This document shows positions 1 to 64,000 of a DNA stretch of 64,000 bases, piece after piece; within the stretch, counting starts at the first letter, position 1; every line of letters starts with the position of its first letter. The stretch covers positions 6,539-70,538 of the forward strand of contig JADHVR010000006.1 in assembly GCA_016783885.1 (NCBI GenBank), written 5' to 3'. Origin of the DNA: Bacteroidales bacterium (GTDB lineage: Bacteria; Bacteroidota; Bacteroidia; Bacteroidales; JAADJA01). A model generated the notes under the pieces. That model saw only the letters and a program-made list of their open reading frames with translations. It did not search any database and was not told the DNA's origin. A program made the position numbers and the translations under genes.

Positions 1-2024
1 TCAATTTCTTCATTGAACACGTTTTGCCCTTTAAGGTCGGAGATGCTAATACAAACATTTTGAGTTTCTTCAAGCCTGAGTTCAATTGTAATAAATTGTT
101 TAACAGGATTAGGATGAACAAGAACCCATGTCTGATCTTCAGTTTTGTTTGAAATTCCAACATTATTAATGGAATAAAAGGCAGTCCATCCCTGTTTGGT
201 AATAGTGGGGTTTGAAGAAAATGTAACGAACATTTTACCGCTCGGTGATGTAACCGGTTCAGGCAGGCTGTCCGGCTCATAAGTTCCTGAATAAGTAGCG
301 AGAAGCTGATTTGTTTCCGCATCATATATTTTAACTAAATCTTTGTTTTCTTCCGTGTCAAATTCAAGGAAGTGCAGAGTAATTTCCGAAGCCCATTGCG
401 GCTGAATATTCCACATACAAATTGAACTGTTAAGATAATAAAACGAACCGCTTCCGTCGCTGAAAGTATCGACAGGTTCGGTTAAAACCGTCAAACCGCT
501 ACACCACTCCGGTTGCACCGATGTATAACTGATAAACCAGCCGGGTGCAGTAATTTCTTCATTTGAACCAAAAGTTATCAGAATTTTGTTACCCGAAGAT
601 ATGATTGTTTCGGGCAGAGTAGTTCCTGAAAACTGCCCGAGTACTGGATCTTCAGTTGATGCGCCATCATAAATTGTAAGAATATCATTCACGGGTTCTG
701 TGTCGAACCTGTTAAACTCAATGATTATATAGCTTATTGAATCCTGAACGGTTTGAGGGTCAATTAACCACGAACAGTCAGAATTATTCAAATAATCATA
801 TATAGCACAACTACCGTCATCAATAGTTCCTCTCAGCGCAATTAAAGTATCGGTTCCGGTACAATAATAAGGATAAGAATAATTAACCGTATCAGGACAA
901 CAATTAATGACTAATTCCTGGGCAAGATTAAAATTAGAGCCTCCGGGTGAGATGTCGTCAAGATAAAAATACCCGTCGAACGAACCGCCCCATCCCCAGT
1001 TAAAATGGAAATAGTCTTCGGTTTGATAGCCGTCGCAAACAAAGGCATGTCCGCTAACATTCGGCTCGGACCATCCGGCATAATATAAAGGTATTTTTCT
1101 ATCGAGATGGGCAATAATTACGCTGTCCCATGCAAGATTTGTGCTGTCGCGAAACAGGTATTCCGTTTCAGGAGCATATTTGAAATAAGTCCGTAATGAA
1201 TAAGCGGCTTTATGGTTCCACATACCCGAACCGTTCGGTCCGTAATCCATATCAACTGAAACTCCAAGATGAAATAACAATTCGGCTACGGCAAGATTTG
1301 GTCCGTTCAGTGAATTGGTCATTTCATTCCATTTATAATACGTTTCTCCAAAATTTGCTGATATGGTTCCATAAACCGGATGCTGATAAGTGTAGGAACC
1401 TGTGCCTGTATGGGGGCACCTGAAATAATAACAAATCTGTCCCATGGCAGTGGCAACACAGCCGGTAACGCAATGTCCGGCAGGGCCTGCCGGGTCAGCA
1501 GGACACATCTCGTTATAAAACTGTCCCTGGTCCCATGATGAGGTTAGCATTGGCAATACTTCTTTTTCGTCTTTAATAACTTTTAAATCTTCCGGGTTCA
1601 GTGATAATAATCTTTTCCATTCTTTTTCTGTTGCAGGAGCCGGAGCTATACTGTTTTCTATTGAATAGCTGATTTGATCATAGTATTGCGTCATCCAGGC
1701 AGCAAACTGTGTGGGCTGGTTTTCGGCTGAATAAGAAGATTTAAGGGAATAAGCCGGAACAGGAAGCACATTTCCGGTTCCGGAAACAATAACATAGCCT
1801 GAAGGTTTTATGCAAAAGGCGTAATAAACGGTATTGCTTTCCGAACAAATTGTATAAGAATTGCCAATACTTATATTTTTATAACTAATCGGTTCATATT
1901 GATTGATCCTTTCAAAATAGAAATTTAAAGCAACCTGTTTCGCATCTTCAATTTTTATATGCTGAGAAAACCCTGAAGTTACTGTAATAGTAAGGATTAA
2001 AGCGGTAATAAGTTTTGTTTTCAT
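1..2024 (-). CDS. Peptidase C10 (streptopain-like) secreted cysteine protease, C-terminus cut by window edge
   Basis: Own reverse-strand translation from ATG at 2022-2024. Signal peptide MKTKLITALILTITVTSGFSQ. Catalytic Cys context TGCVATAMGQI, catalytic His context SGHAFVCDGYQ, then FHFNWGWGG. Two CUB-like modules follow (CSWLIDPQ..TIYDG..DPVLGQFSG and CMWNIQP..VKIYDA..LLATYSG), then the start of a T9SS sorting domain (HPNPV). Colinear with the 2117-4243 paralog. Absent from the ORF track because it runs off the window. Confidence 0.8.
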   Translation of the reverse strand, partial: MKTKLITALILTITVTSGFSQHIKIEDAKQVALNFYFERINQYEPISYKNISIGNSYTICSESNTVYYAFCIKPSGYVIVSGTGNVLPVPAYSLKSSYSAENQPTQFAAWMTQYYDQISYSIENSIAPAPATEKEWKRLLSLNPEDLKVIKDEKEVLPMLTSSWDQGQFYNEMCPADPAGPAGHCVTGCVATAMGQICYYFRCPHTGTGSYTYQHPVYGTISANFGETYYKWNEMTNSLNGPNLAVAELLFHLGVSVDMDYGPNGSGMWNHKAAYSLRTYFKYAPETEYLFRDSTNLAWDSVIIAHLDRKIPLYYAGWSEPNVSGHAFVCDGYQTEDYFHFNWGWGGSFDGYFYLDDISPGGSNFNLAQELVINCCPDTVNYSYPYYCTGTDTLIALRGTIDDGSCAIYDYLNNSDCSWLIDPQTVQDSISYIIIEFNRFDTEPVNDILTIYDGASTEDPVLGQFSGTTLPETIISSGNKILITFGSNEEITAPGWFISYTSVQPEWCSGLTVLTEPVDTFSDGSGSFYYLNSSICMWNIQPQWASEITLHFLEFDTEENKDLVKIYDAETNQLLATYSGTYEPDSLPEPVTSPSGKMFVTFSSNPTITKQGWTAFYSINNVGISNKTEDQTWVLVHPNPVKQFITIELRLEETQNVCISISDLKGQNVFNEEI

Positions 2025-2056
2025 GATACTTAGTTTTCTTTTTGGGTATAAAGTTA

Positions 2057-2092
2057 CAAAAAAAAAGCCCTCTCTCAATTGAAAAAGGGCTT
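2057..2092 (-). terminator. Rho-independent terminator after the 2117-4243 protease gene
   Basis: AGCCCT (2066-2071) pairs with AGGGCT (2086-2091). On the minus strand the stem is followed by a T-run (plus-strand A-run 2058-2066), 25 nt past the stop codon. Confidence 0.6.
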
Positions 2093-2116
2093 AAAGGAGG
2101 TTATTATGAAAAAAAA

Positions 2117-4243
2117 CTATTTTATAATGACTTTCCTGTTCACTGTTCCTTTGTTATTTGTCAAATTAAGGAAATAAACTCCTTTGGCTATTTCTGACAG
2201 ATCTATTGTATTTACATAATTACCGGAAAATTCATTTGTGCTTTCAACATAAACAACTTCACCGGTAACCGATAAAAGTTTAATATCGAATGATTGACTT
2301 TCGTCGAGGCTAAAGCTAATGTTCAGGAGGTTGTTTGCAGGATTCGGATAAACCTTCAGATTACCGAAGCTTTCATTTTGCTCATCTACTCCAATGTTTC
2401 CGATTTCCCATTCGGCAGTCCAGCCGGGTCCGTTATATGCTCCGTCAGTTTGGAAAGTAATAAACAACTCGCCGCTTTCAGCAAAAACCGGGTCGGGTAT
2501 ACTGTCGGGGGTCCAGTGCCCCGAATAAGTAGCCAGTAACTGGCTGTTGCTTGCATCAAAAATCTTTACTTCATCAACAACTTGCTCTGTATCAAACTCG
2601 GTAAATGTTAAAGTAATGCCGACAGCATAAGCAGGTTGAATTTTCCACATACAGGTTGTGTAGTTATTATACCAGAAATCCCCGCTTCCATCATCAAAAG
2701 CACCTGTAGGTTCAGTTAAGACTTGTAATCCGCTGCACCAGTCAGGTTGAGATGTACTGTATTCAACCCTCCATCCCGAACCTGTAACGGCATCTCCGTC
2801 GGCTACAAAAGTAACCAGCATTTTGTTACCGGTTGAAGTGATATTATCACCGGGAGTTGTTGTTCCGGAATAAGTTCCTAATACAGGATCAGATGTGGTT
2901 TCTCCGTCATAAATTGTTACGACATCGTCATTTTCAGTATCAAGAGTAACAAAGTTTAAAGTAATATTGGTTACAGAATCTTCAGGAGTTTGAGGAGTGA
3001 TAAGCCAACTGCAGTTTGCATTCGGGTCATAATTTTCCTGCGGGCCGCTGCCGTCCTCAAATGAACCTACTAAGTTTGTTCTTTCCATGTCAGGCTCACA
3101 ACCGTAAGGGTATGCCGCATCATTCGGAAAGATATTCCTTACTATTGATTGTTGTTGTGTGAAACCGCCTGCATTTTGAAGTGTGAACCAACCGTTCATA
3201 TATCCACCCCAACCCCAATTAAAGTGAAAAGTATTATCAGAGTGATAACCATCACAAACAAAAGCATGACCGCTTAGAGGAGGACCTGGATCAAATCCTG
3301 AATAATATACAGGACAATTTTCATCTAATTCGTCTTTTACATAATTTTCCCACGTGGGTTGAGAAATACCCTGATGTTCAGTCAAAACACATGTATTTGA
3401 ATATTTAAAGTAATATTTTAATGCAAACGGTACATCATCACTGGAAGCACCGGAACTATTTGTACCATAGTGCATGTGAACGGCAACCCCGGCATGAAAA
3501 CTGATAAGAGCTACTGGTAAATTTACTAAAGTGGGATTATCAACCATTCCATCCCAGTCATAAGTTGTTTCACCAAAATTCGCAGTTATCGTGCCATAAG
3601 AACCCCAGTTATAACTTGTTGAGCCATTACCTTGTTCGGGATACCTCCAGTAATACATGATCTGAGCCATTGCAGTAGCAACACAGCCTACAATTGCTTT
3701 TTCTCCGCTCGTGTTTACCGGGCATAGGTAATTATAAGGATGACCCTGATCCCAGGTGCAGGTAAGTAATGGTTCTATACTTTTTCCGCCATCTTTGGGA
3801 ATAAATTCAATACAATTAAAATCGAGCAGCTCATTCCATTTGTTTGCAATTTCAATTGTTGCCTCAACATTATTTTCCCTCAGATAAATAATATTTGCAG
3901 CTTTTCCTTTCATCCAGCTTTTGAAATTTTCAGGGCTGTTGTCAGGGGAGTAAATGGTCTCGAATGAATATCCCAGTATAGGAATCATAGCATCTTCGGC
4001 AGAGATAATGATAAAGCCGTTATTCGTGATATTAAATACGTAATAAACAGTTTCACCGTTTTCGTTAACCACATAGTAATTGTTGATTTCAAGATCGCTG
4101 AAATTAACCGTTTCGTGGTATGTGTTCAGTTTCTGATAATATGCGTTAAGAGCAACTGTTTTTGCATCCTGTAATTCAACCTTGTTGGCAAACAGGATTC
4201 CTGCAAAGGAAATAAGCAGTAAGCTAAGTAATAATCGTTTCAT
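2117..4243 (-). CDS. Peptidase C10 family cysteine protease with two CUB-like domains and T9SS C-terminal sorting domain
   Basis: 708-aa ORF. Signal peptide MKRLLLSLLLISFAGILFA. Propeptide-like N-terminus, VGCVATAMAQIMYYW (Cys), SGHAFVCDGYH (His), FHFNWGWGG. Two CUB-like repeats. C-terminal LKVYPNPANNLLNISF...GVYFLNL...KVIIK is typical of T9SS type A CTDs. Confidence 0.85.
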   Translation of the reverse strand: MKRLLLSLLLISFAGILFANKVELQDAKTVALNAYYQKLNTYHETVNFSDLEINNYYVVNENGETVYYVFNITNNGFIIISAEDAMIPILGYSFETIYSPDNSPENFKSWMKGKAANIIYLRENNVEATIEIANKWNELLDFNCIEFIPKDGGKSIEPLLTCTWDQGHPYNYLCPVNTSGEKAIVGCVATAMAQIMYYWRYPEQGNGSTSYNWGSYGTITANFGETTYDWDGMVDNPTLVNLPVALISFHAGVAVHMHYGTNSSGASSDDVPFALKYYFKYSNTCVLTEHQGISQPTWENYVKDELDENCPVYYSGFDPGPPLSGHAFVCDGYHSDNTFHFNWGWGGYMNGWFTLQNAGGFTQQQSIVRNIFPNDAAYPYGCEPDMERTNLVGSFEDGSGPQENYDPNANCSWLITPQTPEDSVTNITLNFVTLDTENDDVVTIYDGETTSDPVLGTYSGTTTPGDNITSTGNKMLVTFVADGDAVTGSGWRVEYSTSQPDWCSGLQVLTEPTGAFDDGSGDFWYNNYTTCMWKIQPAYAVGITLTFTEFDTEQVVDEVKIFDASNSQLLATYSGHWTPDSIPDPVFAESGELFITFQTDGAYNGPGWTAEWEIGNIGVDEQNESFGNLKVYPNPANNLLNISFSLDESQSFDIKLLSVTGEVVYVESTNEFSGNYVNTIDLSEIAKGVYFLNLTNNKGTVNRKVIIK

Positions 4244-4672
4244 TTTTTATAGAATTTTGTTAAAAATTTATTTTTTGCAAATATATACAATTTTTTATTT
4301 TATTTAATGTATTTCTGTTAAAATAGTTAAAAGCAGAGGGTATAAGGCAAAGTGCATTAATTTCTAAGTTTTTCATTTACAATTCAACTTATTGATTCAT
4401 CCAATTACTTAGATTTTGAGTTCAGACTATTATTATAGTCGAAGGTGGGCTTTGTACAAGAGACCTGACTTGTCGAAAAATACCATTCAAAAGTCAAAAT
4501 AACAAATAAAAAACAACAAAGTAAAAAGGAAAATCTCACACGTACAGGCAGTTGCGAGGAAACAGGTTGCAAGACGCTATGTTATTTGCATTTAAGTTAC
4601 AAACTTCAATGTGTGAGGGATTAGAAGGATTTGCCATTGGAAGTGGATTGCCAATCCTGTTGTTATTTACCC

Positions 4673-4880
4673 CCTCTCTGGCGCAAGTCTTGTGTGTCCG
4701 CCTTGTGCGAAAGATGACTTGTGTCTATCATTACTCAATAAATTCAATATCAATCAACCCTTTTATCCCTGAATAACCTCTCTGGCGCAAGTCTTGTGTG
4801 TCCGCCTTGTGCGAAAGATGACTTGTGTCTATCATTACTCAATAATTTCAATATCAATCAACCCTTTTATCCCTGAATAA
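4673..4880. repeat. Tandem duplication, 2 x 104 bp (4673-4776 and 4777-4880, 1 mismatch)
   Basis: Read directly. The unit CCTCTCTGGCGCAAGTCTTGTGTGTCCGCCTTGTGCGAAAGATGACTTGTGTCTATCATTACTCAATAA(A/T)TTCAATATCAATCAACCCTTTTATCCCTGAATAA occurs twice head to tail. It contains the last ~46 nt of the transposase CDS plus 58 nt of 3' flank. Confidence 0.95.
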
Positions 4881-5386
4881 TCCCTTGCGCTGGTAAAGAT
4901 ATAATCTTCCGGATTTTCAACAAAACCTGCTTCAACAGGGTTATTATGTAAATATTCTAATTTTTGATCAATCATTTTGTTATTTATAAGTTCTATTGGA
5001 TGATTGTCTTGTTGCCAGAATTGAAACATCGTATTGTTTGAATTCTTCTTTCCTTCTTCTTCAAAAGCTTTAAGCAACCATTCTTTCCTGCTTTCCAGAC
5101 TATTGGTTTTAATCGTTTTTATGATCTCCGTAGATGTAAACTTTTTCAAATCCCGCATTATATTTTCAAGATAAAAACCTTCTTCTGCAGAAATTATAAT
5201 ATGGACATGATTAGTCATAATCACATAGGCATGAATTTTTAAACCTTTTTTTCGTTGGCAGTATATAAAACTATCCAACAATATATTTCGGTAAATGTTT
5301 CGAGTAAAAACATCTATCCAACGAACCACAGAATAGGTTACGAAATATATACCATCAGGATTTCTAAATTTGTATTTACGGCTCAT
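4835..5386 (-). CDS. IS200-like / REP-associated Y1 (HUH) tyrosine transposase (RayT-like)
   Basis: ORF 4835-5437. Likely start is MSRKYKFRNPDGIYFVTYSV (ATG 5384-5386). HUH motif in MTNHVHIIIS and a C-terminal YLHNNPVEAGF tyrosine region. Flanked by inverted repeats (see findings). Confidence 0.75.
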   Translation of the reverse strand: MSRKYKFRNPDGIYFVTYSVVRWIDVFTRNIYRNILLDSFIYCQRKKGLKIHAYVIMTNHVHIIISAEEGFYLENIMRDLKKFTSTEIIKTIKTNSLESRKEWLLKAFEEEGKKNSNNTMFQFWQQDNHPIELINNKMIDQKLEYLHNNPVEAGFVENPEDYIFTSARDYSGIKGLIDIEIIE

Positions 5387-5576
5387 AGGACAAAGATAGT
5401 TATAAAATCTGGTTATGAAATTAAAGGCACAAGTCATCCCACCCTACAAACCCTTGCTGGAAGACTTGCGCCAGGTTGCGGATATGAGTAAATGAAATTG
5501 AGGTGGAGTCTATTTGTATTAATAAAGAAAGTGTTAATTGATTGAAATAAAATATTTTTTGAACAAATAAGTTTAT

Positions 5577-5584
5577 TACTTTTG
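5577..5584 (+). promoter_or_regulatory. Bacteroidota-type -7 box (TAnnTTTG) upstream of tRNA
   Basis: TACTTTTG at 5577-5584, 15 nt before the tRNA 5' end. A TTTG lies at 5558-5561. Confidence 0.4.
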
Positions 5585-5598
5585 CACTCCAAATTAAC

Positions 5599-5672
5599 GG
5601 CGAGATAGCTCAGGTGGTTAGAGCGTCGGATTCATAACCCGGAGGTCGCGGGTTCAATTCCCGCTCTCGCTA
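5599..5672 (+). tRNA. tRNA with CAT anticodon (elongator Met or lysidine-modified Ile2; not resolved)
   Basis: 74-nt cloverleaf read by eye. Acceptor GGCGAGA/TCTCGCT, D-arm GCTC-AGGTGGTTA-GAGC, anticodon loop TTCATAA, T-arm GCGGG-TTCAATT-CCCGC, discriminator A. No encoded CCA. Confidence 0.85.
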
Positions 5673-5675
5673 CAA

Positions 5676-5699
5676 AGTCCCCTGTACGGGGACTTTTTA
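5676..5699 (+). terminator. Rho-independent terminator after tRNA
   Basis: AGTCCCC / GGGGACT stem with a 5-nt loop, followed by TTTTT. Confidence 0.7.
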
Positions 5700-5840
5700 T
5701 TTATGAGACAGTAATAAAAGGGTAAGAATTTATCGGGCATGCACTGTTAGGTCGAAAGAGAAAACGATTTATACTTTCAGGTTTGAATGAATATTTAAGT
5801 TATTCAGGAATTTCTTTAATTTGCATACAAAATTCTTCAG

Positions 5841-6659
5841 GTGACAAGAGCAACCAAAATATCCGGCTTCATTTTTTTCTTTATGATGATAGGGAAACCG
5901 TTATTTTCACAGTGTGTCCAAAATGAATTATCATTCCGACAAGGCGAAAAGATAACTTACGAAATTGCATACAACTGGGGCTTTATTTGGATAAACGCCG
6001 GAGAAGTGTATTTTAAAACCGATACAACCATTATCAACGGTAAAACTTATTTTTATTTCGACAGCTTCGGAAAATCATACAAATTTTACGACTGGTTTTT
6101 CAAAGTCAAAGACAGGTATCAATCTGTAGTTGATCCCGTAACATTTCATCCCCTTTGGTTTAAAAGAAATACTTATGAAGGCGGTTTTCAGGTTAACAAC
6201 AGATACGACTTTGATTTTGATAAGGGAAGGGTGATCTCATCAGTTGAACATTCCGACAAACCGTTAACTGTCGATACACTCAATCTTGATTCCTGCATTT
6301 TTGATGTCCTCTCTGCCGTTTACTATGCCCGCAACATTGATTTTTCGAAATACAAACCCGGTGACAAAATCCCGATTGATTTTATTATAGATGGCGAATT
6401 TTATGAGCTTTATATCAGGTATCTCGGTAAGGAAACCATTAAAAACAGGGACGGGAAACAATACAATTGTATAAAATTCAGCGCTATGCTTGTTGAAGGA
6501 ACGCTTTTTAAAGGCGGCGAGGACTTGTATGTTTGGGTTAGTAACGATGAAAACAAGATTCCAGTTTTTGTCGAGGCAAAAATCCTTATCGGTTCGGTAA
6601 AAGCATATCTTACAGGATATGAAGGATTGAAGTATAAATTAAATTCTTTACATGATTAG
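5841..6659 (+). CDS. DUF3108-like secreted protein (hypothetical)
   Basis: 272-aa ORF with a GTG start and a signal-like N-terminus ending FSQC. The C-terminal pattern LYVWVSNDENKIPVFVEAKILIGSVKAYL resembles DUF3108 family members. Assigned from memory only. Confidence 0.4.
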   Translation: MTRATKISGFIFFFMMIGKPLFSQCVQNELSFRQGEKITYEIAYNWGFIWINAGEVYFKTDTTIINGKTYFYFDSFGKSYKFYDWFFKVKDRYQSVVDPVTFHPLWFKRNTYEGGFQVNNRYDFDFDKGRVISSVEHSDKPLTVDTLNLDSCIFDVLSAVYYARNIDFSKYKPGDKIPIDFIIDGEFYELYIRYLGKETIKNRDGKQYNCIKFSAMLVEGTLFKGGEDLYVWVSNDENKIPVFVEAKILIGSVKAYLTGYEGLKYKLNSLHD

Positions 6660-6772
6660 AATTTGTTATTATTTATTGTTTCATTGTTCCATTATTTTAT
6701 CCTGCCTTTCGGGAGGAAACAATGGAACATTATATTAATTTTACATATTTTCGTAGCCTCAAAGACTGACCG

Positions 6773-8845
6773 ATGAAAAAAATACTTACATATCTCAGGA
6801 ATCATTATGCTGATATTTCTAAAGGGTCACTTTTTATTTTAAGTGTCGTTTTATTAGTACTTATCTTTCCGAAAGAAGGGAAATTCAAATATGAGTTCCG
6901 GAAAGGGAAGCCCTGGATGCATGAAGACCTGATAGCCCCTTTTGACTTTGCCATTTTGAAACCGGAGCAGGAACTTGAAGAAGAAAAGCAATTTGCCCTG
7001 AAAGACCTGAAACTTTATTTCAAAAAAGATGAGGAGCTATACCAAAAACAAAAAGAAAAACTAATAAATGATTTTGAAACTAAGTGGCAAATTAAATATT
7101 CTGATAAACGAAGGCTTGAGCAGAGAAAGGAAAAGAACCGTAATGTTTGCCTTGCGATTTTTGATACGATAATGCAGCACGGTATTATTGAACTTACTCC
7201 CGAAATAGAAGATAAACCTGAGGATTATACAATAGTTGTTATTACAAATAATGTTGCCGAGGAAAAACAGTTGGGCGATCTTTTTACAATTCATACTGCT
7301 GATAAGTTTATTCATTCCGAACCCGATAAATTCGAACCGGTTGATAAAAACCTTGTAGTAGGGTTATTGGAAAATTCGCTGATTCAAAATATAAAATTCG
7401 ATACTAAAACAACCGAAAGAGAAAAACAGGCTTTGCTCGATAAAATATCATTAACAAGGGGTATGGTACAAAGCGGAGAACGGATCGTTTCTAAAGGTGA
7501 ATTGGTGTCAGGTGAGAAATACATAGTGCTGGAATCTCTCAGGCTTGATTATGAATCCAAATTGGGTTCCTCATTTAAATATGCCGGAATACTTGCAGGT
7601 CAAATCATTTTGTTATCGGTTTCTATGTTATCACTTTTTCTTTTTTTATTCTTTTTTAAAAAAGAAATATATGCCGAAACAAAAAAAATAGTCCTGATAC
7701 TTATTTGTATTTTATTCATGGTGTTAATAACAAGCCTTGTGGTGAAATATAAACCTGATTACCTTTACTTAATCCCTATATGCCTGATACCTATTATCAC
7801 CGGAATTTTTTTCGATACAAGGCTTGCTTTATTTGTTCATTTAATTACCATAATAATAACAGGTTTGCTGGTTCCAAACAGTTATGAATATGTCTTCTTA
7901 CAGTTATTTGCCGGAACCGTTACCATATTGAGTATCGTAAGGCTTGAACGCCGTTCCCAGTTTTTCCTCACATCAGTAATGATATTCTTTACGTATTCGC
8001 TGATATATACAGGTATGACCCTTATTAAGGAGGGCGGTCTTGAAGGAATAAATTACGTTTATTTTGTTCTTTTTGCCGGAAGCGCAACCTTTACATTGTT
8101 TTCTTATCCTATAATTTTCATTTTTGAAAAGTTATTTGGTTTGATAACCGATGTTACTCTGCTCGAGCTTTCAAACACAAACAATAAAGTACTTCGTGAA
8201 TTGGCGTTAAAAGCTCCGGGGACATTTCAACACTCAATGCAGGTGGCAAATCTTGCCGAAGAAGCCATTTACGAAATCGGAGGTAACCCATTGCTTGTAA
8301 GAACAGGCGCTTTGTTTCACGACATAGGTAAAATTGATGACCCTTTATTTTTTATCGAAAACCAAACCACCGGCGTGAACCCTCATGATGAACTAACGTA
8401 TGACGAAAGCGCCAGGATTATTATCGGCCATGTTATCAAAGGCGTTGAAAAAGCAAAGAAACATAAGCTTCCCGAACAGATCATCGATTTTATCAGGACG
8501 CACCAGGGAACCAGGAAAACAGACTATTTTTATACATTAGCAAAAAAGGATAATCCCGATGAGGAGATAGATGAAAGCGTTTATACCTATCATGGTCCCG
8601 ATCCTTTTTCAAAAGAAACCGCCGTGCTTATGATGGCTGATACTGTGGAAGCCGCCTCACGCAGCCTGAAAAACCCCGATGAGGAAGCCATAAACAACCT
8701 TGTTGAAAATGTGATAAACAAACAAATGGAAAACCGGCAGTTCGACAATGCGGATATTACTTTTCGCGACATTAAGAACATAAAGAAGATATTTAAAAAG
8801 AAACTGATGAATATTTATCATTTGAGGATAGAGTATCCGGAATAG
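6773..8845 (+). CDS. 7TM-receptor HD-domain phosphohydrolase (PgpH/YqfF-like HDIG protein)
   Basis: 690 aa. Extracellular N-domain, about seven hydrophobic helices (residues ~270-470), then an HD/HDIG domain (FQHSMQVANLAEE, GALFHDIGK, GHV..G, THQG). Confidence 0.8.
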   Translation: MKKILTYLRNHYADISKGSLFILSVVLLVLIFPKEGKFKYEFRKGKPWMHEDLIAPFDFAILKPEQELEEEKQFALKDLKLYFKKDEELYQKQKEKLINDFETKWQIKYSDKRRLEQRKEKNRNVCLAIFDTIMQHGIIELTPEIEDKPEDYTIVVITNNVAEEKQLGDLFTIHTADKFIHSEPDKFEPVDKNLVVGLLENSLIQNIKFDTKTTEREKQALLDKISLTRGMVQSGERIVSKGELVSGEKYIVLESLRLDYESKLGSSFKYAGILAGQIILLSVSMLSLFLFLFFFKKEIYAETKKIVLILICILFMVLITSLVVKYKPDYLYLIPICLIPIITGIFFDTRLALFVHLITIIITGLLVPNSYEYVFLQLFAGTVTILSIVRLERRSQFFLTSVMIFFTYSLIYTGMTLIKEGGLEGINYVYFVLFAGSATFTLFSYPIIFIFEKLFGLITDVTLLELSNTNNKVLRELALKAPGTFQHSMQVANLAEEAIYEIGGNPLLVRTGALFHDIGKIDDPLFFIENQTTGVNPHDELTYDESARIIIGHVIKGVEKAKKHKLPEQIIDFIRTHQGTRKTDYFYTLAKKDNPDEEIDESVYTYHGPDPFSKETAVLMMADTVEAASRSLKNPDEEAINNLVENVINKQMENRQFDNADITFRDIKNIKKIFKKKLMNIYHLRIEYPE

Positions 8846-8912
8846 GGTTTAATGGTTAAATGCTTAAATGGTTAAATGGTTAAATGCGTTAATGCTTAAA
8901 TGGTTAAAATGG
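8846..8912. repeat. Short tandem repeat tract (TAAATGGT / TAAATGC units)
   Basis: GGGTTTAATGGTTAAATGCTTAAATGGTTAAATGGTTAAATGCGTTAATGCTTAAATGGTTAAAATGGTT lies immediately after the stop codon at 8845. Confidence 0.9.
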
Positions 8913-8914
8913 TT

Positions 8915-9066
8915 GTAACTAATCAATAATTGAATTGAATTTCGTTATATTGTTGAAAAATCAGAAAATAAATACCAATTATCCCCTTCTGGAAGGGGTG
9001 TAGGGGTAGGAATATATACAAATAATATTTATTTTCTGATTTTTCATTGGCACACTGATTAGTTAC
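8915..9066. repeat. 152-bp nested imperfect palindrome (MITE-like or structured element)
   Basis: Outer arms GTAACTAATCA (8915-8925) / TGATTAGTTAC (9056-9066). Inner arms GAAAAATCAGAAAATAAATA (8955-8974) / TATTTATTTTCTGATTTTTC (9026-9045). Central hairpin CCCCTTCTGGAAGGGG. Confidence 0.8.
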
Positions 9067-9165
9067 AAATGATTGAATGGTTGAAGTGTCAGGAAAAATT
9101 CAACAAAGCAAAAATGTTAGAAAATAGAAAATAAAACAACTTTTAATTATAAAATATTAAATAGT

Positions 9166-10239
9166 ATGAAAACTCAACAATATTTTTTTCAACTGATCAT
9201 TATTCTGCTGTTGTTACCTGTTTCTTATGTTTATTCCGCAGATAAAGAACTAAAAGTCGGCTTTCATGTCTCACCGCCATTTATTATACAAAACAATGGT
9301 CAGTACAACGGAGTATGTGTAGATCTTTGGAAAGAAATTGCTGACACCCTGAAAATTGACTATTCATTCAGAAAATATGACCTTCAGGAATTATTGCATG
9401 TAGTAGAAAAGGGCGATATTGATGTTTGTATTTTTCCTCTGACAGTTACTCCGTCCAGAATGAAGAAGTTTAGCTTTACACAGCCCTTTTATATTACAAA
9501 CCTTGCCTTTGCTACTAAAGCTGAACAACGCGACATCCTTATTTTGTTCCTTTCCAATATTTTCTCTTATGGATTTCTGAAAGTCATTATTGTCCTTTTT
9601 TTTGTTATCCTGATATTTGGCTTTATCGTCTGGCTTTCTGAATATAAACACAATCCAAAACAATTTCATAAAGGAATTAAAGGCATAGGTGACGGCATAT
9701 GGTGGTCGGCAGTAACCATGGCTACAGTGGGATATGGGGACAAATCGCCCAAAACACCTTTGGGAAGGATATTTTCCATGATATGGATGTTTACGGCTGT
9801 AATCCTGATATCCAGTTTTACGGCAGGCATATCATCCAGCCTGACAGTAAATAAGCTTAAATCGAAAATAAATAGTATTGATGATCTCAGAGAGATAAGT
9901 GTTGGTTGTGTTACAGCCTCAGGCACCTCTGAATTTCTTGATCATTACAAGATACATTATGCCGGTTTTAATAACGTGGAAGAAGGGTTGATAGCAGTGA
10001 ATGAAGGTTCGATCAAGGCTTTTGTTCACAATGAGGTGATTTTGAATTACTATGTGCATACTTATAAGTTTGATGAGGTGATAAATGTGATCCCAAGTTC
10101 ATACTGTAAGGAATATTTCAGCTTTGCCTCTGCTGACAATGAACTCCTGGATAAGATCGATGAGACGCTGGTAGAGATAATTGTAAACCCCGGGTGGGAA
10201 ACTATTTTGAAGAAATATCATATAAAACACAGGAATTAA
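9166..10239 (+). CDS. GluR0-type ligand-gated potassium channel (periplasmic-binding-protein lobes split by a 2TM K+ pore)
   Basis: 357 aa. Signal peptide, SBP_bac_3-like lobe 1, TM helix FLKVIIVLFFVILIFGFIVWL, pore loop WWSAVTMATVGYGD (TVGYGD selectivity filter), TM helix IFSMIWMFTAVILISSF, then SBP lobe 2. Confidence 0.75.
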   Translation: MKTQQYFFQLIIILLLLPVSYVYSADKELKVGFHVSPPFIIQNNGQYNGVCVDLWKEIADTLKIDYSFRKYDLQELLHVVEKGDIDVCIFPLTVTPSRMKKFSFTQPFYITNLAFATKAEQRDILILFLSNIFSYGFLKVIIVLFFVILIFGFIVWLSEYKHNPKQFHKGIKGIGDGIWWSAVTMATVGYGDKSPKTPLGRIFSMIWMFTAVILISSFTAGISSSLTVNKLKSKINSIDDLREISVGCVTASGTSEFLDHYKIHYAGFNNVEEGLIAVNEGSIKAFVHNEVILNYYVHTYKFDEVINVIPSSYCKEYFSFASADNELLDKIDETLVEIIVNPGWETILKKYHIKHRN

Positions 10240-10265
10240 AATAAAAACCATAAAATTGATTAATC

Positions 10266-10607
10266 ATGGCAACAAAACTTGAAACTTCGTATCCTGTAAA
10301 TTCAAATGATGTTTATTTAACAGTCATTATCGGTGAAGCACAATTGGGTAGCTCCTCCGTAACTTTGGATAGTGAGATTTTATGTACAGGTGAAATAAAA
10401 GACCTTAAAATTGGGAACGGAAATGATATTAAAGGAAAAATGCTTAGGGTCAAATCCATTGTAACAGACATTAACGATAATACTAATCGTACTTCAATAA
10501 TTTACCGGTTCAGGGGTCGTAAGGCTGATACTGAATATCTTCTTGAGGAAACTGTTAGTCAGGATGGAGATTCTGTAATTTATAGGGCATATATAAAATT
10601 CATTTAA
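10266..10607 (+). CDS. Hypothetical protein (113 aa)
   Basis: ORF with ATG start, packed between neighbouring genes. No recognisable motif. Confidence 0.4.
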   Translation: MATKLETSYPVNSNDVYLTVIIGEAQLGSSSVTLDSEILCTGEIKDLKIGNGNDIKGKMLRVKSIVTDINDNTNRTSIIYRFRGRKADTEYLLEETVSQDGDSVIYRAYIKFI

Positions 10608-10619
10608 AATGATAACATT

Positions 10620-11978
10620 ATGTGTAATTTCAAATATTTTGTTACGAGCCTTATCATTATTTTTCTGTGTTTGTTTTATAAAGCGACACTTTCACAGCAA
10701 GCTGATGAAATCAAATTAGAGGAATTACGAACACCAACTGCACCGGGATTTGTCTTATTGGGTGTTGAGCCTACTGCAGTTGACAAACCAACTACTCCAC
10801 GAGACCTTGCCAGTACTTTACTTTCGACCTTTAAAGAAGGAAAGATAGCACCTGACTTTGCAATTGAGTTCTCACCATATTGGCTTTGTTCACATCCCTA
10901 TTTAACTCTTTTAGATGATTACCTGAATAGAAATAATGTTGGAAGAAACATTATTCAGAATTTTTCTATTTCAGCAGCTTCTTCTGAAATGAATATTAAA
11001 AAAGATACCACCATAATTACAGGCACAGGTGTAGGTTTTGGGTTTAGGACACACATATTATCACAAAAAGCACCGGAGGAAACCCGAAATTATTTGAGTA
11101 AATTAAAGCAGATATATGAAGTTCAGTTTATAACTCTCATCCTTTTAAATGTAGAAAACAAACTTGAAGATAACCAAACTGTTATGGATAAAAATATATT
11201 GTTAATATATTTGAAAGATGTGATTGATACTTATTTAAATGATCCATCTAAATTTTCCTCTCTGCCTCTTTTTAAATATTCGGAGAAGGATAAGAAAAAA
11301 CTATTTAACCAGGCTTATGATGAACTAAAAACCAGAATAGAAAAAGAAACGGTGAATTCGCAAACTGATGCTGAAGATCTTATATCTAAGATAATAATCG
11401 AATATCAAAGGAAAAAAATTACCGGCAAAGTACAAGAACTTAAAGATATGAATTTAAATAATAGTGGCTTTTCCCTCGAACTTGCCGGTGGAATGGTAAC
11501 AACCTTTGTCAATGGTCAGACCAACCAGGCTTATATTACAAAATATGGACTTTGGCTTACTCCGTGTTATTCATTACCCCTGCAAAAATCTACTGCCTCC
11601 ATAATAAAAGAATTGAATTTTATCGGGGTAGTTCGTTATTTATGGAACAGCAATTTAGTTGATTCTGCTTCATATACCGATATTGGTTTCCGGCTTATGT
11701 ATGAATCACGAAAAATTAGTGTATCGGCAGAGGGTTTATTGAGAGGTCAAATTCGATCATTAGATGAAGAAGGTACTTTCAGGTTTTCTCATACAAACAG
11801 GTTTAGTTTCAATTTAGAATATCAAATAATGAACAATATCTATATCACCTATAGCATTGGGAAGGATTTTGAAGACAATTCAATAAGTTTTTCAGGTAAG
11901 CAGGAAGGAAATTTCTTTACACTCTTAGGCGTTAACTTTGCTTTGGGACGGAAAGAAAACTTCAAAATTGAAAATTAA
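10620..11978 (+). CDS. Hypothetical secreted/outer-membrane protein (452 aa)
   Basis: Signal-like N-terminus (LIIIFLCLFYKATLSQ). The C-terminal alternating pattern ending in F..LG.NFALG suggests beta-strands. No family recognised. Confidence 0.45.
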   Translation: MCNFKYFVTSLIIIFLCLFYKATLSQQADEIKLEELRTPTAPGFVLLGVEPTAVDKPTTPRDLASTLLSTFKEGKIAPDFAIEFSPYWLCSHPYLTLLDDYLNRNNVGRNIIQNFSISAASSEMNIKKDTTIITGTGVGFGFRTHILSQKAPEETRNYLSKLKQIYEVQFITLILLNVENKLEDNQTVMDKNILLIYLKDVIDTYLNDPSKFSSLPLFKYSEKDKKKLFNQAYDELKTRIEKETVNSQTDAEDLISKIIIEYQRKKITGKVQELKDMNLNNSGFSLELAGGMVTTFVNGQTNQAYITKYGLWLTPCYSLPLQKSTASIIKELNFIGVVRYLWNSNLVDSASYTDIGFRLMYESRKISVSAEGLLRGQIRSLDEEGTFRFSHTNRFSFNLEYQIMNNIYITYSIGKDFEDNSISFSGKQEGNFFTLLGVNFALGRKENFKIEN

Positions 11979-12030
11979 ATTAATCCGATTTATACTCTAT
12001 ACTTAATATCAAATACCAATTTAATATTCT

Positions 12031-12038
12031 TATCTTTG
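12031..12038 (+). promoter_or_regulatory. TAnnTTTG -7 box upstream of TA pair, inside a 40-bp repeat
   Basis: TATCTTTG at 12031-12038. It lies inside ATATCAAATACCAATTTAATATTCTTATCTTTGTAAAAA (12006-12045), which recurs at 12790-12828. Confidence 0.4.
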
Positions 12039-12122
12039 TAAAAACAAAATGTAAAAGTTCTAATTGCAAAGGTATTTTGCGATTAACATGAATAATTATA
12101 ATCAATCATTGCGGAGGTAATC

Positions 12123-12335
12123 ATGACACAACTTCTTGAGAAAGCTTTTAAACAGGCATCGAGTTTGCCTGCAATGGAGCAAAATGCTTTAGCCAGATGG
12201 TTAATCGAAGAAATTGAATCTGAAAAAAAATGGGATATAGCATTTTCCAAATCTGAGGACATTTTAGACAAACTGGCAGATGAAGCTCTATCTGAGCATA
12301 GCCAGGGTAAAACAAACCCTTTGAATATCGGCTAA
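12123..12335 (+). CDS. Type II antitoxin (partner of RelE/ParE-like toxin)
   Basis: 70-aa acidic ORF ending 2 nt before the toxin start. Typical TA size and arrangement. Confidence 0.55.
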   Translation: MTQLLEKAFKQASSLPAMEQNALARWLIEEIESEKKWDIAFSKSEDILDKLADEALSEHSQGKTNPLNIG

Positions 12336-12337
12336 TC

Positions 12338-12610
12338 ATGATTTCACATACAACTGAACGGTTTCGTAAACTACTTGCCGATCTGCCTTTCGAAATCAGA
12401 AGGCAAGCTAATGAAGCATATTCCAAATTTAAGAATGACCCTTATCATCCGGGATTATATTTCAAGCGGGTTCATTCAAAGCGACCTGTTTTTGCTATTC
12501 GGGTTTCAAGAGATTATCGTTCATTGGGTATACTACAGGGAACTGAAATAATCTGGTTCTGGATTGGTTCGCATTCGGATTATGATAAAATATTAAAAGA
12601 GTTAAAATAG
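12338..12610 (+). CDS. RelE/ParE-superfamily type II toxin
   Basis: 90 aa. The pattern ...YFKRVHSKRPVFAIRVSRDYRSLGILQGTEIIWFWIGSHSDYDKIL is typical of ParE/RelE-like toxins. Confidence 0.6.
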   Translation: MISHTTERFRKLLADLPFEIRRQANEAYSKFKNDPYHPGLYFKRVHSKRPVFAIRVSRDYRSLGILQGTEIIWFWIGSHSDYDKILKELK

Positions 12611-12691
12611 TAACCTCAACCATCCAATACCTATAATTTTTATTCACACAAAACCGAATTAAAAAATAATTGTTAACGAAAACCACACTGT

Positions 12692-12765
12692 GCCGGAATC
12701 AACCCCTTTGTTGTTTTGATTGACATGGACAGATAGAATAATTTGAAGGAAGTTGAGGAAATGTA
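12692..12765 (+). repeat. Direct repeat R1 (74 nt), partner at 19588-19661
   Basis: GCCGGAATCAACCCCTTTGTTGTTTTGATTGACATGGACAGATAGAATAATTTGAAGGAAGTTGAGGAAATGTA. The 3' 48 nt are identical to R2. The 5' part differs mostly at every third base. Confidence 0.9.
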
Positions 12766-12814
12766 ATTATTAAAAAATCCAAATACTAAATATCAAATTC
12801 CAATTTAATATTCT

Positions 12815-12822
12815 TATCTTTG
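12815..12822 (+). promoter_or_regulatory. TAnnTTTG -7 box (second copy of the 40-bp promoter-like repeat), upstream of the 13.1-19.5 kb operon
   Basis: TATCTTTG at 12815-12822, within repeat 12790-12828. Confidence 0.35.
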
Positions 12823-13111
12823 TAAAAATAAATTGTAATATTAATTTGTAATCTGAACAAAAACGTCCCGATAGCTATCAGGAGCAGATTCCTTCAATTG
12901 TAGTTTGTTTAAACCCACGCAGTTAAATTATTACAAAATTGCAAAGTTTATGTCCGTTTGTTCAGGCGGGCGTTTTCAGTATAACATATAGTTTCCGTAT
13001 AATATTAAAATAAAGAGTGTTATATGGAAAATTGCCGCTTAATAATACGTTATGTGTAAGCAAGGCAGGCTAAAGATATATATAGCAGAAGAAATTTTAG
13101 AAGGATATAAA

Positions 13112-14191
13112 ATGAGAAAAAAGAAATATACTGTAATTGGAGCTGGAAACGGTGGGTTAGTAACTGCCGGGTATATTTTTTTAAAAGGATACGATGTTTC
13201 TTTATTCAACAGATCTGAAAAACGAATTAAACTCATAAGAGAAAATGGGTACAATTTAAAATTCGGTAATTTAATTAGTAAAATAAAGCCGGATTATGTG
13301 GGTACTAACCTATCAACAGCAGTATTCAACAGTGATGTTATAATTATTGTTATAACTGCAAATGGACATGAATACATTGCAAAAAAGATTGCTCCTTATT
13401 TAAAAGACGGTCAAATAATTTTACTTGTACCTGGCAGAACATGTGGGGTTTTATTGTTCAGCCAAACATTAAAAAAAGTAGGATGCAAGGCAAATGTTAT
13501 TATTGCCGAAGCAAATACTTTGTTTTTTGCGGCAAGACTCACAGAACCTAGTATGATAGAAGTTAAAGGAGTTAAAATAAATGTTTCTGTGTCTGCATTA
13601 CATTCTTGTGATACCGATTATGTAATTAATATTCTTGCTGATGTTTTTCCAAATATAACCAAAGCAGATTCATTTTTAGATACAAGTTTTAGTAATATCG
13701 GTGCTATATTTCATCCCACTATATTTCTATTAAATAAAGAAAGAATCATACGAAAAGAAAAATTTAATTTTTACACCGATGGTCTCACAAAGCAAATTGC
13801 ACATTATATTGAAAAAGTAGATTTTGAATTCAAATCTGTTGCTACGGCTATTGGAGTAAATTCTCTTTCTGTACGCGATTGGTTAAATTCAAGATATGGA
13901 CTTCCTCAATCTACTATTTATGAAATGATAAAATTTAATCCAACATATAAAGATATTTTGGCTCCTACAACAATAAATCACAGATATGTTTGGGATGATA
14001 TTCCAACAGGATTGGTACCTATGTCTTCATTCGGTAAAAATCTGGGGATTCCAACACCAACGATTGATTATTTTATAGAACAAGGCAGTAAATTATTAAA
14101 TATTGATTTTCGTTCAGAGGGCAGAACTTTACACAAATTAGGACTTTCACCTGATAATTTAATTTCTGATTTAATGGAATATTCCCATTAA
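13112..14191 (+). CDS. NAD(P)-dependent opine (octopine/nopaline) dehydrogenase-family oxidoreductase
   Basis: ORF 13052-14191. Likely start MRKKKYTVIGAGNGGLVTAGY (Rossmann GxGxxG) at 13112. Length and C-terminal helical domain are consistent with the opine dehydrogenase / ApbA-like fold. Confidence 0.55.
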   Translation: MRKKKYTVIGAGNGGLVTAGYIFLKGYDVSLFNRSEKRIKLIRENGYNLKFGNLISKIKPDYVGTNLSTAVFNSDVIIIVITANGHEYIAKKIAPYLKDGQIILLVPGRTCGVLLFSQTLKKVGCKANVIIAEANTLFFAARLTEPSMIEVKGVKINVSVSALHSCDTDYVINILADVFPNITKADSFLDTSFSNIGAIFHPTIFLLNKERIIRKEKFNFYTDGLTKQIAHYIEKVDFEFKSVATAIGVNSLSVRDWLNSRYGLPQSTIYEMIKFNPTYKDILAPTTINHRYVWDDIPTGLVPMSSFGKNLGIPTPTIDYFIEQGSKLLNIDFRSEGRTLHKLGLSPDNLISDLMEYSH

Positions 14192-14246
14192 GGAAGAAAA
14201 TAAATTTCAAATTGAGACTAAAATAAGTTCTGCATTTAATAGAATT

Positions 14247-16118
14247 ATGAGTAATACTATAACATTAGCCGATACAATTGGTTTAGCAAAAACAGATTTT
14301 GACGCCCATACTTTAGGTGTGGCTACAATTAAAGAATTTCTTACAGAATGTGGATTTAAAGTTGTTGTTGCAAACCCTGAAGTATCAAAAGCAATTACAA
14401 ATCCACAAAATATTTACAATTCATCATTAATTGGAGAATGGATTATAGAAAATAATATACAAGGTTTTGGCTTTAGTTACCGTCTGAATGTTGATGATGC
14501 AGTACTGATATTCCAAAAACTCATGTACCAGTTGGAATCAAAGAAAATGTTGGTAAAAGACGGTGGAAAACTAAAAAGTATTTGGTTTGCCGGATTACCT
14601 GAAGCTTGTAATAAAATTAAATATTTATATAAAGACGTAATTGTTTTTTATGGTGATGAATCATTTACAGATAGTCTGAAAATGCTTGGCATAGATCCTT
14701 CATACGCACCAAAAGGATTTAAAGACGATAGTACATATAAAAATACCTTAGATGGTTTTGGTAAAGAGGTAATTGATAAAGGAGATTATATATCAACATT
14801 ACCTGTGGATAGAAGTGGATATAAAAATTTCGGAACAGCAAATGATGGATTAATAGATCGCATCAGGTATGGTAGAGAAAACAATTTACCGCCGGTAATA
14901 AGAGCTCACGCAGGACCTTATATTGAAAACAGACACGAATCGGTTAAACAATTTATTGAATGGTCCCGTTTATTGGCTCATAGTGGCTATTTGGATGTAC
15001 TGTCAATAGGAACTTCCCAATTAACTCAATCAAAATTTGGAGAAGACTGGGATAATCTTCCTAATGGTGGAGGTATAGGGGTTAATTCACCAGAGGAATA
15101 TGAACGTATTTATGAAGCTGCAAAACCAATGCTTGTAAGAACTTATTCCGGTACTAAAAATCTTCGCAAACAAGCGGAAATACATGAGAAATCTTTAAAT
15201 ATCGCATGGCATGCCTTATCCCTTTGGTGGTTTTCTAAAATAGACGGACGAGGAGAGTTAAATCTTCTTGAAAATTTAACCGAACATTTTAAGGCAATTA
15301 AATATATTGCAAAAACCGGTAAACCTTATGAGGCGAATGTAGCTCATCATTTTGCATTCCGCTCATCTGACGATATAAGTTATGTGGTATCAGCTTTTCT
15401 TGCTGCAAAAGCGGCAAAAAAACTAGGAATAAAACATTTTATTCTTCAAATAATGTTAAACGACCCTAAGCATACATCTGCAATTAATGATTTAGCTAAA
15501 GCAAGAGCAACATTAAATATGGTAAAAGCACTGGAAGATTCGGATTTTAAAGTATTTTTGCAAACAAGGGTTGGTTTAAGTTATTTATCGCACAATATTG
15601 ATAAAGCAAAAAAACAACTTGCATCCATAACCGCATTAATGGATGATATAGAGCCTTTCAATAATCAAAGTCCCGATATTATTCATGTGGTTAGCTACTC
15701 AGAGGGCAATGATTTGGCAACACCGGAAATAATAGATGAAAGCATTAAAATAACATTGCATTCTCTTAATAAATACCGTGAGTATCGAAAAAAAGGATGG
15801 ATAGATAACATAAACGAAAATCAGGATGTTAACAAAAGGATGCTTCATCTAATAAGTGAAGCTAAAATAGTAATAAACACTATTGAGACTAATATAAAAG
15901 ACACATATACTCCGCAAGGTTTTTATGACATCTTTAAGATGGGTTTTTTACCAGTGTCTCAGTTAATGTATTGTAGAGAGGAATTCCCTGAAGCTATAAA
16001 ATGGAATACGAAATTAAGAAATGGAGGAGTTGATATTTATTTTGACGATAAAATAATATCGGCAAAAGACAGAATGAATTTATTAATAAGGAAAAACTTT
16101 AGAAATGACAAAAACTAA
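14247..16118 (+). CDS. Cobalamin-binding-domain protein fused to a large TIM-barrel-like domain (glutamate-mutase-like; function unknown)
   Basis: The N-terminus has the B12 motif DxHxxG (DAHTLGV), a later S-x-x-L (FSYRL) and GG (KDGGK) about 29 residues further on. The rest (RAHAGPY..., NGGGIGVN) loosely resembles mutase E subunits. Tentative. Confidence 0.45.
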   Translation: MSNTITLADTIGLAKTDFDAHTLGVATIKEFLTECGFKVVVANPEVSKAITNPQNIYNSSLIGEWIIENNIQGFGFSYRLNVDDAVLIFQKLMYQLESKKMLVKDGGKLKSIWFAGLPEACNKIKYLYKDVIVFYGDESFTDSLKMLGIDPSYAPKGFKDDSTYKNTLDGFGKEVIDKGDYISTLPVDRSGYKNFGTANDGLIDRIRYGRENNLPPVIRAHAGPYIENRHESVKQFIEWSRLLAHSGYLDVLSIGTSQLTQSKFGEDWDNLPNGGGIGVNSPEEYERIYEAAKPMLVRTYSGTKNLRKQAEIHEKSLNIAWHALSLWWFSKIDGRGELNLLENLTEHFKAIKYIAKTGKPYEANVAHHFAFRSSDDISYVVSAFLAAKAAKKLGIKHFILQIMLNDPKHTSAINDLAKARATLNMVKALEDSDFKVFLQTRVGLSYLSHNIDKAKKQLASITALMDDIEPFNNQSPDIIHVVSYSEGNDLATPEIIDESIKITLHSLNKYREYRKKGWIDNINENQDVNKRMLHLISEAKIVINTIETNIKDTYTPQGFYDIFKMGFLPVSQLMYCREEFPEAIKWNTKLRNGGVDIYFDDKIISAKDRMNLLIRKNFRNDKN

Positions 16119-17103
16119 AATAGGTTTATTAAATAAAAAAAGAGGAAATTTTAAAATACAGGAAAAATTTGCCGGTGCAGATAATGTAGTTGACGAAACA
16201 CACAAAGAAGTTGCTCATCATAAACAAGCATTAATTGATGCCGGATATGAAGTAAGTATCATTAACTGGGGCGCATCTTTTATTAAGGATTTGAGCGATA
16301 GTAATGTGGATTTAGTATTTAATGTGTCGAGTATGGCAGAAGCTGCTATATTAGAAGAACTTGAAATTCCTTTTGTAGGATCGGATACCGCTGCAATTGC
16401 TGTTGCAACAGATAAATCATTAGCAAAAAAAATATGGGAAAGTGAAGGATTACAGACATCACCTTTTCATGTGGCAAAATCTGTAGAAGATTGTTCAGTA
16501 TTTAAAAATAATCCTCCTTTCGATTATCCATTATTTATTAAGCCGGTTGCAGGCAGAGGAAGTGCCGGAATTGATAATAACTCTATTATTGAAAATTATG
16601 AGCAGCTTGTAAAAGGTGTTGAAGAAAGATTAAATACAATAAAACAAGCTGTTTTAATTGAAAAGTTTTTGCAGGGTACTGAAATTACTTTTGGTGTAAT
16701 AGGCAATGGAAATAATACTGAAGTATTACCACCACTTGAAATTTCTTTTAGCGGTGAGGCACGTTTTTTAACATTTGATAAAAAAGAAATTGATGATGAC
16801 AGCTTTTTTTGTCCGGCAAGATTAAATGATGAAGAGATGAGCAAAATTAAAGAATTTGCAAAAAATGCTTATCGTGCTATTGGCTTTAAAGATTACGGAC
16901 GAATTGATACCATATTAACCAAAGAAGGTCCTTTTCTTTTAGAAGGGAACTCCTTTGCAGGCTTAATGTGTACTCCAAAAGAAAAACCACACAGCTACAT
17001 TGGTTTTATGGCTGTTGCGGATAATATGAGTGCTTCTGACTTAATTGATAAAATTGTAAAATCAGCTTTAAAAAGATATGAAATAATGTTATGCCTACAT
17101 TAG
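16105..17103 (+). CDS. ATP-grasp ligase, D-alanine--D-alanine ligase family
   Basis: 332 aa. Overlaps the upstream gene by 14 nt. Ddl-like layout: LEELEIPFVGS, DKSLAKKIW, PLFIKPVAGRGSAGI, LIEKFLQGTEITFGVIG, GRIDTIL...PFLLEGNSFAGL. Confidence 0.7.
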   Translation: MTKTKIGLLNKKRGNFKIQEKFAGADNVVDETHKEVAHHKQALIDAGYEVSIINWGASFIKDLSDSNVDLVFNVSSMAEAAILEELEIPFVGSDTAAIAVATDKSLAKKIWESEGLQTSPFHVAKSVEDCSVFKNNPPFDYPLFIKPVAGRGSAGIDNNSIIENYEQLVKGVEERLNTIKQAVLIEKFLQGTEITFGVIGNGNNTEVLPPLEISFSGEARFLTFDKKEIDDDSFFCPARLNDEEMSKIKEFAKNAYRAIGFKDYGRIDTILTKEGPFLLEGNSFAGLMCTPKEKPHSYIGFMAVADNMSASDLIDKIVKSALKRYEIMLCLH

Positions 17104-18140
17104 AAATAGATATAAACAAGATAAAGCACAATGCTAAAACTTTAAAAGAATTATTTGCTAAAAAAGGGATATCTGTTACTGCCGTGATAAAGGGAGTAAC
17201 AGGATCTCCTGAAGTTGCAAATGCAATTCTTGAGTGTGGGATCACTACGATAGCAGTTTCTCTGGTTCAGAATATAAAAAAAATGAAAGAATTCGGAGTG
17301 AAAGCAAAATTTTTGCTTACACGACTGCCTAATCTCACCGAAGTTGAAGATATTGTTAAATATGCTGATATAAGTTTAAACTCTGAGATATCAACAATTA
17401 AATTGTTATCTGAACATTCTCTTAAACAAGGTAAAAGACATAAAGTAGTTTTAATGTTAGAACTCGGTGATTTAAGAGAAGGGATATTACCTGAAGATAT
17501 TGACTCGGTTATTGAACAAATTATACCGTTAAAAGGAGTTGAATTACATGGCATTGGCGCAAATCTTGCCTGCTTTGGAGGTGTTAAACCTTCAGAGGAA
17601 AATATGATTGAGTTATCTCAAACAGCAGAACGTATACAAGAAAAATACAACATAAAGCTGCATATGATTTCAGGTGGAAATTCTGCAAATTATGAATGGT
17701 TTCTATCTACTGAAAACACAGGGAAAATTAATAACTTAAGAATTGGCGAAGCTATTTTACTTGGCAGGGAAACTCTACACAGAAACAAAATCCCGAAATT
17801 ATTCACAGATGCATTTACTCTAATATGTGAGGTTATCGAAAGTAAAATAAAACCATCTTTGCCTTATGGTGAAATATGTCAAAATGCATTTGGAGACACA
17901 CCTGAGATTGCAGATATTGGTAATATCAATAGGATTATAATTGGAATCGGGGAACAAGATGTTGATACAAAAGCTATAACTCCCAGAATAAATGCCAAAG
18001 TTATTGGAGCAAGCAGTGATCATTTAATTTTACATTCCAAAAACCATATTGAAGTAGGAAGTGAAATAGAATTTGATATTAACTATTCAGCCTTGCTCCG
18101 GTTATCGACTTCACCTTATGTGAAGAAAGTGTTTATTTAA
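17091..18140 (+). CDS. PLP-dependent alanine/ornithine racemase-family enzyme
   Basis: 349 aa. Overlaps the upstream gene by 13 nt. The N-terminus LEIDINKIKHNAKTLKELFAKKGISVTAVIKGV carries the AVxK PLP-lysine context of the alanine racemase N-terminal TIM barrel. Confidence 0.6.
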   Translation: MPTLEIDINKIKHNAKTLKELFAKKGISVTAVIKGVTGSPEVANAILECGITTIAVSLVQNIKKMKEFGVKAKFLLTRLPNLTEVEDIVKYADISLNSEISTIKLLSEHSLKQGKRHKVVLMLELGDLREGILPEDIDSVIEQIIPLKGVELHGIGANLACFGGVKPSEENMIELSQTAERIQEKYNIKLHMISGGNSANYEWFLSTENTGKINNLRIGEAILLGRETLHRNKIPKLFTDAFTLICEVIESKIKPSLPYGEICQNAFGDTPEIADIGNINRIIIGIGEQDVDTKAITPRINAKVIGASSDHLILHSKNHIEVGSEIEFDINYSALLRLSTSPYVKKVFI

Positions 18141-18152
18141 TTCTTTTAAGCT

Positions 18153-19544
18153 ATGCGACTATATCTGATCAATCCTTCCAACCCGCTCGTCAGTATCGTC
18201 AGAGTCAGGGAAAACCGCTGGAACCGTTACCGGGTGTGGAAACCGCTCAGCCTTATGGTTCTCGCGGGGCTCACTCCAGTGGAGTGGGAAGTCTCAATTG
18301 TGGACGAGAACCTCGGCGTGCCGGACTATCCGTCCATGCCTCTGCCTGACCTGGTGGGGATCACCGCTTTTACCTCACAGGCGAACCGTGCCTATGAAGT
18401 GGCCTCTCACTTCCGGCGCCTGGGCGTGCCCGTTGTCATGGGCGGCATTCACGCAACCATGTGCATAGACGAAGTCATGGAGCATGTGGACTCGGTTGTC
18501 ACGGGGGAAGGCGAAGGCATCTGGACTCAGGTGCTGGAGGACGCCCGGCACGGCTGCCTGAAACGCCGGTATGACGGAGGGCTCGCCGAGATAAGCGATA
18601 TCCCAGCTGCTCGTCATGATTTGTTGGCTACAGGATATGCCTTCGGAGCCATTCAGACCACGCGCGGCTGTCCCTTGAACTGTAGTTTCTGCAGTGTAAC
18701 AGCGTTCAACGGGGCCCACTACCGGATGCGATCCATTGGGGACGTTGTTCGGGAATTCCAGTCGATCCATGAGAAACATGTTCTGGTGGTGGATGACAAC
18801 CTCATTGGCACGCGCCCTGAACACATCGCCCGCGCTAAAGAAATGTTCCGCTCCATTGCCCAGGCGAACCTGAAAAAGAAATGGGTTGCCCAAGCCACCA
18901 TCAACTTCGCCGACGACGAAGAACTCCTGGCGTTGGCCATGAAGGCCGGATGCAGAGGCATCTTCATCGGCTTTGAATCACCCGCGCAGGAAGGGCTCCT
19001 GGAAATTGGCAAGAAATTCAACCTTCTGAAAGGCCGGGACTTCCGCGCCTCTGTACGGCGCATCCAACGGCACGGAATCCTGGTCGTGGGTTCCTTTATC
19101 ATCGGTTTGGACATAGATGAACCGGGCATCGGAAAACGAATCGCCAAGGCAGCCAGCCAGTACGGCGTGGACCATCTCAACGCGCTGTTTCTGACACCCT
19201 TGCCCGGCACGCGCCTGTGGGACCAGATGAAAGCAGAGGGCCGCATCGCCCTCGATACATTCCCGGAAGACTGGAAATACTACACGCTGACCTTCCCGGT
19301 AGCCCGGTATAAGAATCTGTCTCTGGATGGTATCAGTAACGAGATGCTCTCCTGCGACCGGACTTTCTATTCTATGCCGCGCATTCTACGCCGGGTTTGG
19401 GGCAACCTGTGGGGTCGCCGCCAGCCGCTGATCAGTCTGGTGGCCAATCTCTCATATAGGAAAAATTTTCAGCTGAGTTGTAAAGCATACGCAGCCTTCA
19501 AGCATTACTTAGGCAATAGGAACGACTGTGTAAAAAAGTTATGA
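18153..19544 (+). CDS. B12-binding-domain radical SAM protein
   Basis: 463 aa. N-terminal B12-like domain (DLVGITAFTSQ...VVMGGIHAT), CxxxCxxC cluster motif (GCPLNCSFCSV) and a DUF4070-like tail. GC content is far above its surroundings. Confidence 0.8.
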   Translation: MRLYLINPSNPLVSIVRVRENRWNRYRVWKPLSLMVLAGLTPVEWEVSIVDENLGVPDYPSMPLPDLVGITAFTSQANRAYEVASHFRRLGVPVVMGGIHATMCIDEVMEHVDSVVTGEGEGIWTQVLEDARHGCLKRRYDGGLAEISDIPAARHDLLATGYAFGAIQTTRGCPLNCSFCSVTAFNGAHYRMRSIGDVVREFQSIHEKHVLVVDDNLIGTRPEHIARAKEMFRSIAQANLKKKWVAQATINFADDEELLALAMKAGCRGIFIGFESPAQEGLLEIGKKFNLLKGRDFRASVRRIQRHGILVVGSFIIGLDIDEPGIGKRIAKAASQYGVDHLNALFLTPLPGTRLWDQMKAEGRIALDTFPEDWKYYTLTFPVARYKNLSLDGISNEMLSCDRTFYSMPRILRRVWGNLWGRRQPLISLVANLSYRKNFQLSCKAYAAFKHYLGNRNDCVKKL

Positions 19545-19587
19545 AAAAAAATGGTGCTTGGCTTCGGCGTGAAAAAAATCATATTAT

Positions 19588-19661
19588 GCCGGTATCGATC
19601 CCTTTGTCATTCTTATTGACATGGACAGATAGAATAATTTGAAGGAAGTTGAGGAAATGTA
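19588..19661 (+). repeat. Direct repeat R2 (74 nt), partner of 12692-12765
   Basis: GCCGGTATCGATCCCTTTGTCATTCTTATTGACATGGACAGATAGAATAATTTGAAGGAAGTTGAGGAAATGTA, starting 44 nt after the radical SAM stop codon. Confidence 0.9.
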
Positions 19662-20051
19662 GTTCTTATAACAAAACTTCAAAAACCAAATAACAAATTT
19701 CAAAACTTGTCTGTACGACTGAAAGGAGTCCGTATGTATGGATAAATACCAAATTTAAAAACCTAAATTACAATTGAATATTTGTCTATATAGTCATAGA
19801 TGTTTGGGAATTGTATTTTCTGATTAAGTAAAAATATATTATTATAATATTGATATTAATTAAACTCTTATATTTGCTGGAAGAAACCACAAAATTAATT
19901 TGAGACAAATATTTTCCGTATAACATATAAAGAGTATTATACTGACATTTACTTTTAAATAATATGTTATACCAATAAAACGAGTAATGAAACGGTGACT
20001 GCAAGAATCGTAATGCATGTTATTCAAAAAAGATGATAACATAGGATATAT

Positions 20052-23000
20052 ATGAACACTGATCTGTCATTTATTACTAACGAAGAAAACCAGAATCTTA
20101 AAGAAAGGTTTGAAGTTCTTATCAAAGACACTTCATTTTTTGATTGCCTTGTAGGATATTTCTACTCAAGTGGGTTTCACGCCATCTACCCATCTCTGGA
20201 AAGCACAGAAAAAATTAGAATCCTGATTGGCATCAGCACAAGCAGACAAACTTTCGAAATGATGGAAAAGGCAAATAAACCAACACGACAAACATTTGAT
20301 TTTTCTCACGCCGAAGCCAAGCAGGAAGTTGAAAATCTTGTTCAAAATGAAATGGAGGTTTCCGAGGACAATAGAAACGTTGAACAAGGCGTCCATAAAT
20401 TTATAGAATGGATTAGAAGCGGCAAGCTGACAATCAGGGCTTATCCGTCACAGAATATCCACGCCAAACTCTATATTATGACATTTAAGGAAGGCGACAG
20501 GGATACCGGCCGCGTTATCACAGGCTCCAGTAATTTCACACAAGCCGGGCTGGTTGACAATCTTGAATTTAACGTGGAACTAAAAAACAGAAGTGACTAT
20601 GATTTTGCGAAAAATAAATTTGAGGAATTATGGAGTAACGCTGTAGATGTCAGCGAAAAATATGCTCAGACCATTCAGGATAAGACCTGGTTGACTCAAA
20701 ATATCACGCCCTACCAGTTATACCTGAAATTTCTCTACGAATATTTCAAGGATGAACTCAGCCAAACAGATGAAGTGTTTGTTAAGTATTTGCCGCAGGA
20801 GTTTAAAAAACTTGAATATCAGGAGCAGGCAGTCTTAAACGCCAAAAAGATACTTTTGGAATATGGCGGCGTTTTTATCTCCGACGTTGTGGGGCTGGGA
20901 AAAACATACATTTCAGCAATGCTGGCGGGTCAACTGGACGGCAGAACGCTTATTATCGCCCCGCCGGTGCTTTTGGAAAAATCAAATCCCGGTTCATGGC
21001 CCAATGTTTTTTCAGACTTCAGAGTGCCGGCAGATTTTGAATCTATCGGTAAACTGGACTACCTGTTGGACATAGGAACAGACAAATACACAAATATTAT
21101 TATAGATGAGGCACACCGTTTTCGAACCGAAACAACAATTTCCTATGAGAAACTGGCGGAAATATGCCGCGGGAAAAGAGTTATCCTGGTAACTGCAACT
21201 CCTTATAACAACACCCCCAAAGATATTCTTAGTCTTCTTAAACTGTTTCAGAAAGCCAAAAAAAGCACCATTCACAATCAACCAGACCTTGAAGCATTCT
21301 TTAACAGGCTGGATAAAAAACTTAAAAACCTGGACAGAAAGAAAGACCGCACCGAATACATAAATAATGTAAGAGCAAATTCACGGGAAATACGCGATAA
21401 AGTTTTGAAGTATTTGATGGTGCGCCGCACCCGAACAGAAATTGAAAAATATTTCAGCAAAGATATAAAAGAACAAGGCCTTAAATTTCCGGATGTTAAA
21501 AAACCGGAGCCATTATTTTATGAACTCAATGACGAAGAAGACGTTATTTTTAATAAGACCATTGACATTATTGCCAATCAATTCAGATACGCACGCTACA
21601 TGCCAATGCTTTATTATGAAGGCAAGATTGATCAGCTTGAAGAGCAATCCCAGCGGAACATGGGTCGGTTTATGAAAATACTGCTGGTCAAACGACTGGA
21701 AAGCAGTTTCTTTGCATTTAGAAATTCAGTGGACAGATTCCTGCATTCCTATGAAATGTTCATAAATGAATTTGATAACGGTAATGTCTATGTAAGTAAA
21801 AAGCATACAAACAAGATATTTGAATTGCTGGAAAACGATGATGACGAAGCAGTCCAGCGATTAATAGATGAAGGCAAGGCGGAGAAATATGAGAGCAAGG
21901 ATTTCAGAGAAGAACTCAAAAAAGACCTAGAGCATGACCATGCCATCTTGATGGAAGTCAAAAAGCTTTGGCAGAACATTAACCGGGACCCGAAGCTCAT
22001 AAAATTCATAAACGAACTGTCAAAAAATAAAGTCTTAAAAAACAATCATCTCATTATTTTTACTGAATCAAAGGAAACAGCCAACTATCTGTCTAACAAT
22101 ATAAATAAAGAATATCCTGACAAGGTTCTTTTATTTACTGGTGGTTCTGGCGAGTCTGTGCGCGATAAAGTGCTTGAAAACTTTGATGCCAGAGCCCGTT
22201 ACCCCAAAGAAGATTATCGAATACTTGTCTCCACCGAAGTCCTGTCGGAAGGCGTGAACCTGCACCGCGCCAATGTGGTGATTAATTATGACATACCCTG
22301 GAACCCGACCCGAATGATGCAGAGAGTAGGACGTATTAACCGGGTTGACACACCTTTTGACGTCATCCATACTTTTAATTTCTTCCCTACAACACAATCC
22401 AATGACCAGATTAAGCTGAAAGAAGCGGCCGAAGGCAAAATCAATGCCTTTTTAACCCTGCTTGGCGGCGATGCGGAACTTTTAACCGAAGGCGAACCCA
22501 TCGGCTCTCACGAACTGTTTGACCGCTTGACTTCAAAGAAAACACTAGAAGGTGAGGATGAGGCAGTGGATAGCGAACTGAAATATCTGCAGGTTATCCG
22601 GGATATCCGCGAAAAGAATGCCGATCTTTTTGAAAAAATAAAACACCTGCCCAAAAAAGCCCGCACAGGCAAAGTAACTCAGGCTTCCAGCCTGAGACTT
22701 AATCGCTCCAGCCAGGATATCTCTGATATAATAATGTATTTTGATCCGGATAAATCAATCGAAATAAAACAGAGAAATTTGCCTCATTGGCAGCAGAAAG
22801 GAACCGCTTATTTCGTTACCTTTAGGCTATATGATTCAATTCCTCAAGAAGTTTCTGAAAGCATCAAAAGAGAGAGAAAACATTGGCTGGAAGCCAACAA
22901 AATCTCCAACCCTTCTGAATTCAAAAAACTGAATCAACACAAAAAGATTGAATACTACCGCCTTTTCTCCAAACGATATGATGATTTATTGGACAATGGT

Positions 23001-23924
23001 CATGGCTCATGCATATTAATGAACAAAAAGTGCAAACAAATTGTTGAGAAGGCATTAAACTATTTCGATGGTGAACGATACTATTTGGATAAATTTGTTG
23101 TCATGCCCAACCATGTCCATGTTATTGTAATTCCGAGAGGTGAATGGACTTTATCAAAGATTACCCATTCCTGGAAATCCTATACAGCCAATGAGTTGAA
23201 TAAAATAACAAATCAAAGAGGATCCATTTGGATGTCCGAATCTTTTGACCATATAATACGAAGCCTTGAGCAGTTAGAAAGAATAAGGCAATATATCGTA
23301 ACTCAAGCTTCCAGCTTGAGCGGTCAACCTCACAGGCAAGATGCCTGTGATAAAAACAACAGTCACAGGCAGGATGCCTGTGTTACTTTTTTTCGCCGTG
23401 GGAAACTGCAAAAATTTTTTATGGCGCAGGTTAAGCAAGCAGCCGAAGAACTGGATTTTATGACAGCGGCAGAGCTGCTTGAAAGCCGACCTGACGAAAA
23501 AAGGAAGCAGCTCCCCGGTGAGATTTATGACCTCCTGGATAAAAACAAGGAAGCTTTTATTATCGCTACAACTGAAGAAATGGCTGAACCCCAAAAAAGA
23601 AGAGGACGCGACAGCGCCGCTAATATCCTGAGAATTCTAAAAGCAACCATGAAAAACACTCAGAAATTTACCGAAGACCAGGAACTTTACCTTAAAAAAG
23701 TATTGACCCAGCTTGAGGAAGGCGGGCTGCCCAAACAAACGGCAAAAAATACATTAAAAGCCCTGGATGCGCTTAAAGATGAACTGGTAAATCCTTTCAA
23801 GGTGCTGGCAGTTCTCCAGACCCATATACCCGAAAAGTTGCTGGAAAGCCATTATGCCGAGCAGAACCCGGCAGTATTCGGAAAGCGTGAAGTAATACTT
23901 TCATTATATTTAGCAGGTGAATAA
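20052..23924 (+). CDS. PLD-nuclease / SNF2-family helicase fusion (defence-associated), interrupted in-frame by a RayT-type element
   Basis: 1290-aa ORF. HKD motif NIHAKLYIM...GSSNFT. SNF2 motifs GLGKTY (I), IIIDEAHRFR (II), VTATPYNN (III), SEGVNLHRANVVINYDIPWNPTRMMQRVGRINR (V-VI). Residues ~875-1112 are a foreign Y1-transposase module. Confidence 0.85.
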   Translation: MNTDLSFITNEENQNLKERFEVLIKDTSFFDCLVGYFYSSGFHAIYPSLESTEKIRILIGISTSRQTFEMMEKANKPTRQTFDFSHAEAKQEVENLVQNEMEVSEDNRNVEQGVHKFIEWIRSGKLTIRAYPSQNIHAKLYIMTFKEGDRDTGRVITGSSNFTQAGLVDNLEFNVELKNRSDYDFAKNKFEELWSNAVDVSEKYAQTIQDKTWLTQNITPYQLYLKFLYEYFKDELSQTDEVFVKYLPQEFKKLEYQEQAVLNAKKILLEYGGVFISDVVGLGKTYISAMLAGQLDGRTLIIAPPVLLEKSNPGSWPNVFSDFRVPADFESIGKLDYLLDIGTDKYTNIIIDEAHRFRTETTISYEKLAEICRGKRVILVTATPYNNTPKDILSLLKLFQKAKKSTIHNQPDLEAFFNRLDKKLKNLDRKKDRTEYINNVRANSREIRDKVLKYLMVRRTRTEIEKYFSKDIKEQGLKFPDVKKPEPLFYELNDEEDVIFNKTIDIIANQFRYARYMPMLYYEGKIDQLEEQSQRNMGRFMKILLVKRLESSFFAFRNSVDRFLHSYEMFINEFDNGNVYVSKKHTNKIFELLENDDDEAVQRLIDEGKAEKYESKDFREELKKDLEHDHAILMEVKKLWQNINRDPKLIKFINELSKNKVLKNNHLIIFTESKETANYLSNNINKEYPDKVLLFTGGSGESVRDKVLENFDARARYPKEDYRILVSTEVLSEGVNLHRANVVINYDIPWNPTRMMQRVGRINRVDTPFDVIHTFNFFPTTQSNDQIKLKEAAEGKINAFLTLLGGDAELLTEGEPIGSHELFDRLTSKKTLEGEDEAVDSELKYLQVIRDIREKNADLFEKIKHLPKKARTGKVTQASSLRLNRSSQDISDIIMYFDPDKSIEIKQRNLPHWQQKGTAYFVTFRLYDSIPQEVSESIKRERKHWLEANKISNPSEFKKLNQHKKIEYYRLFSKRYDDLLDNGHGSCILMNKKCKQIVEKALNYFDGERYYLDKFVVMPNHVHVIVIPRGEWTLSKITHSWKSYTANELNKITNQRGSIWMSESFDHIIRSLEQLERIRQYIVTQASSLSGQPHRQDACDKNNSHRQDACVTFFRRGKLQKFFMAQVKQAAEELDFMTAAELLESRPDEKRKQLPGEIYDLLDKNKEAFIIATTEEMAEPQKRRGRDSAANILRILKATMKNTQKFTEDQELYLKKVLTQLEEGGLPKQTAKNTLKALDALKDELVNPFKVLAVLQTHIPEKLLESHYAEQNPAVFGKREVILSLYLAGE
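22674..23387 (+). mobile_element. REPtron / IS200-IS605-like element (RayT-type Y1 transposase gene bounded by hairpins), nested in-frame in the helicase ORF
   Basis: Left hairpin A is CTCAGGCTTCCAGCCTGAG (22678-22696). Internal ATG at 22734 gives MYFDPDKSIEIKQRNLPHWQQKGTAYFVTFRL...MPNHVHVIVIP (HUH). The right end has hairpin A' CTCAAGCTTCCAGCTTGAG (23302-23320) and two B hairpins, CACAGGCAAGATGCCTGTG (23331-23349) and CACAGGCAGGATGCCTGTG (23364-23382). The span as delimited is 714 nt (238 codons). Confidence 0.75.
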
Positions 23925-23927
23925 AAT

Positions 23928-25277
23928 ATGAAGAATAAAGAATCTCAAACAGTTGAATATAAACAGACCTGGCGAAATGACTGCCTTAAAGCCGTTTCAG
24001 CGTTTGCAAACAGTGATGGCGGCTGTTTATATATAGGGCTGGACGATCAGGGAAATCCCACCAGCTTAAAAAATGAAAAAAAACTGCTTGAAGACATACC
24101 AAATACAATCAGAAACAAACTTGGAATCATTCCCCCTGTTGAACTGAACAAGAAAAACAAGAAAGATATAATCAAGGGCACAGTTGCACCATGTTCTGTT
24201 CCTATTTCTTATAATGGCAAGTATTATATCAGAAGCGGGAGCACTGTGCAGGAATTACAGGGAAAAGAGCTGGCTGATTTTCTTATGAAAAAATCAGGCG
24301 CCACATGGGATGACATTGTTGAAGAAAGAGCAGGTCTTAATGAGATAGACAATGATTCCATAGAAAACTTTAAAAAGTTTGCCGTTGACAGAATTCCATC
24401 AATTATAAAAGAAACCAACAATACTACACTCCTGCAAAAATTAAACCTGATTGATGACAAAGAGTTAAAAAGAGCATCGGTTCTTCTTTTCGGCAACGAG
24501 CCGCAGAAATTTTACCGGCAGTCTGTAATCAGGATTGGCAAATTTCTATCAGATACAGAAATTCAAACAACCGATATTATCAAAGGGAATCTCTTTGTAC
24601 AACTAGAAAGTGCACTGGAAATCCTTCGGACAAAATATCTGGTCAGCAATATCAAATATGAAGGCATTCACCGTCGTGATATTCTTGAATATCCTTATGA
24701 AGCGTTAAGAGAAGCAATCATTAATGCGCTGATTCACCGGGATTATTCAGGGACTTCACAAATCCAGATACGGGTTTATTCTGATAAATTGATAATTATG
24801 AATGAAGGCAAGCTCCCGCCCGAAATTCCCGTAGAAAAATTGAAAACCAACCATTTATCCATTCCAAGAAACACACTCCTTGCTAAAATTTTCTATTATG
24901 CCGGATTTATTGAATCATGGGGGCATGGAACAATAAAAATTATAGAAAACTGTATAAAACAAGGACTGCCGGAACCGGATTTTATCGAAGAATACGGAGT
25001 TATGACGGTTATTTTTTATAAAGATAAATGGAATGAAAAAAATCTGAAAAAATTGGAGTTGAATGAAAGGCAAATTAAAGCGGTGATGTATGTAAAGGAA
25101 AATGGAAAAATTACGAATAATCAATACCAAAAAATATTTAGCGTATCAAAAGCTACAGCTACCAGAAATTTAACTACTTTGGTAAACAAAGGACTTTTAG
25201 TACAATATGGAGAAACAGGAAAAGGAACTTTTTATAAATTAAAGGGCTCACAAACGGCTCAAAGGAATAGTATATGA
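23928..25277 (+). CDS. Schlafen/AlbA_2-domain putative DNA-binding ATPase-like protein with C-terminal wHTH
   Basis: 449 aa. N-terminal ESQTVEYKQTW...AFANSDGGCLYIGLDDQG (AlbA_2). Central YPYEALREAIINALIHRDY (HATPase_c_4-like). C-terminal wHTH NERQIKAVMYVKENGKITNNQYQKIFSVSKATATRNLTTLVNKGLL. Gap of 3 nt to the helicase gene and a 4-nt ATGA overlap with the MTase gene. Confidence 0.75.
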   Translation: MKNKESQTVEYKQTWRNDCLKAVSAFANSDGGCLYIGLDDQGNPTSLKNEKKLLEDIPNTIRNKLGIIPPVELNKKNKKDIIKGTVAPCSVPISYNGKYYIRSGSTVQELQGKELADFLMKKSGATWDDIVEERAGLNEIDNDSIENFKKFAVDRIPSIIKETNNTTLLQKLNLIDDKELKRASVLLFGNEPQKFYRQSVIRIGKFLSDTEIQTTDIIKGNLFVQLESALEILRTKYLVSNIKYEGIHRRDILEYPYEALREAIINALIHRDYSGTSQIQIRVYSDKLIIMNEGKLPPEIPVEKLKTNHLSIPRNTLLAKIFYYAGFIESWGHGTIKIIENCIKQGLPEPDFIEEYGVMTVIFYKDKWNEKNLKKLELNERQIKAVMYVKENGKITNNQYQKIFSVSKATATRNLTTLVNKGLLVQYGETGKGTFYKLKGSQTAQRNSI

Positions 25278-28200
25278 ATAAACAACAGGCACAGCAAATT
25301 ATTAAAGAAACCTTTGAAAACCCTTTTGACAAGGGGCGTTTTACGAATTTCATTAAAAACCTTTTGAACAGTTTTAATAACGCGCCCTTTACTTACCAGG
25401 GAAATTATATCCCCGATGCGTATAAACAATACATCAGGACACTGGAACGTATCGGCAAGTTCAGCGACGGGGAAAACAGCATTGATATCCTTGTCATAAC
25501 CTTACAGAAAGAGACATCCCTTGAACGCGCCCGTACCATGCAGCGTAATTTTATCGCCTGGTACTTAAACGGCAGCCGGGGCGGTGAAATGAAAGATGCC
25601 GCGCTGGCGGCATTTGTCTCTCCCTGTGAAGAAGACTGGCGGTTTTCGCTGGTCAAGATGGATTACAAATTTGAAAAAACCAAAACCGGCCTGTCTGCGT
25701 GCGGAGACGCACAGGCAGGCAGAATAAAGGTGAAGGAAGAATTCACTCCTGCACGGCGTTGGTCGTTTTTGGTGGGCGCCAACGAAAAAAGCCACACCGC
25801 CCAAAGCCGTCTGGTAAATATCCTCGCAAATGATGAACAAGCCCCGACCCAAAAAGAAATCGAAAAAGCCTTTGATATTGAAACTGTCACCAAAGAGTTT
25901 TTCCTCAAATACCGCGAGCTTTTCCTGCACACCAAAGAAGAATTGGACAGGGTTGTTACAAAAGATCCGAGAATCGCGGCGGATTTTGAGGCAAAGGGTG
26001 TTGATACTGTAAACTTTGCTAAGAAGCTATTGGGACAGATTGTGTTTCTCTACTTCCTGCAGAAAAAGGGATGGTTTGGTGTGGAGCGTGATGCGGACTG
26101 GGGTGACGGGTCCAAGCATTTCCTACGTGAACTGTTTGAGAAAAAACACGGAGATTACAAAAATTTCTTCAATGATATTTTAGAGCCGCTTTTTTATGAA
26201 GCCCTACGAACTGGACAGGAGAGAGAACATGAAGACTATTATTACAGCCGGTTCAACTGTAAAATTCCCTTCTTAAACGGCGGACTTTTTGATCCTATCG
26301 GCAATTACGATTGGGTGCATACCGATATAATTATTCCCGACAAGCTCTTTTCCAATAATATAAAAACCAAAGAAGGCGATACCGGAACAGGTATACTGGA
26401 TGTGTTTGACCGCTACAATTTTACCGTTAAAGAGGATGAACCGCTGGAAAAGGAAGTGGCAATCGACCCGGAACTGTTGGGTAAAGCCTACGAGAAATTC
26501 AATGCCATACGCCCGGATAATTATGATGAATTTAGAAAGGCATTAAAGAGCGGCAAAAAAGGCGAGGAAAACAAATTCAATAAAAAATTCGGCGTCTATT
26601 ACACTCCCCGTGAGATTGTGCACTACATGTGCCAGCAGAGCTTGATTAATTACCTGGCAACAAGTGTAACTCAGGCTTCCAGCCTGAATGACCACAGACA
26701 AGATGCCTGTGTTACTATAACCAAGGAAGATATCGAAGCTCTGATACATACCGGCGAGCATGTCAGCGAAAACGAAGCTCGAGTTATACAAGAAGGCAAA
26801 GAGACCAGAACCTATTTCCACAAACTGCCCGAAAGCATCCGCAACAACGCTGCACTGATTGACCAAAAACTGGCAGAAATCACAGTCTGTGACCCGGCAG
26901 TGGGTTCCGGCGCCTTTCCTGTGGGCATGATGAGCGAGATTGTGAGGGCGCGAAATGTGCTGACGACGTTTATTCACAGGCAGGATGCCTGTGCTACTTA
27001 TGAATTCAAACGCCGCTGTATTGAACATTCCCTTTACGGTGTTGACATTGACCCGGGTGCAGTGGAAATTGCAAAACTGCGGCTCTGGCTCTCGCTGATG
27101 GTGGATGAGGATGACATTAAAAATATAAAGCCACTGCCGAATCTGGATTATAAAATCGTCTGTGGAAATTCCCTGCTGGGCGTAGAGAAAGACCTTTTTA
27201 ATGCGCATCTGTTTTCAGAACTGGAAAAAATGAAGCCGCTGTTTTTCAACGAAACCAACCCCACCAAAAAACAGGAATATAAAAAGCAGATTGATAAACT
27301 GATAAGTGAAATAACCAGTGGACATACTGAGTTTGATTTTGAGGTTTATTTTTCAGAGGTGTTTTTGAGCGGAGCGAAATCCGCCTCTGGCGGGCACAAC
27401 AAAGGCGGGTTTGATATGGTGATTGCCAATCCACCGTACATAAAAGAGTATGTTAACAGGAGTGCATTTGATGGACTTAGGAACAGTCCATATTATATGG
27501 GCAAAATGGACATTTGGTATATTTTTGCTTGTAAAGGTATAGACTTGTTGAAGAACAAAGGGGTTCTTTGCTTTATTGCTCAAAACAATTGGGTTACAAG
27601 TTATGGTGCGAAAAAAATGAGAAACAAAGTATTATCTGATAGCAACATATTGCAATTATTGGATTTTGGTGACTATAAAATTTTTGAAAATACAGGTATT
27701 CAGACAATGATTATGCTTTTTCAAAAAATCCAGAATTCGTCCAGCTATAAATTAGATTTTAGAAGATTACATTTTTCTAACAAAGTTAATTTTAGTGATG
27801 TGTTGGTTCTGTTATCAAAAAGTGAAAATGAACATGTTGAATACTTAATACCTGATATTGATAGTGACAACTTGATTGATAAACCAATTGTATTTAGTAA
27901 TAGAGTATTCGAAAAAATACTTAATAAGCTAAAAGAGAAAAATAATTTTATTTTAGATGGGTATCAAGAAGTTGCGCAAGGTATTGTATATCCACAAGAC
28001 TTCCTAAATAAAAAAAATAAAGAGATATTAGGAAATGATTTCAACGTTGGACAAGGTATTTTTGTCTTGAGCAATGAGGAGAAAAACTCAATCCACTTTA
28101 CAGAAAACGAACTCAAATTAATTAAACCGGAATATACCACTAAAGAATCATTCAAGTATAATGCTAATCCCAGAAATAAATATTGGGTGATTTATACCGA

Positions 28201-28753
28201 TTCCAGTTTTAAGAATTTGAATAAAATAAATAAATACCCAAACATCAAAAAACATCTTGACAGATTCCGAAAAGTAATCACTTCTGATAATAAACCGTAT
28301 GGTTTGCATAGGGCAAGAGACGAAAAATTTTTCACAGGTGAAAAAATCATCTCAGTTAGGAAGTGTGCAGAACCAACATTCACATATACAGATTTTGACT
28401 GTTACGTTTCAGCAACTTTTTACGTAATCAAGTCCCAAAGAATTGATAATAAATTTTTGACAGCCCTTTTAAATTCAAAGCTTATTGCTTTTTGGCTAAG
28501 GCATAAGGGAAAAATGCAAGGAAATAATTACCAAATTGATAAAGAACCGCTTCTAAGTATACCAATTGTCAAACCGGGAAAAAACAAACAGGTACCAATA
28601 ATAAACTTGGTTGAAAAAATTCTTGCGAAAAAAGAGTTTAATAAAGATACCGACGATGAGGAGCGAGAAATCGACCAGCTTGTCTACAAGCTCTACAACC
28701 TCACCCCGGAAGAAATCAAAATCGTTGAAGGAGAAAATGAAAACGCTGATTGA
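25274..28753 (+). CDS. Eco57I-family (type IIG-like) N6-adenine DNA methyltransferase with TaqI_C-like target-recognition domain
   Basis: 1159 aa. AdoMet motif VCDPAVGSGAFP, catalytic motif VIANPPYIKEY, C-terminal NNYQIDKEPLLSIPI region. Contains three short in-frame palindromic insertions. Confidence 0.85.
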   Translation: MNKQQAQQIIKETFENPFDKGRFTNFIKNLLNSFNNAPFTYQGNYIPDAYKQYIRTLERIGKFSDGENSIDILVITLQKETSLERARTMQRNFIAWYLNGSRGGEMKDAALAAFVSPCEEDWRFSLVKMDYKFEKTKTGLSACGDAQAGRIKVKEEFTPARRWSFLVGANEKSHTAQSRLVNILANDEQAPTQKEIEKAFDIETVTKEFFLKYRELFLHTKEELDRVVTKDPRIAADFEAKGVDTVNFAKKLLGQIVFLYFLQKKGWFGVERDADWGDGSKHFLRELFEKKHGDYKNFFNDILEPLFYEALRTGQEREHEDYYYSRFNCKIPFLNGGLFDPIGNYDWVHTDIIIPDKLFSNNIKTKEGDTGTGILDVFDRYNFTVKEDEPLEKEVAIDPELLGKAYEKFNAIRPDNYDEFRKALKSGKKGEENKFNKKFGVYYTPREIVHYMCQQSLINYLATSVTQASSLNDHRQDACVTITKEDIEALIHTGEHVSENEARVIQEGKETRTYFHKLPESIRNNAALIDQKLAEITVCDPAVGSGAFPVGMMSEIVRARNVLTTFIHRQDACATYEFKRRCIEHSLYGVDIDPGAVEIAKLRLWLSLMVDEDDIKNIKPLPNLDYKIVCGNSLLGVEKDLFNAHLFSELEKMKPLFFNETNPTKKQEYKKQIDKLISEITSGHTEFDFEVYFSEVFLSGAKSASGGHNKGGFDMVIANPPYIKEYVNRSAFDGLRNSPYYMGKMDIWYIFACKGIDLLKNKGVLCFIAQNNWVTSYGAKKMRNKVLSDSNILQLLDFGDYKIFENTGIQTMIMLFQKIQNSSSYKLDFRRLHFSNKVNFSDVLVLLSKSENEHVEYLIPDIDSDNLIDKPIVFSNRVFEKILNKLKEKNNFILDGYQEVAQGIVYPQDFLNKKNKEILGNDFNVGQGIFVLSNEEKNSIHFTENELKLIKPEYTTKESFKYNANPRNKYWVIYTDSSFKNLNKINKYPNIKKHLDRFRKVITSDNKPYGLHRARDEKFFTGEKIISVRKCAEPTFTYTDFDCYVSATFYVIKSQRIDNKFLTALLNSKLIAFWLRHKGKMQGNNYQIDKEPLLSIPIVKPGKNKQVPIINLVEKILAKKEFNKDTDDEEREIDQLVYKLYNLTPEEIKIVEGENENAD
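25690..25719. repeat. Imperfect palindrome inside the MTase ORF (encodes ..LSACGDAQAG..)
   Basis: CCTGTCTGCGTGCGGAGACGCACAGGCAGG. About 12 pairs are possible, counting G-T wobbles. Shares CACAGGCAGG with the B hairpins. Confidence 0.55.
26666..26716. repeat. Miniature A+B hairpin element (51 nt, 17 codons) in-frame in the MTase ORF
   Basis: GTAACTCAGGCTTCCAGCCTGAATGACCACAGACAAGATGCCTGTGTTACT reproduces the left hairpin A and right hairpin B of the 22674-23387 element without the transposase. Translates as VTQASSLNDHRQDACVT. Confidence 0.8.
26975..26993. repeat. Solo B hairpin in-frame in the MTase ORF
   Basis: CACAGGCAGGATGCCTGTG, identical to 23364-23382. Translates as HRQDAC. Confidence 0.8.
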
Positions 28754-29068
28754 TCAGATAAAAGCGCAGGAGAGTGCAGCAAAAAACCGGTATAACAAAT
28801 CGTTCCACCTGACCTTTTTTCCACTGTCGCTCCAAAATGCAGGTGAACTCAAACGTCAACCAGCACTTCTTAAAAACAAAATCCTGTTCTGTTTTAGATT
28901 TATACTTAAATTCGCAGTATAAAACTTTTAAACTGGTGATGAACGGAAATGCAAAATTTGAAACACATAACTTTCGCAATATCAACACTATAATTTCTTG
29001 ATTATTTGCAAAGTTTATGCCTGCCCGTTTGTTCAGGAGGGCGTTTCAGTATATTTAAATCTACTTCC

Positions 29069-30328
29069 GTGAAAAGCAACTATATACGTATAGCGGTTCT
29101 GTTAGGCTCGATTTCAATAATCGGGATCATCCTTTTCCAGTTGTACTGGGTAAATAAATCATTCGACCTCGCTGAAGAACAATTTAACAAAACTGTTGAA
29201 ATAGCCTTGTATAATGTAGCGGAAAAGATGGCAACATTCACCGGCTCGGAATTACCTAATGAAAACCCGGTAAGGCAAATCTCATCCAATTATTTCATAG
29301 TGGATATCAACGATGTGATAGATGCCAGGATATTAGACCATTACCTTAAAACCGAATTTGAATACAGCAACATTAACATTGATTATGAATATGCCATTTA
29401 CGACTGCGAAACCGACAGAATGGTATTTGGTAATTATATCAATCCTTCGGATGCAAAAAATAATAAAAATAGAAAATTTCAGAAGTATGATGAATTTACT
29501 TACTATTTCGGGATAATATTTCCTTCAAAAACATTGTACATCCTGAACACAATGAATATTTGGGTAATTTCTTCATTTGTATTGATCACAGCCATCGTTT
29601 TCTTTGCTTATGCAATTTTTATTATCTTCCGGCAGAAAAGGCTCTCGGAAATTCAGAAAGACTTTATTAACAACCTTACTCATGAATTTAAAACACCTAT
29701 CTCCACCATCGGAATCTCTGCAAATGTTTTGTCCGATCCTGAAATAATAAAGGATGCGAACCGCCTTTCGAATTATGCAGCTATCATCGCCGACCAAAAT
29801 AAAAGGCTGGAAAACCAAATTGAAAAAGTGCTGCAGATTGCACGAATTGAGAAGAAAAAATTTACCCTTAAAGCAGAGGAAACTAACCTGCATGAAATTT
29901 TGAAACATGTTGCGAAAAGTTTTGAAATGAACATCAAAGATATGAACGGTAATATAAATCTCGATCTGCAGGCGAAAGAAACAAAAGTAACAGCCGATAA
30001 ACAACATGCAACAAATCTTTTCTACAATCTGATAGATAATGCCATTAAATTTTGCAGAAAGGAACCTGACATCACTATTAAAACATACAATTCGGGTAAC
30101 TCGTTGTATTTGGAAATTTCAGATAAAGGAATCGGGATTGAAAAAAAATATATATCAAAGATATTTGACAAATTTTTTAGGGTTCCGTCAGGAAACATCC
30201 ATAATGTGAAGGGTTTCGGATTAGGGTTGAATTACGTAAAAAGTATTATCATTGCACATGATTGGAAAATAAAAATTGAAAGTAAAGTAAATGAAGGAAG
30301 TAAATTTACGATAATTATTGTGGGGTAA
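29069..30328 (+). CDS. Sensor histidine kinase (HisKA + HATPase_c)
   Basis: ORF 29006-30328. Start uncertain (TTG 29006 or GTG 29069). Two TM segments. H-box NNLTHEFKTPISTI, N-box FYNLIDNAIKF, G-boxes DKGIGI and GFGLGL. Confidence 0.85.
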   Translation: MKSNYIRIAVLLGSISIIGIILFQLYWVNKSFDLAEEQFNKTVEIALYNVAEKMATFTGSELPNENPVRQISSNYFIVDINDVIDARILDHYLKTEFEYSNINIDYEYAIYDCETDRMVFGNYINPSDAKNNKNRKFQKYDEFTYYFGIIFPSKTLYILNTMNIWVISSFVLITAIVFFAYAIFIIFRQKRLSEIQKDFINNLTHEFKTPISTIGISANVLSDPEIIKDANRLSNYAAIIADQNKRLENQIEKVLQIARIEKKKFTLKAEETNLHEILKHVAKSFEMNIKDMNGNINLDLQAKETKVTADKQHATNLFYNLIDNAIKFCRKEPDITIKTYNSGNSLYLEISDKGIGIEKKYISKIFDKFFRVPSGNIHNVKGFGLGLNYVKSIIIAHDWKIKIESKVNEGSKFTIIIVG

Positions 30329-30373
30329 AGGTTTCAGGTTCTGATTTCTTTTTATTTTACTTTTATCTTTTTA

Positions 30374-30415
30374 CCCGCCCGAACGACTAACTTCGTTCAG
30401 TCGGGCGGGCTTTTA
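30374..30415 (+). terminator. GC-rich hairpin + T-run between the kinase and regulator genes (terminator or attenuator)
   Basis: CCCGCCCGAACGA...TCGTTCAGTCGGGCGGG followed by CTTTT, 12 nt before the regulator ATG. Confidence 0.5.
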
Positions 30416-30426
30416 TCTTGAAAACT

Positions 30427-31125
30427 ATGTTTCAAAGCAAACCGAAAATATTATATGTTGAGGATGACATTTACCTGAGTTATGTTACCAAAGATAACTT
30501 AGAGTTGAAGGGTTATGATATTACTTTTTGTAAGGATGGCAAAACTGCTTTTGAAACTTTTTCGAATAACAAATTCGACCTATGTATCCTGGATGTGATG
30601 CTCCCCGAGATGGACGGCTTTACCCTGGCGCAGAAAATCCGCGAATCAGACAAGGATATCCCTATTATTTTTCTATCAGCCAAATCACTTAAAGAAGACA
30701 GGATTACGGGATTTACAGTTGGAGGAGACGATTACATTACCAAACCTTTCAGCATAGAAGAGCTTGTATTAAAAATTGAAGTCTTCCTGAAAAGAAGCAA
30801 AATTACTAAGGGAATTGAGATACAAAGCCCTGTTCAAAAAATAGGCGATTACTTTTTCGATTCGAAAAATCTGTTGTTGAAAAATAAAGATGAAACAAAA
30901 AGACTGACCTCCCGCGAAGCTGATCTGCTGAAGTTTTTTGTTCTGAACGCAAACAAAGTCCTTAAAAAGGAAGATATCCTTAATGAAGTGTGGGGCGACG
31001 ACAGCTATTTCAACAGCCGGAGTCTTGACGTGTTTATTTCAAGATTAAGAAAATACCTCAAAAAAGATTCAAACATCCGGATCAATAATATTCACGGGAT
31101 TGGGTTTATTTTAGCGATTAGTTAA
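30427..31125 (+). CDS. OmpR-family response regulator (REC + winged-helix)
   Basis: KILYVEDD, DLCILDVMLPEMDG, IIFLSAK and KPF receiver motifs. C-terminal Trans_reg_C (LTSREADLLKFF..., RSLDVFISRLRKYL). Confidence 0.9.
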   Translation: MFQSKPKILYVEDDIYLSYVTKDNLELKGYDITFCKDGKTAFETFSNNKFDLCILDVMLPEMDGFTLAQKIRESDKDIPIIFLSAKSLKEDRITGFTVGGDDYITKPFSIEELVLKIEVFLKRSKITKGIEIQSPVQKIGDYFFDSKNLLLKNKDETKRLTSREADLLKFFVLNANKVLKKEDILNEVWGDDSYFNSRSLDVFISRLRKYLKKDSNIRINNIHGIGFILAIS

Positions 31126-31130
31126 TCTTA

Positions 31131-34100
31131 TTATTGAATAATAAACCTTTCTACATGAATTATATCATTATTTATCAGTTTTAAATAATATAAACCTTTG
31201 GTTAATTCAGAAAGATTTAACTTCTTAATGTATTTTTCCGAAGTGCAATTAACAGACTCATTATAAACTACCTGTCCGAAACTATTCAGTACATACATTT
31301 TAAAATTACCCTTTAATCTCCTGATTGTAATATAAAAAGTTCCGTTTGAAGGATTTGGTGATAAAGTAATATTGTAATTATTTTGTTTTTCAGGAATATA
31401 AGTACATTCATCAAAAGTAACAGTAATTGAATCACTGCCCTGACAATTATTACTATTAGTTACAATCACAGAAAATGTTTCAGAGCCAATTCCAACTCCT
31501 GTTGAATCAACGGTAATCATTTGAGTGGTTTCTCCTGTTGACCAAATATATGTAGCTCCGGGATTTCCTGCATCCAATGTTATTGTATTATAACAGCAAA
31601 TAGAAGTATCATTTCCCAGATCAACAACAGGAACCGGGGCAATGGTCAATGTCATATCATCGCTCAAATCACCTCCCTGTCCGTCATAAGCGGTTAATGT
31701 AAGTATTACTGATCCTGCATTAATATCTTCGATACCCGGTGTATAAACGGGATTTAAAATAGTATTATCGTCATAAGTTCCTGTACCGGAAGTTGTCCAT
31801 AGTAATGAAGTATAATTTGCAGCATTTCCTGAGCATGTAAAAGTGTATCCTGCACAAATAGTAGCATCTGCTCCTGCATTAACGGTTAATATTGATGCCG
31901 GAGGCAGTACAATATAATCAATCCAGCCACAATCACTTCCATTCGAAACGGACCAATCTTTAATATATACCCATTCGAAAGTATGTTCACCTGCTGATAC
32001 AGGATAAGCAGCCTTAGACCAACTTTCATTTCCCGACCATTTTTCTTGTATAATATTATCAACTAAAAAAACCAAATAATCATAATCTTCCTCTGAAGAC
32101 ACTTTTTTGTAAAATGAAATAGTATCATCAGCCATTACTTCGTAAGTAAGAGAAAGTATTGAAGATTGCATATCTCCTATGGCTCCTGATTTTGCACAAT
32201 ATGTACCTTCATAAGCATTTGAACTTGTAATTGTCCAGGGGCTGTCGCCACCGAAAGTCCAGTTAAACTGACCAAAACCTCCTGTTTCCCAATCTTCCAC
32301 AATCAAGCCTATGGTTTCGTAATAATAATTTAGCGCAGTATATAAACCCGATGAGAATATATAACAAAAGTCAACCGTTGTCCCAATCTGGGCTGAAGCA
32401 TCAACTGTTACATTAAAAACAGCATAATCAGTTTCGCATGAGGGAAGTGTCCCGAAATTATAAGTAGCATTATTAACAGTAACATCTCCGTTTGTTGTTG
32501 ACAAATTCCCGATAGAATTGATAGCATCGCTGCTTCCTGCGTTTGTTGTTGTAATAATAATATCTGCTGTTTCCCCTGGATCTAACCTGCCATTATTATT
32601 GCCTGTCGGATCAGAAACAAGCAATGCGCCAAATTCTATATTCGGAGCATGGGCTTCAATAATAAAATTGCTTATCCAATTATTTGTCCCATCTGTGGCT
32701 GTTACATCAAATAAAACATTATGTCCGTCAGGAATTAATTCTGAAACATTAAAAGCAAAACCATCTGCTATTGAAATTATTTCATTTGAAGGTATATTTC
32801 CATAATATTCGATATTATCAGTAATGGTAATAAATTCATCATCAGTACTTAATTCAACTGTAATATTATTTGCCTGTTGTGCCCCGACATTCTGCATCCC
32901 TAATGACAGAAGAATTGATTCGCCATAATCCATCAAACCATTTCCATTACCACTGTTATCATTAATTTCATAAGATTGCTGAACAATATAAGGACCATCT
33001 GAGTTTACGGTAATATAACTTTCTTTTATTTTAGTATCTGTACAACTGTCATTACTAACTGTTAATGTAACATCAAATATTCCGGGAACTTCATAAACAA
33101 TATTTACAGGATTTATTTCATTCGATACCGAAGGAGTACCACCATCGAATATCCATTCCCATGAATTCACCGTACCTGTTGAAAGATCAGTAAAATTAAC
33201 GCTTTCACCAGGGGATAATACTGTAACATCGGCAGTAAAATCAGCATAAACATCATTATCGTAAATAATAATATCGTCGATATACATCATATTTCCATGT
33301 CCGTTGTACGATTCGAACATAATTTTTACATCGGCATAACCTGCCCACGGGCTAAGGTCGATAGTATGGCAGTCGTCGCCATAACCTGCACCACACCAGT
33401 CGCCGGGAGATGAAGGAACAAACTCACTTGTAGTTGGTGAGTGTGTGGCAAAATCTTCACCTGCTTCAAATATTCTTTCCCAGCTTGTTCCGCAATCGGT
33501 AGAAATATAAATAATAACAGAATCCTTTCGTGTAGAGTTATAAATAGCATAAGCATGAGTGAATTTGAAATTTACAGTAGTATGTCCTGCAAAATTCAGC
33601 AAAGGCGTAATCAACCTGTCTCTTTGTCCTGTTGAAGTGTATTCGTAGAAGTTCATCCATGCAGCTTTACGGCTCGGCAAATTACCCGAAAGCTTATAAT
33701 ATCCGTCCCAGGTAATATTTCCGTCAGGATTTTCAATGGTCCAGTAATCTTTAAAAGTACCCACTTCAAAGGTCTCAGCAAAAGGCAACGTCAATCCGCC
33801 GGAATTAATCAAATTTGATTTTGTGATGGTATTACTTCCATTAGCATTTGAAACTGTTAATGTAACGGAATATACTTTTGCTTCATTAAACTGAACTTGC
33901 GGGTTTTGGGAATTAGCATTAGTACTGTTAACAAAAGTTACCGTATTAGGAACAAAATACCATTCCCATTCATCAGGAGTATTTAAAGACAGATCAACAA
34001 ATGAAAAAGTTTCTCCGACACAGGCATTTGTTTCATCCACATCAAAATCTGCTACGGGTAAAGCATCATTAGTAACAGTAATATAGTCTGTTTTGGTAAT

Positions 34101-35447
34101 TGTGTTAGAACCATTCCAGTTAGTAGCTGTTAAAGTTACCGAATAAGTTCCTGGTGTATTGTAAAAAATGTTTTCTGGGTTTTGAACATCAGAGGAAGAA
34201 GGACTGCCACCAGGAAATGTCCATGACCAGGAATTTGGTGTATGTTCTGTAAGGTCGGTAAAACAAACACAACTGCCGGTTAAAACAGTTGTAATATTAG
34301 CGGTAAAATCGGCGACCGGATCCTCGGGTGGTTTAACACCTGTAAGAGCAGCCTGGTAATTAGAATAATTATGTGTTCCCGGATGTAAATTCGATACAAA
34401 AAAATATCCGTTATATAAACCGCCCCAACCCCAGTTAAAATGAAAATGGGTATCATTTTGATAACCGTCGCAAACAAAGGCATGTCCGCCGCTACCAGAA
34501 CCACTGTAATACATAGGCATTAAAGCATCTAATTCGGTTCTTAAAAGATTTTCCCATTGCGAAGTTGAATAATCATCTTTATACTCAAGTGATGCTCCGG
34601 ACGAATATCCGAAATAATTCATTAATGCCGGACCTACGCTTTCTGAATAAGCTCCCGAACCATTCGGGCCATACATCATTTCTACAGCTACTCCGCAATG
34701 ATAACCGGCTTGTGCAATTTCAAAATTATGGTCTGTAATATAATCCGGCATATCGTCCCAGTTATAAAAAGTAGCTCCGAAATCCGCAAATAAATAACCA
34801 TAAGAAGAATTATAACCATGCGAACCTGTTCCCTGCGGAGGATAATTGTGATATTTCATCACCTGCACCATAGCCACAGCTACACAACCGACCCTGGCAC
34901 GTCCGCAAGCGCCGCTGGGATCATTAGGGCATAATTCATTGTAAAAACAATCCTGGTCCCACATTGTGTTTACTAATGGTTCAACATTGTTCAAGGGCGA
35001 TTTGTCAGGTTTTTTACTATATTTCTCCCATGCTTTACTGATTTTCGAATTGCTTTTTAGCTGATTATCTTTAACATAAATTATTTGTTCTTTATAATCT
35101 TCTATCCATTCGGTAAAAGCAGGCGGTTGATCGGAATTATCATAAGTGCCTTCAAATGAATAACCAAGAACAGGATAAACATTATCTTCGGCTGAAATTA
35201 TCACAAAACCATTATCACCGATTATATTAAAAACATAAATAACAGGAGTTCCTGCCTCACTGCTTATTATAATTTCATTTGCAAATACGATATTATTGTA
35301 TTTAACATCCCTAACCTGGTTAACTCTCTCGTAAAAAAGATTTTTACCAATTAGCTTTGCCTTTTCTACAGAAACTTCAGCAGAAAAAACCATATTGCCG
35401 GCAAATAGCAATATTAAAAACAACGAACTTAAATTTTTCATTTTCAT
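31131..35447 (-). CDS. Large multidomain peptidase C10 family protease (PKD-like repeats, beta-rich modules, T9SS CTD)
   Basis: 1438 aa. Signal peptide, VGCVAVAMVQVMKYH (Cys), GGHAFVCDGYQ (His), HFNWGWGG. Several PKD-like repeats (ADFTA..V..G..V.FTD.S...P.SW.W.F.GG.P). C-terminal T9SS sorting domain (LSPNPSNGTFYI...GLYYLKL...RFIIQ). Confidence 0.85.
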   Translation of the reverse strand: MKMKNLSSLFLILLFAGNMVFSAEVSVEKAKLIGKNLFYERVNQVRDVKYNNIVFANEIIISSEAGTPVIYVFNIIGDNGFVIISAEDNVYPVLGYSFEGTYDNSDQPPAFTEWIEDYKEQIIYVKDNQLKSNSKISKAWEKYSKKPDKSPLNNVEPLVNTMWDQDCFYNELCPNDPSGACGRARVGCVAVAMVQVMKYHNYPPQGTGSHGYNSSYGYLFADFGATFYNWDDMPDYITDHNFEIAQAGYHCGVAVEMMYGPNGSGAYSESVGPALMNYFGYSSGASLEYKDDYSTSQWENLLRTELDALMPMYYSGSGSGGHAFVCDGYQNDTHFHFNWGWGGLYNGYFFVSNLHPGTHNYSNYQAALTGVKPPEDPVADFTANITTVLTGSCVCFTDLTEHTPNSWSWTFPGGSPSSSDVQNPENIFYNTPGTYSVTLTATNWNGSNTITKTDYITVTNDALPVADFDVDETNACVGETFSFVDLSLNTPDEWEWYFVPNTVTFVNSTNANSQNPQVQFNEAKVYSVTLTVSNANGSNTITKSNLINSGGLTLPFAETFEVGTFKDYWTIENPDGNITWDGYYKLSGNLPSRKAAWMNFYEYTSTGQRDRLITPLLNFAGHTTVNFKFTHAYAIYNSTRKDSVIIYISTDCGTSWERIFEAGEDFATHSPTTSEFVPSSPGDWCGAGYGDDCHTIDLSPWAGYADVKIMFESYNGHGNMMYIDDIIIYDNDVYADFTADVTVLSPGESVNFTDLSTGTVNSWEWIFDGGTPSVSNEINPVNIVYEVPGIFDVTLTVSNDSCTDTKIKESYITVNSDGPYIVQQSYEINDNSGNGNGLMDYGESILLSLGMQNVGAQQANNITVELSTDDEFITITDNIEYYGNIPSNEIISIADGFAFNVSELIPDGHNVLFDVTATDGTNNWISNFIIEAHAPNIEFGALLVSDPTGNNNGRLDPGETADIIITTTNAGSSDAINSIGNLSTTNGDVTVNNATYNFGTLPSCETDYAVFNVTVDASAQIGTTVDFCYIFSSGLYTALNYYYETIGLIVEDWETGGFGQFNWTFGGDSPWTITSSNAYEGTYCAKSGAIGDMQSSILSLTYEVMADDTISFYKKVSSEEDYDYLVFLVDNIIQEKWSGNESWSKAAYPVSAGEHTFEWVYIKDWSVSNGSDCGWIDYIVLPPASILTVNAGADATICAGYTFTCSGNAANYTSLLWTTSGTGTYDDNTILNPVYTPGIEDINAGSVILTLTAYDGQGGDLSDDMTLTIAPVPVVDLGNDTSICCYNTITLDAGNPGATYIWSTGETTQMITVDSTGVGIGSETFSVIVTNSNNCQGSDSITVTFDECTYIPEKQNNYNITLSPNPSNGTFYITIRRLKGNFKMYVLNSFGQVVYNESVNCTSEKYIKKLNLSELTKGLYYLKLINNDIIHVERFIIQ

Positions 35448-35677
35448 AATATTGTAAAATTAAATATTAACATAATCCGGGAATGAATTCCCGGGAGTAT
35501 TTTTAAAAGTCTCAAATTCATCCAAAATAATTGTTTACGTATATTACAAGACAAATGATAAAAAAATATGGTTGCAAGTTGTGGGCAATAATTAATGCTT
35601 TACGGTCTGAGGTTGTCTTAAAAGCCTGAAAAACTTGATAGCGAAGCGAATCAATATAATTCATCCGATAACTTGCC

Positions 35678-35710
35678 AAACCTCACAGGTTTGGCAAACC
35701 TGTGAGGTTT
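35678..35710. repeat. Perfect 15-bp-arm palindrome (REP-like)
   Basis: AAACCTCACAGGTTT-GGC-AAACCTGTGAGGTTT. Shares the 10-mer ACCTCACAGG with the right end of the nested RayT element (23328-23337). Confidence 0.85.
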
Positions 35711-35853
35711 AATTTAACAAAGGGAAAATCCATCTTCGACTTGCTGTGTTTTTCCCAATCTGAAACATGAAAAATAAATAAAATATTAATTTGTTTGCAA
35801 AAGTTTATTATATTTGTTGAATTAGTATTAATTTTGAACAAAATATTTATGCG

Positions 35854-36066
35854 ATGCCAACTCTATCAGTTGAAATAAATAGTGAAATTAAATCATTAAA
35901 CCCTGTTTATTTGAAAGAAGTATATGATTTTATTCAATTTCTTAAAGAAAAGCAAAGGAAAGAAAGTGATACTGAATACCTAAGTAATATTCCGGGTATG
36001 GTTGAGTCTATTATTGAAGAAGATAATAAGCCTTTGAGTGACTACAGTAAAGAATTGGATTGGTAA
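35854..36066 (+). CDS. Type II antitoxin (DUF2281-like), partner of YoeB/Txe toxin
   Basis: 70 aa. ...YLKEVYDFIQFLKEKQ resembles DUF2281 antitoxins. Its stop overlaps the toxin start (TAATG). Confidence 0.6.
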   Translation: MPTLSVEINSEIKSLNPVYLKEVYDFIQFLKEKQRKESDTEYLSNIPGMVESIIEEDNKPLSDYSKELDW

Positions 36067-36329
36067 TGTACTCAATATATTTTTCCCCTTTATCGAAGAA
36101 AGATGCCAAAAACATTTCTAAATCAGGGTTAAAAAAGAAGGCTGAGAAATTATTAGAAATTATTAAAAAAGATCCTTACGCATATCCCCCACAATTTGAA
36201 ATTTTAAAAGGTGAGCTTAAAGGATATTTGTCCAGACGAATAAATAAGCAACACAGATTAGTTTATAAAGTTCTTGAAGAAGAAAAAATCATAAAAGTTA
36301 TTAGGATGTGGACGCATTATAGTAAATAA
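36066..36329 (+). CDS. Txe/YoeB-family type II toxin (mRNA interferase)
   Basis: MYSIYFSPLSKKDAKNI...DPYAYPPQFEILKGELKGYLSRRINKQHRLVYKVLEEEKIIKVIRMWTHY matches the YoeB signature (SRRIN.QHRLVY ... HY). Confidence 0.8.
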   Translation: MYSIYFSPLSKKDAKNISKSGLKKKAEKLLEIIKKDPYAYPPQFEILKGELKGYLSRRINKQHRLVYKVLEEEKIIKVIRMWTHYSK

Positions 36330-36339
36330 TATCCGCAGG

Positions 36340-36715
36340 TTTAAGTTTGTAACCTAATCTTTTATTCCAGGCGAAAACACATTAGACATAGCAAGTCGGG
36401 GAATGATTGTGCGCCGGAGATTTGTCCGGTCTAAAAAATCAGCGAGAACTTTTCAACAAAGCAAGTCCCCTCCTTTGTGTCCATCCTCAACTTGTTGTGT
36501 TTTGACATCATTAGACACGCCAAGTCGAGGTAAGCCTGTGTGGCAGGGACTTGGCTTGTCGAAAAAATCTTCGGGCTTTTTCGGATAACAAACGCACTAT
36601 GGCTGCACTCAATTCCGAAAGAGCTATCCTCTTTCGTCTCCGCTCACACTCGTCTGACCACTGCCTTGTGCGCCTGGCTTTTGCGCAGTGGTCTGACGAG
36701 TCACAAATAAAACCT
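36340..36715. repeat. Non-coding mosaic of interspersed repeat motifs and long hairpins
   Basis: Two copies of ATTAGACA-YR-(C)CAAGTCGRGG. Complementary CAAGTCCC / GGGACTTG segments. GACTTGGCTTGTCGAAAAAA is related to 4467-4480. A 45-nt repeat is shared with 46780-46827. A 17-bp hairpin ACTCGTCTGACCACTGC (36648-36664) / GCAGTGGTCTGACGAGT (36685-36701) has 1 mismatch. Confidence 0.7.
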
Positions 36716-36718
36716 CAC

Positions 36719-37459
36719 TCACCGGTACAACCTCGACTTATAAATACCAAACCTGGCAAACAAATGCCGTACTGATACTCCCATTACTCCCATACCATAT
36801 TTAAAACTACGACTAAAGTTAATTGATGAGGCTTCTTTGAAATATTTTGTAGGGCATGTAACCTCGGCTATATCATATCCGGCATAAAGTATTTGGGAGA
36901 GCATTTGATTGTCAAATACAAAGTCATCGGAATTTATTTTGAAATTGATATTCTCAAGAACCTCGCGCGAAAATGCCCTGTATCCCGTATGATATTCCGA
37001 TAGCTTCTGCCTGATGAATAAATTTTGAATTAAAGTAAGAATACGGTTAGAAATATATTTATAAACCGGCATTCCACCTTTTAAAGCTCCCCTGCCTAAA
37101 ATCCTTGAACCTAACACAACCTGGTAAACATCATTTGCAATCAGGTAAGCCATCGAATGGATCAACTTCGGCGTGTACTGGTAATCGGGATGAAGCATAA
37201 TAACTATATCGGCTCCAAGTTCAAGGGCTTTGTTATAGCATGACTTTTGGTTTCCGCCATATCCTTTATTTGAATCATGTCGGATAATATGTTTAATGCC
37301 CAGCTTTTTGGCAACCTCGGAGGTATTATCCCAACTAAAATCATCCACAAGGATCACCTCATCCACAATATCAAATGGGATTTCATTATAGGTTTGTTCC
37401 AATGTAGATTCAGCGTTATAGGCAGGAAGGACGACTGTGAGTTTTTTATTATTGATCAT
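36719..37459 (-). CDS. Family 2 glycosyltransferase
   Basis: ORF 36719-37549. Likely start MINNKKLTVVLPAYNAE (ATG at 37457-37459). The DxD region VILVDDFSWD is typical of GT2 / dolichol-phosphate-mannose-synthase-like enzymes. Confidence 0.8.
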   Translation of the reverse strand: MINNKKLTVVLPAYNAESTLEQTYNEIPFDIVDEVILVDDFSWDNTSEVAKKLGIKHIIRHDSNKGYGGNQKSCYNKALELGADIVIMLHPDYQYTPKLIHSMAYLIANDVYQVVLGSRILGRGALKGGMPVYKYISNRILTLIQNLFIRQKLSEYHTGYRAFSREVLENINFKINSDDFVFDNQMLSQILYAGYDIAEVTCPTKYFKEASSINFSRSFKYGMGVMGVSVRHLFARFGIYKSRLYR

Positions 37460-37724
37460 ATAACAGTAATTGAAATACAGAATTAACCATTTCCGAAGAC
37501 AAAAATCCCAAAAAACAAAATACAAATGACAAATAAATTCCAATATCAAAATACCAAAATTGTTTGTTTTCAGATTTAAAAAATTGTAATTTTCACCTTT
37601 GCGTCTCTGCCTGCCCGACTTCCTGTCCGAAAAAAATTCATCCGGTTGAGTATCATTCCCGTCCGAATGGATTCATCCGGGTGGACAGGCAGGCGTCTTT
37701 GCGTGAAATTCAAACAATACTTCA

Positions 37725-38132
37725 TTAGCCGGAATTGGTAATTGTTACCACAATATTCCTCACACTCCTCGGACCGTCAAACTCGCACATAAAAATATTC
37801 TGCCATGTCGAAAGTCCCATTTTTCCATTGATAATAGGAACCGTTTCACTCGGTCCGACAATACCGGCTTTTAAATGTGCATCGCCGTTCCCGTCTTGCC
37901 TGTCGTGCTCCCAGACCCCTGCCGGTATCAGCTTCTTCAGCAGGTTTATTACATCCGTTTGAACCGACTCATCCCAGTTTTCCTGTATCATAATAGCAGC
38001 CGTGGCACCCTGTACATACACATTGACAAAACCGGACTTTACTCCGCTTTCGGCAACGATCTTTTGAACAGAGTTCGTAATATCGTAAAGACCGTTATAT
38101 TTGTCCGTACTTATTTGAATAGTTTGTTGCAT
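37725..38132 (-). CDS. YjbQ/UPF0047 family protein (secondary thiamine-phosphate synthase-like)
   Basis: 135 aa. GFVNVYVQGATAAIMIQENWD, HDRQDGNGDAHLKA and LSTWQNIFMCEFDGPR match the YjbQ family pattern. Confidence 0.75.
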   Translation of the reverse strand: MQQTIQISTDKYNGLYDITNSVQKIVAESGVKSGFVNVYVQGATAAIMIQENWDESVQTDVINLLKKLIPAGVWEHDRQDGNGDAHLKAGIVGPSETVPIINGKMGLSTWQNIFMCEFDGPRSVRNIVVTITNSG

Positions 38133-38174
38133 ATCTTTCCTTTTCCTTAGCCTCAGCCTTAGCTTTTTATTTCC

Positions 38175-39638
38175 TTAATCCAATTTAAACCAATCCTCCA
38201 CAACTACGGTTTTATCTTCCGGTTCATTCTTATGCCTGAACTCATTTGTATGTTTGTTATAAATATAATCTTTTTCCAATTCCTTAATGTTTGAAACGAT
38301 TTGTTTAAGGGCATCCACAAAAGAATAAAGTTCCTCGTTTGTCATTGTCGGATGTAAAGAAAGCCTCACCCATCCGGGTTTCTCTGATAAATCGCCTGAG
38401 TTTATCTTGTCGGTTATCTCATGCGAATATTCATAACTTACATCCAAAAGAAAGTGCCCGTAAGTCCCGGCACAGGCGCACCCGCCCCTGACCTGAATTC
38501 CGAATTTATCATTAAGAAGCTTAACAATAAGATTATAATGTATATTATCGATATAAAAGGAGATCACTCCAAGCCTGTCTTTAATATTATCAGCAAGGAT
38601 GTGAATTCCCGGCACTTTCGGTAATTCCTCAAAAGCAATTTTCACCAGCTCTTCTTCTCGCTTTCTAATATTAACCGTTCCAATCCGGTTTTTTAATTCT
38701 ATGCATAAAGCTGTCCTGATTGCTTGCAGGAAACCGGGTGTACCTCCATCTTCACGTGCTTCTATATCATCAAGATATTTATATTCGCCCCAGGGATTGC
38801 TCCAGTCAACCGTTCCACCACCGGGCTGATCCGGTGCATGACTTTTGTATAATTTCGAATCGAAGACCAAGACGCCCGAGCTACCCGGACCGCCAAGGAA
38901 TTTATGAGGTGAAAAGAAAATGGCATCCAATTTTTCCATCGGGTCTTCGGGATGCATGTCAATATCGCCATAAGGAGCAGAAGCAGCAAAATCAATAAAG
39001 CAAACACCTCCGTATTCATGCATCAATTTTGCCATTTGATAATAGGGCGTAAAAATTCCTGTAACATTGGAACATGCAGTAAACGAGCCGATCTTAACTT
39101 TACGATCTTTATATTTCTCAAGTAATTCCCTGAATGCATCCAAATTGATGAGCAGGTCTTTGCCAGGTGGTATCTGTACCATGTCAGTCATAGTTTCGAA
39201 CCAGGGAGTATGATTGGAATGGTGCTCCATGTGAGTGATGAACACAACGGGTTTTTCCTTTTCTTTAAGACATTCTTCTCCATAGATTTGGGAACAATGC
39301 TTCAATCCTAAAATCCGCATGAATTTATTAATACCGCCTGTCATCCCAAATCCGGAAGTAATGATCACATCATCAGGCTCTGCATTAACATGGTCTTTTA
39401 TTTTTTTATGAGCAAGGTGGTATGCTTTGGTCATCAAGGTTCCGGTTTCCGAAGTCTCGGTGTGGGTATTTCCAACAAACGGACCGAATGTATTTGCAAT
39501 TTTATCCTCGATAGGTTTGTAAAGTCTGCCGCTTGCAAGCCAGTCTGCATAAACCATTTTTTGCTTGCCGTAAGGGGTATTAAAAATCAGTTCATTACCG
39601 ATTGTATTCTCGCGAAACTTCCTGAAATATTTTTCCAT
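38175..39638 (-). CDS. Class V aminotransferase-fold PLP enzyme (cysteine desulfurase / lyase-like)
   Basis: ORF 38175-39665. Likely start MEKYFRKF. PLP-lysine context FFSPHKFLGGPGSSGVL. THMEHHSN motif. Confidence 0.75.
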   Translation of the reverse strand: MEKYFRKFRENTIGNELIFNTPYGKQKMVYADWLASGRLYKPIEDKIANTFGPFVGNTHTETSETGTLMTKAYHLAHKKIKDHVNAEPDDVIITSGFGMTGGINKFMRILGLKHCSQIYGEECLKEKEKPVVFITHMEHHSNHTPWFETMTDMVQIPPGKDLLINLDAFRELLEKYKDRKVKIGSFTACSNVTGIFTPYYQMAKLMHEYGGVCFIDFAASAPYGDIDMHPEDPMEKLDAIFFSPHKFLGGPGSSGVLVFDSKLYKSHAPDQPGGGTVDWSNPWGEYKYLDDIEAREDGGTPGFLQAIRTALCIELKNRIGTVNIRKREEELVKIAFEELPKVPGIHILADNIKDRLGVISFYIDNIHYNLIVKLLNDKFGIQVRGGCACAGTYGHFLLDVSYEYSHEITDKINSGDLSEKPGWVRLSLHPTMTNEELYSFVDALKQIVSNIKELEKDYIYNKHTNEFRHKNEPEDKTVVVEDWFKLD

Positions 39639-39762
39639 AAACGTTCTTGTTTTGAAACTGTACAAATTTATGAAAATTCTGTTTTCCTAATAATTCATGA
39701 AAAATCAATTCTATTTTGTTTAGTTTTGTTTGGGTTTTATATAATACAATAAAAGAAATCCT

Positions 39763-40311
39763 TTGAATTTTAATATTTCATACAGAAGTCTTGATAAGCA
39801 GTTATTTGAACAGTTGTTTAGGGATTATTTTACCCGACTTTGCAACTTTGCCCAAAGTTATATTAATGATTTGGATACAGCAAGAGAAATAGTACAGGAA
39901 GTATATATAAACCTCTGGCAGAAAAAGGAATCAATTGACACGGATAAATCCATAAAGTCATATTTATACGCTTCGGTAAAAAACAGATGCTTAAATTATA
40001 TAAGAGATAACAAAAAATTCAGGAGCTATGTTCTGGATGTGGAAATTGCCGATTTTGAAGTAACTTTTGAAAGTGATGCTTTTACAGAGTCTGAATTACA
40101 AACAAAAATAAATAATGCACTCGGCAAACTGCCTGAAAAATGCCGGCAGGTTTTTCAGCTTAGCCGGTTCGAAGAATTAAAATATAAAGAAATAGCCGCT
40201 AAACTCAATATTTCAGTTAAAACAGTGGAGGCTCAGATGTCGAAAGCATTAAAAATACTGAGGGAAGAATTAAAAGATTATATCATAGTTGTTTTATTGA
40301 TGATGATCTGA
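39763..40311 (+). CDS. ECF-type RNA polymerase sigma-70 factor
   Basis: 182 aa with a TTG start. Region 2 (AREIVQEVYINLWQK) and region 4 HTH (LKYKEIAAKLNISVKTVEAQMSKA). Confidence 0.85.
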   Translation: MNFNISYRSLDKQLFEQLFRDYFTRLCNFAQSYINDLDTAREIVQEVYINLWQKKESIDTDKSIKSYLYASVKNRCLNYIRDNKKFRSYVLDVEIADFEVTFESDAFTESELQTKINNALGKLPEKCRQVFQLSRFEELKYKEIAAKLNISVKTVEAQMSKALKILREELKDYIIVVLLMMI

Positions 40312-40394
40312 TAGGAATTGCAATTTAAAATTTGAAATAAAAATAAATCATTTAAGGGTAAGTCCTGTTTTATGTGTATCTTTTAGGAGAAATA

Positions 40395-41411
40395 ATGGAA
40401 AACGAAAATAAACATATCGACTACACTGAATTGATAAGCAAATACCTTGCAAATGAAGCAAGTGGGGAAGAAATCGCTTTGCTTGAAAAATGGGTTATAA
40501 AGGATAAAGCAAACAAACAACTTTTTAATAATTATAAGCAAACCTGGATTTTATCCCGTGCCGATCAATCGGATGATAAGGTTGATATAGACGAAGAATG
40601 GAACAAAATACGGTTAAAATTATTCGGAGATAAAACAGAAGAAATTGAAACCGGACAAAACGAAAAGCAAAGAAAGATAATTCCGTATGTTTTAAAAATA
40701 GCCGCAGTAATCGTAATTGCATTAACAGCTTCTTATTTCCTTTATTATTTAATTACGAAACCCGGTACTGAGACTTTTATAGCCCGGGATTCGATTAAAA
40801 CAAGCACTCTTTCCGACGGAACAATTATAACGCTGAATTATCATTCAACATTAACATTTCCAAAAAATTTCGATAAAAAAATAAGAAAAGTTAAACTCGA
40901 AGGCGATGCTTTCTTTGAAGTTGAATATAATAATGAACAACAATTTATTATTAAAACTCAGGATGTCAAAATCGAAGTTCTAGGAACTTCTTTTTATGTA
41001 AATTCCCGCCAACAAGACCCCACGATTGAAGTTGTGGTTAATATAGGTAAAGTTGCTTTAAGAACTCAAAATAACGAACAAATTATCTTAACAGCAGGTG
41101 AGCGGGGTGTTTTAATAAAATCGAGCGGAGAATTATATGAAAAAAATAATGATGATGTGAACTATATCTCATGGAAAACAAAACGATTGGTATTTGAAAA
41201 CAATGAATTGTCTGAAGTGGTTCAAAAAATAAATGAAACATATTATGCCGATATTAAAATTGTTAATCCTGAGATAAACAGTTGCAGGATTACTACTACA
41301 TTCGACAATAAATCACTCGATGCTGTATTAAATATCATTCGGGAAACACTGGATTTAAAAATTGAAAAACAAAACAATACAATTTTCGTTTCAGGAGAAG
41401 GGTGTAAGTAG
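40395..41411 (+). CDS. FecR-family anti-sigma factor
   Basis: ORF 40374-41411. Cytoplasmic N-domain, single TM (IAAVIVIALTASYFLYYLI), periplasmic FecR domain (L.DG..I.LN..S.L.F, FFEV, V.VLGT.F.V). Confidence 0.8.
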   Translation: MENENKHIDYTELISKYLANEASGEEIALLEKWVIKDKANKQLFNNYKQTWILSRADQSDDKVDIDEEWNKIRLKLFGDKTEEIETGQNEKQRKIIPYVLKIAAVIVIALTASYFLYYLITKPGTETFIARDSIKTSTLSDGTIITLNYHSTLTFPKNFDKKIRKVKLEGDAFFEVEYNNEQQFIIKTQDVKIEVLGTSFYVNSRQQDPTIEVVVNIGKVALRTQNNEQIILTAGERGVLIKSSGELYEKNNDDVNYISWKTKRLVFENNELSEVVQKINETYYADIKIVNPEINSCRITTTFDNKSLDAVLNIIRETLDLKIEKQNNTIFVSGEGCK

Positions 41412-41454
41412 TTTAGTTATAAGAAGTAAGAGCCAAGATGCAAGATACAAGATT

Positions 41455-41606
41455 GAGTCTACTCCGAAAAGCAAAAAAAATAAAAAATGCCACAAAAACA
41501 CCAAGACACAAAAACCCACAAAACAAAGATAATCAATTGATTAATTTTAGTGGGATTTAGTGATTTTGAGCTTTAGTGGCTAAAAAATACTTTTCGGAGT
41601 GGACTC
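41455..41606. repeat. Inverted-repeat-bounded ~150-bp intergenic element
   Basis: GAGTCTACTCCGAAAAG (41455-41471) versus CTTTTCGGAGTGGACTC (41590-41606), 1 mismatch. The interior is an A/C-rich low-complexity tract. Confidence 0.7.
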
Positions 41607-41662
41607 AAGATTAAAGTAAAAAGAAATCAGAACTTGAAACTTGACCCCGAAAGTTTTCGGGG

Positions 41663-41718
41663 GAAACCTGAAACCTGAAACCTGAAACTTGAAACTTGAA
41701 ACCTGAAACTTGAAACCA
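41663..41718 (+). repeat. Eight tandem heptamers GAAAC(C/T)T ending 5 nt before the TonB-receptor start codon
   Basis: GAAACCT x3, GAAACTT x2, GAAACCT, GAAACTT, GAAACC. Preceded by hairpin CCCCGAAAGTTTTCGGGG and two further GAAACTT-like units. Confidence 0.9.
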
Positions 41719-41722
41719 TTTA

Positions 41723-44350
41723 ATGACTTTTAACTGCACAAAATATATAATCTTCCTGTTTCTTATTTTACTCTGTAATCCGGTTTTTAGCCAGAATATT
41801 AACCTGTTGCAAAAAATCACTATCAATGCAGAAAACACGCCGGTAGAGAAAATCATAATAGAAATCAGCAAACAAAGCGGGATAGATTTTTCTTACAACA
41901 GCAAAGCCATTAATGCTAAGCAAAAAATTACCTTTTTTGCAAAAGATAAAACCATGAAAGAAATCCTTGACCGGTTATCAAAACAAATAAACATTGAATA
42001 CAAGGTTATAGAAAATCAGATTGTTTTAAAAAAAGCAAAGAAAAAACCGGAAAGCGAAAGATACACCATAAGCGGTTATATAAAAGATAAAGAAACAGGA
42101 GAAAGCATGATAGGCGCTACAATACTTGTTGAGGGCACAAGCACCGGGACAATCAGTAATTCTTACGGCTTTTATTCACTTACACTTCCAAAAGGGGAAT
42201 ACACTATTGAATATTCTTATATCGGATACTTTAAACAAAGACATGAAATAAAACTAAATAAAAATACAAACCTCGATTTTGATTTAGAACTGAATTCACA
42301 ACTTTTAGGGGAAGTTACAATAGAAACCAACGAGCAATTGGAAACGCTGGAGAAAAGCCAGATGAGCCGGATAAAAATTAATCCGAAAAACTTAAACAAC
42401 CTGCCCGAATTTGCCGGTGAAGTCGGGCTGATAAAAAGCCTGCAAACATTACCCGGCATAAAAACCCACAGCGACGGCTCAACGTTTTTTTTTGTCAGAG
42501 GAGGCAACAAAGACCAGAACCTGATACTGATAGATGAAGCTCCCATTTACAATCCCGCACATCTGTTTGGTTTTTATTCCGTAATTATTCCTGAAGTTAC
42601 TAAAGATATCAGTATATATAAAGGCGATATGCCGGTAAACCAGGGCGACAGGCTGTCATCGATAATTGATATTAAAACCAAAGATGGCAACATGAATCGT
42701 TTTGAACTGAATGGTATTTTAAATCCGTTAATTTACAGGTTCTCATTAGAAGGTCCCATAGTGAAAGAAAAAAGCTCGTTTTATACATCGTTCAGACATT
42801 CTAACTTTAAATGGCTTTATCGTAAAGAAAAACCAAATCTTAATATGTATTTCTACGATATTAATGCTAAATTGAATTATAAAATAAATAATAACAACAG
42901 GATATTCTTTTCATTATTTTACGGAAAGGATAACCTGACAAATACCGCTGCGAGTGAACTGGGAGGCATTCAGTGGGCAAATTTTGCCTCCACCCTCAGA
43001 TGGAATCATATATTTAACAGCAAGCTTTTTTGCAACTCAATGATATATGCCAGTTCGTACAATTATATTCTTTCTTCAAGACAAACTAACTGGATATCTG
43101 CAATCAGCAATTTTAATTTTAATATCGACTTTACATATTACGTACTTCCGAAATATACGATTAAATTCGGCTTTAATCAAAGCTTTCATGAATTTAACCC
43201 GGGAAATCTCACTTATGACACAGTAAGTTATTACATCCCGAAGGTTCCTAAAAACCACTCATATAAAAGTGCCTTCTACTTTAACACTGAACATGATCTG
43301 ACAGAAAAACTATCGTATAAATTAGGCTTTCGATTGCCGGTATGGACCAATGTGGGACCAACAACTGTTTATAGTTTCGATACCAATTATAAGGTTACCG
43401 ACACTCTGATAATTCAGGGCAAAGATTCATATAAAACTTATGTGAATTTCGATCCGCGGGTTAGTATTAAGTATCAGTTAAACCGCAGTTCGTCTGTTAA
43501 GATAAGTTACGGCATCTATCATCAATATCTGCAATTACTTTCCAATTCAATAAGTCCGTTTTCATCGTTTGAAATATGGCTGCCAAGCGGAACCAATATC
43601 AAACCACAGCGTGCCGACCAGGTGGCTTTAGGCTACGTTAAATTTTTCAATAAGCTTAATCTTGAGCTTAATGCCGAAGCCTATTATAAATATATGAGGA
43701 ACCAGATTGATTATGAGTCTCACGCTAATTTACTGCTGAACCCTTTGATTGAGGGGGAACTTCGTTTTGGAGATGCCTGGTCGTACGGTATTGAATTGCT
43801 GCTGAAACGAACCAAAGGAAAATTAAGCGGATGGATAAGTTACACATATTCGCGGATTTTTAAAAAAATAAACGATTTAAACAATAATAAAAAATTTCCG
43901 GCATTTTACGACAGACCTAACGATTTTTCAATTTATCTGTCATATCTTATTTCCGACAGGTTAAATGTTTCGGCAAACTGGATTTATTATACCGGTTCGG
44001 CAATAACAACACCAATAAGTTTTTATGAATATAACGGATATACGGTTCCTCTGTACGGGGATAAAAATAACGACAGACTGCCCGACTATCACAGGCTTGA
44101 TCTCGCATTGAGCTACAGGCTGAACAAACGGGAAAAAAATTTCAGGCACAGTATAAGCTTTGCCATTTATAATGTTTATAACAGGATAAATCCTGTTTCA
44201 ATCAATTTTAATAAAATAAAAACAAAGAATGGAAATTTTATTGTTCCTGCTAATCTTTTCGGAACAAATGAAATTGTAATAACAGAAAAATATTTATTGG
44301 GAATTATGCCTTCGCTTACTTATAAATTTAAAATCATAGTGGGTAATTAG
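41723..44350 (+). CDS. TonB-dependent receptor with N-terminal signalling (STN) and CarboxypepD_reg domains
   Basis: 875 aa. Signal peptide ..NPVFSQ. STN-like ITINAENTPVEKIIIEISKQSGIDFSY. CarboxypepD_reg (TISGYIKDKETGESMIGATILVEG). Plug (FFFVRGG..DQNLILIDEAPIYN). Beta-barrel ending ...LTYKF. Confidence 0.85.
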   Translation: MTFNCTKYIIFLFLILLCNPVFSQNINLLQKITINAENTPVEKIIIEISKQSGIDFSYNSKAINAKQKITFFAKDKTMKEILDRLSKQINIEYKVIENQIVLKKAKKKPESERYTISGYIKDKETGESMIGATILVEGTSTGTISNSYGFYSLTLPKGEYTIEYSYIGYFKQRHEIKLNKNTNLDFDLELNSQLLGEVTIETNEQLETLEKSQMSRIKINPKNLNNLPEFAGEVGLIKSLQTLPGIKTHSDGSTFFFVRGGNKDQNLILIDEAPIYNPAHLFGFYSVIIPEVTKDISIYKGDMPVNQGDRLSSIIDIKTKDGNMNRFELNGILNPLIYRFSLEGPIVKEKSSFYTSFRHSNFKWLYRKEKPNLNMYFYDINAKLNYKINNNNRIFFSLFYGKDNLTNTAASELGGIQWANFASTLRWNHIFNSKLFCNSMIYASSYNYILSSRQTNWISAISNFNFNIDFTYYVLPKYTIKFGFNQSFHEFNPGNLTYDTVSYYIPKVPKNHSYKSAFYFNTEHDLTEKLSYKLGFRLPVWTNVGPTTVYSFDTNYKVTDTLIIQGKDSYKTYVNFDPRVSIKYQLNRSSSVKISYGIYHQYLQLLSNSISPFSSFEIWLPSGTNIKPQRADQVALGYVKFFNKLNLELNAEAYYKYMRNQIDYESHANLLLNPLIEGELRFGDAWSYGIELLLKRTKGKLSGWISYTYSRIFKKINDLNNNKKFPAFYDRPNDFSIYLSYLISDRLNVSANWIYYTGSAITTPISFYEYNGYTVPLYGDKNNDRLPDYHRLDLALSYRLNKREKNFRHSISFAIYNVYNRINPVSINFNKIKTKNGNFIVPANLFGTNEIVITEKYLLGIMPSLTYKFKIIVGN

Positions 44351-44411
44351 TGTCCGTCCTTAATATGTAAGGGAAAACTTAAATGAAAATAAAAATTGAA
44401 AAATTTTATCT

Positions 44412-46550
44412 TCATTTCTCTTTTCTCGCATTTTCAGACCGGTAGTTATCAATATCATTGAGGATATTAACGGCTTCAACAAGGTAAACATCCTTTTTCA
44501 GTCCGGTTATCCATGCTTCTGTTCTGGCTTTTTTAGACGTGTCAGCCTCAACACCGGGCAAGTCGGTTTTTAATATTTCAATTGTGAGCCCAAGAGTATC
44601 CTTTCCGATACGTTCGTATTTCTCCCCGCTTTTTTCTCTTTTTTCTATCCGGGATTTATAATTTTCATAGTTAAGGCTGTATTCGGTATCTTCCCTGAGT
44701 TTTTTGAGCCTCTTGCCATTTTCATCCACAAGCACCAGGATAGAATCGCCTTTTATTCTTTTTTTACTTATTTCTTCAATATAATCCACGTCATAAGAAG
44801 GTGTACATTTATTGTAGGTCAGTGGAAAAATTTCACTCCAGGGCATAGCATTGTCTAAGTCTCTTTCGCCAAAATCCATGTAATTATAATAATCAGGCAA
44901 AACAATATCGGGAGTAACTCCATTGAGTTGAGTTGCTCCGCCGTTTACCCTGTAAAATTTTTGAACTGTCATTTTCAGCGCCCCGAGAGGTTTCATATCA
45001 ACAGGTTTTTTCGGAACCATACGGTCAAGTTCCGTGAAATTCTGAACAGTTCCTTTTCCGTAAGTTGAGTTGCCTCCGATAACGATTGCCCTGTTATAAT
45101 CCTGCATTGCTGCTGCAAATATTTCGGAAGCCGAAGCGCTTATAGCATTTACCATAACAATTAGAGGACCTCCGTACTGAATTTCCGGGTCAAGATCCTT
45201 GTATGTTTTTTTCATACCTTTCCTTCCCCTGGATTGCACAATTGGTCCTTCTTCTATGAACAAGCCCGCTATTTTAACAACATCTTCTAACGAACCACCG
45301 CCATTGTTGCGTAAATCAAAAATAATCCCGTCAACATTTTCTTGTTTAAGCTTTTCAATTTCATTCTTCACATCGTCAAAGCAATTTTTGCCATTTATCT
45401 TGTTAAAATCAATATAAAATGAAGGTAATTTGACATACCCGAAAATTCTGTTTGATTCATCATCCCTGATAACCGCTGATTTTGCATAAGTTTCTTCAAG
45501 TACCACTACATCCCTTATAATGGATATTTCTTTAATTGCACCGTCCAATTTTTTAATGGTCAATCTTGCTTCCGTTCCCTTTTTACCTCTGATCAGCAAA
45601 ACAGCTTCATCTAATCGCATATCAACCACGTCAACAGGTTCTTCATCACCCTGTGCAACCTTTAAAATATAATCGCCCACTTCCAGCTCCCCTTGTTTCC
45701 ATGAAGGGCTGCCGGGAATTATTTTTATAACTTCAATATAGGCATTCTTCTGGGTAAGCTGAGCGCCTATTCCTTCTAATTGCCCTGAAAAACGGATATC
45801 GAAATTTTCTTTATCCTTAGGAGGAAAATATTGAGTATGCGGGTCAAAAACATTTACAAGAGAATTGATATAAATGTTCAGCCTGTCGGTTTCATCAAGC
45901 TTCGACATACGGTGAAACCAATCATCGTATCTTTTTAAAACTTTTTCTCTTGCCTCTCCCTCAAGCTCTGCAAAGCTTTTCTCCTGAACCGTATCGCTCT
46001 TTTCAACGGCTTTTTCCTGCTCTTCAATCAAATCGTTCAATCGTGTCAGGGTTTCGTATTTTAATGATTTGCGCCATCTTTCCTTTAATTCGGTTTTATT
46101 TGCGGCATAATACTTTTTATCAGGATCAAATTCATAATATTCATCCTTTTCAAAGTAAAACGGTTTTTCCAGGGCTTCTTTGTAATAACTTTCAGATTCG
46201 TTAATACGTTTATTTAGAATAGAAACAGAAATATCGAAAAACTCAAAATCATTATTTTTCATTTCATCATCCAGCTCTGTTTTGTATTTCGATAGTTTTT
46301 CAACATCTTCTTTCAGCAAAAACCTTTTAGCATAATCAATCCTTTCAACGTACAAGTTATAAGCTTTTACAGAAAAATCATCATCAATATCACCCGGATG
46401 ATAGTGACCGCTGTTAATAGCGAATGAAACAACTTTGACGAGTAAATCTCTTCTTAAATCATCAGTACTGCTTTGATAAGAGATAAACAGAAGGCTTGCA
46501 AAAATCAAAAGAACGGCAATAGCAACAAGTTTGATATTTCGAAAATTCAT
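44412..46550 (-). CDS. Carboxy-terminal processing (tail-specific) protease, family S41
   Basis: 712 aa. PDZ (GIGAQL...GSPSWKQGELEVGDYIL) and S41 core (IIFDLRNNGGGSL, NAISASASEIFAAAMQDY, GKGTVQ). Confidence 0.85.
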   Translation of the reverse strand: MNFRNIKLVAIAVLLIFASLLFISYQSSTDDLRRDLLVKVVSFAINSGHYHPGDIDDDFSVKAYNLYVERIDYAKRFLLKEDVEKLSKYKTELDDEMKNNDFEFFDISVSILNKRINESESYYKEALEKPFYFEKDEYYEFDPDKKYYAANKTELKERWRKSLKYETLTRLNDLIEEQEKAVEKSDTVQEKSFAELEGEAREKVLKRYDDWFHRMSKLDETDRLNIYINSLVNVFDPHTQYFPPKDKENFDIRFSGQLEGIGAQLTQKNAYIEVIKIIPGSPSWKQGELEVGDYILKVAQGDEEPVDVVDMRLDEAVLLIRGKKGTEARLTIKKLDGAIKEISIIRDVVVLEETYAKSAVIRDDESNRIFGYVKLPSFYIDFNKINGKNCFDDVKNEIEKLKQENVDGIIFDLRNNGGGSLEDVVKIAGLFIEEGPIVQSRGRKGMKKTYKDLDPEIQYGGPLIVMVNAISASASEIFAAAMQDYNRAIVIGGNSTYGKGTVQNFTELDRMVPKKPVDMKPLGALKMTVQKFYRVNGGATQLNGVTPDIVLPDYYNYMDFGERDLDNAMPWSEIFPLTYNKCTPSYDVDYIEEISKKRIKGDSILVLVDENGKRLKKLREDTEYSLNYENYKSRIEKREKSGEKYERIGKDTLGLTIEILKTDLPGVEADTSKKARTEAWITGLKKDVYLVEAVNILNDIDNYRSENARKEK

Positions 46551-47228
46551 AAGAAATAATTTTTAGATAAAAAGAAACTCTTTTAAAATGTAAAATTACG
46601 GATTTTCCAGTATAATTACGTTGAAAATTGTTAAATGTTGTTAATTGACTAATAAAATGATAATAATAAGTTACGGGTTACTGACTTCAGTTTGCCGGTT
46701 GCGGATGTATCAGATACTAAATACTCAGGGCTGTTTAATTCTCTGATTAACAATTTTAAAAAATTTACTAATTACTTTTGGATTAACTAACGCACTATGT
46801 GCCATGGCTCAAATCCGAAAGAGCTATGTTATAACTGATCAAATCCCTGCCAAAGCAGGCATAGACCCATACCTGGTATTAATTGACCGGGAAATGGATA
46901 ATAATGTATGTGAGGTGAAAGAATGGGATGATTTGCTTGTTTCGTTTTTAATGAACCTGTCTTTAAAATCAGTATTGCAGTATAGCACAGCTAATTGACT
47001 TTCAAACAGGATATCCAAGATGAATTTATCAGGCAAGTTAAACCGTTAGTTATCGGGAGGGTGAATGCAGGCGTGTTGAAAAAAGTTTTGTTCTCACTTC
47101 CAAAAATGTCAATAAACGGAACACGAATTTTGTAAAGCGAAGCTATATAAAATTGGTGTAGAGTAGTAGTGAACATTATACTGTTAAAATAATTTACCAT
47201 ATACGGTTTTTTGCATGATTATACTTAT

Positions 47229-47236
47229 TATTTTTG
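47229..47236 (+). promoter_or_regulatory. TAnnTTTG -7 box upstream of the Dcm operon
   Basis: TATTTTTG at 47229-47236, 25 nt before ATG 47261. An upstream TTTG lies at 47210-47213. Confidence 0.4.
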
Positions 47237-47260
47237 TACTTTAGTAAATTTTTCTCCAAA

Positions 47261-48490
47261 ATGGAAAAATCTACCTATATTGATATATTTGCTGGTTGTG
47301 GAGGATTATCATTAGGCTTATTTAATTCTAGTAAGTGGAAAGGTATTTTTGCAATTGAAAAAAGTCCTGATGCATTTAATACTTTAGAACACAACTTAAT
47401 TCATAACAAAAATCATTTTGATTGGCCAAGTTGGTTACCTCAAACATCACATGACATAAAAGAAGTTCTGAAAAAATATAACAACGAACTCATATCTCTT
47501 AGAGGAAAAATTGATTTAGTAGCAGGTGGTCCACCATGTCAGGGTTTTTCTCCAGCTGGAACAAGAAATGAAGCTGATTCGAGAAATAAGCTTATAAAAT
47601 CATATATTAAGTTTATAAGATTAATCCAGCCAAAAGTGATTTTCTTTGAAAATGTTAAAGGATTCACTCAAAAATTTAAAAAAAATAAAACAAAAGGCAT
47701 AGCATACTCTGATTATGTATTAAATGTTTTAAAATGTAATAGGAAAGATTATATAGGTTATGATGTTTATGGAGAATTAGTTGATTTTTCAAAATTTGGT
47801 ATTCCTCAGAAAAGAACAAGGTTTATTTTAGTTGGGATTAGAAAGGATTTAATTTTAAATGTTCGAGCAAATGTATTTTTTAAAAATATTTGCGAAAACA
47901 AAGAGTCATTTTTAATCAATAAAAATTTAGATACAAGTGTTACTTTATATGATGCTATTTCTGATTTACTTCAAGCGAATAATCAAATTGGATCACCAGA
48001 TTCCAAGGGATTTAAAGCAGGTGCTTATGGTAAAATATCATCAAAATATCAGGAATATATTCGTTCAGATATAAAAGCTATAAATCCTGATAGTCATCGT
48101 TTTGCGAAACATAGAAAAAAAACAGTAGAAAGATTTAATTTTATCCTAAATAATGCAAGCAAGAATAAAACTCTATGTTCTGAGATTAAAAATAAATATG
48201 GCATAAAAAAGCATACTGTTATACCATTAGATGAAAGTGAACCTGCAGCAACCTTAACAACCCTTCCTGACGACTATATTCATTATAGCGAGCCCCGGAT
48301 ATTTACTGTTCGAGAATATGCTAGAATCCAATCATTTAATGACTGGTTTGAGTTTAAGGGGAAATATACAACTGGAGGAAAATTAAGGATAAAAGAAGTA
48401 CCTAGATATTCACAAATAGGTAATGCTATACCCCCCTTGTTTGGTGAACAAGCAGGAATTGCTTTAAAAAAAATACTCGAAAATGGCTAG
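47261..48490 (+). CDS. dcm: DNA (cytosine-5)-methyltransferase
   Basis: Motif I DIFAGCGG, motif IV GGPPCQGFS, motif VI FENVKGF, motif VIII QKRTRFILVG, motif X GNAIPP. The ORF track starts at TTG 47234; ATG 47261 is preferred. Confidence 0.9.
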   Translation: MEKSTYIDIFAGCGGLSLGLFNSSKWKGIFAIEKSPDAFNTLEHNLIHNKNHFDWPSWLPQTSHDIKEVLKKYNNELISLRGKIDLVAGGPPCQGFSPAGTRNEADSRNKLIKSYIKFIRLIQPKVIFFENVKGFTQKFKKNKTKGIAYSDYVLNVLKCNRKDYIGYDVYGELVDFSKFGIPQKRTRFILVGIRKDLILNVRANVFFKNICENKESFLINKNLDTSVTLYDAISDLLQANNQIGSPDSKGFKAGAYGKISSKYQEYIRSDIKAINPDSHRFAKHRKKTVERFNFILNNASKNKTLCSEIKNKYGIKKHTVIPLDESEPAATLTTLPDDYIHYSEPRIFTVREYARIQSFNDWFEFKGKYTTGGKLRIKEVPRYSQIGNAIPPLFGEQAGIALKKILENG

Positions 48491-50807
48491 GGAGCTTCAA
48501 TTTAGAATTAGTGCTGCTTTAAAGAACATTATTGGACGTGATTTAATCACAGATGATTTTATTGCAGTATTTGAACTAGTAAAGAATTCCTTTGATGCTT
48601 ATGCTAATAAAGTAAAAATTGCCTTTGAAAAAGACAGGCTGATTATATGGGATGATGGAAAAGGGATGGATTATGACGACATAGTGAATAAATGGCTATT
48701 TGTGGCCTATTCTGCTAAAAAAGAAGGAATTGAAGATAAAGAATTAAGAAGAGAAGAATACCAAGATTACAGGAACAGAATACAACCAAAACGTTACTAT
48801 GCTGGTGCTAAAGGAATAGGTAGGTTTTCATGCGACAGGTTAGGAAGTCACCTTATACTAACTACTAAAAAACCAAGTAAAAAAGCTGAATTAGAACAAA
48901 TAATTGTTAACTGGGATGACTTTGAAAAAGATACAAAAGATCAATTTATTAATATAAATGTAAAGCATGAAAAAAATCCAACGATTGAACATTTGGGTTT
49001 TAAACAGGGAGCAATAATAGAGATTTCTGGATTAAGGTCTGATTGGAAAAGGGAAAAGATTCTTAATCTTAAATATTCTCTTGAAAAACTAATTAATCCA
49101 TTTGATATAATTGATGAAAAGGATGCTCAAAAGAAAGAGAACAAATTCACGATTAGCATTGAAGCTAAGCATGAATTAGAAAAAGATCAAGAATATAAAT
49201 CACCTCGAGAAAGAGTCAACGGGCCTGTAAAGAATTTTATATTTGAAACTCTTAATGTTAAAACCACCCAAGTAATAACCGAAATTGATCAGACGGGCAA
49301 ATATATAACGACTGAATTAAAAGATAGAGGTGTTGTAATATATAAGATAAGGGAGGAAAATGTGGATTTTCCTTTTCTTGAAGATGTAGTTGTAAAATAT
49401 CATTTGTTTTATTTAAATAGGGCTGCAAAAAATAACTTCACAAGGCAGATGGGAATACATGCTGTCAATTTTGGCTCAGTTTTCATCTATAAAAATGGGT
49501 TTAGAGTTTATCCTTTTGGAGAAGTAGGTGATGATACACTTGGTATCGACCATAGACATCAACAACGTTATAGAAGTACTTTGAGTACAAGAAACCTGCT
49601 GGGAAGAATTGAAATAACCGGGGAAAATGATGAATTCAAAGAAGCATCTAGTAGGGATGGTGGATTAATTAAGACCGCAAGTTATGAACAACTTGTTGAA
49701 GGTTTTATGGAAAAGAGTTTAAAGCGATTGGAAAATTATGTTGTCGACATCCAATGGAAAATAAAGGAAGATCAATTTAAACAAGATTTATCAGAGCTTG
49801 ATAATATTGGGGCTAAAGGTGCAATTGCGAAACTGGTTTCAAAATTTGCCGAATCTGACAGAATTGAGCTTTTAGATTATGACAAAGATTTTCTAAATAT
49901 CGTTACTGAAAAACTTGAAGAGTTAAACCCGGAGATATTTGAGAACTTATCTAAGTTAGCTAACAAAACAGGAGATGAATATTTTATTAAAGAAATTGAA
50001 GAAGCCCAAAAGAAATATCATAACCTAATTGAAGAAATAGCTGAAGCGGAAAGAAGAGCTCTGGAAGAAGAAGAAGCAAGGCGTAAACTTGAAGAAGAGC
50101 TAGAAATAGAAAGGCAGAAAAATACGTTCTTGTCGGCGAACACAAGGGGAATAAGTAAGGAGGCACAAGGACTTATTCACAATATAAAGCTGACAACAAA
50201 AAATATCGAGGGGAATGTAGAAACCCTTATCAGGAAAGCAAAGGATGGAATGCTACAAAAAAGAGAGCTATTGAGAAGATTAACTGATATTAAACTAAGT
50301 GCAGATAAGGCTCTGAAGATAAGTAAGCTTATTACCCGATCTAATTTTAAAGAACAAGCAGCCAAACAAAAAGTTGACTTGGCAAAGTATATTGAACAGT
50401 ATTTCTTACTATATTCTGATTTATATGAGAAAAATCAATTACAGTTTGATTTACATGTTAATGATGCTTGTTTATGGACTAAGATTAGCGTATTAGAGAT
50501 TTCGATAATACTGGATAATTTAATTTCAAATGCAGAGAAATCAGGAGCAAAAAATATTTACATAGCACTTAACAACACCATAGATAATGGACTTGAAATG
50601 ATATTTTCGGATGATGGTAAAGGAGTCAATAAAAAATATCTTGATAATGTTGACTATATTTTTGATTTGGGTGTAACAGATACTTCAGGATCTGGTATTG
50701 GACTTTATACTGTTAGATCATCTTTGAAAAGTATGCAGGGCGAAATTATGTTTATTGGAAATGGTATTTTTTTAAAAGGAGCGACATTTCAGTTAAATTT
50801 CAAATAA
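48483..50807 (+). CDS. Dual GHKL-ATPase protein: N-terminal MORC/Hsp90-like (HATPase_c_3-type) module, coiled coil, C-terminal histidine-kinase-like DHp + CA module
   Basis: 774 aa. N-module: ELVKNSFDA (N-box), WDDGKGM (G1), GAKGIGRFS (G2). Charged coiled coil EEIAEAERRALEEEEARRKLEEELEIERQ. Candidate phospho-His in GLIHNIK (about residue 566). C-module: LDNLISNAEKSGA (N-box), FSDDGKGV (G1), GSGIGLY (G2). Start overlaps the dcm stop (ATGGCTAG). Confidence 0.7.
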   Translation: MARELQFRISAALKNIIGRDLITDDFIAVFELVKNSFDAYANKVKIAFEKDRLIIWDDGKGMDYDDIVNKWLFVAYSAKKEGIEDKELRREEYQDYRNRIQPKRYYAGAKGIGRFSCDRLGSHLILTTKKPSKKAELEQIIVNWDDFEKDTKDQFININVKHEKNPTIEHLGFKQGAIIEISGLRSDWKREKILNLKYSLEKLINPFDIIDEKDAQKKENKFTISIEAKHELEKDQEYKSPRERVNGPVKNFIFETLNVKTTQVITEIDQTGKYITTELKDRGVVIYKIREENVDFPFLEDVVVKYHLFYLNRAAKNNFTRQMGIHAVNFGSVFIYKNGFRVYPFGEVGDDTLGIDHRHQQRYRSTLSTRNLLGRIEITGENDEFKEASSRDGGLIKTASYEQLVEGFMEKSLKRLENYVVDIQWKIKEDQFKQDLSELDNIGAKGAIAKLVSKFAESDRIELLDYDKDFLNIVTEKLEELNPEIFENLSKLANKTGDEYFIKEIEEAQKKYHNLIEEIAEAERRALEEEEARRKLEEELEIERQKNTFLSANTRGISKEAQGLIHNIKLTTKNIEGNVETLIRKAKDGMLQKRELLRRLTDIKLSADKALKISKLITRSNFKEQAAKQKVDLAKYIEQYFLLYSDLYEKNQLQFDLHVNDACLWTKISVLEISIILDNLISNAEKSGAKNIYIALNNTIDNGLEMIFSDDGKGVNKKYLDNVDYIFDLGVTDTSGSGIGLYTVRSSLKSMQGEIMFIGNGIFLKGATFQLNFK

Positions 50808-51481
50808 TGGAAAAGGTTTGTTTATTTGTTGATGATAATCTGCAAAGAGATGTTATTGATAATATCCCACCACGGGCAAAAGTCAAGGGGCTAAATGTTA
50901 CTTGTTATGAATTTAATCCAACTGATAGAGAGTTCCAAAACAAGGATTTAGACATAGATTTTGAAAAAGTGAAACAAGTGCTTCAAGATAATTGGCAACA
51001 CAGGAAATTGGATTTAATTGCCTGTGATTATTATTTTGGTGATGACAATGTGAATGGGCTTTCTATTATTGAGTTTATTAGGACATTTAATCAAAAGTGC
51101 CCAATTATTCTGTATTCTGGCAACTTAGTTAAGATAATTGCGGATATTCTTCAAGGCTATAATGGAAGGAATCCTCAACCTCTAGTGGACAAACTTAAAA
51201 AACTTTTTAGAGCAAATATAGCTGACTTTATTGATAGAGAAGATTATACAAATGATGTGATAACTCTTTTGAAAGAAACGCCTTTGGAGATGATAATTGC
51301 TGATAAATTGATGGAATATGCCGATTATGAATTCAAAAGTGGTTACTTAGCTTTTAAAGGGATGAAGTTAGGACAGATTGCGAAGGCTTTAAGGAATAAT
51401 GCTCCACAAGCTGGTGAATTTAAACAGGAAATCATTGAACAAGCAATTGCCCATTTGATTGCTTTAAATGAAGAAGAATAA
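50807..51481 (+). CDS. Receiver (REC)-domain protein with ~80-aa helical C-terminal extension
   Basis: 224 aa. VCLFVDD (acidic pair D9/D10), DLIACD (candidate phospho-acceptor D74), PIILYSG (S104, exactly 30 residues after D74, as for D57/T87 in CheY). Start overlaps the upstream stop (TAATG). Confidence 0.6.
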   Translation: MEKVCLFVDDNLQRDVIDNIPPRAKVKGLNVTCYEFNPTDREFQNKDLDIDFEKVKQVLQDNWQHRKLDLIACDYYFGDDNVNGLSIIEFIRTFNQKCPIILYSGNLVKIIADILQGYNGRNPQPLVDKLKKLFRANIADFIDREDYTNDVITLLKETPLEMIIADKLMEYADYEFKSGYLAFKGMKLGQIAKALRNNAPQAGEFKQEIIEQAIAHLIALNEEE

Positions 51482-52174
51482 ATGTCGTACGTACTTTGTA
51501 TAAGGCCACAAGATAATACAACGAAATTTCTTGAGCGAATTCCTAACGCACTGGAAAACACTTTCCAGGAAATTGTTAAGTATATTAATATTGAACCAAG
51601 CGATCAAGCCCATGTTACATGCTATGATGAAATATTAAGAGTTCCAGAAGATGGATTTATTATCTTTTTAGGGCATGGAACAAGAGAATATTTACAGGGT
51701 GCCGTTATCAGGGGCTTTTCTAATGCTGGCTACGCTAAGCGCGAATTCATTAATTCCGATAATATAGATATATTCAAGGATAAAAAGGTTTTTTGTTTAT
51801 CCTGTTATTCATCAGATAAGTTGGGGGATATAGCCATAGAAAAAGGAGCTAAAACGTTCGTTGGTTTTGGAGAAATACCAACTGAGCTAAGCGAATTTGA
51901 AGAAGAACAAGAACAACCCTTGAAAAGAATTATAAGTGATTTTAAAGGCATAATCCAAGAAACTGTCAGGGAATCCCTAATATTTGCTTTGCATAACGAC
52001 TTGTCAATTAATCAAATGATTTTACATTTAAAGTTGTTGCTAAATAAAAAGCACGGGGATGTTATTATTAACCATAAAGGCAAACGAGATAGAAGGGAAT
52101 TAGGAGAATTTATTTATAAAATGAAAAAGCAAATTAAGGTTTTTGGGAATGGGGATTTTAAGGTAATTGGGTAA
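51482..52174 (+). CDS. Small caspase/CHAT-like protein (putative His-Cys dyad); hypothetical effector
   Basis: 230 aa. GFIIFLGHGT (His65 after a beta-strand) and KKVFCLSCYSSDKLGDIAIEKGAKTFVGFG (Cys108 after the next strand, then GA..V.G, as in CHAT domains). His-Cys spacing is about 43 residues. The ATG directly abuts the upstream TAA. Fold assignment is inference only. Confidence 0.4.
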   Translation: MSYVLCIRPQDNTTKFLERIPNALENTFQEIVKYINIEPSDQAHVTCYDEILRVPEDGFIIFLGHGTREYLQGAVIRGFSNAGYAKREFINSDNIDIFKDKKVFCLSCYSSDKLGDIAIEKGAKTFVGFGEIPTELSEFEEEQEQPLKRIISDFKGIIQETVRESLIFALHNDLSINQMILHLKLLLNKKHGDVIINHKGKRDRRELGEFIYKMKKQIKVFGNGDFKVIG

Positions 52175-52817
52175 TAAACTTACAGTTTTTATTAAGTGAA
52201 CACATCGGGCATTTAGGATCTCTTGCTTTGCAAATAGATGCTGCAAAATCAATTATAGCCCAATTAATTTCATATGAGTTTATGGAAGTTACAAGCTTGT
52301 GAGCTAAATCTTGTAAGTAAGGATCGTACCGAATATCAGATAGTTTTCTTTGGCCAAAATATCTTTCTATAACTCTAGCCATGTTAACATCTAAAAGAGG
52401 AGAAGACTTTTTTAAAATAAATAGTTCATAAGCATTAGTTATGTATTGACCCATCATTGGTAGTTCTTCAACTTCAGACCTTTCTTTTGGGAACCTACCT
52501 TTTCTTTTTTTTAATTCCTGAGCTAATTTAAATAATCTGGAACCTCTTTGTTTGTATAAGCCAATTGGTCTTAGGCTCTCTTGCAATTCTTCCTCTGTTG
52601 CATTTCCAAGTTGTTTCCAGGAAGGATATTTACGAATGAATTTTGGAAAAAATTTAGCTATAGTTACCGCTTTCGTTCTTTGTAATAATACCTCTGATAC
52701 AATTTTTTGGTAATTAGTAGCAGACTTATTCCTCCAAGGGAAATGCCTTCCGTTTTCTTTATACCAAGAAAGTAGTTTGGTTTGGAATTCAACAACTTGT
52801 TTATCGCTTATCGTCAT
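52158..52817 (-). CDS. HhH-GPD / [4Fe-4S] DNA glycosylase of the MutY-EndoIII family, Mig-like (candidate T:G mismatch glycosylase)
   Basis: ORF 52158-52859. Likely start MTISDKQ (ATG at 52815-52817). FPWR, LLQRT, HhH LPMMGQYITNAY with Tyr where EndoIII has Lys120, catalytic Asp in LLDVNMARV, Cys cluster CKARDPKCPMCSLNKNC. The 3' end overlaps the convergent gene by 17 nt. Confidence 0.7.
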   Translation of the reverse strand: MTISDKQVVEFQTKLLSWYKENGRHFPWRNKSATNYQKIVSEVLLQRTKAVTIAKFFPKFIRKYPSWKQLGNATEEELQESLRPIGLYKQRGSRLFKLAQELKKRKGRFPKERSEVEELPMMGQYITNAYELFILKKSSPLLDVNMARVIERYFGQRKLSDIRYDPYLQDLAHKLVTSINSYEINWAIIDFAASICKARDPKCPMCSLNKNCKFITQLP

Positions 52818-53360
52818 ATAACAAAAGTAATATGAATATTTCGAAAGTACGCCAACCAAAAAAAACCCATACCTTCATTTCATTCCAACAAATAAAACGG
52901 ACATGGGCTTGACCAGTAAAATAATTTCAATTCTTATATTTGAAGATGAATTAAATCTTTATTGAAAATTCACTGAGAGTTTATAGTAAAGATGAACCGG
53001 GTAAGGGAGCTATTGTCGCAGAATAGGAGATTGTTCAAATGGCAAAAATAACTTGACAGTTCAAAAAGAAGGTAACCGAAATGTAAACAGAAAAATTTGA
53101 TATACCAAACATTAAAGACAGTATATTTTAATGTTTGCTCGGTTTTTGGCATTAAATCATTTGAGGAATTATTAGCGATTGCCTTATGGGTGGATAATCC
53201 GGGCGCTAATAATTATAGGATTTGTAATCCGTTTTAGAATAAAGATATTCGTGGATTATAAATCCTTTGCTATTTCTTTTCGGATTATCCGGCGCTTTTT
53301 CCATCGCCTAAATCCGAAAAAGCTCTGGGATTTTGGCTCTTGGCTTTTACGTCTAACTAT

Positions 53361-55340
<1,980 letters not shown>

Positions 55341-55477
55341 TTAATTTTTTAAAGATGTGCAAAGATAATTATTCTTTTGGAGAAAAGCTATCGAAACAAC
55401 TTAAAAATCAACGTTTTTATTAACAAATTGTTGTTAAAAAAGTCTGGGATTGTTCAAAAAAATTTTATATAAAACAA

Positions 55478-56371
55478 TCAGAAGTATTTATACTCATATT
55501 TCAAAATATACTGCTGGTTAATTCCCTGCCCATGAAAATTGATAAACACTTTTGTTTCGATCACATTATTGTTTTCATTAAATTTTCGTTCGACTGAATT
55601 GTTGACTTCCCCTTCCTTATTTGTTTCAATCTGCTCAATGGCGTTTCCTCTTTCGTTATAAGTGATTTTGGTGGTATTTTGTCCGTAAGGAGTTTCTTCT
55701 GTAATTTTTATTAATTTACCGTTATCGTCATAATAATAACCGGCTTTGCCTGTTAATTCTTCTTTTTTGTTATACTGTCGTTGTTCTAAAAGATTTCCTT
55801 TTTCATCGAAAGTATTTCTGAATGTAACATTTTCTTCTTCGGCAAACCATACATTATGTTCTGTAATATTTCCCGAATCATCTAATTCAAATGTTTCCTT
55901 TTTCATCAGTTCGTCATACTCATATTCTTCTTTCAGTATCAGCTTCCCATCTTTATATTGAGCCGTATCCTTTGCCTCAATCTCACCATAAGAATCCACC
56001 GTTATCTTTTCTGTCAGATTTTGCTCAGCATCATATTTGTACTCGATGGTGTCTTTTGTCCTGTCCTGGTAATGCACGAATGATTTGATGATTTTTCCTT
56101 TTTCATCTCTTTCATACGTTTTATGTTCGGCAATTTCATTTTTATCCAAATAGCTGATCTCTTCGATAAGGTTGCCTTTTTCATCATACTTGTTTTCATA
56201 CTTATCTTCTATTTTGCCCGAAGAATCGTATTTTATTTCTAAAATCATATTGCCGTTTTTATCGAATTCCGAATGGCTGTATTTAGAGCCTTTCACTTCC
56301 GGTTGTTCTGCGTGGATGTTTTCGGCAACGTAATCGTACTTGTATAAAGTAGATGATTTGATTTTTCTCAT
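55478..56371 (-). CDS. Hypothetical repeat protein (YD/RHS-like short repeats)
   Basis: ORF 55478-56419. Likely start MRKIKSS. Repeated ~20-25-aa units with Y.YDEKGNLIEE-type cores. No signal peptide seen. Confidence 0.45.
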   Translation of the reverse strand: MRKIKSSTLYKYDYVAENIHAEQPEVKGSKYSHSEFDKNGNMILEIKYDSSGKIEDKYENKYDEKGNLIEEISYLDKNEIAEHKTYERDEKGKIIKSFVHYQDRTKDTIEYKYDAEQNLTEKITVDSYGEIEAKDTAQYKDGKLILKEEYEYDELMKKETFELDDSGNITEHNVWFAEEENVTFRNTFDEKGNLLEQRQYNKKEELTGKAGYYYDDNGKLIKITEETPYGQNTTKITYNERGNAIEQIETNKEGEVNNSVERKFNENNNVIETKVFINFHGQGINQQYILKYEYKYF

Positions 56372-56523
56372 GTGCTTAAAAATTTGTAATATATTAACTG
56401 TTTGCCACTTACATTCCAATCATCCCCCGCTGTGTCTCAATATAAAAAAACATAAGTGTTTCATAATTATATTAAATTATAAATTAATTTTGGCAATGAT
56501 ATAAAATTTAAATTTAAGTTACT

Positions 56524-58659
56524 ATGAAAAGATTTAATTATTTAATTATTCTAATTGCTTTTGCATTTATGACAAGTTGCGAACAACAGCAAAAAAAGAT
56601 TGTTACCGCCCCTTATCCGGCAACAAACAAAGTTGACCAGACAGATGATTACTTCGGAACAATAGTTGCCGACCCATACCGCTGGCTCGAAGATGATAAC
56701 TCTGAAGAAACTGCTGAGTGGGTCAAAGCGGAAAATGAAGTTACCTTCGCTTATCTCGAACAAATTCCATTCAGGAATAAGGTTAAAGAAAGACTGAAAC
56801 AAATTTGGGATTACGCAAAATACAGTGTGCCTTTTAAAAGAGGCAATAAGTATTTCTTCTTTAAAAACGATGGAATGCAAAACCAGTATGTCCTCTATAT
56901 TCAGGACGATCTGGAAGCCGAACCAGAAGTATTTCTCGACCCGAACGAATTTTCGGAAGACGGAACTGTAGCTTTGTCAAATCTGGCAGTAAGCAAGGAT
57001 GGTAAATATCTTGCTTATGGTATTGCACAGTCGGGTTCCGACTGGAATGAGCTTTTTGTTATGGATGTGGAAACAAAGAAACAATTAGACGATCACTTAG
57101 AATGGGTCAAATTTTCAGGCATTTCGTGGAAAGACGACGGGTTTTATTACAGTCGCTATGATGAACCCGGAGAAGGTGAAGAGCTTTCGGGAAAAAACGA
57201 ATATCATAAAGTTTATTACCACAAAATCGGCACACCGCAAAGCGAAGATGTCTTGATCTATAAAAATGATGAATACCCGCTTCGAAATTATTACGGAGGA
57301 ACAACAGAGGATGAATCATTCCTTATCATAAGTGAATCGGAAAGCACCAGCGGGAATGTTCTGTATGTGAAAAAGCCGGATGGAAGTAATAAAGATTTTA
57401 TACGAATAACTCCTGATAATTTCGACAATGAATATAACGTAATCGATAACCTGAATGACAAGCTGTTGATCATGACTAATGAGGATGCACCCAAATGGCA
57501 GCTTGTTTTAGTTGACCCTGCAAATCCTTCTAAAGAAAACTGGCAGATAATTATCCCTGAGAAAGAAGAAGTATTACAGACAATTTCATTAATAGGTGGA
57601 AAAATTGTTGCCGAATACATGAAAGACGCCACAAGCAAAGCGTCTATCTATACCTTTGACGGCACATATCTTGATGATCTTGAAATACCAGGCATTGGTT
57701 CTTTGTCGGGTTTGAGAGGCAAAAAAGATGAAGACCTTGCGTTTTACGGCTTTACATCTTTTACATTTCCGTCTGCCGTGTATAAATACGACATCTCCAC
57801 AAATTCATCGGAGATTTACACGCGTTCTGAAATCGACTTTGATGTGGATGCCTACGAAACCAAGCAGGTTTTTTATGAAAGTAAAGACGGAACAAAAATC
57901 CCGATGTTCCTGGTATATAAAAAAGGCATGAAAATGAATGGCAAAAATCCAACATACCTATACGGATATGGCGGGTTTAATATCAGCCTGACACCGAGTT
58001 TCAGACTGGGCAGGTTGATACTGCTGGAAAACGGTTTTGTATTTGCCATGCCGAACCTCCGCGGTGGAGGAGAATATGGCAAAGAATGGCACAAAGCAGG
58101 TACTAAACTGCAAAGGCATAATGTATATGATGATTTTATAGCTGCAGCAGAATATTTAATTAAAGAAGGTTACACTTGCTCTGATAAGCTGGCTATTGCA
58201 GGCGGTTCTAACGGAGGACTGCTGGTTGCCGCCTGTATGATACAACAACCCGACCTGTTTAAAGTGGCTTTGCCTGCTGTCGGTGTATTAGATATGTTGC
58301 GTTACCACAAATTTACAATAGGCTGGGCATGGGCTTCGGATTATGGTACAAGCGAGGACAACGAGGAGATGTTTAGATATTTGTATAAATATTCTCCTTT
58401 ACACGCTTTAAAAGATGGTGTTGAATATCCTGCAACCTTCATAACTACTGCCGATCATGACGACAGGGTTGTGCCTGCACATTCATTTAAGTTTGCAGCA
58501 ACCTTACAGGAAAAACAGACCGGCGACAATCCTGTTTTAATAAGAATTGACGTAAAGGCAGGTCATGGCGGCGGAAAACCAACAGCAAAAGTGATAGAAG
58601 AATATGCAGATGAATGGTCGTTTATGATGTATAATTTGGGAGTGGAGCCGGAGTATTAA
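56524..58659 (+). CDS. Prolyl oligopeptidase (S9A family)
   Basis: 711 aa. Lipoprotein-like signal (..FMTSC). DPYRWLED N-terminus, beta-propeller region, catalytic GGSNGGLL, DHDDRV and GHGGGKP. Confidence 0.9.
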   Translation: MKRFNYLIILIAFAFMTSCEQQQKKIVTAPYPATNKVDQTDDYFGTIVADPYRWLEDDNSEETAEWVKAENEVTFAYLEQIPFRNKVKERLKQIWDYAKYSVPFKRGNKYFFFKNDGMQNQYVLYIQDDLEAEPEVFLDPNEFSEDGTVALSNLAVSKDGKYLAYGIAQSGSDWNELFVMDVETKKQLDDHLEWVKFSGISWKDDGFYYSRYDEPGEGEELSGKNEYHKVYYHKIGTPQSEDVLIYKNDEYPLRNYYGGTTEDESFLIISESESTSGNVLYVKKPDGSNKDFIRITPDNFDNEYNVIDNLNDKLLIMTNEDAPKWQLVLVDPANPSKENWQIIIPEKEEVLQTISLIGGKIVAEYMKDATSKASIYTFDGTYLDDLEIPGIGSLSGLRGKKDEDLAFYGFTSFTFPSAVYKYDISTNSSEIYTRSEIDFDVDAYETKQVFYESKDGTKIPMFLVYKKGMKMNGKNPTYLYGYGGFNISLTPSFRLGRLILLENGFVFAMPNLRGGGEYGKEWHKAGTKLQRHNVYDDFIAAAEYLIKEGYTCSDKLAIAGGSNGGLLVAACMIQQPDLFKVALPAVGVLDMLRYHKFTIGWAWASDYGTSEDNEEMFRYLYKYSPLHALKDGVEYPATFITTADHDDRVVPAHSFKFAATLQEKQTGDNPVLIRIDVKAGHGGGKPTAKVIEEYADEWSFMMYNLGVEPEY

Positions 58660-58697
58660 AAGATATTGAAGAGAAATAAAAAAATTCTTATAACTTC

Positions 58698-59894
58698 TTG
58701 ATAAACAAAAAAGTCATCATCGGTCTTTCAGGTGGAGTGGACTCCAGCGTGGCTGCATATCTTCTACAAAAGCAAGGCTACGATGTGGAAGCCTTATTTA
58801 TGATCAACTGGAAGGACAGCAGCGTTACACTTTCGGGTGATTGCTCATGGGAGGAAGATATCATTATTGCAAAATTAGTGGCTAAAAAACTGAGGATTCC
58901 CTTGCATGTAGTCGATTCCAGCAAGGAATACATGGCAAAAGTGGTGGATTATATGTTCTTGGAATATCAGAAAGGCAGAACGCCAAATCCTGACGTATTA
59001 TGTAACCGCGATATCAAATTCGATGTTTTTATTGATAAAGCCCGTGAAATCAGGGCTGATTATTTTGCAACAGGTCATTATTGCAGGAAAGAAGAAATTC
59101 AAAAGGACGGTAAAATAATTTACAGACTTCTTGCCGGCAGCGACCCGAATAAAGACCAGAGTTATTTCCTGTGCCAGTTATCGCAGGAGCAGATCAAAGA
59201 TGCCCTTTTCCCTGTTGGCTATCTCCTGAAACCGGAAGTAAGAAAAATAGCAAAGGAACTTGACATGGCTTCTGCGTATAAAAAGGATTCGCAGGGAATC
59301 TGTTTTGTGGGGAAAGTGGACCTGCCAACCTTTTTACAGCAGAAGCTCCAGCCAAAGAAAGGCGATATTATTGAAATCCCGAAAAAAAATGTTCCTGATG
59401 AAATTGCCCTGGCAGAAAAATCGGGTTCGGAAGAAGAAAAGCTGAAAATCATGACTGCGGAAAGGCAATACCAACCTGAAGACGGAATAATTGTCGGACA
59501 GCATAACGGGGCGCATTATTTTACTATCGGGCAGAGGAAAGGATTAGACGTGGGCGGCACACCGGAACCATTATTTGTAATTGCCACTAATATTGAAAAA
59601 AACATCATTTATGTCGGGCATGGTAAAAATCATCCGGGATTATTCAGGAAAGGATTATATATTAAACATAACAATATTCATTGGATTCGCCCCGATTTAG
59701 AACTCAAACCCGGAAAAAGTAACAGGTACAGTGTCCGTATCCGTTATCGCCAGGAATTGCAGGATGCTACTATTTACAGATTGGAGGATGGGCTTTATAT
59801 TGTCTTTGACAAATTGCAAAGAGGTATCACTTCCGGGCAGTTTGCAGCATGGTATAAAGATGATGAACTGTTAGGGTCGGGGGCAATAGAGTAA
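58698..59894 (+). CDS. mnmA: tRNA 2-thiouridine(34) synthase
   Basis: PP-loop [37 protein letters not shown]. Confidence 0.9.
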
Positions 59895-59991
59895 TACAGG
59901 AAATATTTTATTTTTAATATTTTAATAATAATGGATACTGTTTTTTTATTACAAAAAGTTGTATAATTTTGCTTGCAAAAAATTTGAAAAT

Positions 59992-61842
59992 ATGAAACTT
60001 GAAAAAATTCTTAACAGATTAAATTCATTTGAAAAAAATTCATTTCTGAAAATCGTTGACAATATTATAGCCAACAATCCAAGAAAATCAAAAGAAATTG
60101 AGATAATACTCAGTGACTCAAACAAAGATCTAAAAAACGCTGACAACCTTAATGTTGCGAAAGTATTTAACCTCATAGAAAGAGAATTTTCAGAATACTT
60201 AAAAACCGAGTTTGCTAATACAACATCGCAACTTGATATTTTAGTTGATATTGTTATAAGAGATGGCAACTGCATAATGTCAAGAGAATGGTTTAACAAA
60301 CTATATGAAAACGAATTAAAGCAATTAAATGTAAAATTAAAGGAATTCAAAACAACCATTTCAAGTAATAAAGCAGACATTGAGGCAGATAGGTTGAGAG
60401 ATTATAGAATTTATAACGCTTGCATTCATACAGCATATTGGAACGATCAGGAAAACAATCTGGAACCTAAAATAACTAATGACGAACAATCAATTCTTCT
60501 TACTCTTGCAAAACAGTTAGAACTTTCACAAGAAGAAATAAAACTTATAAATTACTCTATTCTACCTATTAATAAACAGGATATTGATAAAATAATCAAC
60601 GACTTAAAAATTAAAGGATTACTATTTTACTCAAAGAAAAATCATACTGTTTACATTGCTGATGAAATTGTAAAAATTTTAAGAAAAGTAAGAGGGAAAG
60701 AAGTTGCTGACAAGTTCTTCCGACGTGTTCTTCGATTATTAAAAGACCCTCAAATTAATCTGGTATGTAAGAAACATAATATTAGCTTGAAACTTCCAAG
60801 AGAAGAAAAAATAAAGGAAATAATAAAAAAAGGAACATCGTTCTCCCGAGTCCTTCAAAATGAAATATTTCGGGACGGAATAAAAGTAACTGAGAAAAAG
60901 ATTTTTATTAATGCGCTTATCGACAAAGGACTAAAAATAACTCCTGCACTGAAGGGCGCAACAATCGAGGACAAAACCAATAATCTTATCCAATACTTTG
61001 AAGATATTGAAAAAGATGACAAAGTTGGTATTGCCATTGACGGTTATGAAAAATTACTTCTTGAACTTCATGAGACTTTACCAAAATTGAACGCTATTGT
61101 AAAAGAAGAATTTGAATTACAGAAAGAAAATACTTTAAAAAGTAATTATCTTTTGGATTATAATATTAAACCAAGAGATATTTTAGAATTAATTGATGAC
61201 AAAGACCTTGAAAATTTTTGTAAAACAAAATCATTAAAAGTTAGAGGCAATAAGATTTTCAATATTTTAGAGGCATACGAAGATGCTGATAATTTATACT
61301 TTGAGAATTTTGAAAATATTGGCTTCAGAAATTTAGCTGCATTAAAGGAAAACGGAATACAACTAAAAGAAAGTGAATTAGGAATAAAATTTGAAGACTT
61401 GACAAAATCTATATTTTCCATGTTAGGCTTTAAGGTTGATGAAGGTCTTAGAAAAAAATTAAACACTAAAAAGAATAAAATTGACATTCTCCTGAATTTA
61501 GATAATAATGAATTAATAATAATTGAATGTAAGACAGTAAAAGAGAGTGGTTACAATAAATTCAGTTCTGTATCCCGTCAAATAAAATCATATTTTGAAT
61601 TAGCACAGGCTAATGATTACAAAGTAATAAAATCACTACTTGTTACTCCCGATTTTAGCGATGATTTTATAAATGACTGTGAACTCGAATATGAACTAAA
61701 TCTTTCTTTGATAACAGCAGCTTCGCTTATTAAAATTTTAGAGGGCTTTAAAGACTCAAAGCTCAAAAAATTACCTTACAATCTACTTATGAGAGATGTA
61801 TTAATAAAGGAGGACAGGATATTAAAAGCAATAAACAAATAA
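59992..61842 (+). CDS. Hypothetical 616-aa protein with C-terminal PD-(D/E)xK (Mrr-cat-like) nuclease domain and SAP-like helix-extended-helix motifs
   Basis: ORF 59959-61842; ATG 59992 preferred. C-terminus: FEDLTKSIFSMLGF ... KIDILLNLDNNELIIIECKT (D...E-x-K) ... QIKSY. Two SAP-like segments (LVCKKHNISLKLPREEKIKEII and FCKTKSLKVRGNKIFNILEAY). Confidence 0.5.
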   Translation: MKLEKILNRLNSFEKNSFLKIVDNIIANNPRKSKEIEIILSDSNKDLKNADNLNVAKVFNLIEREFSEYLKTEFANTTSQLDILVDIVIRDGNCIMSREWFNKLYENELKQLNVKLKEFKTTISSNKADIEADRLRDYRIYNACIHTAYWNDQENNLEPKITNDEQSILLTLAKQLELSQEEIKLINYSILPINKQDIDKIINDLKIKGLLFYSKKNHTVYIADEIVKILRKVRGKEVADKFFRRVLRLLKDPQINLVCKKHNISLKLPREEKIKEIIKKGTSFSRVLQNEIFRDGIKVTEKKIFINALIDKGLKITPALKGATIEDKTNNLIQYFEDIEKDDKVGIAIDGYEKLLLELHETLPKLNAIVKEEFELQKENTLKSNYLLDYNIKPRDILELIDDKDLENFCKTKSLKVRGNKIFNILEAYEDADNLYFENFENIGFRNLAALKENGIQLKESELGIKFEDLTKSIFSMLGFKVDEGLRKKLNTKKNKIDILLNLDNNELIIIECKTVKESGYNKFSSVSRQIKSYFELAQANDYKVIKSLLVTPDFSDDFINDCELEYELNLSLITAASLIKILEGFKDSKLKKLPYNLLMRDVLIKEDRILKAINK

Positions 61843-61947
61843 AATGAAACGAATATTTCTGAATGATAAATTTATTTTGTTTTGAGCAATATTAAATATT
61901 ATTTCTAAATTAGCCCTGTTTATTTTTAATTTAAAATAATTAATATT

Positions 61948-62967
61948 ATGGAAAAAATAGATTGGGGGAAACTACCCTTTGGTTATTTCAAAACCGATTA
62001 TAATGTAAGATGTTATTACAAAGACGGAAAATGGGGTGAGATTGAGGTCTCGTCATCAGAGTATATCAACATTCATATTGCTGCCACTTGTTTGCATTAC
62101 GGGCAGGAATGTTTTGAAGGGATGAAAGTGTTCAGAGGAAAGGATGGAAAGATAAGGGTTTTCAGATGGGAAAAAAACGCCAAAAGGATGCAACGTTCGT
62201 GCCATGGTATTATGATGGCTGAGCCGCCTGTTGAATTGTTTAAAGAAATGATGATTAAAGTAATTAAATTGAATAAAAACCATATTCCTCTTCCGGGATT
62301 GGGTGCATCATTATACTTAAGACCGCTATTAATCGGTTCGGGAGCACAAGTTGGGATAAAACCTGCAAATGAATATTTGTTCGTGATATTTGTTGGTCCG
62401 GTAGGTCCGTATTTCAAGGAAGGTTTTAATCCTGTTGATGTACAGATAGTAAAAGATTACGACCGTACAGCACCTCAGGGCACCGGTCATATTAAGGTTG
62501 GCGGTAATTATGCAGCCAGCTTAAGACCTGCTGAAAGGGCTAAACAGGAAGGATTCTCTACCGTGTTATTCTTAGATTCGAAAGAAAACAAATACATTGA
62601 TGAAGCAGGTCCTGCTAATTTCTTTGGTATTAAAGGTAACACTTATATTACACCCGATTCTAGTACTATTCTTCTTTCCATTACCAATATGAGCCTTCGG
62701 ACTTTAGCTGAAGATATGAATATGAAAGTTGAAAAGCGACCGGTGCACATAGACGAACTGGCAGAGTTTGATGAAGTGGGCGCCTGCGGAACGGCTGCCG
62801 TGATTTCACCCATAAAAAAGATAGTTGACCGTGAAACCGGAAAAGTTTATGAATATTGCAAAGATGGGAAAGCCGGACCCATTTCAACAAAACTGTATAA
62901 TACCCTGAAAGGAATACAGGAAGGTGAAATTGAAGATAAGCACGGGTGGAATATGATTATTGAGTAA
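61948..62967 (+). CDS. ilvE: Branched-chain amino acid aminotransferase (fold type IV)
   Basis: 339 aa. LHYGQECFEGMKVFR, LYLRPL, GG.K..GNY, EAGPANFF and GACGTAAV are typical of IlvE. Confidence 0.85.
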   Translation: MEKIDWGKLPFGYFKTDYNVRCYYKDGKWGEIEVSSSEYINIHIAATCLHYGQECFEGMKVFRGKDGKIRVFRWEKNAKRMQRSCHGIMMAEPPVELFKEMMIKVIKLNKNHIPLPGLGASLYLRPLLIGSGAQVGIKPANEYLFVIFVGPVGPYFKEGFNPVDVQIVKDYDRTAPQGTGHIKVGGNYAASLRPAERAKQEGFSTVLFLDSKENKYIDEAGPANFFGIKGNTYITPDSSTILLSITNMSLRTLAEDMNMKVEKRPVHIDELAEFDEVGACGTAAVISPIKKIVDRETGKVYEYCKDGKAGPISTKLYNTLKGIQEGEIEDKHGWNMIIE

Positions 62968-63005
62968 ACCGCGGGGCATTAGTGCAGAATCTGATGTTTA
63001 ATTTA

Positions 63006-63713
63006 TTACTTCTGATGTAACCCACATTCTTTGTATTCAGGCATTTCCCACCACCAGCGTCCGGTGCGAATGTTTTCACCGGGTTCAGTAGCTCTGGTAC
63101 ATGGCTGGCAGCCTATGCTTGGGAAGCCTTCTTTATGAAGTTTATTATAAGGAATATTATACTGTTCGATGTATTTCCAAACCTGCTCTTCGGTCCAGTT
63201 GATCAATGGATTTAATTTTACCAAACCGTGGTTATTTTCATCCAATTCAACAAGGGCGTTATTATTTCTGGTTATTGATTGTTCTTTCCTTAATCCCGTA
63301 ATCCATACTTCATAACCTTTCAGCGCCCGATGAAGAGGTTCGATCTTTCTGATATTACAACATAATTTCCGATTCTCTATACTATTATAAAATAGGTTGA
63401 TACCCCTTTCTTTTACCATTTTCTCAACATGATTTGTTGTTGGAAAATAAATCTCCATATTAATTTTAAACCGGTTACTGGTTTTTTCGATCAGTTCATA
63501 AGTTTCGGGGAAAAGCCTGCCTGTATCGAGGGTGAAAATTTTAATGGAGGGATCAATAGAAACAATTATATGAGTCAACACCTGGTCCTCCGCACCAAGG
63601 CTTGATGCAAAAGCTATCTTGTTTTTGAACTCCTTCAGGAAAAATGCTAAAACTTCCCGGGCTGTTGAGTTTTTAAATCGTTCGTTATAATTTTTTATCA
63701 GAATATCCTTCAT
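63006..63713 (-). CDS. cysH: Phosphoadenylyl-sulfate (PAPS/APS) reductase
   Basis: ORF 63006-63836. Likely start MKDILIKNY (ATG at 63711-63713). SLGAEDQVLTH, TGLRKEQS, C-terminal ECGLH motif. Confidence 0.85.
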   Translation of the reverse strand: MKDILIKNYNERFKNSTAREVLAFFLKEFKNKIAFASSLGAEDQVLTHIIVSIDPSIKIFTLDTGRLFPETYELIEKTSNRFKINMEIYFPTTNHVEKMVKERGINLFYNSIENRKLCCNIRKIEPLHRALKGYEVWITGLRKEQSITRNNNALVELDENNHGLVKLNPLINWTEEQVWKYIEQYNIPYNKLHKEGFPSIGCQPCTRATEPGENIRTGRWWWEMPEYKECGLHQK

Positions 63714-63792
63714 ATAATCGTGCAAAGTTATATTAAAATTTTTCTGATTATAACGTTTTAAAAAAATAAATACATTTGCCGAAAAGCAAAAA

Positions 63793-64000
63793 ATGAAAAT
63801 CCATTTCATAGCCGTTGGCGGAAGCGCAATGCACAACCTCGCAATAGCTCTCCATAAAAAGGGATATAAAGTTACCGGTTCGGATGATGAAATTTTTGAA
63901 CCCTCAAGAGGAAGGCTGAAAAAGTATGGAATACTTCCTGATAATGACGGTTGGTTTCCTGAAAGAATTCATAACAACTTAGATGCTGTAATACTCGGAA
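63793..64000 (+). CDS. mpl: UDP-N-acetylmuramate:L-alanyl-gamma-D-glutamyl-meso-DAP ligase (Mpl-like), 5' fragment
   Basis: Own translation from ATG 63793: MKIHFIAVGGSAMHNLAIALHKKGYKVTGSDDEIFEPSRGRLKKYGILPDNDGWFPERI... This is a Mur-ligase N-terminal pattern typical of Mpl. Runs off the window. Confidence 0.7.
   Translation, partial: MKIHFIAVGGSAMHNLAIALHKKGYKVTGSDDEIFEPSRGRLKKYGILPDNDGWFPERIHNNLDAVILG

What the first reader, a model, noticed from the sequence alone, without database searches (positions are those of the whole stretch)
22674..23387. Complete RayT/IS200-like Y1 transposase gene with terminal hairpins nested in-frame inside the PLD-SNF2 helicase ORF
Seen directly: the 1290-aa helicase ORF reads through a ~714-nt segment with no stop codon. 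That segment has its own ATG (22734, in the host frame). It encodes a typical REP-associated tyrosine transposase N-terminus (RNLPHWQQKGTAYFVTFRL) and HUH motif (PNHVHVIV).

The segment starts with hairpin A (CTCAGGCTTCCAGCCTGAG). It ends with hairpin A' (CTCAAGCTTCCAGCTTGAG) followed by two copies of hairpin B (CACAGGCA(A/G)GATGCCTGTG). The hairpins translate as the repeated peptides VTQASSL and HRQDAC. Host helicase sequence resumes as VTFFRRGKLQKFF.

REP/RayT systems and IS200/IS605 elements are normally extragenic or disruptive. An in-frame, stop-free insertion of a whole transposase into a defence gene is unusual; Rickettsia palindromic elements are a partial precedent. Three readings are possible. 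The host protein may tolerate a 238-aa insert. The transposase may be expressed as a fusion or from the internal ATG. Or the element may be removed at the DNA or RNA level.
Basis: partly seen in the sequence, partly recalled or inferred. Interest (0 to 1): 0.8.

Follow-up and report, generated by a model that had tools for sequence, protein, structure and literature searches.

The report
Transposase gene living in-frame inside genes
A small mobile element (a RayT tyrosine transposase flanked by palindromic REP hairpins) sits inside a defence helicase gene without breaking its reading frame, and related elements do the same in many genes and phyla, including essential ones, which I did not find described in the literature I could search.

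Summary
Window 22674..23387 (714 nt, 238 codons) is a near-complete RayT (TnpA_REP) gene, bounded by GTAAC-hairpin A and hairpin A'-B-B-GTTAC. It is read through, stop-free, by the 1290-aa PLD-SNF2 helicase ORF.

It is a mobile element, not an old domain fusion or an artefact:
- Most orthologues (~1063 aa) lack the insert.
- At least 12 diverged helicase alleles carry it at the same site and in frame.
- RayT divergence is incongruent with helicase divergence.
- Some alleles carry only solo hairpins at the site.
- The identical gene occurs in three independent assemblies.
- The RayT core is under purifying selection (dN/dS about 0.1).
- AlphaFold2 models it as a confident separate domain between low-confidence linkers.

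In a scan of 185,579 species genomes, 59 of the 80 best RayT relatives lie in frame inside large ORFs. Hosts include DNA methylases, HsdR, PriA, XseA, DinG/YoaA-like helicases, CarB, ValS, Dtd and DnaE. Most copies have REP hairpins on both sides, and most lack their own start and stop codons.

In-frame intragenic REPs and RayT subclass 2.4 are known. I found no description of in-frame nesting of the RayT gene itself. How the host proteins cope, and whether the fused RayT is active, remains inferred.

The parts
20052..23924 (+). Host ORF: PLD-nuclease / SNF2-type helicase (1290 aa), first gene of a helicase / SLFN-AlbA_2+HATPase_c_4 / Eco57I-type methylase island
   Evidence: Orthologues are mostly about 1063 aa and 85-94% identical across phyla. 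The helicase-methylase pairing recurs in L003, L009 and L011.
22674..23387 (+). Nested element: 714 nt, stop-free in the host frame. Layout is GTAAC foot, hairpin A, 37-nt leader, RayT, GTAAC, hairpin A', hairpin B, hairpin B, TTAC foot.
   Evidence: Absent from the closest empty allele L009, where 33 nt of linker (QNHAIAGALIT) occupy the site.
22674..22696 (+). Left end: 5' foot GTAAC plus REP hairpin A (stem 7-8 bp, loop TTCCA)
   Evidence: The foot GT[AG][AG] precedes 91 of 120 A-type hairpins in related loci.
22734..23297 (+). RayT (TnpA_REP, Y1 HUH transposase) coding part, from its retained ATG to ...RQYI. HUH = HVH at 23112-23120; catalytic-type Tyr at 23292-23294.
   Evidence: Pfam and NCBIfam. 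Profile best PDB match is 4ER8 TnpA_REP, with the HUH and Y motifs aligned. dN/dS about 0.1 over 173 gap-free codons. AF2 pLDDT 80-96.
23298..23320 (+). Second GTAAC foot plus hairpin A' (2 compensating changes relative to A). It replaces the last ~5 residues (EDNPK) of the RayT C-terminal motif.
23331..23349 (+). REP hairpin B, copy 1 (loop AAGAT)
23364..23387 (+). REP hairpin B, copy 2 (loop AGGAT), plus 3' foot TTAC(T). Followed by a T-run, so it also scores as terminator-like.
   Evidence: (3' foot [CTA][TC]AC)
25274..28753 (+). Neighbouring Eco57I/TaqI_C-type methylase ORF carrying in-frame solo REPs of the same family
26666..26715 (+). Solo REP doublet (GTAAC, A, 4 nt, B, TTAC), translated VTQASSLNDHRQDACV. 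It sits at the methylase site where L020 and L021 carry a full RayT.
26975..26997 (+). Solo hairpin B plus CTAC foot, translated HRQDACAT. It sits at the methylase site where L017 and L038 carry a full RayT.
25689..25720 (+). Third hairpin type (C), an in-frame 10-aa insertion LSACGDAQAG unique to this methylase among those aligned

Best explanation
The segment is an autonomous-looking REPtron. It is a RayT (TnpA_REP, subclass 2.4-like Y1 HUH transposase) bounded by its cognate 'double-foot' REP hairpins (5' GTAA-A ... B-TTAC 3'). It lives inside a protein-coding gene as a translationally open insertion.

Shown:
- The element, its hairpins and its frame are as described.
- It is absent from most orthologues.
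- It is present at the same linker site in at least 12 diverged helicase alleles.
- Its divergence does not track that of the helicase.
- RayT is under purifying selection.
- Solo REP doublets occupy the same sites in other alleles and in the neighbouring methylase.
- The same arrangement is the majority state for this RayT clade across phyla and across at least 14 host gene families.

Inferred:
1. The helicase is translated through the element. RayT becomes an extra, separately folded domain in a flexible linker, and the host protein stays functional.
2. RayT is therefore expressed from the host gene's transcription and translation signals. In this lineage it may also be made from its retained ATG at 22734.
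3. RayT acts on the flanking hairpins in single-stranded DNA, as known RayT and IS200-type enzymes do. This moves the unit or its solo REPs to new sites.
4. Only insertions in the open frame of a tolerant loop survive, which gives the observed pattern.
5. Loss occurs by recombination between the flanking direct REP doublets and leaves an in-frame solo doublet.
6. Spread among alleles of the same gene occurs by re-insertion at a preferred site, or by homologous recombination after horizontal transfer of the highly conserved host gene.
For: Presence/absence at one site:
- Of the 120 best helicase homologues, most are about 1063 aa with '...KKARTAKQNNAVAGALITYFRRGKL'.
- Eight carry Y1_Tnp in frame at exactly this point.
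- P0006 has hairpin A only and P0045 has A+B only.
- Four more filled alleles come from named genomes of Thermodesulfobacteriota, Nitrospirae, Calditrichaceae and Bacteroidales.

Mobility:
- Empty alleles nest among filled ones. WIN-P0005 are 95% identical and P0001-P0006 are 95% identical.
- L003 versus L015: backbone pS 0.80 and pN 0.163, but RayT pS 0.19 and pN 0.023.
- L005 versus WIN, L001, L004 and L013 shows the opposite: backbone pS 0.39-0.47, RayT pS 0.65-0.70.
- A 90%-identical free-standing copy (L215) still carries 15 nt of the helicase left junction.

Functional constraint on RayT:
- The core is 173 gap-free codons with dN/dS 0.04-0.33.
- HUH and Tyr are invariant.

Hairpins are real REPs:
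- The same 19-mer B persists between alleles whose synonymous sites are saturated.
- Across 53 nested loci, 50 have hairpins on both sides. Loops (TTCCA, A[AG]GAT) and feet (GT[AG][AG], [CTA][TC]AC) are conserved while stems differ by paired changes.
- B plus foot occurs in at least 120 metagenome contigs.

Generality:
- 59 of 80 genome loci are nested in stop-free frames of 436-1605 aa.
- Hosts are confirmed on both sides of the insert by Pfam and NCBIfam. DnaE, CarB, PriA, XseA, ValS and Dtd score above the curated cut-offs.
- 54 of the best 150 cluster representatives in a 1.84-billion-protein library are at least 400 aa.
- 34 of 38 nested copies lack a Met at the RayT N-terminus.

Structure: the RayT domain has pLDDT 80-96 and both flanks are below 50.

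Not an artefact: identical gene in three assemblies.
Against: - No expression, proteomic or activity data exist. That the fusion protein is made, that the helicase works with the insert, and that RayT is active in this context are all inferences.
- The AF2 model has low overall confidence (pTM 0.38), so domain packing is unknown.
- Within the 64-kb window all seven hairpins lie in two adjacent horizontally mobile genes and none is intergenic. Activity in this particular genome is therefore not shown, and the element may have arrived with the island.
- The window copy lacks the last residues of the conserved YIxDNP motif.
- The right junction differs between alleles (some retain GALITY, others do not). 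The history therefore includes deletions or several insertion events that I cannot resolve.
- For MAG-derived essential-gene hosts, a second intact gene copy cannot be excluded.
- The incongruence could come from recombination among helicase alleles rather than transposition.
Confidence: 0.7

Rival explanations
1. Conditional removal. The element is tolerated because it is taken out before the protein has to work. Either RayT excises it precisely from single-stranded DNA in part of the population, giving a reversible on/off switch of the defence gene, or an unrecognised RNA- or protein-level splicing step removes it.
For: - IS200/IS605-type Y1 enzymes excise precisely (established knowledge of the family).
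- Empty alleles 95% identical to filled ones coexist in sister samples of the same study.
- Nesting in essential genes such as DnaE and ValS would be easier to understand if removal were possible.
Against: - The empty site is not the filled site minus the element: 33 nt of linker differ.
- No intron family matches in Rfam.
- There is no Hint/intein domain, and the junction residues (K|V ... C|V) are not intein-like.
- Strict maintenance of frame, absence of stops, and loss of RayT's own start and stop in most copies are what selection on the translated fusion would produce. Removal before translation would not need them.
Confidence: 0.12
2. Exapted domain. The HUH/Y1 domain has been recruited as a working part of the helicase, giving a third nuclease-like module in a defence protein. 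The flanking palindromes are only linker remnants.
For: - HUH domains are fused to helicases in relaxases, Rep proteins and Helitrons (established knowledge).
- RayT is under purifying selection within the helicase.
- Many hosts are DNA-handling enzymes.
Against: - Most orthologues, including 95%-identical ones, lack it.
- Insert and backbone histories disagree.
- The hairpins are conserved at the DNA level with covarying stems and canonical REP feet.
- The same clade is nested in CarB, ValS, Dtd and a UDPGP-like protein, where an ssDNA nuclease has no obvious role.
Confidence: 0.1
3. Dead gene. The insertion inactivated the helicase, and the open frame is incidental or short-lived.
For: - Disrupted versions exist. 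P0123 is frameshifted after RayT. P0003/L001 is cut by an ISL3 fragment. Several 'free' genome loci look like out-of-frame nested copies.
- Hairpin B plus a T-run is terminator-like.
Against: - At least 12 helicase alleles and 59 of 80 loci overall keep the frame open on both sides for hundreds of codons.
- The helicase C-terminal part downstream of the insert stays conserved among filled alleles.
- The chance of correct strand, correct frame and no stop is a few per cent per event.
Confidence: 0.05
4. Assembly or binning artefact that joins a transposase to a helicase.
For: The source is a metagenome assembly, and repeats can cause chimeras.
Against: - Identical gene on 133-kb contigs from three independent assemblies at 55-103x.
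- Same architecture in NCBI, JGI, ENA and Logan records from many samples.
Confidence: 0.01

Closest known systems
REPtrons: RayT / TnpA_REP with flanking REPs, especially subclass 2.4 of Quentin et al. 2018 (PMC6006769) = RAYT group 4 of Bertels et al. 2017 (PMC5581495)
   Same: - Y1 HUH enzyme with NHVH and a YIxDNP-type Tyr motif, about 190-200 aa.
- Best solved relative is E. coli TnpA_REP, 4ER8.
- Flanked by GC-rich hairpins carrying a 5' GT[AG][AG] foot and a 3' [CT][TC]AC foot, the 'double foot' described for subclass 2.4.
- That subclass is already known to tolerate in-frame REP insertions inside tnpA itself.
- Wide, patchy distribution (Cyanobacteria, Bacteroidetes and others).
   Different: - Here the whole tnpA_REP gene with its REPs lies inside another gene, in frame. 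It has no stop codon and, in most relatives, no start codon of its own.
[quoted passage not shown]
- The feet are GTAA/TTAC here rather than GTAG/CTAC.
- RayTs are described as single-copy, mostly vertically inherited domesticated genes. This one moves relative to its host gene.
Intragenic in-frame REPs and Rickettsia palindromic elements (Di Nocera et al. 2013, PMC3733652, and the RPE papers it cites)
   Same: - Short palindromic repeats inserted in frame in ORFs that probably still encode functional proteins.
- Enriched in DNA replication and repair genes.
- Most abundant in Opitutus terrae (Verrucomicrobia) and R. conorii.
- The solo A+B and B units in the window's methylase, and in P0006 and P0045, are of this kind.
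   Different: - Those elements are 20-150 nt and encode no enzyme.
- Here the insertion is a 714-nt unit encoding the transposase thought to mobilise such repeats.
- Solo repeats sit at the very sites that hold the full unit in other alleles, which links the two phenomena.
IS200 (minimal IS200/IS605-family insertion sequence)
   Same: About 700 nt, with a single Y1 transposase gene, subterminal hairpins at both ends, and site-preferring insertion.
   Different: - The transposase is RayT-type (YIxDNP), not the Y---Q type of IS200.
- The ends carry repeated REP doublets and 5-nt inverted feet.
- The element is open for translation from outside.
- Copy number in the genome is unknown.
Inteins with homing endonucleases
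   Same: - A selfish element inserted in frame at a fixed site of conserved genes (polymerase, helicases, synthetases).
- Expressed only as part of the host polypeptide.
- Patchy presence among near-identical alleles, with element phylogeny incongruent with the host gene.
   Different: - No Hint domain and no splice-junction residues.
- Nothing indicates protein splicing, so the insert apparently stays in the mature protein.
- The enzyme is an ssDNA HUH transposase rather than a double-strand homing endonuclease.
IStrons (IS200/IS605 or IS607 element fused to a group I intron; PMC4227781)
   Same: A Y1-type transposon that makes insertion into genes harmless to the host.
   Different: Harmlessness there comes from RNA self-splicing. 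Here there is no ribozyme match, and harmlessness apparently comes from an open reading frame.

Membership tests
RayT / TnpA_REP (Y1 HUH transposase) | Y1_Tnp fold with an HUH motif and a single catalytic Tyr in a C-terminal helix | tested here: met
   - Pfam PF01797, 33.8 bits against a cut-off of 23.
- HVH at 23112-23120 and Tyr at 23292-23294, both invariant in alignments.
- The profile hits 4ER8 with both motifs aligned, E 0.003.
RayT / TnpA_REP (Y1 HUH transposase) | Scores as NCBIfam equivalog REP_Tyr_transpos (NF047646) | tested here: not met
   58.5 bits for the insert, below the cut-off of 80. A nested relative (L058) just reaches 80.0. It is the best-scoring family but below the equivalog level.
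RayT subclass 2.4 (Quentin 2018) | Motifs NH[IFV]H, WQ and YIxNNP; about 194 aa; no C-terminal extension | tested here: inconclusive
   - NHVH is present.
- The window has W-M and relatives have WQ, WH or WM.
- Relatives have YI[EK]DNP and stop a few residues later. The window copy is cut after YI.
- I did not place it in their tree.
REPtron | tnpA_REP flanked by REP hairpins with a GT[AG]G-type foot ('double foot' in subclass 2.4) | tested here: met
   GTAAC-hairpin A on the left and hairpin B-GTTAC on the right. Feet are conserved in related loci. The variant tetranucleotides are GTAA and TTAC.
REPtron | Cognate REPs dispersed in many, mainly extragenic, copies in the same genome | not testable with these tools
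   Only 64 kb of the genome is available. It holds 7 hairpins, all inside two ORFs and none intergenic. The exact B plus foot is in at least 120 metagenome contigs from other organisms.
Domesticated single-copy RAYT (Bertels 2017) | Vertical inheritance congruent with the host | tested here: not met
   Insert and host-gene divergence are incongruent in both directions. A free-standing derivative sits in another context.
IS200/IS605 insertion sequence | TnpA of the IS200 type (Y---Q motif), subterminal hairpins, several identical copies, demonstrated transposition | tested here: not met
   The Y motif is RayT-type. NCBIfam transpos_IS200 scores 22.9 bits against a cut-off of 55. Hairpins are present. 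Copy number and activity are not testable here.
Intein | Hint domain; Cys/Ser/Thr at the N-terminal junction; His-Asn plus Cys/Ser/Thr at the C-terminal junction | tested here: not met
   No Hint-family Pfam hit. The junctions read ...TGK|VTQ... and ...DAC|VTF....
IStron / intron-borne transposon | Group I or group II intron RNA around the transposase | tested here: not met
   An Rfam E-value scan of 22000-24000 found only a chance miRNA match, E 0.52.
Intragenic REP / RPE-like in-frame palindromic insertion | Short palindromic repeat, length a multiple of three, stop-free, inserted in a variable part of an otherwise conserved ORF | tested here: met
   Solo A+B (26666-26715), solo B (26975-26997) and hairpin C (25689-25720) are insertions relative to aligned methylases. 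The RayT-bearing unit exceeds this definition because it encodes an enzyme.

The most novel reading that the evidence does not exclude
In-frame REPtrons are a distinct, widespread class of selfish element. They are transposons whose transposase has given up its own start and stop codons and is made only as an internal domain of a host protein.

They occupy fixed loop sites in conserved genes, including DnaE, ValS, CarB, PriA, XseA and restriction-modification/defence enzymes. They spread among alleles in a homing-like way and decay to the in-frame solo REPs already known as 'intragenic REPs'.

Being tethered to fork- and ssDNA-associated host enzymes may give the ssDNA transposase access to its substrate.
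Probability: 0.45. Interest if true: 0.9.

Novelty: new variant of a known kind. Interest (0 to 1): 0.82.

Why it matters
- New strategy for a transposon. If the fusion proteins are made and work, this is a way for a transposon to live in gene-dense genomes. It becomes invisible to the reading frame and borrows the host gene's expression signals. The effect parallels inteins and IStrons but needs no splicing.
- Origin of intragenic REPs. It would explain the long-noted in-frame REPs in replication and repair genes, which would be solo remnants of these units.
- Re-reading of earlier surveys. Long 'fusion' proteins that earlier RayT surveys discarded would be the typical state of one clade.
- Annotation. 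Stand-alone RayTs are already being named 'type I restriction enzyme R subunit' by transfer from such fusions.
- Defence biology. It raises the question of whether filled and empty alleles of a widely transferred helicase-methylase system differ in activity.
- Protein engineering. It offers natural examples of roughly 200-residue domain insertions apparently tolerated in DnaE, ValS, CarB and PriA.

Tried and rejected
- Rfam scan for introns or ribozymes around the element: nothing.
- Single-sequence search of RayT against PDB sequences: only noise. The profile search was needed.
- Foldseek of the whole model against PDB: returned only SNF2-type helicases, as expected, and said nothing about the insert.
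- tblastn against PLSDB plasmids: one distant stand-alone transposase, uninformative.
- Genic versus intergenic context of solo hairpin B in metagenome contigs: ambiguous. Most hits come from GC-rich genomes where long stop-free frames are common. I only use the count (at least 120 contigs) and the fact that about half have no frame of at least 200 aa over them.
- Formal pair-covariation test on A-type hairpins: circular with respect to '% paired', because sequences were picked for pairing. I rely on the variety of stems, the conserved loop and the unselected foot.
- Promoter scan: no convincing promoter for the internal ATG, and counts are at chance level.
- Eight literature searches and one that failed on syntax: no description of RayT genes nested in frame.
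- Intein, IStron and artefact readings: considered and rejected for the reasons given in the membership table.

Full report
**1. The observation**

ORF 20052..23924 (+) encodes 1290 aa with PLDc_2, SNF2-related and Helicase_C domains, and a Y1_Tnp domain at aa ~993-1085. The segment 22674..23387 is 714 nt (238 codons) without a stop in the host frame. The ATG at 22734 is in that frame.

- A at 22678-22696.
- A' at 23302-23320.
- B at 23331-23349 and 23364-23382.

Neither hairpin pattern occurs in any of 100 shuffles of the window. As single-stranded DNA the two ends fold far better than shuffles, with z = -4.4 and -7.0.

NCBIfam's best model for the insert is REP-associated tyrosine transposase (58.5 bits, below the equivalog cut-off of 80), ahead of IS200 transposase. 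A profile of the clade finds E. coli TnpA_REP (4ER8) as the best solved relative, with the HUH and Tyr motifs aligned.

Free-standing relatives end a few residues after YIxDNPK. The nested copy is therefore essentially full length, but in the window hairpin A' follows ...RQYI directly and replaces about five residues.

**2. Insertion, not an old fusion or an artefact**

The helicase family is strikingly conserved, 85-94% identity in MAGs labelled Nitrospirae, Deltaproteobacteria, Flavobacteriaceae, Marinimicrobia and Scalinduaceae. Most members are about 1063 aa.

In the alignment, the empty site reads ...PKKARTAK-QNNAVAGAL-ITYFRRGKL, a variable linker. Eight of the 120 best hits carry the RayT domain at exactly this point. 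P0006 has only 'VIQASSL' (hairpin A) and P0045 only 'VTHASSL...HKQDAC' (A+B).

DNA of seven filled alleles, one empty allele and two alleles with hairpins only shows the following:
- The left junction is constant: ...ACAGCAAAA|GTAACTCAGGC.
- The right end is ...GCCTGTGTTAC.
- Hairpins range from perfect (window, L005, L006) to decayed (L004, L007, L008, L011).
- Relative to the closest empty allele, the element replaces 33 nt of linker.

The identical 1290-aa gene lies on 133-kb contigs of three separate assemblies at 55-103x. The closest empty allele (95% identity) comes from a sister sample in a different genomic context.

**3. The insert moves relative to its host gene**

Protein identities already disagree. 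P0012 is 71% identical to the window in the backbone but 74% in the insert. P0004 is 84% in the backbone but 67% in the insert.

Codon-level comparison of 12 filled alleles makes this clear:
- L003 versus L015: backbone synonymous difference 0.80 (saturated) and non-synonymous 0.163, but RayT 0.19 and 0.023.
- L001 versus L012: backbone synonymous difference 0.57, RayT 0.12.
- L005 is close to the window, L001, L004 and L013 in the backbone (0.39-0.47) but far in RayT (0.65-0.70).

Either the element re-inserts at this site or it is exchanged by recombination among alleles. It is not simply co-inherited.

A 90%-identical RayT (P0121/L215) is free-standing between unrelated genes. It still carries 15 nt identical to the helicase left junction, so it derives from a nested copy.

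**4. RayT and the hairpins are under selection**

The RayT core (LPHW...YI) is 173 codons without a single gap in 12 nested copies. Its dN/dS is 0.04-0.33, typically near 0.1. HUH and Tyr are invariant.

Hairpin B is the same 19-mer in alleles whose synonymous sites are saturated.

**5. The wider pattern**

A scan of one genome per species (185,579 species) with the clade alignment returned at least 593 confirmed relatives, and the 80 best were fetched.

In 59 of the 80, the RayT match lies in a stop-free frame of 436-1605 aa. Except where a contig end cuts the frame, there are hundreds of codons on both sides. Several of the remaining 21 look like out-of-frame nested copies.

Clustering the flanking protein parts and scanning representatives gave these hosts:

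| Host family | Loci |
|---|---|
| Eco57I/TaqI_C methylases | 19 |
| PLD-SNF2 helicase | 5, plus a sixth locus (L077) that clustered with them but was not scanned |
| PriA | 5 |
| UDPGP-like protein | 5 |
| XseA | 4 |
| HsdR-type restriction subunits | at least 5, in three forms |
| DinG/YoaA-like helicases | 3 |
| CarB | 3 |
| DUF1156 proteins | 2 |
| MmeI-type enzyme, N6_N4 methylase, DnaE, ValS, Dtd | 1 each |

DnaE, CarB, PriA, XseA, ValS and Dtd score above NCBIfam's curated equivalog cut-offs. Five of the six match in two stretches split by the insert; Dtd gives a single stretch, upstream of its insert.

Of the 53 nested loci in which both ends of RayT could be located, 50 have hairpins on both sides. 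In 25, the two sides share at least 14 identical nucleotides, that is, direct repeats of a REP doublet.

The hairpins have constant loops (TTCCA; A[AG]GAT) and many different stems that stay complementary. An unselected foot is also conserved: GT[AG][AG] 5' of A-type in 91 of 120, and [CTA][TC]AC 3' of B-type in 87 of 135. This is the 'double foot' REP described for RayT subclass 2.4 (PMC6006769).

Loop enrichment is clear: 128 TTCCA-loop hairpins against 6-20 for control loops in the same ~1 Mb.

Thirty-four of 38 nested copies with a recognisable N-terminal YFDP motif have no Met before it. Only the helicase lineage keeps its ATG.

RayT nearest neighbours share the host family in 38 of 53 cases. 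The element therefore mostly stays with, or returns to, one gene family and occasionally jumps.

An independent census of 1.84 billion cluster representatives gave 511 clusters at E <= 1e-30. Of the best 150, 54 are at least 400 aa with an internal match.

**6. The neighbouring methylase**

ORF 25274..28753 carries three in-frame elements:
- A solo A+B doublet (26666-26715).
- A solo B (26975-26997).
- A third hairpin type (25689-25720).

The two solo sites are exactly those where other methylases carry the full doublet-RayT-doublet unit: L020 and L021 at the first, L017 and L038 at the second. One aligned methylase (L009) is empty at the first site; at the second site L009 carries the same solo HRQDAC, and among those aligned only the distant L003 lacks a hairpin there.

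This fits loss of RayT by recombination between the flanking direct doublets. It links the nested units to the 'intragenic REPs' reported for Opitutus terrae, Rickettsia and others, notably in replication and repair genes (PMC3733652).

**7. Structure**

AlphaFold2 on aa 240-1290 with 89 aligned sequences gave a weak overall model (mean pLDDT 64.8, pTM 0.38). The RayT part has block means of 80-96. The segments on both sides, including the hairpin-encoded peptides, are below 50.

This is consistent with a separately folded domain in a flexible linker. It does not show how the domain packs against the helicase.

**8. Mechanism: what is shown and what is inferred**

Shown:
- The anatomy of the element.
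- Recurrence at one site, and presence/absence polymorphism.
- Incongruent histories of insert and host gene.
- Constraint on RayT and on the hairpins.
- Generality of in-frame nesting, and absence of own start and stop codons in most copies.

Inferred:
- The host protein is made through the element and remains functional.
- RayT is expressed in this way and acts on the flanking REPs in single-stranded DNA, as E. coli TnpA_REP and IS200/IS605 TnpA do.
- Survival of only in-frame, loop-located insertions produces the pattern.
- Solo doublets are deletion products.

Alternatives (removal before function, exapted domain, dead gene, artefact) are weighed in the rival list.

No intron RNA and no intein features were found.

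One oddity may bear on site choice. The helicase target CGCACAG(G)CAAA resembles the 5' arm of hairpin B.

**9. Comparison with what is known, and novelty**

Already described:
- RayT/REP systems, and subclass 2.4 with double-foot REPs and in-frame REPs inside tnpA (PMC6006769).
- Group 4 RAYTs (PMC5581495).
- In-frame intragenic REPs (PMC3733652).

[quoted passage not shown] Eight full-text searches found no account of RayT genes nested in frame in host genes. The library lacks most subscription-journal papers, so prior description cannot be excluded.

I rate it a new variant of a known kind. The parts are known, but the lifestyle is apparently undescribed: a transposase gene carried as an open-frame internal domain of host proteins, including essential ones, across many phyla.

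**10. Verdict**

Interest 0.82.

Noticed in passing
window 25274..28753 (26666-26715, 26975-26997, 25689-25720): The Eco57I-type methylase two genes downstream carries three in-frame palindromic insertions: solo A+B, solo B, and a third hairpin type translated LSACGDAQAG. The first two sit at sites where other methylases hold a full RayT.
   Followed up: yes
window 23364-23393: The last hairpin B is followed by TTACTTTTTTT and is flagged as terminator-like inside the helicase ORF. In alleles with TAT instead of TTT at the next codon, the T-run is broken.
   Followed up: partly
window 22660-22673 and L009 12636-12650: The helicase sequence just left of the insertion point (CGCACAG(G)CAAA, coding ARTG/AK) resembles the 5' arm and loop of hairpin B (CACAGGCAAGA). 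It may relate to site preference. Unexplained.
   Followed up: no
L215 2283-2320 (GCA_044343465.1): A free-standing RayT, 90% identical to the window copy, keeps 15 nt identical to the helicase left junction upstream of GTAAC-hairpin A. It takes its stop codon from new flanking DNA.
   Followed up: partly
L003 12620-12860 (P0106, GCA_018262915.1): Upstream of its nested RayT, this helicase has a tandem array of about nine 24-27-nt units derived from the GTAAC-hairpin A end. They are translated VTQASQPI/VTHASQPE, which adds about 70 residues.
   Followed up: no
P0005 and P0045, helicase aa ~79 (alignment A1 columns 180-215): Other helicase alleles carry further in-frame hairpin-derived insertions near the N-terminus: 'LSAC...SAQAD' and 'LSACLPVRRMQTGNAKAGSLSPKPLTGFEPLSG'. 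The family has several insertion-tolerant sites.
   Followed up: no
window 23274..23594 (-) and 26543..27208 (-): Long antisense ORFs contain TGILPV and QAGSLSY peptides, which are reverse-strand translations of hairpins B and A. Such spurious ORFs could seed misleading protein families.
   Followed up: no
P0155, P0192: Stand-alone RayT proteins of about 200 aa are named 'type I restriction enzyme R subunit' by JGI. This is probably annotation transfer from HsdR proteins that carry a nested RayT.
   Followed up: partly
window 31131..35447 (-): A 1438-aa Peptidase_C10/PKD protein has a Por_Secre_tail (type IX secretion) sorting domain. This points to an FCB-group (Bacteroidota-like) host. The window is 36% G+C, whereas the REP hairpins are G+C-rich.
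   Followed up: partly
window 35674-35705: Two overlapping perfect palindromes (TGCCAAACCTCACAGGTTTGGCAAACCTGTGA) lie in the intergenic region beside the peptidase gene. They are unrelated in sequence to hairpins A and B.
   Followed up: no
L001 13543-13710: In GCA_002897895.1 the filled helicase allele is cut short at its C-terminus by a DDE_Tnp_ISL3 fragment.
   Followed up: no
L096, L112, L115, L116, L124, L136, L164 (metagenome contigs): The exact hairpin B plus foot often occurs as two copies in opposite orientation, about 50-100 nt apart. This is the REPIN-like arrangement.
   Followed up: no

What the first reader, a model, noticed from the sequence alone, without database searches (positions are those of the whole stretch)
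25690..26993. Transposase-less palindromic mini-elements inserted in-frame in the methyltransferase ORF
Seen directly, there are three insertions. (i) 26666-26716 is a 51-nt (17-codon) unit made of hairpin A plus hairpin B with the same GTAACT...GTTACT borders as the full RayT element. It is effectively a miniature non-autonomous derivative. (ii) 26975-26993 is a solo B hairpin identical to 23364-23382. (iii) 25690-25719 is a related imperfect palindrome containing CACAGGCAGG.

All three preserve the reading frame and add short peptides (VTQASSLNDHRQDACVT, HRQDAC, LSACGDAQAG) between conserved blocks. None touches the DPAVGSGAFP or NPPY motifs. Two adjacent defence genes are therefore the preferred landing sites of one REP family in this window, with frame preservation each time. 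That argues for selection on retained host function, or for target and length constraints of the element.
Basis: partly seen in the sequence, partly recalled or inferred. Interest (0 to 1): 0.65.

Follow-up and report, generated by a model that had tools for sequence, protein, structure and literature searches.

The report
In-frame hairpin transposon relics in methyltransferase
A bacterial DNA-methyltransferase defence gene carries three short hairpin-forming pieces of mobile DNA that are read through as extra loop peptides; this is a known kind of event, but here the hairpins and their transposase travel inside the same defence gene pair in several bacterial phyla.

Summary
26666-26716 is a transposase-less A+B hairpin unit. 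26975-26998 is a B hairpin with its CTAC tag. 25690-25719 is a 30-nt palindrome. All three lie in frame in an intact 1159-aa type IIG-like methyltransferase, and close homologues lack them.

The interpretation needs four corrections.
1. Only the 30-mer is a clean insertion. The other two replace variable loops.
2. The solo B is the truncated right half of an A-B unit that is still complete in a relative (L249).
3. The 30-mer belongs to a separate and far more abundant hairpin family.
4. These are probably not fresh landings in this genome. No A or B copy lies elsewhere in the 64 kb, and their read depth is single-copy.

The same A/B hairpins sit at the same loops of the same helicase-methyltransferase pair in Thermodesulfobacteriota, Calditrichaceae, Brocadia and other Bacteroidota. 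An intact RayT-like Y1 transposase is in frame in one of the two genes in at least six further loci from other organisms or samples.

Best reading: an IS200/REP-type single-strand DNA element and its miniature derivatives live in permissive loops of a horizontally mobile defence locus, kept open by selection on the host genes. In-frame intragenic REPs are already described (Di Nocera 2013; Rickettsia RPEs), so this is a new member of a known kind with unusual features.

The parts
25274..28753 (+). Host gene: type IIG-like restriction/modification methyltransferase, 1159 aa, intact ORF
   Evidence: Pfam Eco57I 3.4e-38, N6_Mtase and TaqI_C. PADLOC REase_MTase_IIG, 1185.6 bits. Motif I and NPPY are intact.
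25690..25719 (+). Site 1: C-type hairpin CCTGTCTGCGTGCGGAGACGCACAGGCAGG. Net +30 nt, read as (G)LSACGDAQAG. It belongs to a separate and very abundant palindrome family.
   Evidence: Clean 10-codon gap in 28 of 29 homologues. ssDNA fold -12.2 kcal/mol. At least 120 metagenome loci carry the motif. About 13-100 times the depth of the neighbouring bins, with loose ends on its two sides at 25686-25690 and 25720-25721. The identical 30-mer sits in the same loop of the L101 methyltransferase, read in another frame.
26666..26716 (+). Site 2: non-autonomous A-B unit, 51 nt. It consists of the GTAACT tag, hairpin A (7-bp stem, TCC loop), the spacer ATGAC, hairpin B (one A/C mismatch) and the TTACT tag. 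It is read as VTQASSLNDHRQDACVT.
   Evidence: It follows the same plan as 27 further A-spacer-B-NTAC units in other loci. Contigs in X1 and X5 carry a native 31-nt loop in place of 26653-26722.
26975..26998 (+). Site 3: hairpin B plus the CTAC tag, read as HRQDACAT. It is the truncated right half of an A-B unit.
   Evidence: 19/19 identical to 23364-23382. The 24 nt are identical to the right end of the partial-A + B unit at the same site in L249. Full A-B units occupy this site in L101 and Brocadia.
22674..23390 (+). Parent-type element: about 715 nt, IS200-like, in frame inside the helicase gene. Order of parts: GTAACT + A, the RayT-like ORF, GTAACT + A, B, B + TTACT.
   Evidence: In run X9 a joint 22673->23391 has a native 36-nt loop instead of the element. 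L003 and L101 helicases have an empty site.
22737..23297 (+). RayT-like Y1 (HUH) transposase coding part. It has its own ATG, the HUH motif HVHVIV, and a candidate catalytic Tyr in RQYI. It has no stop codon of its own and reads on into the helicase C-terminus.
   Evidence: Pfam Y1_Tnp 30.9 bits against a cut-off of 23. NCBIfam REP_Tyr_transpos is the best hit, at 56.9 bits, below its cut-off of 80. It is 93-94% identical to the in-frame copies in L036 and L249.
20052..23924 (+). Host gene 2: PLD (HKD) + SNF2 helicase, 1290 aa including the embedded element
   Evidence: Pfam PLDc_2, SNF2-rel_dom and Helicase_C. PADLOC 'HKD+Snf2'.

Best explanation
The three inserts are non-autonomous remnants of single-strand-DNA hairpin transposons. 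They sit in permissive surface loops of a functional type IIG-like methyltransferase.

Two of them (26666-26716 and 26975-26998) derive from the IS200/REP-type element whose intact Y1 (HUH) transposase lies in frame in the neighbouring helicase gene. The 51-nt unit is the element's left-end hairpin A joined to its right-end hairpin B and NTAC tag, which makes it a miniature derivative. The 'solo B' is such a unit that later lost its A half. The third insert (25690-25719) comes from a different, very abundant hairpin family.

Proposed mechanism (inferred, not shown). The Y1 transposase recognises the folded hairpins and their GTAAC/NTAC tags on single-stranded DNA. It cuts and pastes units into nearby single-stranded DNA at the replication fork, which would explain why every coding-region copy has the same orientation as the genes. 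Only insertions that fell in tolerant loops, in an open frame, and without disabling the enzyme survived. Afterwards the loops were trimmed and the units partly deleted.

The whole helicase-methyltransferase locus, passengers included, moves horizontally between phyla. That explains why this genome shows A/B copies only inside these two genes.
For: Shown by tool results:
- Exact identity of the methyltransferase copies to the ends of the RayT-type element, with 0 matches expected by chance.
- Hairpins fold as ssDNA.
- In 26 A-B units from many genomes, 96.4% of cells pair and three stem positions covary AU<->GC. None of 500 shuffles reached these values.
- Empty sites exist in close homologues and in co-occurring strains.
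- The A motif occurs in at least 119 genome stretches across many phyla. 85 of 144 copies are spanned by no stop-free reading frame of 150 aa or more, meaning most are outside genes. The usual layout is A-spacer-B-NTAC, or inverted doublets in Chthoniobacterales.
- The same gene pair carries A/B units at the same loops in L002, L036, L062, L071, L085, L101, L249, L059 and Brocadia. All coding-region copies are in sense orientation.
- RayT is in frame in the helicase in the window, L001, L036, L071 and L249. It is in frame in the methyltransferase at site 2 in L059 and Brocadia.
- RayT is 93-94% identical between the window and L036/L249, while the flanking helicase is 87.5-89% identical. This suggests purifying selection on the transposase.
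- Hairpin variants are uniform within a locus. The GG-type loci carry RayTs 68-94% identical to the window's, and the one AA-type locus with a RayT (Brocadia) carries a 62% one. GG-type loci are not each other's closest methyltransferases.
- Occupancy differs among loci that share a 93% identical RayT. This points to local gain and loss.
- A, B and RayT are at single-copy depth in the source metagenomes, and no copies lie elsewhere in the 64 kb.
- The inserts map to low-pLDDT inter-element segments 131-159, 469-479 and 570-573 of the model.
- Unrelated palindromes occupy the same loops in other homologues, L247 and L248, which shows the loops are permissive.
Against: - No transposition, excision or cleavage has been observed. 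No precise-excision joint (26665->26717) was seen, though Logan contigs drop rare variants.
- Sites 2 and 3, and 'site 0' in relatives, are replacements, sometimes with no change in length. An example is VTQASSLRNE against VTKDPRIAAD. Simple cut-and-paste insertion does not predict this.
- No conserved target sequence could be defined. Left flanks are only A-rich.
- Hairpins A+B are 83-96% identical between loci whose flanking third codon positions are only 46-63% identical, while the spacers are unrelated. This fits either turnover or direct selection on the hairpins, and I cannot tell which.
- The genome outside the 64-kb window was not available, so 'only in this locus' rests on the window and on read depth.
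- The structural model is weak (mean pLDDT 66.7, pTM 0.45).
Confidence: 0.68

Rival explanations
1. The hairpins and the embedded RayT are a domesticated, functional module of this defence system. They could be DNA or RNA structures, or RayT recombination sites, that regulate or vary the helicase and methyltransferase. Examples would be programmed in-frame excision and insertion giving isoforms, or on/off switching.
For: - Hairpin nucleotides are conserved far above neighbouring synonymous sites (83-96% against 46-63%), with compensatory changes, while the spacers drift.
- The same loops are occupied in several phyla.
- RayT is kept intact and in frame in six further loci and at two different positions, and is at least as conserved as its host.
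- Orientation is always sense.
Against: - Most homologues lack A/B. Only 5 of the best 120 carry the peptides, and L003 at 79% identity has none.
- RayT sits in different genes in different loci.
- The same loops accept unrelated palindromes.
- Elsewhere the A-B family is mostly intergenic and multi-copy, like ordinary REPs.
- Units decay into a solo B, a solo A, or degenerate forms such as VIQASSL and PASSLR.
- No within-population excision variants were seen.
Confidence: 0.14
2. All occupied sites are ancient relics inherited vertically with the gene from one ancestral invasion. There has been no recent mobility. The similarity of hairpins across loci reflects gene conversion or recombination between alleles of this frequently exchanged locus.
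For: - Orthologous positions are shared by methyltransferases 56-80% identical.
- The site-2 spacers of L085 and Brocadia are alike, AAGAGAAAGAG against GAGAGAAAGAT.
- The site-3 right end is identical in the window and L249.
- RayT, A and B are single-copy in the community.
Against: - Occupancy is mosaic and does not follow methyltransferase similarity. L003, the closest homologue, is empty, while L071 at 62% aa identity is occupied.
- Hairpin type goes with the RayT lineage rather than with methyltransferase similarity.
- Loci with 93% identical RayT differ in which sites are filled.
- The identical C-type 30-mer lies in the same loop in the window and L101 but is read in different frames.
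- A free-standing 90% identical RayT copy (L123) sits outside any helicase gene yet keeps 17 nt of helicase flank. This implies movement.
Confidence: 0.15
3. The segments are ordinary variable loop sequence, or assembly or annotation artefacts, and their palindromy is coincidental.
For: Sites 2 and 3 are hypervariable loops in the family, so length and sequence differences alone would not be unusual.
Against: - 0 matches expected by chance, against 22-nt and 19-nt exact repeats of the RayT element ends.
- Hundreds of copies of the motifs in unrelated genomes.
- Independent assemblies agree.
- The peptides occur only where the DNA palindromes occur.
Confidence: 0.01

Closest known systems
Intragenic GTAG/CGTC-tagged REPs (Di Nocera et al. 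2013, PMC3733652)
   Same: Short tagged palindromes linked to RayT-type Y1 transposases. Some are inserted in frame inside genes for known proteins, singly or as grouped units encoding about 10-30 aa. That paper notes enrichment in DNA-metabolism genes (helicases, UvrA, polymerases) and the highest intragenic count in a verrucomicrobium.
   Different: The tag here is GTAAC(T)...NTAC, not GTAG or CGTC. The unit is a composite of two different hairpins (A and B) in fixed order. The host is a defence gene pair. The same 22-nt motif is shared across many phyla. The transposase gene itself is translationally embedded in the host protein.
Rickettsia palindromic elements (RPEs; Ogata et al. 2000, as summarised in PMC10969869 and PMC3733652)
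   Same: Palindromic mobile repeats inserted in frame in ORFs that remain functional. They add peptide segments thought to lie at tolerated surface positions and are absent from orthologues.
   Different: RPE-1 is about 150 bp and no transposase has been identified for it. RPEs are confined to Rickettsia. The units here are 19-51 nt, have a cognate Y1 transposase next door, and follow one horizontally mobile locus across phyla.
IS200/IS605-family insertion sequences and their miniature derivatives (PATEs)
   Same: A Y1 HUH transposase (Pfam Y1_Tnp above threshold). The element is about 715 nt with subterminal hairpins in the same orientation at both ends and no terminal inverted repeats. The non-autonomous derivative is made of left end plus right end. 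Orientation is strand-specific, as expected for ssDNA transposition. The family properties are from my own knowledge.
   Different: The protein is closer to the REP-associated (RayT) model than to the IS200 model in NCBIfam, and below both cut-offs. No target tetranucleotide could be defined. The element has no stop codon and is read through as part of the host protein.
REPIN-RAYT systems (Bertels and Rainey 2011; Bertels et al. 2017)
   Same: A single-copy RayT-like gene with associated hairpin repeats. In Chthoniobacterales the A hairpins form inverted doublets about 100 nt apart, like REPINs.
   Different: REPIN-RAYT systems are described as extragenic, multi-copy, lineage-specific and vertically inherited. 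Here, in this genome, the copies are few, intragenic, in direct orientation and carried on a horizontally transferred locus.

Membership tests
REP / RayT (REPtron, REPIN-RAYT) | Short (20-40 nt) hairpin-forming repeats with conserved stem structure | tested here: met
   ssDNA folds. 96.4% of cells paired, 3 covarying pairs, 0/500 shuffles reaching this.
REP / RayT (REPtron, REPIN-RAYT) | Conserved GTAG (or CGTC) tetranucleotide at one end of the hairpin | tested here: not met
   The tag is GTAAC(T) 5' of hairpin A and NTAC(T) 3' of hairpin B, invariant in 26 units. It is similar in position but is not GTAG.
REP / RayT (REPtron, REPIN-RAYT) | Associated Y1 transposase belonging to the RayT clade | tested here: inconclusive
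   NCBIfam REP_Tyr_transpos is the best hit, but at 56.9 bits it is below the 80-bit cut-off. Many homologues are named RayT by JGI.
REP / RayT (REPtron, REPIN-RAYT) | RayT gene flanked by REPs in inverted orientation | tested here: not met
   The A hairpins at 22674 and 23298 and both B hairpins are all on the + strand, so they are in direct orientation.
REP / RayT (REPtron, REPIN-RAYT) | Many extragenic copies dispersed in the host genome | tested here: not met
   Seven hairpin copies, all inside two ORFs within 4.3 kb, and none elsewhere in 64 kb. Depth is single-copy. The feature is met in other genomes, such as Yes70-11, Lentisphaeria LJ_bin-1925 and Kuenenia. The whole genome of this organism was not available.
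IS200/IS605 family (IS200 type) and miniature derivatives | Y1_Tnp (PF01797) transposase with HUH motif and catalytic Tyr | tested here: met
   PF01797 at 30.9 bits against a cut-off of 23. HVHVIV and a Tyr 60 residues downstream can be read directly from the sequence. NCBIfam transpos_IS200 scores only 23 bits against a cut-off of 55.
IS200/IS605 family (IS200 type) and miniature derivatives | Element of about 0.7 kb with subterminal hairpins at both ends on the same strand and no terminal inverted repeats | tested here: met
   22674-23390 is about 715 nt, with hairpin A at the left and A+B+B at the right, all on the + strand. The element borders are fixed by the empty-site joint 22673->23391.
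IS200/IS605 family (IS200 type) and miniature derivatives | Insertion 3' of a specific tetra- or pentanucleotide, without target duplication | tested here: inconclusive
   Left flanks are A-rich (AAA, ATA, AGT, ACA before GTAAC) with no fixed motif. Sites are replacements rather than clean insertions.
IS200/IS605 family (IS200 type) and miniature derivatives | Non-autonomous derivative keeping only left and right ends | tested here: met
   26666-26716 consists of GTAACT + A (identical to the left end) and B + TTACT (the right end).
RPE-like in-frame palindromic insertions in proteins | Palindromic repeat inside an intact ORF, in frame, and absent from orthologues | tested here: met
RPE-like in-frame palindromic insertions in proteins | Insert located at a surface or loop position compatible with the fold | tested here: inconclusive
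   All three inserts fall in low-pLDDT segments between helices or strands (131-159, 469-479, 570-573), but the model is weak (pLDDT 66.7, pTM 0.45). Supporting evidence: other palindromes occupy the same loops in homologues.
RPE-like in-frame palindromic insertions in proteins | Host protein remains active with the insert | not testable with these tools
   Only indirect evidence: intact ORFs and catalytic motifs, and conservation of the arrangement in several lineages.

The most novel reading that the evidence does not exclude
The RayT-like transposase and its hairpins are a long-term, cross-phylum resident of one defence gene pair, a 'gene within a gene'. The transposase is made only as an internal domain of the helicase or methyltransferase, or from an internal start. 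It maintains or regenerates its hairpins in defined protein loops, and it may give the defence system RayT-dependent in-frame sequence variation or regulation. That would be a new mode of transposon persistence (translational embedding without an intein or intron) and possibly a new layer of control of restriction-modification systems.
Probability: 0.12. Interest if true: 0.8.

Novelty: new member of a known kind. Interest (0 to 1): 0.5.

Why it matters
This locus shows that REP/IS200-type hairpin elements can persist inside coding sequence rather than between genes. It also shows that large defence enzymes have loops that repeatedly accept palindromic DNA from unrelated repeat families.

It offers a concrete system, with full and empty alleles in public data, for three questions:
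- how Y1 transposases choose targets;
- whether embedded hairpins or an embedded transposase affect a type IIG enzyme;
- how a transposon can spread between phyla by riding inside a defence gene.

For annotation, peptides such as VTQASSL, H(R/K)QDAC and SACG.AQAG are signatures of translated repeats. They should not be read as conserved protein motifs.

Tried and rejected
- **Rfam.** A scan of 22000-28000 at E <= 5 gave only two chance-level hits (a snoRNA and a miRNA model). No known RNA family matches.
- **Unit length modulo 3.** I tried this as a test of frame constraint. It is not interpretable, because unit borders are not insertion borders and most sites are loop replacements.
- **Active excision.** I looked for a precise joint 26665->26717 in four metagenomes and found none. 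The joints seen come from diverged strains with native loops. The runs are kept as contigs, which hide rare variants.
- **Intein or intron-like removal of the embedded RayT.** Considered and set aside. No splicing motifs were noted when reading the junctions, which are plain hairpin sequence. This was not tested formally.
- **'VTKDPRIAAD' (window aa 228-237) as a decayed A hairpin.** Rejected. This matches the family consensus V..D.KIKADFE of homologues that lack the inserts.
- **Literature search for in-frame RayT or REPs in restriction-modification genes.** No paper describing this was found. This is not proof that none exists.
- **Unverified assumption.** L011 and L008 (Brocadia) were taken as contiguous tiles of one contig. 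The two tiles share no overlapping sequence, which fits adjacent tiles but does not prove it. The reading frame and the RayT alignment run across the junction.
Full report
**1. What is in the window.**

The region holds three co-oriented genes.
- 20052-23924 encodes a PLD(HKD)+SNF2 helicase of 1290 aa.
- 23928-25277 encodes a Schlafen/AlbA_2-HATPase_c_4 protein.
- 25274-28753 encodes an Eco57I-type methyltransferase of 1159 aa. It matches the PADLOC model 'Type IIG restriction enzyme-methyltransferase' at 1185.6 bits.

The flanking genes include a C10 peptidase with a Por secretion tail, which points to a Bacteroidota host. The runs that hold the sequence are marine, estuary and cold-seep metagenomes.

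**2. Checking the observation.**

Two motifs define the repeats.
- Hairpin A is GTAACT-CARGCT-TCC-AGCYTG-A. It occurs at 22674, 23298 and 26666.
- Hairpin B is CACAGGCA-RGA-TGCCTGTG. It occurs at 23331, 23364, 26693 (two mismatches) and 26975.

All copies are on the + strand and none lies elsewhere in the 64 kb. No match was expected in shuffled sequence.

The 51-nt unit 26666-26716 is GTAACT-A, the spacer ATGAC, and B-TTACT. Its first 22 nt equal the copy upstream of the RayT-like ORF. 26975-26993 equals 23364-23382. 25690-25719 is an imperfect 30-nt palindrome. All of them fold as single-stranded DNA.

The methyltransferase ORF is uninterrupted and the catalytic motifs are untouched. An independent assembly (L001) has the same locus, with identical nucleotides at the three insert sites. 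Contigs from three unrelated studies cover it.

**3. Are they insertions?**

I aligned 29 homologues, and made codon alignments with L002 and L003.
- **Site 1** (aa 139-148, LSACGDAQAG) is a clean 10-codon gain. It is absent from every homologue except the 97%-identical L001 protein.
- **Site 2** (aa 465-481) lies in a hypervariable loop, and the repeat replaces native residues.
- **Site 3** (aa 568-575) also lies in a hypervariable loop. Its net change is +1 codon against L002 and L003.

Metagenome contigs from related strains carry native loops instead.
- The 31 nt TCTTGCCACCGAACTGGACGGAAAGGCAAAA stand in place of 26653-26722.
- A 36-nt native loop stands in place of the whole 717-nt RayT-type element, as the joint 22673->23391.

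**4. The solo B is a truncated unit.**

L249 has a methyltransferase 80% identical over its N-terminal 70%. At site 3 it has partial A, GCAAT, B and CTACT. Its last 24 nt are identical to window 26975-26998. L101 and Brocadia have full A-B units at the same site. So the window copy lost its A half.

**5. The site-1 palindrome belongs to a different family.**

The motif CCTGTCTGCGTGC-N(2-8)-GCACAGGCAG hit at least 120 metagenome stretches in many different contexts. In the source communities its bin has about 13-100 times the depth of the neighbouring bins, and loose ends with disagreeing flanks on its two sides (25686-25690 and 25720-25721) mark its borders. The bins holding RayT, A and B are at the depth of the single-copy flanks.

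It shares only CACAGGCAGG with hairpin B. The identical 30-mer lies in the same loop of the L101 methyltransferase but is read in another frame (PACLRAETHRQA), next to a second C-type hairpin. This points to recurrent, probably independent, hits on a tolerant loop.

**6. The A-B family elsewhere.**

They come from Chthoniobacterales and other Verrucomicrobia, Lentisphaeria, Brocadia and Kuenenia, KSB1, Kapaibacterium, Ignavibacteria, Saprospiraceae, Marinifilum, Nitrospira, Calditrichaceae and Thermodesulfobacteriota.

Of 144 copies, 85 are spanned by no stop-free reading frame of 150 aa or more. Several genomes have many copies. The usual plan is A, a 5-22-nt spacer, B and NTAC. Chthoniobacterales show inverted A doublets about 100 nt apart.

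In 26 aligned units 96.4% of stem cells pair, and three stem positions switch AU<->GC on both sides. So the window's 51-nt unit is a canonical member of a widespread REP-like family. No Rfam family matches it.

**7. The recurrent host.**

Eight of the loci found by the A motif alone contain this same helicase-methyltransferase pair. L002 and L249 were reached through methyltransferase homologues. Across these loci the hairpins occupy the same few positions:
- the helicase loop after KKARTAK;
- methyltransferase 'site 0' (LDKI|VTQASSLRNE|FEAKG);
- a site after FEKK (L101 only);
- site 2;
- site 3.

All coding-region copies are in the sense orientation. The one antisense B that was found (in L071) lies at the helicase-methyltransferase junction, outside coding sequence. 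L003 is an empty reference for both genes.

The RayT-like gene is itself in frame with no stop codon.
- In the helicase: the window, L001, L036 (Thermodesulfobacteriota; RayT 93% identical), L249 (94%) and L071 (Calditrichaceae; 68%).
- In the methyltransferase at site 2: L059 (Bacteroidetes; ORF 1298 aa) and Brocadia sp. WS118, taking L011 and L008 as contiguous.

Most RayT homologues in the database are free-standing proteins of 190-320 aa. The closest free-standing copy (L123, 90%) still carries 17 nt of helicase flank upstream of hairpin A.

**8. Dynamics.**

Between loci, the A+B hairpins (46 nt) are 83-96% identical. The surrounding methyltransferase codons are 68-83% identical overall and 46-63% identical at third positions. 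The A-B spacers are mostly unrelated.

Hairpin variants are uniform within a locus.
- CAGGCT with CACAGGCA (GG-type) is found in the window, L002, L036, L071, L249 and L062.
- CAAGCT with CACAAGCA (AA-type) is found in Brocadia, L101 and L085.

The GG-type loci carry RayTs 68-94% identical to the window's, and the one AA-type locus with a RayT (Brocadia) carries a 62% one. GG-type loci are not each other's closest methyltransferases. Loci that share a 93% identical RayT differ in which methyltransferase sites are filled. RayT is at least as conserved as its host helicase, 93-94% against 87.5-89%.

Together these favour an active or recently active transposase that seeds and renews copies locally, followed by decay. 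Direct selection on the hairpins cannot be excluded.

**9. Permissive loops.**

An AlphaFold2 model is of modest quality (mean pLDDT 66.7). It places all three inserts in low-confidence segments between helices or strands: 131-159, 469-479 and 570-573.

Other homologues carry unrelated palindromes in the same loops. Examples are TTCCCGCGAAGGCGGGAA in L247 site 3, GTTCCCGCGAAAGCGGGAAC in L248 site 2, and a CTCCCTCTCCC/GGGAGAGGG hairpin in L247 site 2. The loops therefore tolerate insertions from several repeat families.

**10. Comparison with what is known.**

In-frame intragenic REPs are described. Di Nocera et al. 2013 report them in several species, often in DNA-repair and helicase genes, and most numerous in the verrucomicrobium O. 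terrae. Rickettsia RPEs are the classic case.

The present elements differ in four ways: the tag (GTAAC/NTAC rather than GTAG), the composite A-B architecture, the IS200-like direct arrangement around the transposase, and the way they follow one mobile defence locus across phyla with the transposase translationally embedded. I found no paper describing this last point.

**11. Verdict.**

The inserts are in-frame, transposase-less hairpin elements kept open by selection on a working gene. However, they come from two families, one of them is a truncated unit, two are loop replacements, and they are residents of a horizontally mobile locus rather than a landing pattern in this genome.

The transposition mechanism itself is inferred from family knowledge and was not shown here.

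Noticed in passing
window 19555-19584 and 20294-20323: A 30-nt inverted repeat, 93% complementary with an 18-nt perfect core TGCTTGGCTTCGGCGTGA. It brackets the helicase promoter region and the first 90 codons. The downstream arm is conserved helicase coding sequence (FDFSHAEAKQ). It could be an invertible segment or a remnant of a rearrangement.
   Followed up: partly
window 12679-12775 and 19575-19671: A 97-nt direct repeat, 86% identical. Each copy lies just downstream of a gene end (12610 and 19544). It may be a shared terminator, regulatory element or small RNA.
   Followed up: no
window 27923-28162 (methyltransferase aa 884-963): All 33 amino-acid differences between the window methyltransferase and the 97%-identical L001 protein fall in one 80-residue stretch of the C-terminal half. 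This suggests a swap or rapid change of the target-recognition region between strains.
   Followed up: no
window 23928-25277: The Schlafen/AlbA_2-HATPase_c_4 gene between the helicase and the methyltransferase is an accessory insertion. It is absent in L002 and L003, and in metagenome contigs that give the joint 23925->25274.
   Followed up: partly
L034, L057, L058, L060, L104 (Chthoniobacterales): The same 22-nt A hairpin occurs as inverted pairs about 90-100 nt apart, with further GC-rich hairpins between them. This is a REPIN-like layout, different from the direct A-B units of low-GC genomes.
   Followed up: no
L004-L122 (genome-contig scan): A 22-nt DNA motif (GTAACWCARGCTTCCAGCYTGA) is conserved nearly exactly in many bacterial phyla. 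This is unusual for REP families, which are usually lineage-specific. It implies horizontal spread or very strong constraint from the cognate transposase.
   Followed up: partly
L123 2280-2979: A free-standing RayT copy (90% aa identity) lies between unrelated genes but keeps 17 nt of helicase coding flank (AAGCCCGCACAGCAAAA) upstream of hairpin A. It ends with the usual YIEDN..K tail plus B-ATACT. In the window and L036 an A hairpin replaces that tail.
   Followed up: partly
L085 helicase loop; L036 4579-4608 (methyltransferase site 3): Further unrelated palindromic repeats are translated in these proteins. Examples are PPLPPFSKGGMGGF in the L085 helicase, and SLRGAQATCLRAGTHRQAKQSH in L036, whose TCLRAGTHRQA core is a C-type hairpin. 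They sit in the same loops used by A/B.
   Followed up: no
L003 504-1976: In the insert-free homologous locus a reverse transcriptase gene (RVT_1, 490 aa) lies directly upstream of the helicase.
   Followed up: no
window 4673-4880, 8846-8908, 41663-41716: Tandem repeats unrelated to the finding: a 104-nt unit in two copies at 99% identity, an 8-nt GGTTAAAT-type array, and a 7-nt GAAACCT/GAAACTT array.
   Followed up: no
window 18001-19000: A GC content of 0.535 in a window that otherwise runs at 0.26-0.45. It falls in the ORF 18153-19544, which by position corresponds to the B12-binding/radical SAM gene called in L001.
   Followed up: no

Follow-up and report, generated by a model that had tools for sequence, protein, structure and literature searches.

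The stretch of Bacteroidales DNA analysed here (64,000 nt, hereafter the window) carries on its forward strand, at positions 47261-52174, four tightly coupled genes that encode, in this order, a DNA cytosine methylase (Dcm), a dual-GHKL kinase, a receiver protein and a small Cys-His protein (Table 1). The TAG stop codon of dcm (48488-48490) overlaps the ATG of gene 2 at 48483, genes 2 and 3 share one base of stop and start in TAATG (50805-50809), and genes 3 and 4 follow one another as TAA-ATG (51479-51484). The stitching of reading frames put forward in a preliminary description of this DNA is thus borne out at all three junctions, and so is the higher AT content of the block relative to gyrB, its GC content being 31.7% versus 40.5% in gyrB and 36.0% in the window. 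Gene order and tight coupling cannot be ascribed to chance, because dozens of unrelated contigs show identical overlaps in the same succession. The preliminary description placed the start of the block at 47229, which is not a start codon and falls within a TAnnTTTG box; the reading frame of gene 1 opens with TTG at 47234, and its likely start is the ATG that follows the box at 47261. Going by the known Bacteroides consensus, this box and an upstream TTTG presumably form the promoter. All four reading frames of the proposed unit exist, but a fifth gene had been overlooked: it encodes an HhH-GPD glycosylase, is convergent with the other four, and shares 17 nt at its 3' end with gene 4.

Table 1. 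Positions of the predicted features of the cassette and its flanks.
Feature	Position	Strand	Basis or remark
Left copy of imperfect direct repeat (~76 nt) bracketing the cassette	46753..46829	.	Local alignment
Putative Bacteroidetes-type promoter	47209..47236	+	Motif positions and sequence: TTTG near -33 and TATTTTTG (TAnnTTTG) at 47229-47236
Gene 1, C5 DNA cytosine methyltransferase (Dcm), 409 aa	47261..48490	+	PF00145 2e-51; PADLOC MTase_II 1e-75; TIGR00675
Gene 2, paraMORC-type GHKL ATPase fused to histidine-kinase core, 774 aa	48483..50807	+	Family matches and alignment
Gene 2, N-terminal HATPase_c_3 (Hsp90/MutL/MORC-type), residues 27-158	48561..48956	+	7e-22
Gene 2, His566 codon	50178..50180	+	H-box A-x-G-L-[IV]-H-[NAS]-I-K, end of coiled coil; invariant
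Gene 2, C-terminal HATPase_c kinase catalytic domain, residues 673-771	50499..50795	+	1e-15
Gene 3, stand-alone REC (~1-146) and acidic helical C-terminal domain (~147-224), 224 aa	50807..51481	+	
Gene 3, phospho-acceptor Asp74 codon	51026-51028	+	
Gene 4, caspase-like (clan-CD-like) alpha/beta domain (~1-135) and helical bundle (~148-217), 230 aa	51482..52174	+	
Gene 4, His65 codon	51674-51676	+	Invariant
Gene 4, Cys108 codon	51803-51805	+	Invariant
Gene 5, HhH-GPD / 4Fe-4S DNA glycosylase, MutY/EndoIII-like core	52158..52817	-	PF00730 3e-14
Right copy of direct repeat	53255..53328	.	Local alignment; just 3' of gyrB (gyrB end 53361)

The translation of gene 1 displays the motifs FAGCGG, PPCQGFS (the catalytic PPCQ beginning at 47531), ENV, QKRTR and GNAIPP; together with the match to PF00145 these uphold the canonical C5-MTase motifs read earlier and identify the product as a C5 cytosine methylase. 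The convergent gene 5 matches over its full length the PADLOC model 'Type II nicking endonuclease' (PDLC03398, 3e-34); its best curated model is mutY (2.5e-43), which falls below the cutoff (148.6 vs 286.5 bits). With ~220 aa, a C-terminal cysteine cluster (C-x7-C-x2-C-x5-C) and the C-terminal domain of MutY missing, the protein is, judging from these matches, an HhH-GPD glycosylase of the kind listed with type II systems by REBASE and PADLOC. Mig.MthI of Methanobacterium, reportedly described by Horst and Fritz in 1996, is said to be a T:G mismatch glycosylase that is encoded beside an m5C methylase and serves as a functional analogue of Vsr. Like Mig-type glycosylases, gene 5 belongs to the HhH-GPD class, and 8 of 13 related loci encode such a protein next to Dcm. 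Reasoning from Vsr and Mig enzymes, one would expect gene 5 to repair T:G mismatches arising from 5mC deamination, and it is likely to do so in place of Vsr, although mutY is its best model and the T:G specificity is a prediction from analogy.

The proposal that gene 2 combines two GHKL modules, the second with a DHp histidine and N, G1 and G2 boxes, is confirmed by family matches and alignment. The N-terminal HATPase_c_3 domain keeps the E31/N35, DxGxG and GxxGxG motifs and matches HtpG, TRAP1 and PMS1, whereas the C-terminal region, where a kinase had been suspected, holds a HATPase_c domain with N683, DDGKG (710-714) and GSGIGL (736-741) and matches WalK/YycG, ZraS, PhoQ and QseC. His566, N683, DxGxG and GSGIGL are all invariant in the family alignment. 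Hence gene 2 can be described as a soluble paraMORC-type GHKL ATPase followed by a coiled coil and a histidine-kinase core. In the alignment its H-box coincides with the 'HE' H-box of sister kinases, which retain the acidic residue after the histidine, whereas the gene 2 family reads H-N/A/S-I-K and has none. Since HisKA-type kinases autophosphorylate using an acidic residue immediately after the His, its absence after His566 counts against the kinase step.

Gene 3 had been regarded as a receiver, and both structure comparison and residue conservation agree. Foldseek returned 85 REC matches at E<=1e-3 for its AF2 model (pLDDT 91), the top matches being receivers throughout (best 8e-6), and all 58 relatives keep D9, D74 and S/T104, with F/Y141 present in 54 and R/K144 in 56. 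At the position of the conserved receiver Lys, Arg predominates (36 R, 20 K), and in 14 of the 58 Asn replaces the second acidic residue. The C-terminal domain is acidic in every relative (median net charge -5, pI about 4.8); it recurs in the receiver encoded at a further locus linked to gene 4 (prob 93%), was not found in the receivers of the HNH- or MBL-linked loci compared, and gave no HTH or wHTH match in profile searches. Sequence and model together identify gene 3 as a receiver with conserved functional residues and an acidic helical domain that would be unsuited to DNA binding.

The product of gene 4, for which a confident structure was predicted (pLDDT 90.6), has no Pfam, NCBIfam or PADLOC match, the Pfam C14, CHAT and C80 models all scoring below significance. 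In two alignments (51 and 137 sequences) His65 and Cys108 are the sole invariant columns, and the larger one contains no conserved acidic cluster for metal-dependent nuclease chemistry; the four residues singled out in the preliminary description (His566, Asp74, His65 and Cys108) are each invariant in their family. A His-Gly pair follows strand 3 and an (Ala/Ser)-Cys pair follows strand 4, with a hydrophobic strand ahead of either pair, which is the strand order and placement seen in clan CD peptidases (caspases, metacaspases, CHAT, separase, legumain, C80). Unlike these, gene 4 has a much smaller catalytic domain (~135 aa) and a private C-terminal helical bundle. When its profiles are compared with PDB sequences, caspase-1 is the sole recurring protein and accounts for every one of the closest matches among natural proteins; in one search a designed repeat protein (8g8i_A, E 0.017) ranks ahead of it. 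The HMMER matches to caspase-1 are sub-threshold (E 0.018 and 0.18), with His237 and Cys285 of caspase-1 aligned with His65 and Cys108, and hhalign agrees with this residue alignment at a probability of 21%. Foldseek retrieves caspase-3, caspase-7 and separase at prob 0.97-0.99 (TM up to 0.48), as well as viral 'caspase' proteins; no PDB match reaches E<=1e-3, and flavodoxin-like folds are interspersed among the caspases in the PDB list. The earlier designation as caspase/CHAT-like fits the motifs, the strand order and the weak caspase and separase matches, but every match is sub-threshold. A clan-CD-like hydrolase is the best available reading of gene 4, short of proof. No substrate is evident within the operon.

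We sampled 39 non-redundant gene 4 loci, taking as denominators those loci that can be judged. Linkage to gene 4 is found for gene 3 in 32/32, for Dcm in 22/22, for gene 2 in 21/21 and for the HhH-GPD glycosylase in 8/13 of such loci, so that the suggested co-occurrence of genes 2, 3 and 4 with dcm is seen in 100% of them. Gene order is permuted, Dcm lying upstream in 18 loci and downstream in 4, and the hosts span Bacteroidota, Acidobacteriota and Proteobacteria with differing flanking genes. No homologues were found in viral contigs. The cassette in the window is flanked by housekeeping genes (Tsp protease, gyrB) and not by a defence island; the direct repeat that brackets it (local alignment score 26 vs 13.6 +/- 1.7 for shuffles, with 0/500 shuffles reaching 26) is a possible insertion-site duplication. 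In sister plasmid loci, a methyltransferase, a kinase of gene 2 architecture and a small receiver are accompanied by an HNH or MBL nuclease, which holds the operon position of gene 4.

The preliminary description knew of no described system with exactly this four-gene composition, but the logic has already been published. Kinase-like and receiver-like pairs in C5-methylase/Vsr/HNH neighbourhoods were reported in 2021 and speculated to control R-M systems (Bellieny-Rabelo et al., PMC8011034). As in genes 2 and 3, these HEF_HK / Response_reg_2 pairs combine a soluble HATPase_c_3, a DHp-like His helix and a HATPase_c with an adjoining receiver-like protein of small size; in most cases a C5 methylase lies immediately upstream, and a Vsr repair gene or HNH nucleases are nearby. 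They differ in their H-box (H-E/D, versus H-[NAS]-I-K in gene 2), in having Vsr instead of an HhH-GPD glycosylase, and in that no caspase-like partner was reported for them (PMC8011034); no match of genes 2 and 3 to either PF19191 or PF19192 was obtained, even with E<=1 allowed. In a similar vein, paraMORC/MORC ATPases of restriction-modification operons share an N-terminal MutL/Hsp90-type GHKL domain encoded with cytosine methylases and Vsr-type repair genes, alongside interchangeable effectors (HNH, RE-fold and TIR domains among others), but are not described with a C-terminal histidine-kinase core, receiver partner or caspase-like partner (Iyer, Abhiman & Aravind 2008, PMC2292703). Ambrosia (AbrR-AbrA-AbrB-AbrC-AbrD; 2025 preprint, bioRxiv 10.1101/2025.09.30.679545), which unites a MTase, a kinase/Hsp90-like ATPase, a REC protein and an HNH protein, is a validated phage defence. 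Compared by its published description rather than by its protein sequences, it likewise gathers a DNA methylase, a histidine kinase/Hsp90-like ATPase, a receiver and a final effector gene in one cluster, and the kinases of plasmid loci with Ambrosia composition (MTase-kinase-REC-HNH) are homologous to gene 2, with the H-box aligned. Ambrosia, however, has an N6-adenine instead of a C5 methylase, an HNH endonuclease instead of a caspase-like Cys-His protein, a wHTH instead of an acidic helical domain on its receiver, and an XRE regulator, for which no counterpart was found in the present cassette, which in turn has an additional HhH-GPD glycosylase. A named system of the same layout therefore exists, but it does not cover the composition with a caspase-like effector, which appears to be the sole undescribed part. 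Detocs (DtcA kinase, DtcB buffer receiver, DtcC receiver-PNP effector) also drives a defence effector through a His-Asp phosphorelay; the present cassette has no buffer receiver, PNP effector, or transmembrane or TPR sensor, and a methylase is obligatory in it. Kinship with Detocs was rejected, as neither gene 2 nor gene 3 is hit by a Detocs model of PADLOC.

Several other explanations bear on this arrangement. Gene 4 may be no protease at all, but a nuclease of a new kind or some other thiol-dependent hydrolase or transferase with nucleic acids or small molecules as substrates, occupying the restriction-enzyme slot of an ATP- and phosphorelay-controlled type II-like R-M system. The HNH and MBL nucleases of sister systems, the sub-threshold caspase likeness and the resemblance of the gene 2 N-terminal domain to the BbrUII/HgiDII restriction-enzyme family (1.8e-19; REase_II 2e-10) lend this some weight. 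Yet that resemblance is confined to the GHKL domain (model positions 14-210 of 659, 70 bits vs a cutoff of 550). The lack of an acidic cluster and the restriction of invariance to His65 and Cys108 also count against the proposal, and both the HG...(A/S)C spacing and the catalytic residues aligned with caspase-1 favour clan-CD chemistry. We hold the proposal to be unlikely, if a serious candidate. The role of the kinase and receiver might instead be limited to controlling cassette expression once infection has occurred, gene 4 being an induced effector or accessory that is not directly gated. The Ambrosia authors themselves prefer transcriptional control by the receiver over direct effector gating; in that system infection induces the regions replaced by reporters and mutation of the receiver Asp abolishes defence (bioRxiv 10.1101/2025.09.30.679545), and the speculation about R-M control (PMC8011034) leads the same way. 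Against it stand the C-terminal domain of gene 3, which is acidic, lacks an HTH or wHTH match and varies with effector type, and the translational coupling of the four genes behind one promoter, which leaves scant room for differential induction; we consider it rather doubtful here.

Sensing by the GHKL-kinase of a loss of Dcm methylation, upon which gene 4 would kill the cell and so retain the island through post-segregational killing, would make the cassette a selfish addiction or epigenetic module. Obligatory Dcm, the variety of genomic contexts and taxa, the direct repeat and the precedent of R-M systems known to act so (discussed in PMC8011034) fit such behaviour, which is nevertheless improbable given that the closest validated relative, Ambrosia, protects from phage without host toxicity (bioRxiv 10.1101/2025.09.30.679545). 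Addiction and defence do not exclude one another. An accidental juxtaposition of an orphan Dcm and a repair glycosylase with an unrelated two-component pair and a hypothetical gene is already refuted by the synteny counts and has next to no likelihood, overlapping junctions being kept across 20-30 unrelated contigs and linkage being retained despite permuted order.

We infer direct gating of a protease by a phosphorelay. The N-terminal GHKL/clamp module of gene 2 would sense a DNA-level or infection cue, with Dcm methylation as the mark of self DNA, and the signal would pass along the coiled coil to the kinase, leading to phosphorylation of His566 and transfer of the phosphoryl group to Asp74 of gene 3. 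Phosphorylated gene 3 product would then bind and activate gene 4 through its family-specific C-terminal domain, and gene 4 would cleave a host or phage protein and stop the infection. At an even balance of confidence, it seems reasonable to postulate that the locus is a compact, horizontally mobile, R-M-related defence cassette, belonging to the class in which a two-component phosphorelay is placed between a DNA methylase and an effector.

The four head-to-tail open reading frames of the preliminary description form, together with a fifth, convergent gene that it had overlooked, a cassette located between the housekeeping genes for Tsp protease and gyrB. The ORF list and the sequence bear out the stitched junctions exactly as they had been read, with an 8-nt overlap between genes 1 and 2 (ATGGCTAG), a 1-nt overlap between genes 2 and 3 (TAATG) and, between genes 3 and 4, a TAA followed directly by ATG. 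The block is also AT-rich as claimed, with a GC content of 31.7%, where the window has 36.0% and gyrB 40.5%. Position 47229 was, on the other hand, mistaken for the start of Dcm, which is likely to be the ATG at 47261; it carries instead a TAnnTTTG box, with a TTTG about 18 nt 5' of it, which we take to be the Bacteroidetes -7 promoter consensus. No HTH-like open reading frame, conserved coding signal or conserved upstream regulator gene was found in the 700-nt gap upstream, nor any regulatory RNA or tRNA at the cassette borders, and database annotation of the exact proteins, in a Bacteroidetes MAG, reads only "hypothetical protein". Elsewhere in the window, a sharp GC spike (0.535 versus about 0.36 for the window) matches no rRNA or other Rfam family, and a protein of short RHS/MORN-like repeats (KYD..G.. 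periodicity) is encoded between gyrB and the next operon.

Features of the cassette and of the rest of the window, in window coordinates
Feature	Position	Strand	Length	Remark
GC spike	18001-19000			overlaps 463-aa ORF
ORF at GC spike	18153-19544		463 aa	
Direct repeat, left copy	46753-46829			
TAnnTTTG box	47229			
Gene 1 (Dcm)	47234/47261-48490	+	418/409 aa	from ORF list
Gene 2 (dual-GHKL kinase)	48483-50807	+	774 aa	from ORF list
Gene 3 (receiver)	50807-51481	+	224 aa	from ORF list
Gene 4 (Cys-His protein)	51482-52174	+	230 aa	from ORF list
Gene 5 (HhH-GPD glycosylase)	52158-52817	-		convergent; 17-nt overlap with gene 4 end
Direct repeat, right copy	53255-53328			
RHS/MORN-like repeat protein	55478-56419	-	313 aa	

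Relatives of gene 4 were collected from 185,579 species genomes (9 loci), JGI metagenomes (27 loci) and contig look-ups, and the five window proteins were mapped on these loci by tblastn, yielding 39 non-redundant loci with gene 4. Gene 3 lies directly upstream of gene 4 in all 32 loci with enough flank, although one of these calls, on the Stenotrophomonas rhizophila plasmid CP031730.1, needed hhalign. Gene 2 is present in 21 of the 21 loci that could be judged and Dcm in all 22, of which 18 have it upstream of gene 2 and four have it downstream of gene 4, so that the co-occurrence of genes 2, 3 and 4 with dcm, put forward earlier as a check, is indeed conserved. The HhH-GPD gene accompanies them in 8 of 13 judged loci, and overlapping junctions recur in related loci such as L001. 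The hosts comprise many Bacteroidota, a Pyrinomonadaceae MAG (Acidobacteriota), a "Rhizobium" MAG and the Stenotrophomonas plasmid; the genes flanking the cassette differ at every locus, and a TniQ/TnsA, serine recombinase or SIR2 gene adjoins some of them. In the window, the cassette is bracketed by an imperfect direct repeat of about 76 nt, with a local score of 26 (shuffles, 13.6 +/- 1.7) that was reached by none of 500 shuffles; the repeat may represent an insertion-site duplication. The constant linkage, the varied flanks and hosts and the bracketing repeat therefore identify the cassette as a mobile unit in which selection maintains the association of the genes. A phage origin was considered and rejected, since no relatives of gene 4 were found in viral contigs.

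Several features of individual loci may be recorded here. The right copy of the repeat lies just 3' of gyrB, and no integrase is present inside the bracketed cassette. On the Stenotrophomonas plasmid (8132-9462 and 9463-11047), the receiver-like and gene 4-like genes are missing from the distributed gene table, and a SIR2-family gene (Pfam, 8e-24) and TnsA follow the cassette, placing it in a Tn7-like or defence context. In two further loci, L004 (972-4944) and L005, the stretch downstream of the gene 4 homologue encodes a serine recombinase, a GTA_holin_3TM protein and a 530-aa protein whose P-loop (AAA_16/KaiC-like) matches are weak, neighbours that suggest a mobile-element context.

Gene 1 encodes a C5 DNA cytosine methylase, judging from its matches to PF00145 (2e-51, 175.6 bits for a cutoff of 22), PADLOC MTase_II (1e-75) and TIGR00675 (2e-42) and from motifs I, IV (PCQ), VI, VIII and X, all legible in its translation. 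The product of gene 5 matches PF00730 (3e-14, 53.7 bits for a cutoff of 26.2) and, over its full length, the PADLOC/REBASE model "Type II nicking endonuclease" PDLC03398 (3e-34), while its matches to the mutY and nth models fall below their cutoffs; it has a C-terminal four-Cys cluster (CKARDPKCPMCSLNKNC) and lacks the MutY C-terminal domain. Mig glycosylases travel with m5C methylases. By analogy with Vsr and Mig, gene 5 should repair the T:G mismatches left by deamination of 5mC, a predicted role that would imply that gene 1 really methylates the host genome. The Dcm and HhH-GPD pair would be another natural case in which a methylase is accompanied by its own deamination-repair enzyme.

The reading of gene 2 as two GHKL modules plus a kinase core with a DHp-type histidine has held up. 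Its N-terminal HATPase_c_3 domain (residues 27-158, 7e-22) retains intact Bergerat motifs and has HtpG, TRAP1 and PMS1 as its closest solved relatives by sequence. A conserved middle region (NGFRxxPYGxxGDD ... GRxEI) without family match is followed by a Glu/Lys-rich coiled coil, by an invariant A-x-G-L-[IV]-H566-x-I-K helix and by a C-terminal HATPase_c domain (1e-15) that matches WalK, ZraS, PhoQ and QseC. His566, N683, D710xGxG and G736SGIGL are unchanged in all 10 sequences aligned. Position 567, next to the putative phospho-histidine, is N in eight, A in one and S in one, so that the acidic residue of HisKA-type catalysis is missing. A BbrUII/HgiDII-type restriction enzyme was rejected as an identity for gene 2 because the GHKL domain alone matches (70 bits for a cutoff of 550). 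Among PHROGs families, phrog_6203 (unknown function, 3e-10) matches the GHKL and middle regions and phrog_10912 ("kinase", 1e-9) the C-terminal part; relatives of each half of gene 2 are therefore present in phages.

Gene 3 had been described as a receiver with a phospho-acceptor Asp, and its predicted structure bears this out. The Pfam match to Response_reg is sub-threshold (4.7e-4), and a k-mer search returned only 2 relatives, whereas a search with an alignment built from the neighbouring genes returned 64. At E<=1e-3, the AlphaFold model based on 58 homologues (pLDDT 91) matches 85 PDB chains, of which those listed are without exception receiver domains (PorX, CheY, PhoP, NtrX, Spo0F). D9, D74 and S/T104 are each conserved in 58 of 58 relatives and the aromatic switch F/Y141 in 54; position 10 is D in 43, N in 14 and E in one, and position 144 is R or K in 56 (R36/K20), Arg being commoner than the canonical Lys. 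None of the 58 relatives matches PF19192, and Response_reg and cREC_REC are matched weakly by 7 and 8 of them, respectively. Residues ~147-224 form a helical domain without family match. No HTH family was detected in gene 3 or its 58 relatives by a Pfam-type family search, and every relative has an acidic C-terminal domain (median net charge -5, pI 4.8), which makes DNA binding an unlikely output for this domain, as far as its composition can tell. The same domain is found (hhalign, 93% probability) in the receiver of the Stenotrophomonas plasmid, likewise the partner of a gene 4 homologue; for HNH- or MBL-linked receivers, the probability is 2-6% in single-sequence comparisons, which are insensitive. 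The second domain of the receiver therefore appears to change with the effector, and such a change, read from single sequences, is the behaviour that would be expected of a docking or activation domain.

For gene 4, no match was found in Pfam, NCBIfam, PADLOC or PHROGs. A profile search against 1.84 billion representatives retrieved 460 clusters, 279 of them at E<=1e-10, and the matches listed are all stand-alone proteins of ~215-250 aa. Gene 4 thus represents an unannotated family of some 460 clusters at 50% identity, without Pfam, NCBIfam or PADLOC model, and the family seems to be confined to this cassette. The caspase/CHAT-like nature proposed for it stands in part. His65 and Cys108 are the sole invariant columns in alignments of both 51 and 137 diverse members, with Gly66, Gly73, Ser110 and Gly128-Phe129 conserved in at least 90%, and the arrangement of the two motifs is likewise as predicted: in the AlphaFold model (pLDDT 90.6), His65-Gly66 (IIFLGH65G) immediately follows strand 3 (residues 59-63), and (Ser/Ala)107-Cys108 (VFCL(S/A)C108) comes after strand 4 (residues 102-106), both motifs being preceded by a hydrophobic strand. 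His-Gly and Ala-Cys motifs that each follow a hydrophobic strand are the signature of clan CD peptidases.

The profile and structure matches that bear on this proposal are all sub-threshold. Caspase-1 is the sole recurring natural protein in profile searches against PDB sequences, at E 0.018 and, with the larger profile of 137 sequences, at a weaker 0.18; FLGHG is aligned to FMSHG (His237) and CLSC to IQAC (Cys285), and hhalign recovers the same alignment (probability 21%, pairwise E 1e-3). Foldseek against the PDB lists caspase-3 (E 2.6e-3, prob 0.97), separase (E 1.1e-2, prob 0.99, TM 0.48), caspase-7 and procaspase-3, with flavodoxins interleaved and no match at E<=1e-3, and against BFVD it lists the giant-virus proteins "Caspase domain protein" and "Caspase" (E 5e-3 and 3.6e-2). 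Two of the 51 members match Peptidase_C80 (E 0.028), and none matches the Peptidase_C14, CHAT, C13, C25 or C50 models. Hence, with three independent weak lines (PDB profile, Foldseek PDB and Foldseek BFVD) pointing the same way, gene 4 is probably caspase-like, which is the best reading of the protein if not an established one. Two other identities considered for gene 4, an additional "buffer" receiver and a zinc site, were rejected, as H44, C47, C105 and D11 are invariant in the close clade only and lost in the wider family; the phospho-Asp position is occupied by His.

A tblastn search with gene 2 retrieved 101 plasmid records, and in annotated neighbourhoods the same kinase architecture is followed by a small receiver and then by a variable third gene, with a methylase adjoining. 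The third gene encodes an HNH protein in Bacteroides finegoldii (with an N6 methylase) and Deinococcus gobiensis (with an Eco57I-type methylase). In Burkholderia it encodes an MBL-fold hydrolase (next to a type I M-like methylase), and in Stenotrophomonas rhizophila, where the gene order is Dcm-GHKL-REC-gene 4, a gene 4 homologue; Campylobacter (with dcm) and Enterobacter carry a longer receiver protein. Gene 4 accordingly holds the operon position of the nucleases in these sister systems. The H-box histidines, equivalent to His566, align across gene 2 and all the sister kinases compared, the sisters reading HE and the gene 4-linked clade H[NAS]IK. A further sister kinase cassette, on the Hymenobacter plasmid NZ_CP014303.1 (6725-8711), lies beside an N6 methylase, and the two genes after its kinase encode proteins of 367 and 289 aa without any Pfam match, which may represent additional, as yet uncharacterised, types of receiver and effector.

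The preliminary description had implied that the logic of the four-gene system was unrecognised, which proved incorrect. Iyer et al. 2008 assigned MORC/paraMORC GHKL ATPases to restriction-modification (R-M) operons that also encode cytosine methylases, Vsr and swappable nucleases (PMC2292703), and Bellieny-Rabelo et al. 2021 described proteins composed of HATPase_c_3, "HEF_HK" and HATPase_c beside "Response_reg_2" proteins, linked in 91.6% of cases over 644 regions and mostly preceded by a C5 methylase, in the vicinity of Vsr or HNH, and proposed a cytoplasmic system akin to two-component systems and tied to R-M (PMC8011034). Gene 2 resembles the latter in uniting HATPase_c_3, a DHp-like His helix and HATPase_c in one soluble protein, and its linkage to a C5 methylase (Dcm, 22/22) is shared, although the repair gene is here HhH-GPD (8/13) rather than Vsr, and the His followed by Glu/Asp of HEF_HK is replaced by H-N/A/S-I-K in the gene 2 clade. 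Gene 2 has no match to PF19191 at E<=1, nor gene 3 to PF19192, but this negative is weak: six sister proteins, plasmid kinases of the same architecture, are also without a PF19191 match, so this model is narrow or absent from the searched library.

The Pseudomonas anti-phage system Ambrosia (AbrR-AbrA-AbrB-AbrC-AbrD), named and validated in a 2025 preprint, combines an XRE regulator, an N6 methylase, a kinase/Hsp90-like ATPase, a REC-wHTH protein and an HNH protein; every gene is required, the receiver mutation D60A abolishes activity and the authors favour transcriptional induction (10.1101/2025.09.30.679545). Gene 2 resembles the AbrB-type kinase/Hsp90-like ATPase by architecture, the level at which the two were compared, and gene 3 shares a receiver with phospho-acceptor Asp (D74, 58/58). 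In contrast, a C5 cytosine methylase stands in place of the N6-adenine methylase AbrA, an acidic C-terminal domain without HTH match in place of the wHTH, and gene 4, with its invariant His/Cys dyad, sub-threshold caspase-like matches and no HNH match, in place of AbrD, while the HipB-like XRE regulator AbrR has no counterpart among HTH-like open reading frames in the 700-nt gap. No caspase-like partner appears in Iyer 2008, Bellieny-Rabelo 2021 or the Ambrosia preprint, or was found in full-text literature searches. The cassette differs from described systems in its caspase-like effector family, effector-specific receiver adaptor, C5 methylase and Mig-like glycosylase. Membership in Detocs (DtcA/DtcB/DtcC, with PNP-type effector) was rejected, a PADLOC scan at E<=1 yielding no Detocs model for genes 2-4, as was identity with the WASA V. 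cholerae GHKL system (VcSduA), a different system, namely a Shedu with a PD-(D/E)xK nuclease.

The domain calls and synteny of the earlier reading being right, a mechanism can be proposed from sequence and models, starting from what is directly observed: domain identities, conserved catalytic residues, obligatory linkage and the positional equivalence of gene 4 and the nucleases. The paraMORC module of gene 2 would respond to a signal of DNA-level or infection origin, self DNA being marked by Dcm; the signal would activate the kinase, leading to phosphorylation of His566, and the phosphoryl group would pass to Asp74 of gene 3, whose acidic C-terminal domain might then engage gene 4, a putative Cys-His hydrolase that would cleave some host or phage protein. 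The central step, in which the His-to-Asp phosphorelay would turn on a minimal caspase-like protease directly, by way of a phosphorylated receiver adaptor that binds it, is advanced tentatively and is the less probable outcome. Weak points of the mechanism are the sub-threshold fold of gene 4, the lack of an acidic residue after His566 and the prevalence of Arg over the receiver Lys.

Three main rivals must be weighed against direct gating. The kinase and receiver might act through transcription only, as proposed for Ambrosia, whose receiver carries a wHTH; here, a Cys-His protein replaces the nuclease and an acidic, effector-linked adaptor replaces the DNA-binding receiver, which makes transcriptional control an unlikely output of this variant. 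Gene 4 might alternatively be a non-protease effector, a reading favoured by the nucleases that occupy its position in sister systems and disfavoured by its clan CD-like His/Cys arrangement. Finally, the cassette might be an addiction module, an explanation favoured by its mobility and its obligatory Dcm and disfavoured by its likeness to a validated anti-phage system.

R-M-linked kinase/receiver pairs are widespread (644 regions, PMC8011034), and the connection between phosphorelay and effector is the question on which this variant bears. By making direct protein-level gating testable via four residues (H566, D74, H65 and C108), it offers a clean test of direct effector gating by R-M-linked phosphorelays. 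If the gene 4 family is proteolytic, it would rank with the smallest caspase-type enzymes known and bring proteolysis into methylation-based immunity as a further arm. Were direct gating true, killing or arrest in an epigenetic (5mC) self/non-self system would be the task of a phospho-gated cysteine protease, and Ambrosia-class systems would signal at the protein level and not through transcription alone.
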